Assembly (NCBI GenBank): GCA_015523565.1
Contig: WAKA01000109.1
Coordinates: forward strand, 1-11,724
From: Candidatus Heimdallarchaeota archaeon
GTDB lineage: Archaea; Asgardarchaeota; Heimdallarchaeia; Heimdallarchaeales; Kariarchaeaceae
DNA length: 11,724 nucleotides
Direction: 5' to 3'
Of this stretch, positions 1-11,724 are shown piece after piece (positions within the stretch are counted from its first letter, which is position 1; the number at the start of each line of letters is the position of its first letter). Made by a program: the position numbers and the translations under genes. A model generated the notes under the pieces. It made no database searches. It was not told the origin of the DNA and saw only the letters and a list, made by a program, of their open reading frames with translations.

Positions 1-86
1 AATATACATAGTTTGGTTTGAAAAAACGCATTTGGAAAGGTTTGGCTAGATTTTCGACCACTTATTATTGACGGTATCGATCAACG

Positions 87-113
87 ATCTTAGATTATAA
101 TCTTAGATTATAA
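87..113. repeat. Tandem 13-bp duplication with internal palindrome
   Basis: ATCTTAGATTATA at 87-99 and 100-112; TTATAATCT-T-AGATTATAA at 95-113. Confidence 0.6.
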
Positions 114-286
114 ATATTGATGATAAAATATTCTGACAATTTTAGTGGAACTTGAAAGTGGAAGTTTCTTTCAATGATTTTCTGTCTTCGGCTTTCCTGT
201 CTTTTGTCTTTTTTTCCTCAGTCTTTCCTGTCTTCAGTTTTCTTTGCCTCTCTTTTCTTGTCCTAAATAATTTACAATTACCCTTT

Positions 287-1156
287 TCAAGCAGTCTCTT
301 CAAAATCTTCTATATTGTCATCTTTCAACCTTTCCTGTAAAATCAATTGTAGCTCCTCATTTCCGATGAGCCTTAACACCAAAAGATGCTCCAGTTTTTT
401 CAACCTTGAAACAATGCACCTCAGCACATCAAGATGTCTTGTTTCAGATGCTAGTTCAATAAGTTTCTCAGGGTCATTTATTCTTTTTGCCGCACAAAAC
501 CTGACATTCTCGTCCATATCTGTTTTTGCTATTTCCATCAGGAAGTCATCATCCTCGATCTTGTCTACTGCTGTGTATCTGACCCAGTTGTCCCTGTCAT
601 CAACTGCAACTCTCTTAAGGAATTTCTGGGATTTTATGATAGATGTACATATCTCCCTTACCTTCCTATCCATTGACTTGCATATGATTTCGTACAGGAT
701 ATCATCATCGTTGATTTGTTTTACTGCTTGGGCTCTGACATTGGCGTCGTCATCTGTCAGGCTTATCTCACAAAGGGATTCTATGTTTTTGATCCCATTC
801 AACGCGGCAATCCTTACATTGGGATGTTGGTCATCGGTGGCAATTTTCATTAATATTTTTGGATCCTTCAGTTTCCACGCCGCTACATATCGGACTGTCC
901 AATGTGTATCGTTCAAGGCAATTGATGCAACCTTTTCAAGGTTCTTGAGCTTCTTGACTGCTACTTCCCGCACACTTGGATCTGGGTCTTTTAATGCAAT
1001 GAATTCCAACTTCTCCTGATCCTGTATCACTTCAACAACTGTTCTTCTCTGGGATGCATCTGGTAAATATGCAAGTTGCCTAAATAATTTGTCATCACTG
1101 ACACCAGAGAATCGACGTTGGAGATTCATTTGTTCAGTAGAAGAATTTTTTAGCAA
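287..1156 (-). CDS. HEAT/LRV-like helical repeat protein (about 9 units of 26 aa)
   Basis: Tandem 26-aa units with consensus IAxxDxDxxVRxxAVxxIxDxxxLxx, e.g. IALKDPDPSVREVAVKKLKNLEKVAS and IALNDTHWTVRYVAAWKLKDPKILMK. Start is TTG at 1156; ATG at 1129 is an alternative. It lies 27 nt downstream of the GT2 gene on the same strand. Confidence 0.85.
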   Translation of the reverse strand: MLKNSSTEQMNLQRRFSGVSDDKLFRQLAYLPDASQRRTVVEVIQDQEKLEFIALKDPDPSVREVAVKKLKNLEKVASIALNDTHWTVRYVAAWKLKDPKILMKIATDDQHPNVRIAALNGIKNIESLCEISLTDDDANVRAQAVKQINDDDILYEIICKSMDRKVREICTSIIKSQKFLKRVAVDDRDNWVRYTAVDKIEDDDFLMEIAKTDMDENVRFCAAKRINDPEKLIELASETRHLDVLRCIVSRLKKLEHLLVLRLIGNEELQLILQERLKDDNIEDFEETA

Positions 1157-1183
1157 TTATTAAGGAATTGGTTTTGTTCAAAT

Positions 1184-1990
1184 TCAAAATCGAAAAAGTA
1201 TCTTTCTCATTCTCCTTTTCTGTGTTTTATTGACAAATTTGCGCAGTTCCTCCTCATATCGGTCTTTTCCCTTAAAATACCCTTTTATCATTGAAAATGC
1301 AACCTTTAGGTTTTTTTTGGATATCGCTCTTCCCAATGTCAAAAGCCAGTAGTAACCCAGAGCCCTCATGGCTTCCCCATATGCAAAATAATCAGTCTTT
1401 TTGCCTGTTGGTCTCTGAAGCGTCATTTTCAGGTTTGGATAACCTTTTGCTTCATTGCCCATTGACTGTGCTTTGAAAACAGGGTAGCTTTCCCATCCAA
1501 CCTTCACAGGATACATTACCCCAATACTTTCCCAAAAATCCCTTTTGATTAGTCTTCCAGTACCTCTAATTTCTGGTGTTGCTCCTATTCGTTTCATTTC
1601 TTCTTCAATGACACCTGATGCCATTACCAATTTGGGATTCTTTTCAAATTCCCCTATGAGACTTTCAACATAATCGCTTGGTAAAAGTGTATCTGCACCT
1701 AAAACTAATATGAAATCATAATCTGGTATTAATTTTTTGGCCTCCTCAAAACCCTTATTGAATGTCTCTGCGAGAATGGCCTTGCCAACAGCATTATATC
1801 CCCTGTCAGGAAGTGTCAAGACATGCGTCTTTGGAAATTGCTTAACAACATCCTCTGTACGATCCGTTGACCCATCATTGACCACAATGATCCTTTCGAT
1901 TGGATAGGTTTGATTGGATAGGTGCTCCAATGTCTTGCCAATATATTTCTCTTCATTTCTGGCAGGTATGACTGCCACAACTTTTTTCAT
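1184..1990 (-). CDS. Glycosyltransferase family 2 (GT-A fold)
   Basis: N-terminal GT2 signature VAVIPARNEE..I..TL..L..QTY....IIVVNDGSTDRT. The DxD-equivalent position reads LGADT. ATG start at 1990. Confidence 0.93.
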   Translation of the reverse strand: MKKVVAVIPARNEEKYIGKTLEHLSNQTYPIERIIVVNDGSTDRTEDVVKQFPKTHVLTLPDRGYNAVGKAILAETFNKGFEEAKKLIPDYDFILVLGADTLLPSDYVESLIGEFEKNPKLVMASGVIEEEMKRIGATPEIRGTGRLIKRDFWESIGVMYPVKVGWESYPVFKAQSMGNEAKGYPNLKMTLQRPTGKKTDYFAYGEAMRALGYYWLLTLGRAISKKNLKVAFSMIKGYFKGKDRYEEELRKFVNKTQKRRMRKILFRF

Positions 1991-2008
1991 GTGTAATGAA
2001 TTGAACAG

Positions 2009-2018
2009 TATTAATTAA
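2009..2018 (-). promoter_or_regulatory. Putative TATA box for a leaderless GT2/repeat-protein transcript
   Basis: TTAATTAATA on the minus strand about 19-28 nt upstream of the GT2 ATG; no SD sequence seen. Confidence 0.35.
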
Positions 2019-2194
2019 CCATAGCTATTGTGTCTCTCCTAGTTTATGTATCCCCAATTTGGAATTGTCTTATGCCCAAAATATGGCAAGGAAAATTATA
2101 CGCTTTAAAAAATATTTGAAAAGCTCTTCTTTTCCTTTTTCAAATTTTCATTTTAACATGGACACAGTATTCAAGTCACTATTTGATTATTGCT

Positions 2195-5100
2195 TTACAA
2201 TTGAGCTTTTTTGCTTCTTTTCCTGTAAGAACCAAATGCAGCAATTCCAATCATAATTAATATTGCAAACAACTTGATTGGAGACTTCTCTGAATTTGAT
2301 GAGATTGATGTTGTTTCTGATGTTGAAGAAATTCCTGTACTTGAAATTGATGTAATGGTTGTTTTTGTTTCTGTAAACGTTGTAGTTGTAGAGAATGATG
2401 TGGTGGGTGTTGAGGTTGGGGATGAGGAGACACTGACTGTTATAGTTTCATTTACTGAAATTCCATAACTGTCTGTAACATTAATAAAGAATATGTATAT
2501 ACCTGCTACCAGATTTTCTAAATTGTATGAAATCTCTTCAGTGCCATTCCATGTACCGCTTTGCACAAGGGAATTATTTCGCTTGATTTCATAAGTTCCA
2601 TAATCCTCGTCATAGATGACCCATGAAAGGCTCTTGTTTTCTCCTTCTGTCATTTCAACTGGCGAAGGAGTATGTTCTATTATGAGGGGATTGTAATTGA
2701 TCGTTAAATTGAATGAAACAACGTATGAATTGTATCCTTCATCATAAAAGAACACATAAATCGGATGCGTTCCCACTGGGATTTGTGCCGTTTTTGCATA
2801 GATTGTAAAGTTGAAGCGGGCAATATTGCCTCCTTCTAAATATGGTGTGGATGACAATGGTCCAAAGAAAGGATCATCAATACTTACATCAAAAAGGATA
2901 TCTTCATTTTCCAATGTTGGTGCTTCAACTTCACTTTCAAGAAAAGGTTCATCAAAGGGGTCTATATATTCGTCTTCAATAGTACCTTCAACAATAGGTT
3001 CTGGTTCATCGTCAAATAAGGGATCCAAAGAATCACGATTCATTTCTTTGATTATATCGGTAGATGGATCAAAAAGCGGATCTGTACTTGGATCTATATC
3101 GTCTACAAATATGAAAACATTGGTTTCCTTGGCAGAACGATCCCAAGTGGCACTATCGTAACTCAAATGAGTAATAATATTATGGAAGCCTTCTGCTGCA
3201 AATTGACTGTAAGGTACTGTGAATTGCCATACAACGGTTTCATTGGGAGGAATATCTGGAAGTGACGACATTACTGTTTCAATCGAAACAAATGTGCCAT
3301 TTGGTAAAGTGGCTCCTATAAACATTCCTGCATATGTGCCATTTGCTAATCTATTTCCATCGTTTCTAGCTGTTAATGTTAATGTCATATTGCCCGCAAA
3401 TGGATCAAATTCTGCAGATAGACCCTCTAGCAATACATCTGGCATTTCCATGTCTGGTTGGGGCATAAACTCCCAAAATGCAGGATTCAGGATGTTTTCA
3501 GAATCCGTGACATTGGTCATTGCATTCATTGAGAAAAGCCCTCCCTCATAAAAATTGAAAGGATCAAATGGTGCAATCGGACCATAAATTGCATATAGAA
3601 AACCGTCTGCATTCTTTGTCCAATCATTTGGTAAAAGGACAGATGAAATGCTAACAATAGGCCATGATGGATATCCCGCCGTAAAGTTAAAATCAATTGC
3701 CTGCAGATCTGAGGCATCCAATGATCCAGGCAATCTAAATTCTAAAAATATATCCTGATTTGTCCAATTTGTTGCATGGAATGGCAATTCTGTAGGATCG
3801 TACATTCCAAACCCATTATCAAGTAAAACATTCGTTTCAAGGAATTCAGTAATTATCATATCGGTAGTATATACAGGTAATGTAGGTGCCACTGATGCCC
3901 ATTCTTTTGGAGCATTGTCATCCATTATAATTGGAATGCCATCAATAGATGCATTGAATTCATAAAATCCTGGAAGGGTGGGTGTGAAATCAAATGGGAT
4001 TATAACATTCTCTCCAGAATCTATTGGTGGTAAGGTTGTACTTAAGATTGGAATATTTGTTCCTGTTTCTGTTTCTATGGCAGTAATTGCAAGAGTTCCT
4101 CCAAGAAACGGATTTGAGTTAACATTTATAATCTCTATGCCATATGAGATGGTATTTCCAACGAGTAGAGGTATTTCTGGAGGATTAATGAGCCATATTG
4201 GATATATGCCAACTTCTGGAGGTGGAATATAAAAGGGATCCTGTGGTGCTTCTTGAATGAAATTAAAATCGAAACCATTATGGGATTCACTTGGAAGTTG
4301 TGGAAATACATCTGGTTGGTAGGGTTGGAAATCCATCCTAAGCGACAACCATCCACTTTCTGTAGGATGCCAAATAAACTCAAAATCAAAAATTGATCCT
4401 GATGGCAAACTATCTATCCAAATACTTTCAATTGGATCGTTGTTTTGCCGACTTCCAAATATCTGCTCATAGATATGAATCCAGCCCCCATCAGGAAAAC
4501 TTAATTCAGATGGGATTTCAAGACGTCCATCAAACAAATACCCGTCACTTGGCATTATTCCTGCTGTTGGGACTGTGGGTGGTGCTTGTGTTGCAGGATA
4601 TAATGATCCAATTACTTCAACGGGGCTAGCGACCTTTATGGGATTCGACTTAACCCATTCCCTATATGACGAATTCTTATGAATGCTCATGTAACTTTTA
4701 ATAACTTTTGCCCAATCAGTGGTCTTATTGAACCTGATTGATGCCGCCCCCTTATAGGTATAAGTTATTGGTGAATTTTTCTTGAAATAAATGGAAATTC
4801 CTGTGGCATTGACTGCGGTTCTTCCCCCGTGCCTTGCAAATCGCATGAAAAGAATTACATCAAGCACTTCTTGAATTAATTTTCTTAATCCCAAATCATC
4901 AACAGCACGTTGAAGAAGCTCTAAAAATTGATACAAGTCGATTTGGTTGCCATCTCCAAATTCATAACTATGATTCCGAGCCCATTCAATTGCTCTGGCA
5001 ATTTTCCATTGGATCGTCTTGTTTTGTAACATCTTTGATAACTTTTTGGTGAATGCTTTCATAGCCTGTTCAAATTTATGGGAATAACTTGCCATGTCTA

Positions 5101-6064
5101 TTGCAACCAATGTTGTCTTGTTTTTCTTCAACATGCCATAGTATTTTCCATAGGTTCCCACTATTATCCTCCCAAAATCATATTCTGTATTATTACAGGA
5201 ACCTTTTCCAAATTCCCTGAATAATGCATAGTAATCCCATCCCTCTCCTGGCTCTGTCTCTTCTGAAGCAACCATGACATTAGTCAGTCCAACAAATTCA
5301 GAAACTACTTCAGAAGCGGCCATGAGGCAGGCATCAAATCCTAAAAGATCTAATGGCTTACCTGCATCTCTCTTGTAATTTTGGAGAACCCGTCGGATTT
5401 CCGGCAATTGCAATATGTCATTTTTGTTCCCCTCATCAACACTCACTCCCATGTCTCCAGCGCCATGATTCCAGATAATAAGTGCAACCTTTTCACTTTG
5501 GCATTGTTGTCTTCCCCATTTCACAAAATCATCCAATGTTTTACCACTGGCCATGTTTACCTCTCCAAGATCCTGTCTTGGAATTAACGAACCATTGCTT
5601 GCAAGCTGGTATCGTCTTGCTCCTGTATATTCTTTTGACTCACCTGGAAGAGGTTCTGAAGTATATCCTTTAGCGGTATTATTGCTGCTATGGCGGTCTA
5701 TTTGAATCAGGACACACGCACAATCAGATAAAAATTTTGAGCCTTTTAACATCTCTTTAATGTCTTTGATAGCTTCGTTCTCCAAATCATTATCTGCATT
5801 AATGTAAATGAGGATTGTCCATTTGACAGTACCAGTTACCAATATTGTATCCTGTTTACCGTTGACCGAAGGGTTGGACAAATCTTTCAAAACATCTGAA
5901 AGAGTTTGAATTTCTCCAGTCTTGGTCAATTGAATCTGCTTATTTACATTTAATTGCGGAAATTGAATGTCATTGTTCATTGATGTGGCAATTGGTACAA
6001 CCAACAATACATAAACAATGCTCAAAATAAAAATATACCTTGAAACTCCCTTTATGCTTACCAT
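2195..6064 (-). CDS. Secreted, C-terminally anchored clostripain-family (peptidase C11) cysteine protease with CARDB/Ig-like stalk
   Basis: Hydrophobic N-terminal signal segment. C11 motifs KWTILIYINADNDLE, EVNMASGKTL..F..W, LIIWNHGAG (His at 5465-5467), LGFDACLMA (Cys at 5327-5329), VASEETEPGEGWDY, DLYQF and GISIYF. These are followed by CARDB/Ig-like beta domains, a Ser/Thr linker, a TM helix and the basic tail RKRSKK. SD GGTGAT at 6077-6072 favours ATG 6064 over GTG 6076 or ATG 6073. Confidence 0.9.
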   Translation of the reverse strand: MVSIKGVSRYIFILSIVYVLLVVPIATSMNNDIQFPQLNVNKQIQLTKTGEIQTLSDVLKDLSNPSVNGKQDTILVTGTVKWTILIYINADNDLENEAIKDIKEMLKGSKFLSDCACVLIQIDRHSSNNTAKGYTSEPLPGESKEYTGARRYQLASNGSLIPRQDLGEVNMASGKTLDDFVKWGRQQCQSEKVALIIWNHGAGDMGVSVDEGNKNDILQLPEIRRVLQNYKRDAGKPLDLLGFDACLMAASEVVSEFVGLTNVMVASEETEPGEGWDYYALFREFGKGSCNNTEYDFGRIIVGTYGKYYGMLKKNKTTLVAIDMASYSHKFEQAMKAFTKKLSKMLQNKTIQWKIARAIEWARNHSYEFGDGNQIDLYQFLELLQRAVDDLGLRKLIQEVLDVILFMRFARHGGRTAVNATGISIYFKKNSPITYTYKGAASIRFNKTTDWAKVIKSYMSIHKNSSYREWVKSNPIKVASPVEVIGSLYPATQAPPTVPTAGIMPSDGYLFDGRLEIPSELSFPDGGWIHIYEQIFGSRQNNDPIESIWIDSLPSGSIFDFEFIWHPTESGWLSLRMDFQPYQPDVFPQLPSESHNGFDFNFIQEAPQDPFYIPPPEVGIYPIWLINPPEIPLLVGNTISYGIEIINVNSNPFLGGTLAITAIETETGTNIPILSTTLPPIDSGENVIIPFDFTPTLPGFYEFNASIDGIPIIMDDNAPKEWASVAPTLPVYTTDMIITEFLETNVLLDNGFGMYDPTELPFHATNWTNQDIFLEFRLPGSLDASDLQAIDFNFTAGYPSWPIVSISSVLLPNDWTKNADGFLYAIYGPIAPFDPFNFYEGGLFSMNAMTNVTDSENILNPAFWEFMPQPDMEMPDVLLEGLSAEFDPFAGNMTLTLTARNDGNRLANGTYAGMFIGATLPNGTFVSIETVMSSLPDIPPNETVVWQFTVPYSQFAAEGFHNIITHLSYDSATWDRSAKETNVFIFVDDIDPSTDPLFDPSTDIIKEMNRDSLDPLFDDEPEPIVEGTIEDEYIDPFDEPFLESEVEAPTLENEDILFDVSIDDPFFGPLSSTPYLEGGNIARFNFTIYAKTAQIPVGTHPIYVFFYDEGYNSYVVSFNLTINYNPLIIEHTPSPVEMTEGENKSLSWVIYDEDYGTYEIKRNNSLVQSGTWNGTEEISYNLENLVAGIYIFFINVTDSYGISVNETITVSVSSSPTSTPTTSFSTTTTFTETKTTITSISSTGISSTSETTSISSNSEKSPIKLFAILIMIGIAAFGSYRKRSKKAQL

Positions 6065-6355
6065 CTTGATCATCACCGTCAGGTCTTCTTGTTAAGAAAA
6101 AGACGATAAATGATTGATTAGGCAAACTGCTATTCATAAATAAATCAATTTCCCTTAAATATGTTATCTGTCATTGTAGGTTAAATCTTTAGGTTTCTTA
6201 AAGTGAAACTATTGATATTCTTTATGGGCATAGGACAAAAAAAATTTAAGTTATGTTCAAAATATCATGAAGTAAAACTAAACGAGTAAAAACTATATTG
6301 GAAAGTTACATTTCCATTATAAGGTTTTGTAAAGTGTTGTATAATTTTTTGGAAA

Positions 6356-6814
6356 TCATTTTTTGTCGAACCATTCTTTCTTGATTTTCTTCCTTTTTTC
6401 TTTTTGCCTTTGATATTCCTTAGTGTCTACTTTCATGATATGAGTTTCAAATGTATTCATCTGTTCAACAACTATATCTACCCACTCCTGGAGCTTTTGA
6501 ATAATTTCCGCTTTGAGTTGTTCCATCGGTTTGGGTCTATAGATATATTTGAATTTGAACTTCTTTCCTTCGCCTTTTATCATTTCTCTTGTACAGAGTT
6601 CCTTTTTCAAGAGAGTATTCAATCCTGTAGTCACTTTGTTTCTAAACCACGCTTTTCCTGTATGTTCCATAAGTGTATCAACATCAGTTTCCATGAGTTG
6701 GTAAAGACTTACAAGAATGATATATTCCATGTGTGAAAGGTTGAAAAATGATTTCACCAATGACTCTAAGTCTTTTGGATTTTTTAGGAGAGCTTCAATG
6801 GAAGGTTTCTGCAT
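6356..6814 (-). CDS. Stand-alone TrmB-like winged-helix transcriptional regulator (COG3355/OxsR-like)
   Basis: Pattern FFNLS..EY.IL..L....TDVDTL......RNKVTTGLNTLLKKELCTR, then wing KYIYRP and helix EQLKAEIIQKLQEWV. No sugar-binding domain. GAGGA lies upstream and the gene starts 2 nt after the previous stop. Confidence 0.8.
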   Translation of the reverse strand: MQKPSIEALLKNPKDLESLVKSFFNLSHMEYIILVSLYQLMETDVDTLMEHTGKAWFRNKVTTGLNTLLKKELCTREMIKGEGKKFKFKYIYRPKPMEQLKAEIIQKLQEWVDIVVEQMNTFETHIMKVDTKEYQRQKEKRKKIKKEWFDKK

Positions 6815-6816
6815 GT

Positions 6817-7170
6817 CTATTCCTCATCCTTAATAAGTTCAAAAAGTGAGCTGAATGCTTTAATATCAAGGTTAACGAGGTTTAATAACATTATGCTTGT
6901 AAGAAGAAAAGCTGTGTTCATAATAAGGAAATGGAAACTTTCCAATTGGGATTTATTGTCATCATCAGAAATGAGAAAGATTGCCATAATTGTAATATAA
7001 AGAAAAGTCAGGAGAATTAAAGAAATTCTTGTTTTTTTCCAAAGTGGTTCTGCTGTACTGTCTTTGAGTATTTCCATCAGTTTGTTAGTTCTTCCGATGA
7101 CAATCCCCATAAATAGTATACTTACAGCAAGTATAGTGTGGAGTCCAATATCAACCCATGACATAATCAT
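6817..7170 (-). CDS. Small hypothetical membrane protein (about 3 TM helices)
   Basis: Three hydrophobic segments; coupled to the regulator gene by a 2-nt gap. Alternative start ATG 7164 fits a TATA-like TTTAAAAA at 7194-7187. Confidence 0.75.
   Translation of the reverse strand: MIMSWVDIGLHTILAVSILFMGIVIGRTNKLMEILKDSTAEPLWKKTRISLILLTFLYITIMAIFLISDDDNKSQLESFHFLIMNTAFLLTSIMLLNLVNLDIKAFSSLFELIKDEE
7117..7135. promoter_or_regulatory. Palindromic operator-like site (copy inside the 5' end of the membrane protein gene)
   Basis: TATACTT-ACAGC-AAGTATA: perfect 7-bp arms with the same geometry as the two copies in the oxidase promoter. Confidence 0.55.
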
Positions 7171-7186
7171 ATCTTGATTTATACTC

Positions 7187-7194
7187 TTTTTAAA
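7187..7194 (-). promoter_or_regulatory. Putative TATA box of the membrane protein/regulator unit
   Basis: TTTAAAAA on the minus strand, 23-30 nt upstream of ATG 7164. Confidence 0.35.
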
Positions 7195-7324
7195 CTCTCA
7201 CTGCTTTTGATCAAAAAACTGAAATTAGTTTTACTATTATGTTAAATCTTCCAAGTCTTTATTTAGACCTTGATTTCTATTCTAATCGTATTTTGGTCAT
7301 TTAATGATTGGTTGTCCGCAACAA

Positions 7325-7349
7325 TTAAATATACTTCCCTTCAGTATAT
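7325..7349 (+). promoter_or_regulatory. TATA-like box overlapped by a palindromic operator-like site
   Basis: TTAAATAT at 7325-7332 overlaps ATATACT-TCCCTTC-AGTATAT at 7329-7349. Confidence 0.6.
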
Positions 7350-7362
7350 CAATTGATGTTTC

Positions 7363-7389
7363 AAAATATACTTCAGTAAAGTATATTTT
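7363..7389. promoter_or_regulatory. Palindromic operator-like site / hairpin upstream of the oxidase operon
   Basis: AAAATATACTT-CAGTA-AAGTATATTTT is a perfect 11-bp inverted repeat, extendable by TGTTTC (7357-7362) and GAAACA (7392-7397). Confidence 0.65.
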
Positions 7390-7414
7390 TGGAAACAGGA
7401 TCTGGTGATGAAAA

Positions 7415-7939
7415 ATGAAGAAGATTATTGGTTTTTCCATTCTTTGTCTTTTCCTCATGTCATTCTTGCCAGCCTTTGCACAAGAAGGTGAGCATGGAGG
7501 GCATGGGTCTATTGAAAATTTCTGTCATGAGCCGACACGGAGTATTGTGATCGGAACCGCAGCAGAAGGAAAGAAATTCAACGTAACGCAAGTCAATGTC
7601 GAGAAAGGGGAATGCGTTACTATCATGTTTGTGAATACTCAGGATGCAGAACATGACTTTGCACTTCATTTCGCTAATGGAACAGAGTATTTCGGTTTGC
7701 ATATAGTAGGCAATGGCACAGCCCAAATGAAAATGGTAAATGCTCTTATGCCAAATGAAGATACTGTCATGCCATACTGGTGCACTGTTGAAGATCATAA
7801 GGATCAAGGTATGACTGGCGAGATTATTGTCGGCAAGGGTCTTGTAAGTGGTGAAGAAAGAAGCCTTGGCTTTAATTTCTTTGTTACCTTGCTGTCTTCT
7901 ATTGTCATGGCAATAATATTCCAGAAAAAACAACGGTGA
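7415..7939 (+). CDS. Membrane-anchored type-1 blue copper protein (cupredoxin; sulfocyanin/halocyanin-like role)
   Basis: Signal peptide ending AFA; cupredoxin core (NVEKGECVTIMFVN) with ligands H80, C123, H128 and M133 (YWCTVEDHKDQGM); C-terminal SLGF + TM + KKQR. SD GGTGAT at 7404-7409. Confidence 0.88.
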   Translation: MKKIIGFSILCLFLMSFLPAFAQEGEHGGHGSIENFCHEPTRSIVIGTAAEGKKFNVTQVNVEKGECVTIMFVNTQDAEHDFALHFANGTEYFGLHIVGNGTAQMKMVNALMPNEDTVMPYWCTVEDHKDQGMTGEIIVGKGLVSGEERSLGFNFFVTLLSSIVMAIIFQKKQR

Positions 7940-7944
7940 TTTTT

Positions 7945-8619
7945 ATGAAATCTCGATTTTTTTTTTTACTGACAAGTTTATTATGGTTCGTTTTACCGGT
8001 TTCAGCAGAAAGTAACCTATCTGAACTTTATGATCGCCTCTTTCTTGAGGTGCTTATTTTGTCTGTCATTGTTTTTACCTTAGTGGTTATTCTTTGGGTT
8101 TACATGATACTTAAGTTCAGAAAGGGGAAAGTTGATGCAATTGAAAAATATCCTGTCAGTTTTCATAAGAAGCTCCAAATAACATGGATTGCAGTTCCCA
8201 TTTTCATTGGACTGTTATTGTTGGCAATGTCCCTTCCTGCTCTTTCTGAATTTCAAAAGGAGCTTTCTACTCCTGTGGCTGATGAAACGATAGTTGTTGA
8301 GGCAACTGACAATTGGCAGTGGAAATTCTACAAGGGAGATCAAGTATATCGACCTGTGACTGATGAAAACGGTATTTCTATGACTACCCTTCCTTTAGAA
8401 TCGGGTAGAACCTACAAGTTTGTCCTATGGTCAACTGGTGAAAAGCCAATTATCCATTCATTCTATGTTTACGAACTGAATTTCAAAATGGATGTGGTTC
8501 CACATAAAAACAACACTATCACAGTTACAATCAACTCTCCAGGTTCTTATCTTGTACTCTGTGCAGAATATTGTGGTGCCCGGCATTCAATGATGCGTGG
8601 TGTTTTGGAGGTGAGTTGA
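7945..8619 (+). CDS. coxB: Heme-copper oxidase subunit II (CuA type, no fused cytochrome c)
   Basis: Signal-like N-terminus, 2 TM helices, NWQWKFY, IIHSF and [12 protein letters not shown] CuA ligands. SD GGTGAT at 7935-7940 favours ATG 7945 over GTG 7936. Confidence 0.95.
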
Positions 8620-10979
8620 TGATGCATCATCATTCTGGTTCATTTTGGAAAAATCCCAAACGGATTTTTGGAACTACTAATGCCCAGGAAATTGGACTGC
8701 TTTATTTCGTAGCTTCTATTATCAATATTGCCATTGCGGGAAGTTATGCCCTTCTTATTAGATTAGAGCTTTGGGATCCCCTTCCATCCTTCTTCAAGAG
8801 TCCTATTGAATATAATGTTGCTTTCACCCTTCATGGAACTGCTATGGTTTTCTTGGTTATAGTTCCTCTTGGTGCAGGTTTTGGAAATCTTCTTATTCCA
8901 CGAATGGTTGCTTCTGTCAATGAAGACATGTATTGGCCAAAATGGAATAACTTTGCGTTTTGGCTAATCCCATTCGGTTCAATTTTGATTTGGTCTTCTC
9001 AAGCATATGCAGGTTGGACTGCTTATGCACCTCTGTCGGTAGTAACAGAGGGTGTTGACCTGTGGATCTTAGGATTGATTGTCATTGGTGTCTCTTCATC
9101 CATTGGCTCCCTCAATTTTATTCTTACAATCTGGAAAGGGAAGGCACCATATGTTAAATGGATGGAAATGGACATGTTTGTTTGGGGAACCCTATTTACC
9201 TCCATTCTTTTGTTGTTGACTACCCCTGTCATCAGCATTGCGCTTTTCATGGTATTTATGGATCGTAATATGAACACTCATTTCTTTAATCCAGACTATT
9301 CCAATCCAATTATCTATCAGCACCTTTTCTGGTTTTTTGCACATCCAGAGGTATACGTGCTTTTATTACCAGCGGCTTCTCTTGTTACTATGTTTATATC
9401 CAAGTTTTCAGGAAGACCAGTCTTCGGTTATCGTTCAATCTTAGGTGCAATGTTCAGTATAGTGCTCATGTCATTCATTGTTTGGGCTCATCACATGTAT
9501 ACTACAGGCATCAATCCCTTTGTAAGATTTCCATTCAACTTTTTCACATACATAATTGCTGTTCCTTCTGGTGTTTTGGTCTTTTTCTGGTTATTTAACA
9601 TGTATAAGGGTAAAATTTCATTCCATGAGCCAATGCTGTTTTCTTTGGCATTTATTATCTTGTTTACAATTGGAGGTATAACTGGTGAATTCCTTAATGA
9701 CCTACCTTTGGATTTTGTCTTGCAGGATACATATTGGGTTGTTGGTCATTTCCATTTTGTCGTTGCTTCATCAATCCTATCTGCCCTATATGGTGCCTTT
9801 TACTATTACTATCCCGATATGACTGGAAAAATGTACAACAGGTTAACCGCAAAGCTTCACTTCTGGTTTTGGGTGGTCGGTTCATTTATTGCCTTCTGGG
9901 GGTTTACTATGCTGGGAATGGAAGGCATGCCAAGACGCTATTATACCTATCCCGCAAAATTTCAGTATTGGCACCAAGTTGCAACTGTAGGCGCTTTTAT
10001 GATGGGAATCGGTTTCACGTTTTTCATTTCTTCAATGATATTGGGTTACTTTAAAGGAGAAGAAGTTAAAGATCCAAATAACCCATTTGGAGAAGAAAAT
10101 TCAGCATATAATTTTCCTAAACCCTTCACACGGTATCTCAAGGAAGAAAAGGGTGTAGACATTCAGATAGAGCACAAACTTACTTTCCTCACTCCATTAG
10201 GATCTATTGCTGTGATATTTCCTTTGTTGGCATTGATTTCATCAAACGAAATAGGACCATTCCACGATTCAATCATTGCCGCAGAAAGAGGATTCTTTGC
10301 AAAATATCTCGCACCAAAAGTTTGGACCATGATTTTCTTAGGACTCTTTGTAGTCTACATGGCATTTCTTTTCTTTATCGAATCTGGAAAGAAAGGTGGA
10401 TCTCACCCTCTTGACGTTTACAAAAAAGATAGACATTGGGAAATGTGGACCTTCCTCTTATCTGAGGTCATATTTTTTGCAACATTGATAGGATATTCAT
10501 TGACTATCCGCCTACGAGCAACTGATTGGCCAAATCCGCATGAATATCTTAATGTGGATTTGACAGCTATCAACACTTTTATTCTAATTATCAGTTCATT
10601 TACCATGGCAATGGCTGTCAATTCAATAAAAATGGGTGATCAGAAGAAATTAAAATTATTTCTGATCGCTACAATTCTGTTGGGAATCACATTTATCAGT
10701 ATCCAAGCAAAAGAATATTTGGATCTTTTCCATGAAGGAAATATTGCTTTAACTACTGATGCAAGGTTTAAATTGTATAGTTCCACCTTTTTCTTGCAAA
10801 CTGGTTTTCATGGACTTCATGTTATCATTGGTATCATTTTTCTTATTTTCGTGTTCATTAGGGCAGTCAGAGGCGGATATGATAAGGATAACCATGAATA
10901 TGTGGAATACATTGGATTGTATTGGCATTTTGTTGATCTTGTCTGGGTATTCCTATTCATGCTCCTTTACTTGATTTGA
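8619..10979 (+). CDS. coxA: Heme-copper oxidase subunit I fused to subunit III (A1-type; CoxAC/SoxM-like architecture)
   Basis: Subunit I motifs [34 protein letters not shown] and GMPRRY. Subunit III motifs [17 protein letters not shown] and YWHFVDLVW follow in the same frame. SD GGAGGTGA at 8607-8614; ATG 8619 overlaps the coxB stop, and 8622 is an alternative. Confidence 0.96.
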
Positions 10980-10988
10980 GGTGATGTT

Positions 10989-11273
10989 ATGGAAAATCAT
11001 GCAAAAACATATACAATTACATTGGCAATTTTATTGGTGATAACAATCATTGAATATATTGTTAATTTCATGGAAACTAGTGTCATTAAAATCATCATTC
11101 TTAGTATACTTTCTTTTGTTAAGGCATTTTTCATCGTTGCTATTTTCATGCATGTTAAGTACCAAAAAGACAGGAATGTAATTATTTTCTTTGGTTTCCT
11201 TATTCCATTGATTCTTATTGTCTATCTCGCAGTTATGATATACTTTGACTTTGGAATTTCTGTTGCAAATTAA
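10989..11273 (+). CDS. coxD: Prokaryotic cytochrome c oxidase subunit IV family protein
   Basis: Three TM helices, ITIIEY and KAFFIVAIFMHVKY (FMH motif); SD GAGGTGAT at 10978-10985; last gene of the operon. Confidence 0.88.
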   Translation: MENHAKTYTITLAILLVITIIEYIVNFMETSVIKIIILSILSFVKAFFIVAIFMHVKYQKDRNVIIFFGFLIPLILIVYLAVMIYFDFGISVAN

Positions 11274-11353
11274 TCGACTTTTATTCATTAAATTCATATT
11301 TTCCTAACCTTTCTTTACACAAATAGTGTTTCTTTACTTGTATTTTGGAATAT

Positions 11354-11722
11354 TCAAAGGCAAATCAAACAAATAAGACTTGGCAAAAATGTGAGCAACA
11401 GAAGAGCAAAATTTGAAGGAATATTCAAAAATCTATCTTGCTCTTCCACCTGAAGTTTCATTTTTAAGAAAAAAAGAGTTATTCCATATAAGATAAAGGA
11501 AAGTGTGAAAAGTACAAGAATGCCACCAGTCTCTAGATAAAGAGCACCAAGTTGAGGAAGCATTCCATTTGTCTGCCACCTATTCGTAATTTTTCTTGGA
11601 AATTTTTCAGCATCCCAAAGCATTATCAAGGAAAGCAACGAAATCTGAAACAATAATTGCATCAAAAAAAAAGGAATAGATAGGATAATAAGAATTTTAT
11701 CGATAGGTCTCCAATAAACCAA
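11354..11722 (-). CDS. Hypothetical membrane protein, possibly 5'-truncated by the window edge
   Basis: Open frame running to the window edge with three hydrophobic segments; convergent with coxD; no recognisable motif. Confidence 0.55.
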   Translation of the reverse strand: MVYWRPIDKILIILSIPFFLMQLLFQISLLSLIMLWDAEKFPRKITNRWQTNGMLPQLGALYLETGGILVLFTLSFILYGITLFFLKMKLQVEEQDRFLNIPSNFALLLLTFLPSLICLICL

Positions 11723-11724
11723 AT

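Follow-up and report, generated by a model that had tools for sequence, protein, structure and literature searches.

A natural A1-type oxygen reductase with a replaced lower K pathway in Kariarchaeaceae

The K-pathway lysine is usually regarded as indispensable in A-type oxidases, the type to which mitochondrial complex IV belongs. An 11,724-nucleotide stretch of genomic DNA from the asgardarchaeal family Kariarchaeaceae (hereafter the window) encodes an oxidase of this type with Leu at that position, which raises the question of how such an enzyme would obtain protons while its binuclear site is being reduced. To our knowledge, this step has not been worked out experimentally for any natural Lys-free variant. 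A first-pass annotation of the window had proposed a concerted loss of the K pathway, leaving either a D-channel-only oxidase, an enzyme with an alternative proton route, or one biased toward detoxification of peroxide and O2.

The oxidase is encoded by an operon with the gene order cupredoxin, coxII, coxI+III fusion, and coxIV (Table 1). The ORFs are intact and translationally coupled. Synteny is conserved in relatives, and a coxIV homologue also lies downstream in K-containing fused relatives where sequence is available. The start codon of coxII is either GTG 7936 or ATG 7945. The coxI+III frame is open from TTG 8571, but ATG 8619, preceded by a GGAGGTGA motif and overlapping the coxII stop codon as TGATG, is the most likely start. 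CoxI residue numbers used here count from TTG 8571, such that Leu336 would be Leu320 if counted from ATG 8619. The same genome contains a heme A synthase and two further oxidases, a canonical A2-type enzyme with the Lys and Glu of the K pathway (on C37) and a B-like one (on C232), giving the organism three different heme-copper oxidases. Alongside these two, the K-less enzyme is probably a third with a specialised function.

Table 1. Genes and residues of the K-less oxidase operon, with positions in the window.
Feature	Position	Strand	Description
Cupredoxin-like gene	7415..7939	+	Operon head; 174 aa; signal peptide, C-x4-H-x4-M copper loop, C-terminal TM helix (from translation)
coxII (subunit II)	7936..8619	+	Pfam COX2 and COX2_TM; signal peptide, 2 TM helices, CuA cupredoxin domain
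CoxII Glu38	8047..8049	+	Near P-side end of TM1; Glu specific to K-less clade
CoxII Gln81 (CAA)	8176..8178	+	Position of K-pathway entry Glu (R. sphaeroides E101, P. denitrificans E78)
CoxII Ile85 (att)	8188..8190	+	Replaces Thr of LExxWT motif
coxI+III fusion	8619..10979	+	786 aa from ATG 8619; Pfam COX1 443.9 bits, COX3 94.7 bits
CoxI Glu39	8685..8687	+	D-pathway entrance carboxylate, aligned to (S/T)TNHKDIG; Asp in reference enzymes
CoxI Glu260-Val-Tyr262 of HPEVY (FAHPEVY)	9348..9356	+	A1-type gating Glu and cross-link Tyr
CoxI Ala269, Ser270, Thr273	9375..9389	+	Helix VI, upper K-path face; clade-fixed substitutions
CoxI Ser333	9567..9569	+	K-path Thr equivalent (P. denitrificans T351); retained
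CoxI Leu336 (Lys), Phe339 (Asn), Phe342 (Thr)	9576..9596	+	Lower helix VIII stripe; all now hydrophobic
CoxI Glu373, Asp377	9687..9701	+	P-side end of helix IX and following loop; Val, Ile in relatives
coxIV (prokaryotic subunit IV)	10989..11273	+	94 aa; Pfam COX4_pro, E 9e-11

The closest solved relative of CoxI+III was the subunit I+III fusion of Thermus thermophilus caa3 oxidase (2yev_A, E 6e-119), while CoxII aligned to 2yev_B and to the R. sphaeroides and human subunits II. Leu336 of CoxI was placed by ungapped phmmer alignments to solved structures, and an AF2 model of CoxI+III was available (mean pLDDT 87.2, pTM 0.89). Alignment to the ligand positions of solved structures revealed that all six His ligands of the low-spin heme, high-spin heme, and CuB are conserved (H88, H258, H307, H308, H393, and H395). 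The CuA site of CoxII is likewise intact (H174...C209-A-E-Y-C213-G-A-R-H217-S-M-M220). Together with the HPEVY motif, these residues bear out the initial identification of an A1-type oxygen reductase that retains its cross-link Tyr and every heme, CuB, and CuA ligand. The assignment to the A family stands on homology (Pfam COX1, 443.9 bits). The NCBIfam equivalog TIGR02891 scored 509, under its cut-off of 670.75. Of the published K-channel residues (K354, T351, S291, and Y280; PMC3084760), the Lys of the A1 subtype is absent; the corresponding positions are Leu336, Ser333, Thr273, and Tyr262.

Retention of the D pathway, also asserted in the first-pass annotation, was true of most but not all residues. 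Mapping by motif offsets against the P. denitrificans D-channel residues D124, N113, N131, N199, Y35, S134, S193, and E278 (PMC3084760) identified Glu39 (in place of the entry Asp), Asn106, Asn126/127, Asn182, Tyr45, Ser174-176, and Glu260. The S134 position is Ala129, which is Ala in K-containing relatives as well, and Glu at the pathway entrance is found throughout the fused Heimdall-type clade.

Changes to the K pathway extend across two subunits. The helix VIII codons (gct gtt cct tct ggt gtt TTG gtc ttt ttc tgg) place Leu336 (TTG, 9576-9578) opposite the K-channel Lys in alignments to solved structures ('iiavptgikifswi' in 7jro, 'iavptgvklf' in 2yev). Phe339 occupies the P. denitrificans S357 position. 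In CoxII (cat aag aag ctc CAA ata aca tgg att), Gln81 aligns at the site where the subunits II of T. thermophilus caa3 ('drlevvwtlip'), R. sphaeroides ('spleiawtivp'), and human ('qemetvwtilp') have Glu. Both substitutions reported in the first-pass annotation are thus present at the codons given there, and its concerted loss proved wider than claimed. In total, five lower-channel residues are replaced (CoxI K336L, N339F, and T342F; CoxII E81Q and T85I), none of the replacements is protonatable, and four of the five are hydrophobic. Alignment revealed no substitute protonatable residue in the lower channel (helices VI and VIII and CoxII TM2, lower membrane half). Lys residues elsewhere were considered as substitutes and rejected; Lys278 at the end of helix VI and CoxII Lys79/80 also occur in K-containing relatives and are therefore not compensatory. 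Higher on helix VI, relatives carry Phe, Gly, and Ser at positions 269, 270, and 273, the last being the equivalent of P. denitrificans S291. Helical periodicity relative to Tyr262 and Thr273 suggests that Ala269, Ser270, and Thr273 face the channel.

To place these substitutions, the enzyme is best compared with its K-containing fused relatives from Kariarchaeaceae and Heimdallarchaeota (P0009-P0023, including Heimdallarchaeota LC_2). These are orthologous CoxI+III fusions, ~55% identical to the K-less enzyme (52-58% over 90-98% of the length), and share both the lineage-specific insertion 'AA(D/I)N(N/A)DMYWPKWNN' and the Glu at the D-pathway entrance. In contrast to the K-less enzyme with its HPEVY motif, they are mostly A2-type (YSHPAVY), and their lower helix VIII still has its Lys, Asn, and Thr (each in 15 of 15, against Leu336, Phe339, and Phe342), as their CoxII has its Glu and Thr. 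Leu336 was present in all five members of the K-less Kariarchaeaceae clade (70-87% identical); the 15 fused sister sequences all have Lys. Gln81 was invariant in the five CoxII sequences of the clade. Indeed, the pairing was without exception: every K-less operon encodes CoxII Gln81 and Ile85 (WI), and every K-containing one Glu and Thr (WT). In the tree, the K-less sequences form a single clade (SH-aLRT 100) that branches within the K-containing fused enzymes; the loss of Lys is single and derived.

Of the 121 nearest CoxI sequences, 111 carry Lys at this position. Leu336 and Gln81 each occur in at least four other independent sequences (NCBI, ENA, and Logan). As the Leu/Gln pair recurs in independent assemblies while Lys prevails among the closest sequences, it reflects neither chance nor sequencing error. 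Individual variants at the Lys position included Gln (P0105) and His (P0114). A second lineage, comprising P0101 (Natronomonas) and P0030, independently lacks both Lys and the CoxII Glu. Within the clade, 10 of 17 fixed CoxI substitutions fall in helices VI and VIII, as delimited in the AF2 model, versus 2.2 expected (p 5.6e-6). The close orthologues share Leu and Gln rather than keeping Lys and Glu, and selection has not relaxed. Comparison of the window with L024 gave a dN/dS of 0.07 for coxII. For coxI+III, dN was 0.087 with saturated dS; because this saturation affects even the comparison with the closest relative (87% identity), dN/dS for this gene is an upper bound only. The coxI+III gene is under strong purifying selection.

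Loss of the K-channel Lys is not unique to this clade. The rarity implied by the first-pass annotation does not hold, as natural A-family oxidases lacking both the Lys and the CoxII Glu have been catalogued in dozens of lineages. About 40 such enzymes, including some with the same L/Q pair, were described by Degli Esposti et al. (Front Microbiol 2021, supplementary table for Fig. S7; PMC8239418) as having a 'modified' K channel. Examples include Acidimicrobium ferrooxidans (K to L, COX2 E to Q), the COX1-3 fusions of Ferroplasma and Picrophilus (L, F), Aeropyrum (A, L), and Haloarcula hispanica (V, F), and the oxidase of the Acidithiobacillus rus operon (I, V). Under one hypothesis considered there, archaeal family A underwent about seven independent losses. 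With a non-protonatable Leu336 at the K354 position and a non-acidic Gln81 at the COX2 E78 position, the Kariarchaeaceae enzyme belongs by residue identity to this class. Like its other members, it keeps the cross-link Tyr and Ser/Thr at the T351 equivalent, and the S357 equivalent is non-polar, as in many (but not all) of them. The archaeal members, too, are CoxI-CoxIII fusions. A blue-copper protein is encoded alongside several catalogued variants, for example rusticyanin in the rus operon, and catalogued K-less lineages (the rus-operon iron oxidisers and Aeropyrum) respire O2.

The clade departs from the catalogue in several respects. In all catalogued non-K variants of the A family, the residue at P. 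denitrificans position 292 is still Glu or Asp (PMC8239418). Contrary to these, the carboxylate is absent from the present enzyme, in which the position is Met274 (Val in one clade member), such that the solution used by the catalogued variants may not apply here. The K-containing Heimdall-type relatives likewise have no carboxylate at this position (G/T/S/H/L). The enzyme also differs in having neither a C-family-like 'KC' residue nor an extra N-terminal TM helix. Further new features are the cupredoxin gene at the head of the operon and acidic residues gained on the P side (CoxI Glu373, Asp377, and Asp69, and CoxII Glu38), which the catalogue does not describe.

This is also the first Asgard case of a K-less A-type oxidase that we found. 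The Asgard lineage is entered as having a K channel in the same catalogue (PMC8239418). Of two published accounts of Asgard oxidases, one states that they carry D and K channels, the other does not discuss proton channels, and neither reports a K-less oxidase.

The membrane-anchored blue-copper protein encoded at the operon head is probably the donor of the oxidase, judging from its sequence and gene position. It had no match in Pfam and a weak rusticyanin/CopI match in NCBIfam. Homologues lie upstream of coxII in all four K-less operons with sequence there, and none was found at the two K-containing loci that could be checked. The arrangement can be compared with that of T. thermophilus caa3 (2YEV), which shares the subunit I+III fusion (aligned over 770 residues) and the TM and CuA domains of subunit II. 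That enzyme differs in being A2-type, in keeping the Lys and the subunit II Glu, and in having cytochrome c fused to subunit II. The K-less operon encodes no heme c motif and instead has the separate cupredoxin gene.

Taken together, these features make it probable that the enzyme is a functional A1-type O2 reductase in which the lower K pathway is closed and reductive-phase protons arrive via the D pathway or some other route. Most likely, the enzyme works as an O2 reductase and takes its protons from the D pathway. We infer activity, electron donor, and proton routing from sequence. Electrons would pass from the blue-copper protein to CuA, the low-spin heme, and finally the heme/CuB site. 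As in other A1 enzymes, the D pathway would carry pumped protons and the chemical protons of the oxidative phase. The clade-fixed substitutions would close the lower half of the canonical K pathway, leaving the hydroxyls of Tyr262, Thr273, and Ser333 above. Protons otherwise supplied by the K pathway for reduction of the binuclear site would now be delivered via the D pathway or another route. Ser333 and Thr273 persist and Ser270 and Ala269 are new, so the upper channel may remain in use, with protons entering it from elsewhere. Laboratory Lys mutants of the R. sphaeroides enzyme lose oxidase activity (PMC7601700), so supply through the D pathway alone would be without experimental precedent in a characterised A1 enzyme.

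One way of feeding the upper channel would be a K-like, water-filled route with a new entrance, resembling the Lys-free K-analogue of the B family. Its parts may include F269A, G270S, Tyr327, Asn323, Asn343, and the N-side basic residues Arg/Lys288 and Lys346. Such a route would account for the conservation of the upper hydroxyls and the addition of one more. The change from Phe to Ala at position 269, on the presumed face of Tyr262 and Thr273, would make room for water, and Arg/Lys288 and Lys346 are specific to the clade. We nevertheless regard this route as unlikely. In the B family, the K-analogue consists of Tyr, Thr, Ser, and a subunit II Glu, and the D pathway is absent (PMC3084760, PMC8239418). 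The T. thermophilus ba3 enzyme thus also delivers protons with no Lys in the K region, but in channel terms the K-less enzyme is its mirror image, with the D pathway and Glu260 present and hydrophobic residues at K-analogue sites. At the key positions where the B-type analogue has its hydroxyls and Glu, the present enzyme has Leu, Phe, Met, and Gln. One face of lower helix VIII has turned bulky and hydrophobic at three positions, and the lower membrane half of helices VI and VIII and CoxII TM2 gained no protonatable residue. Compared with the residue set that defines the B family, the K-analogue sites read Thr273, Leu336, Ser333, and Gln81. The positions of a 'KC-channel' (CcoN S240, S244, H247, and Y255) are Gly286, Ile290, Ala293, and Ser301 here, as mapped by offsets from the HH motif, with the 'G M A G' entry for P. 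denitrificans in the catalogue table serving as a check. Both a B-type and a KC-type alternative channel were rejected on residue identity.

Alternatively, the chemical protons of the reductive phase might be drawn from the P side through Glu373, Asp377, Asp69, and CoxII Glu38, in the manner of cytochrome c-dependent NO reductases and with less energy conserved. All four new carboxylates lie on the P side, are fixed in the clade, and coincide with loss of the K pathway. For example, the CoxII position 38 is Glu in all six K-less sequences covering it and I, W, F, or L in the K-containing fused relatives, its P-side location following from standard CoxII topology. In the AF2 model, helix IX spans residues 353-377 (with low confidence at 376-381), which puts Glu373 four residues from its P-side end. 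Glu373 and Asp377 would then lie near heme a3, which we take to adjoin this region of helix IX in solved A-type enzymes. These residues might just as well provide a docking site for the cupredoxin or be neutral, and P0030 from the other K-less lineage has Val at the Glu373 position, so that this would not be a general solution. Nor is the enzyme itself an NO reductase. Those members of the superfamily lack the cross-link Tyr and CuA and use Glu as FeB ligand(s) (PMC11214002, PMC3084760), whereas Tyr262 of HPEVY and an intact CuA site are present here. P-side uptake appears quite improbable. If true, however, the enzyme would combine O2 reduction by an A1 oxidase with proton routing that is partly NOR-like and with a dedicated blue-copper donor, and together with its K-containing sisters (~55% identity) would offer a natural before-and-after pair bearing on the purpose of the K pathway.

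The detoxification role raised in the first-pass annotation would make the enzyme mainly a cupredoxin:H2O2 oxidoreductase acting against reactive oxygen species, the peroxidase half-cycle being independent of the K pathway. Two other oxidases could serve O2 respiration in this organism. We know of no natural heme-copper peroxidase, and neither a peroxide-linked regulator nor a peroxiredoxin was found in the operon (Pfam and NCBIfam). The analogy is with a laboratory mutant only, R. sphaeroides K362M, which, according to PMC7601700 (citing Vygodina 1998), loses oxidase but keeps peroxidase activity. The catalogued K-less A-type enzymes belong to respiratory chains, those of iron oxidisers and of aerobic archaea (PMC8239418), and we consider a primarily peroxide-reducing enzyme very unlikely. 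A decaying copy or an assembly or sequencing error, as the near inactivity of laboratory Lys mutants might suggest, is scarcely credible given the intact and coupled ORFs, complete ligands, and conserved synteny, and is contradicted by the clade-wide Leu/Gln pair and purifying selection.

The preferred interpretation therefore remains that of an active O2 reductase supplied with protons by the D pathway. The clade is a convenient test case because the loss is recent and single, K-containing orthologues exist in the same archaeal family, the set of co-substitutions is small and defined, and no position-292 carboxylate is available as a possible substitute. The published statement that Asgard oxidases carry D and K channels fails for some Kariarchaeaceae enzymes, and the K-less enzyme adds detail to the debate on oxygen use in Heimdallarchaeia.

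The oxidase genes form a tightly packed operon of four + strand genes (7415 to 11273). Judging from the sequence, ATG 8619 is the most likely start codon for CoxI+III; it overlaps the coxII stop as TGATG, 3' of a GGAGGTGA motif. CoxI+III residues are numbered here from 8571, where the reading frame opens (subtracting 16 gives the numbering from ATG 8619). The nearest protein matches were annotated as Kariarchaeaceae and Heimdallarchaeota, LC_2 among them; the window corresponds to contig C109 of genome G000 (3.57 Mb, 90% complete).

Features of the window and of related loci (L005, L006 and L024, K-less relatives; L022 and L023, second K-less lineage; L026, CtaA locus)
Feature	Location	Strand	Detail
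HEAT-repeat protein	287-1156	-	289 aa
Family-2 glycosyltransferase	1184-1990	-	268 aa
Large ORF, N-terminal clostripain-type C11 peptidase domain	2195-6076	-	1293 aa; Pfam E 1.5e-46, residues 90-461
Lrs14/Sta1-like HTH regulator	6356-6814	-	152 aa
Unknown protein	6817-7170	-	117 aa
Membrane-anchored blue-copper protein (cupredoxin)	7415-7939	+	174 aa
CoxII	7936-8619	+	
CoxI+CoxIII fusion	open from 8571	+	
CoxIV	10989-11273	+	
Cupredoxin gene, relatives	L024:7794-8318; L005:294-818; L006:286-855		
Heme A synthase CtaA	G000:C121:6946-7383 (L026)		about 179 aa
CoxI+III P0030	L023:2409-4703		
Plastocyanin-like gene	L023:5000-5479		downstream of oxidase
CoxI+III P0101	L022:4001-6496		

The first-pass annotation had read the K-pathway Lys of subunit I as Leu and the entry Glu of subunit II as Gln, and both readings held. 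The codons are TTG (9576-9578) and CAA (8176-8178). Leu336 faces the helix VIII Lys in ungapped alignments to solved oxidases, and CoxII Gln81 faces the entry Glu of the T. thermophilus, R. sphaeroides, and human subunits II. Other residues described as retained were also found: the six His ligands and the CuA motif, an intact HPEVY motif with Glu260 and the cross-link Tyr (Tyr262), and the D-pathway residues. Among the last, Glu39 replaces Asp and one Ser is Ala129, the latter common to the window enzyme and its K-containing relatives. The Mg/Mn-site His position (bovine H368, mapped by motif offset) is Gln385 (9723-9725), next to a retained Asp386. Gln occupies this position in all but one of the five K-less sequences, and P0027 and P0071 are examples of unrelated archaeal oxidases that have it too.

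Lys is present in 111 of the 121 closest CoxI sequences. The window enzyme has Leu, and so do four relatives that are 70-87% identical to it (5/5); the 15 next relatives, fused CoxI+III enzymes sharing about 55% identity, have Lys without exception. The five Leu sequences form one clade in a maximum-likelihood tree (SH-aLRT 100). As this K-less clade branches from within the K-containing fused enzymes, Lys loss is single and derived. All five CoxII sequences from the clade carry the Gln. Across CoxII from the loci of related genomes, every Leu operon had Gln followed by Trp-Ile, while every Lys operon (four fused relatives and six paralogue-type operons) had Glu followed by Trp-Thr. Almost all occurrences of the fused enzyme in the order fall within the window's own family; the K-less form occurs in two species, one from the same genus and one from a different genus, and the K-containing form in other genera.

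The first-pass interpretation found partial support: the concerted loss it proposed holds and extends beyond the Leu/Gln pair. We counted CoxI-domain positions fixed one way in the K-less clade and another way in the K-containing fused relatives (P0009-P0023). Helices VI and VIII, with 63 of 493 alignable sites, account for ten of these 17 positions (2.2 expected; hypergeometric p 5.6e-6); the helix limits used agree with the AF2 model. In lower helix VIII, Lys336, Asn339, and Thr342 of the relatives, which share one face, are replaced by Leu, Phe, and Phe, and CoxII carries Glu81 to Gln and Thr85 to Ile. Helix VI shows Phe to Ala269 and Gly to Ser270 on the face that, as helical periodicity suggests, also carries Tyr262 and Thr273. 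The upper K path retains Tyr262, Thr273, and Ser333. By alignment, no new protonatable residue was found in the lower membrane half of helices VI and VIII or CoxII TM2. The clade gained acids on the outer (P) side (CoxI Asp69, Glu373, and Asp377; CoxII Glu38) and basic residues on the inner (N) side (Arg/Lys288 and Lys346).

The K-pathway Lys is counted among the defining A-type K-channel residues in standard classifications (PMC3084760). The rarity implied by the first-pass annotation did not stand, because K-less A-type oxidases are already known: about 40 A-family enzymes have been tabulated with L, I, V, M, F, A, or T for Lys (Degli Esposti et al. 2021, PMC8239418). By our count of that table, the COX2 Glu is also replaced in all but four. 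Examples (Lys position/COX2 Glu position) are Acidimicrobium ferrooxidans (L/Q), the Ferroplasma and Picrophilus COX1-3 fusions (L/F), Aeropyrum (A/L), Haloarcula COX1-3 (V/F), and the Acidithiobacillus rus-operon oxidase (I/V). One hypothesis considered in that paper has the K channel lost seven times independently in archaeal family A (PMC8239418). Our own close matches included a second independent case, P0101 (Natronomonas) and P0030, with neither Lys nor CoxII Glu. These two and P0032, from a JGI metagenome contig and Natronomonas sp. EA1, represent a second fused CoxI+III A1-type lineage in which the K-path Thr is gone as well (SIPFGI-I/V/M). P0030 retains HPEVY and seemingly misses the D-pathway entrance carboxylate (NHRMIG).

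The K-less Asgard clade appears to be unreported so far. Asgard COX1 is entered as 'K-channel: yes' in the same table (PMC8239418); a recent Asgard oxidase paper describes D and K channels as present, and another Asgard paper is silent on proton channels. Every catalogued non-K A-family variant has Glu or Asp at P. denitrificans position 292 (PMC8239418), whereas the window enzyme has Met274 there. It also has none of the residues of the C-family-like 'KC' type. Further features of this case are the P-side acids and the associated cupredoxin gene.

In each of the four K-less operons for which upstream sequence is available, a homologue of this cupredoxin gene lies 5' of coxII; none was found there in G036 and G041, the two K-containing relatives with such sequence. 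The encoded blue-copper protein gave a weak, rusticyanin-like NCBIfam match and no match in a Pfam search. The rus operon is an example of an oxidase paired with a dedicated cupredoxin donor. A plastocyanin-like gene also occurs in the unrelated K-less operon L023, on the downstream side. Whether A-type oxidases without the Lys tend to come with cupredoxin donors of their own may merit a survey.

The genome encodes three heme-copper oxidases; that on contig C37 is A2-type (YSHPAVY) and retains Lys and CoxII Glu, and that on C232 is B-like (GHPVVY). Its sole CtaA match, a short heme A synthase, covers the Pfam model's N-terminal half, as would fit the 4-TM archaeal type of Degli Esposti et al. 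2021. The divergently oriented regulator/117-aa pair upstream of the operon resembles similar-sized, same-oriented genes 5' of the L024 oxidase operon, one with a faint MarR match, so the Lrs14/Sta1-like gene may regulate the operon. The remaining ~800 residues of the 1293-aa ORF matched no family, and the HEAT-repeat protein and glycosyltransferase seem ordinary, without relation to the oxidase.

We consider it probable that the enzyme is a functional O2 reductase whose lower K path is truly closed, and hold any specific proton routing with less confidence. Most likely, it would be a working cupredoxin:O2 oxidoreductase with the canonical cytoplasmic K entrance shut, in which the D pathway, or some other route, would supply K-pathway protons during binuclear-site reduction. 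Alternatively, the remodelled upper channel may hold a Lys-free water path, or protons may be taken up from the P side through the new carboxylates. The enzyme could also be peroxide-biased; R. sphaeroides K362M loses oxidase activity and retains peroxidase activity (PMC7601700). Sequencing error or a decaying copy was rejected, since the relatives at 70-87% identity share Leu and Gln, operon gene order is kept, and comparison with L024, the closest relative with DNA, gave a low coxI+III dN (0.087; dS saturated) and a coxII dN/dS of about 0.07, arguing against relaxed selection. The K-less clade and its K-containing relatives may offer a natural before-and-after pair for testing the role of the K pathway.
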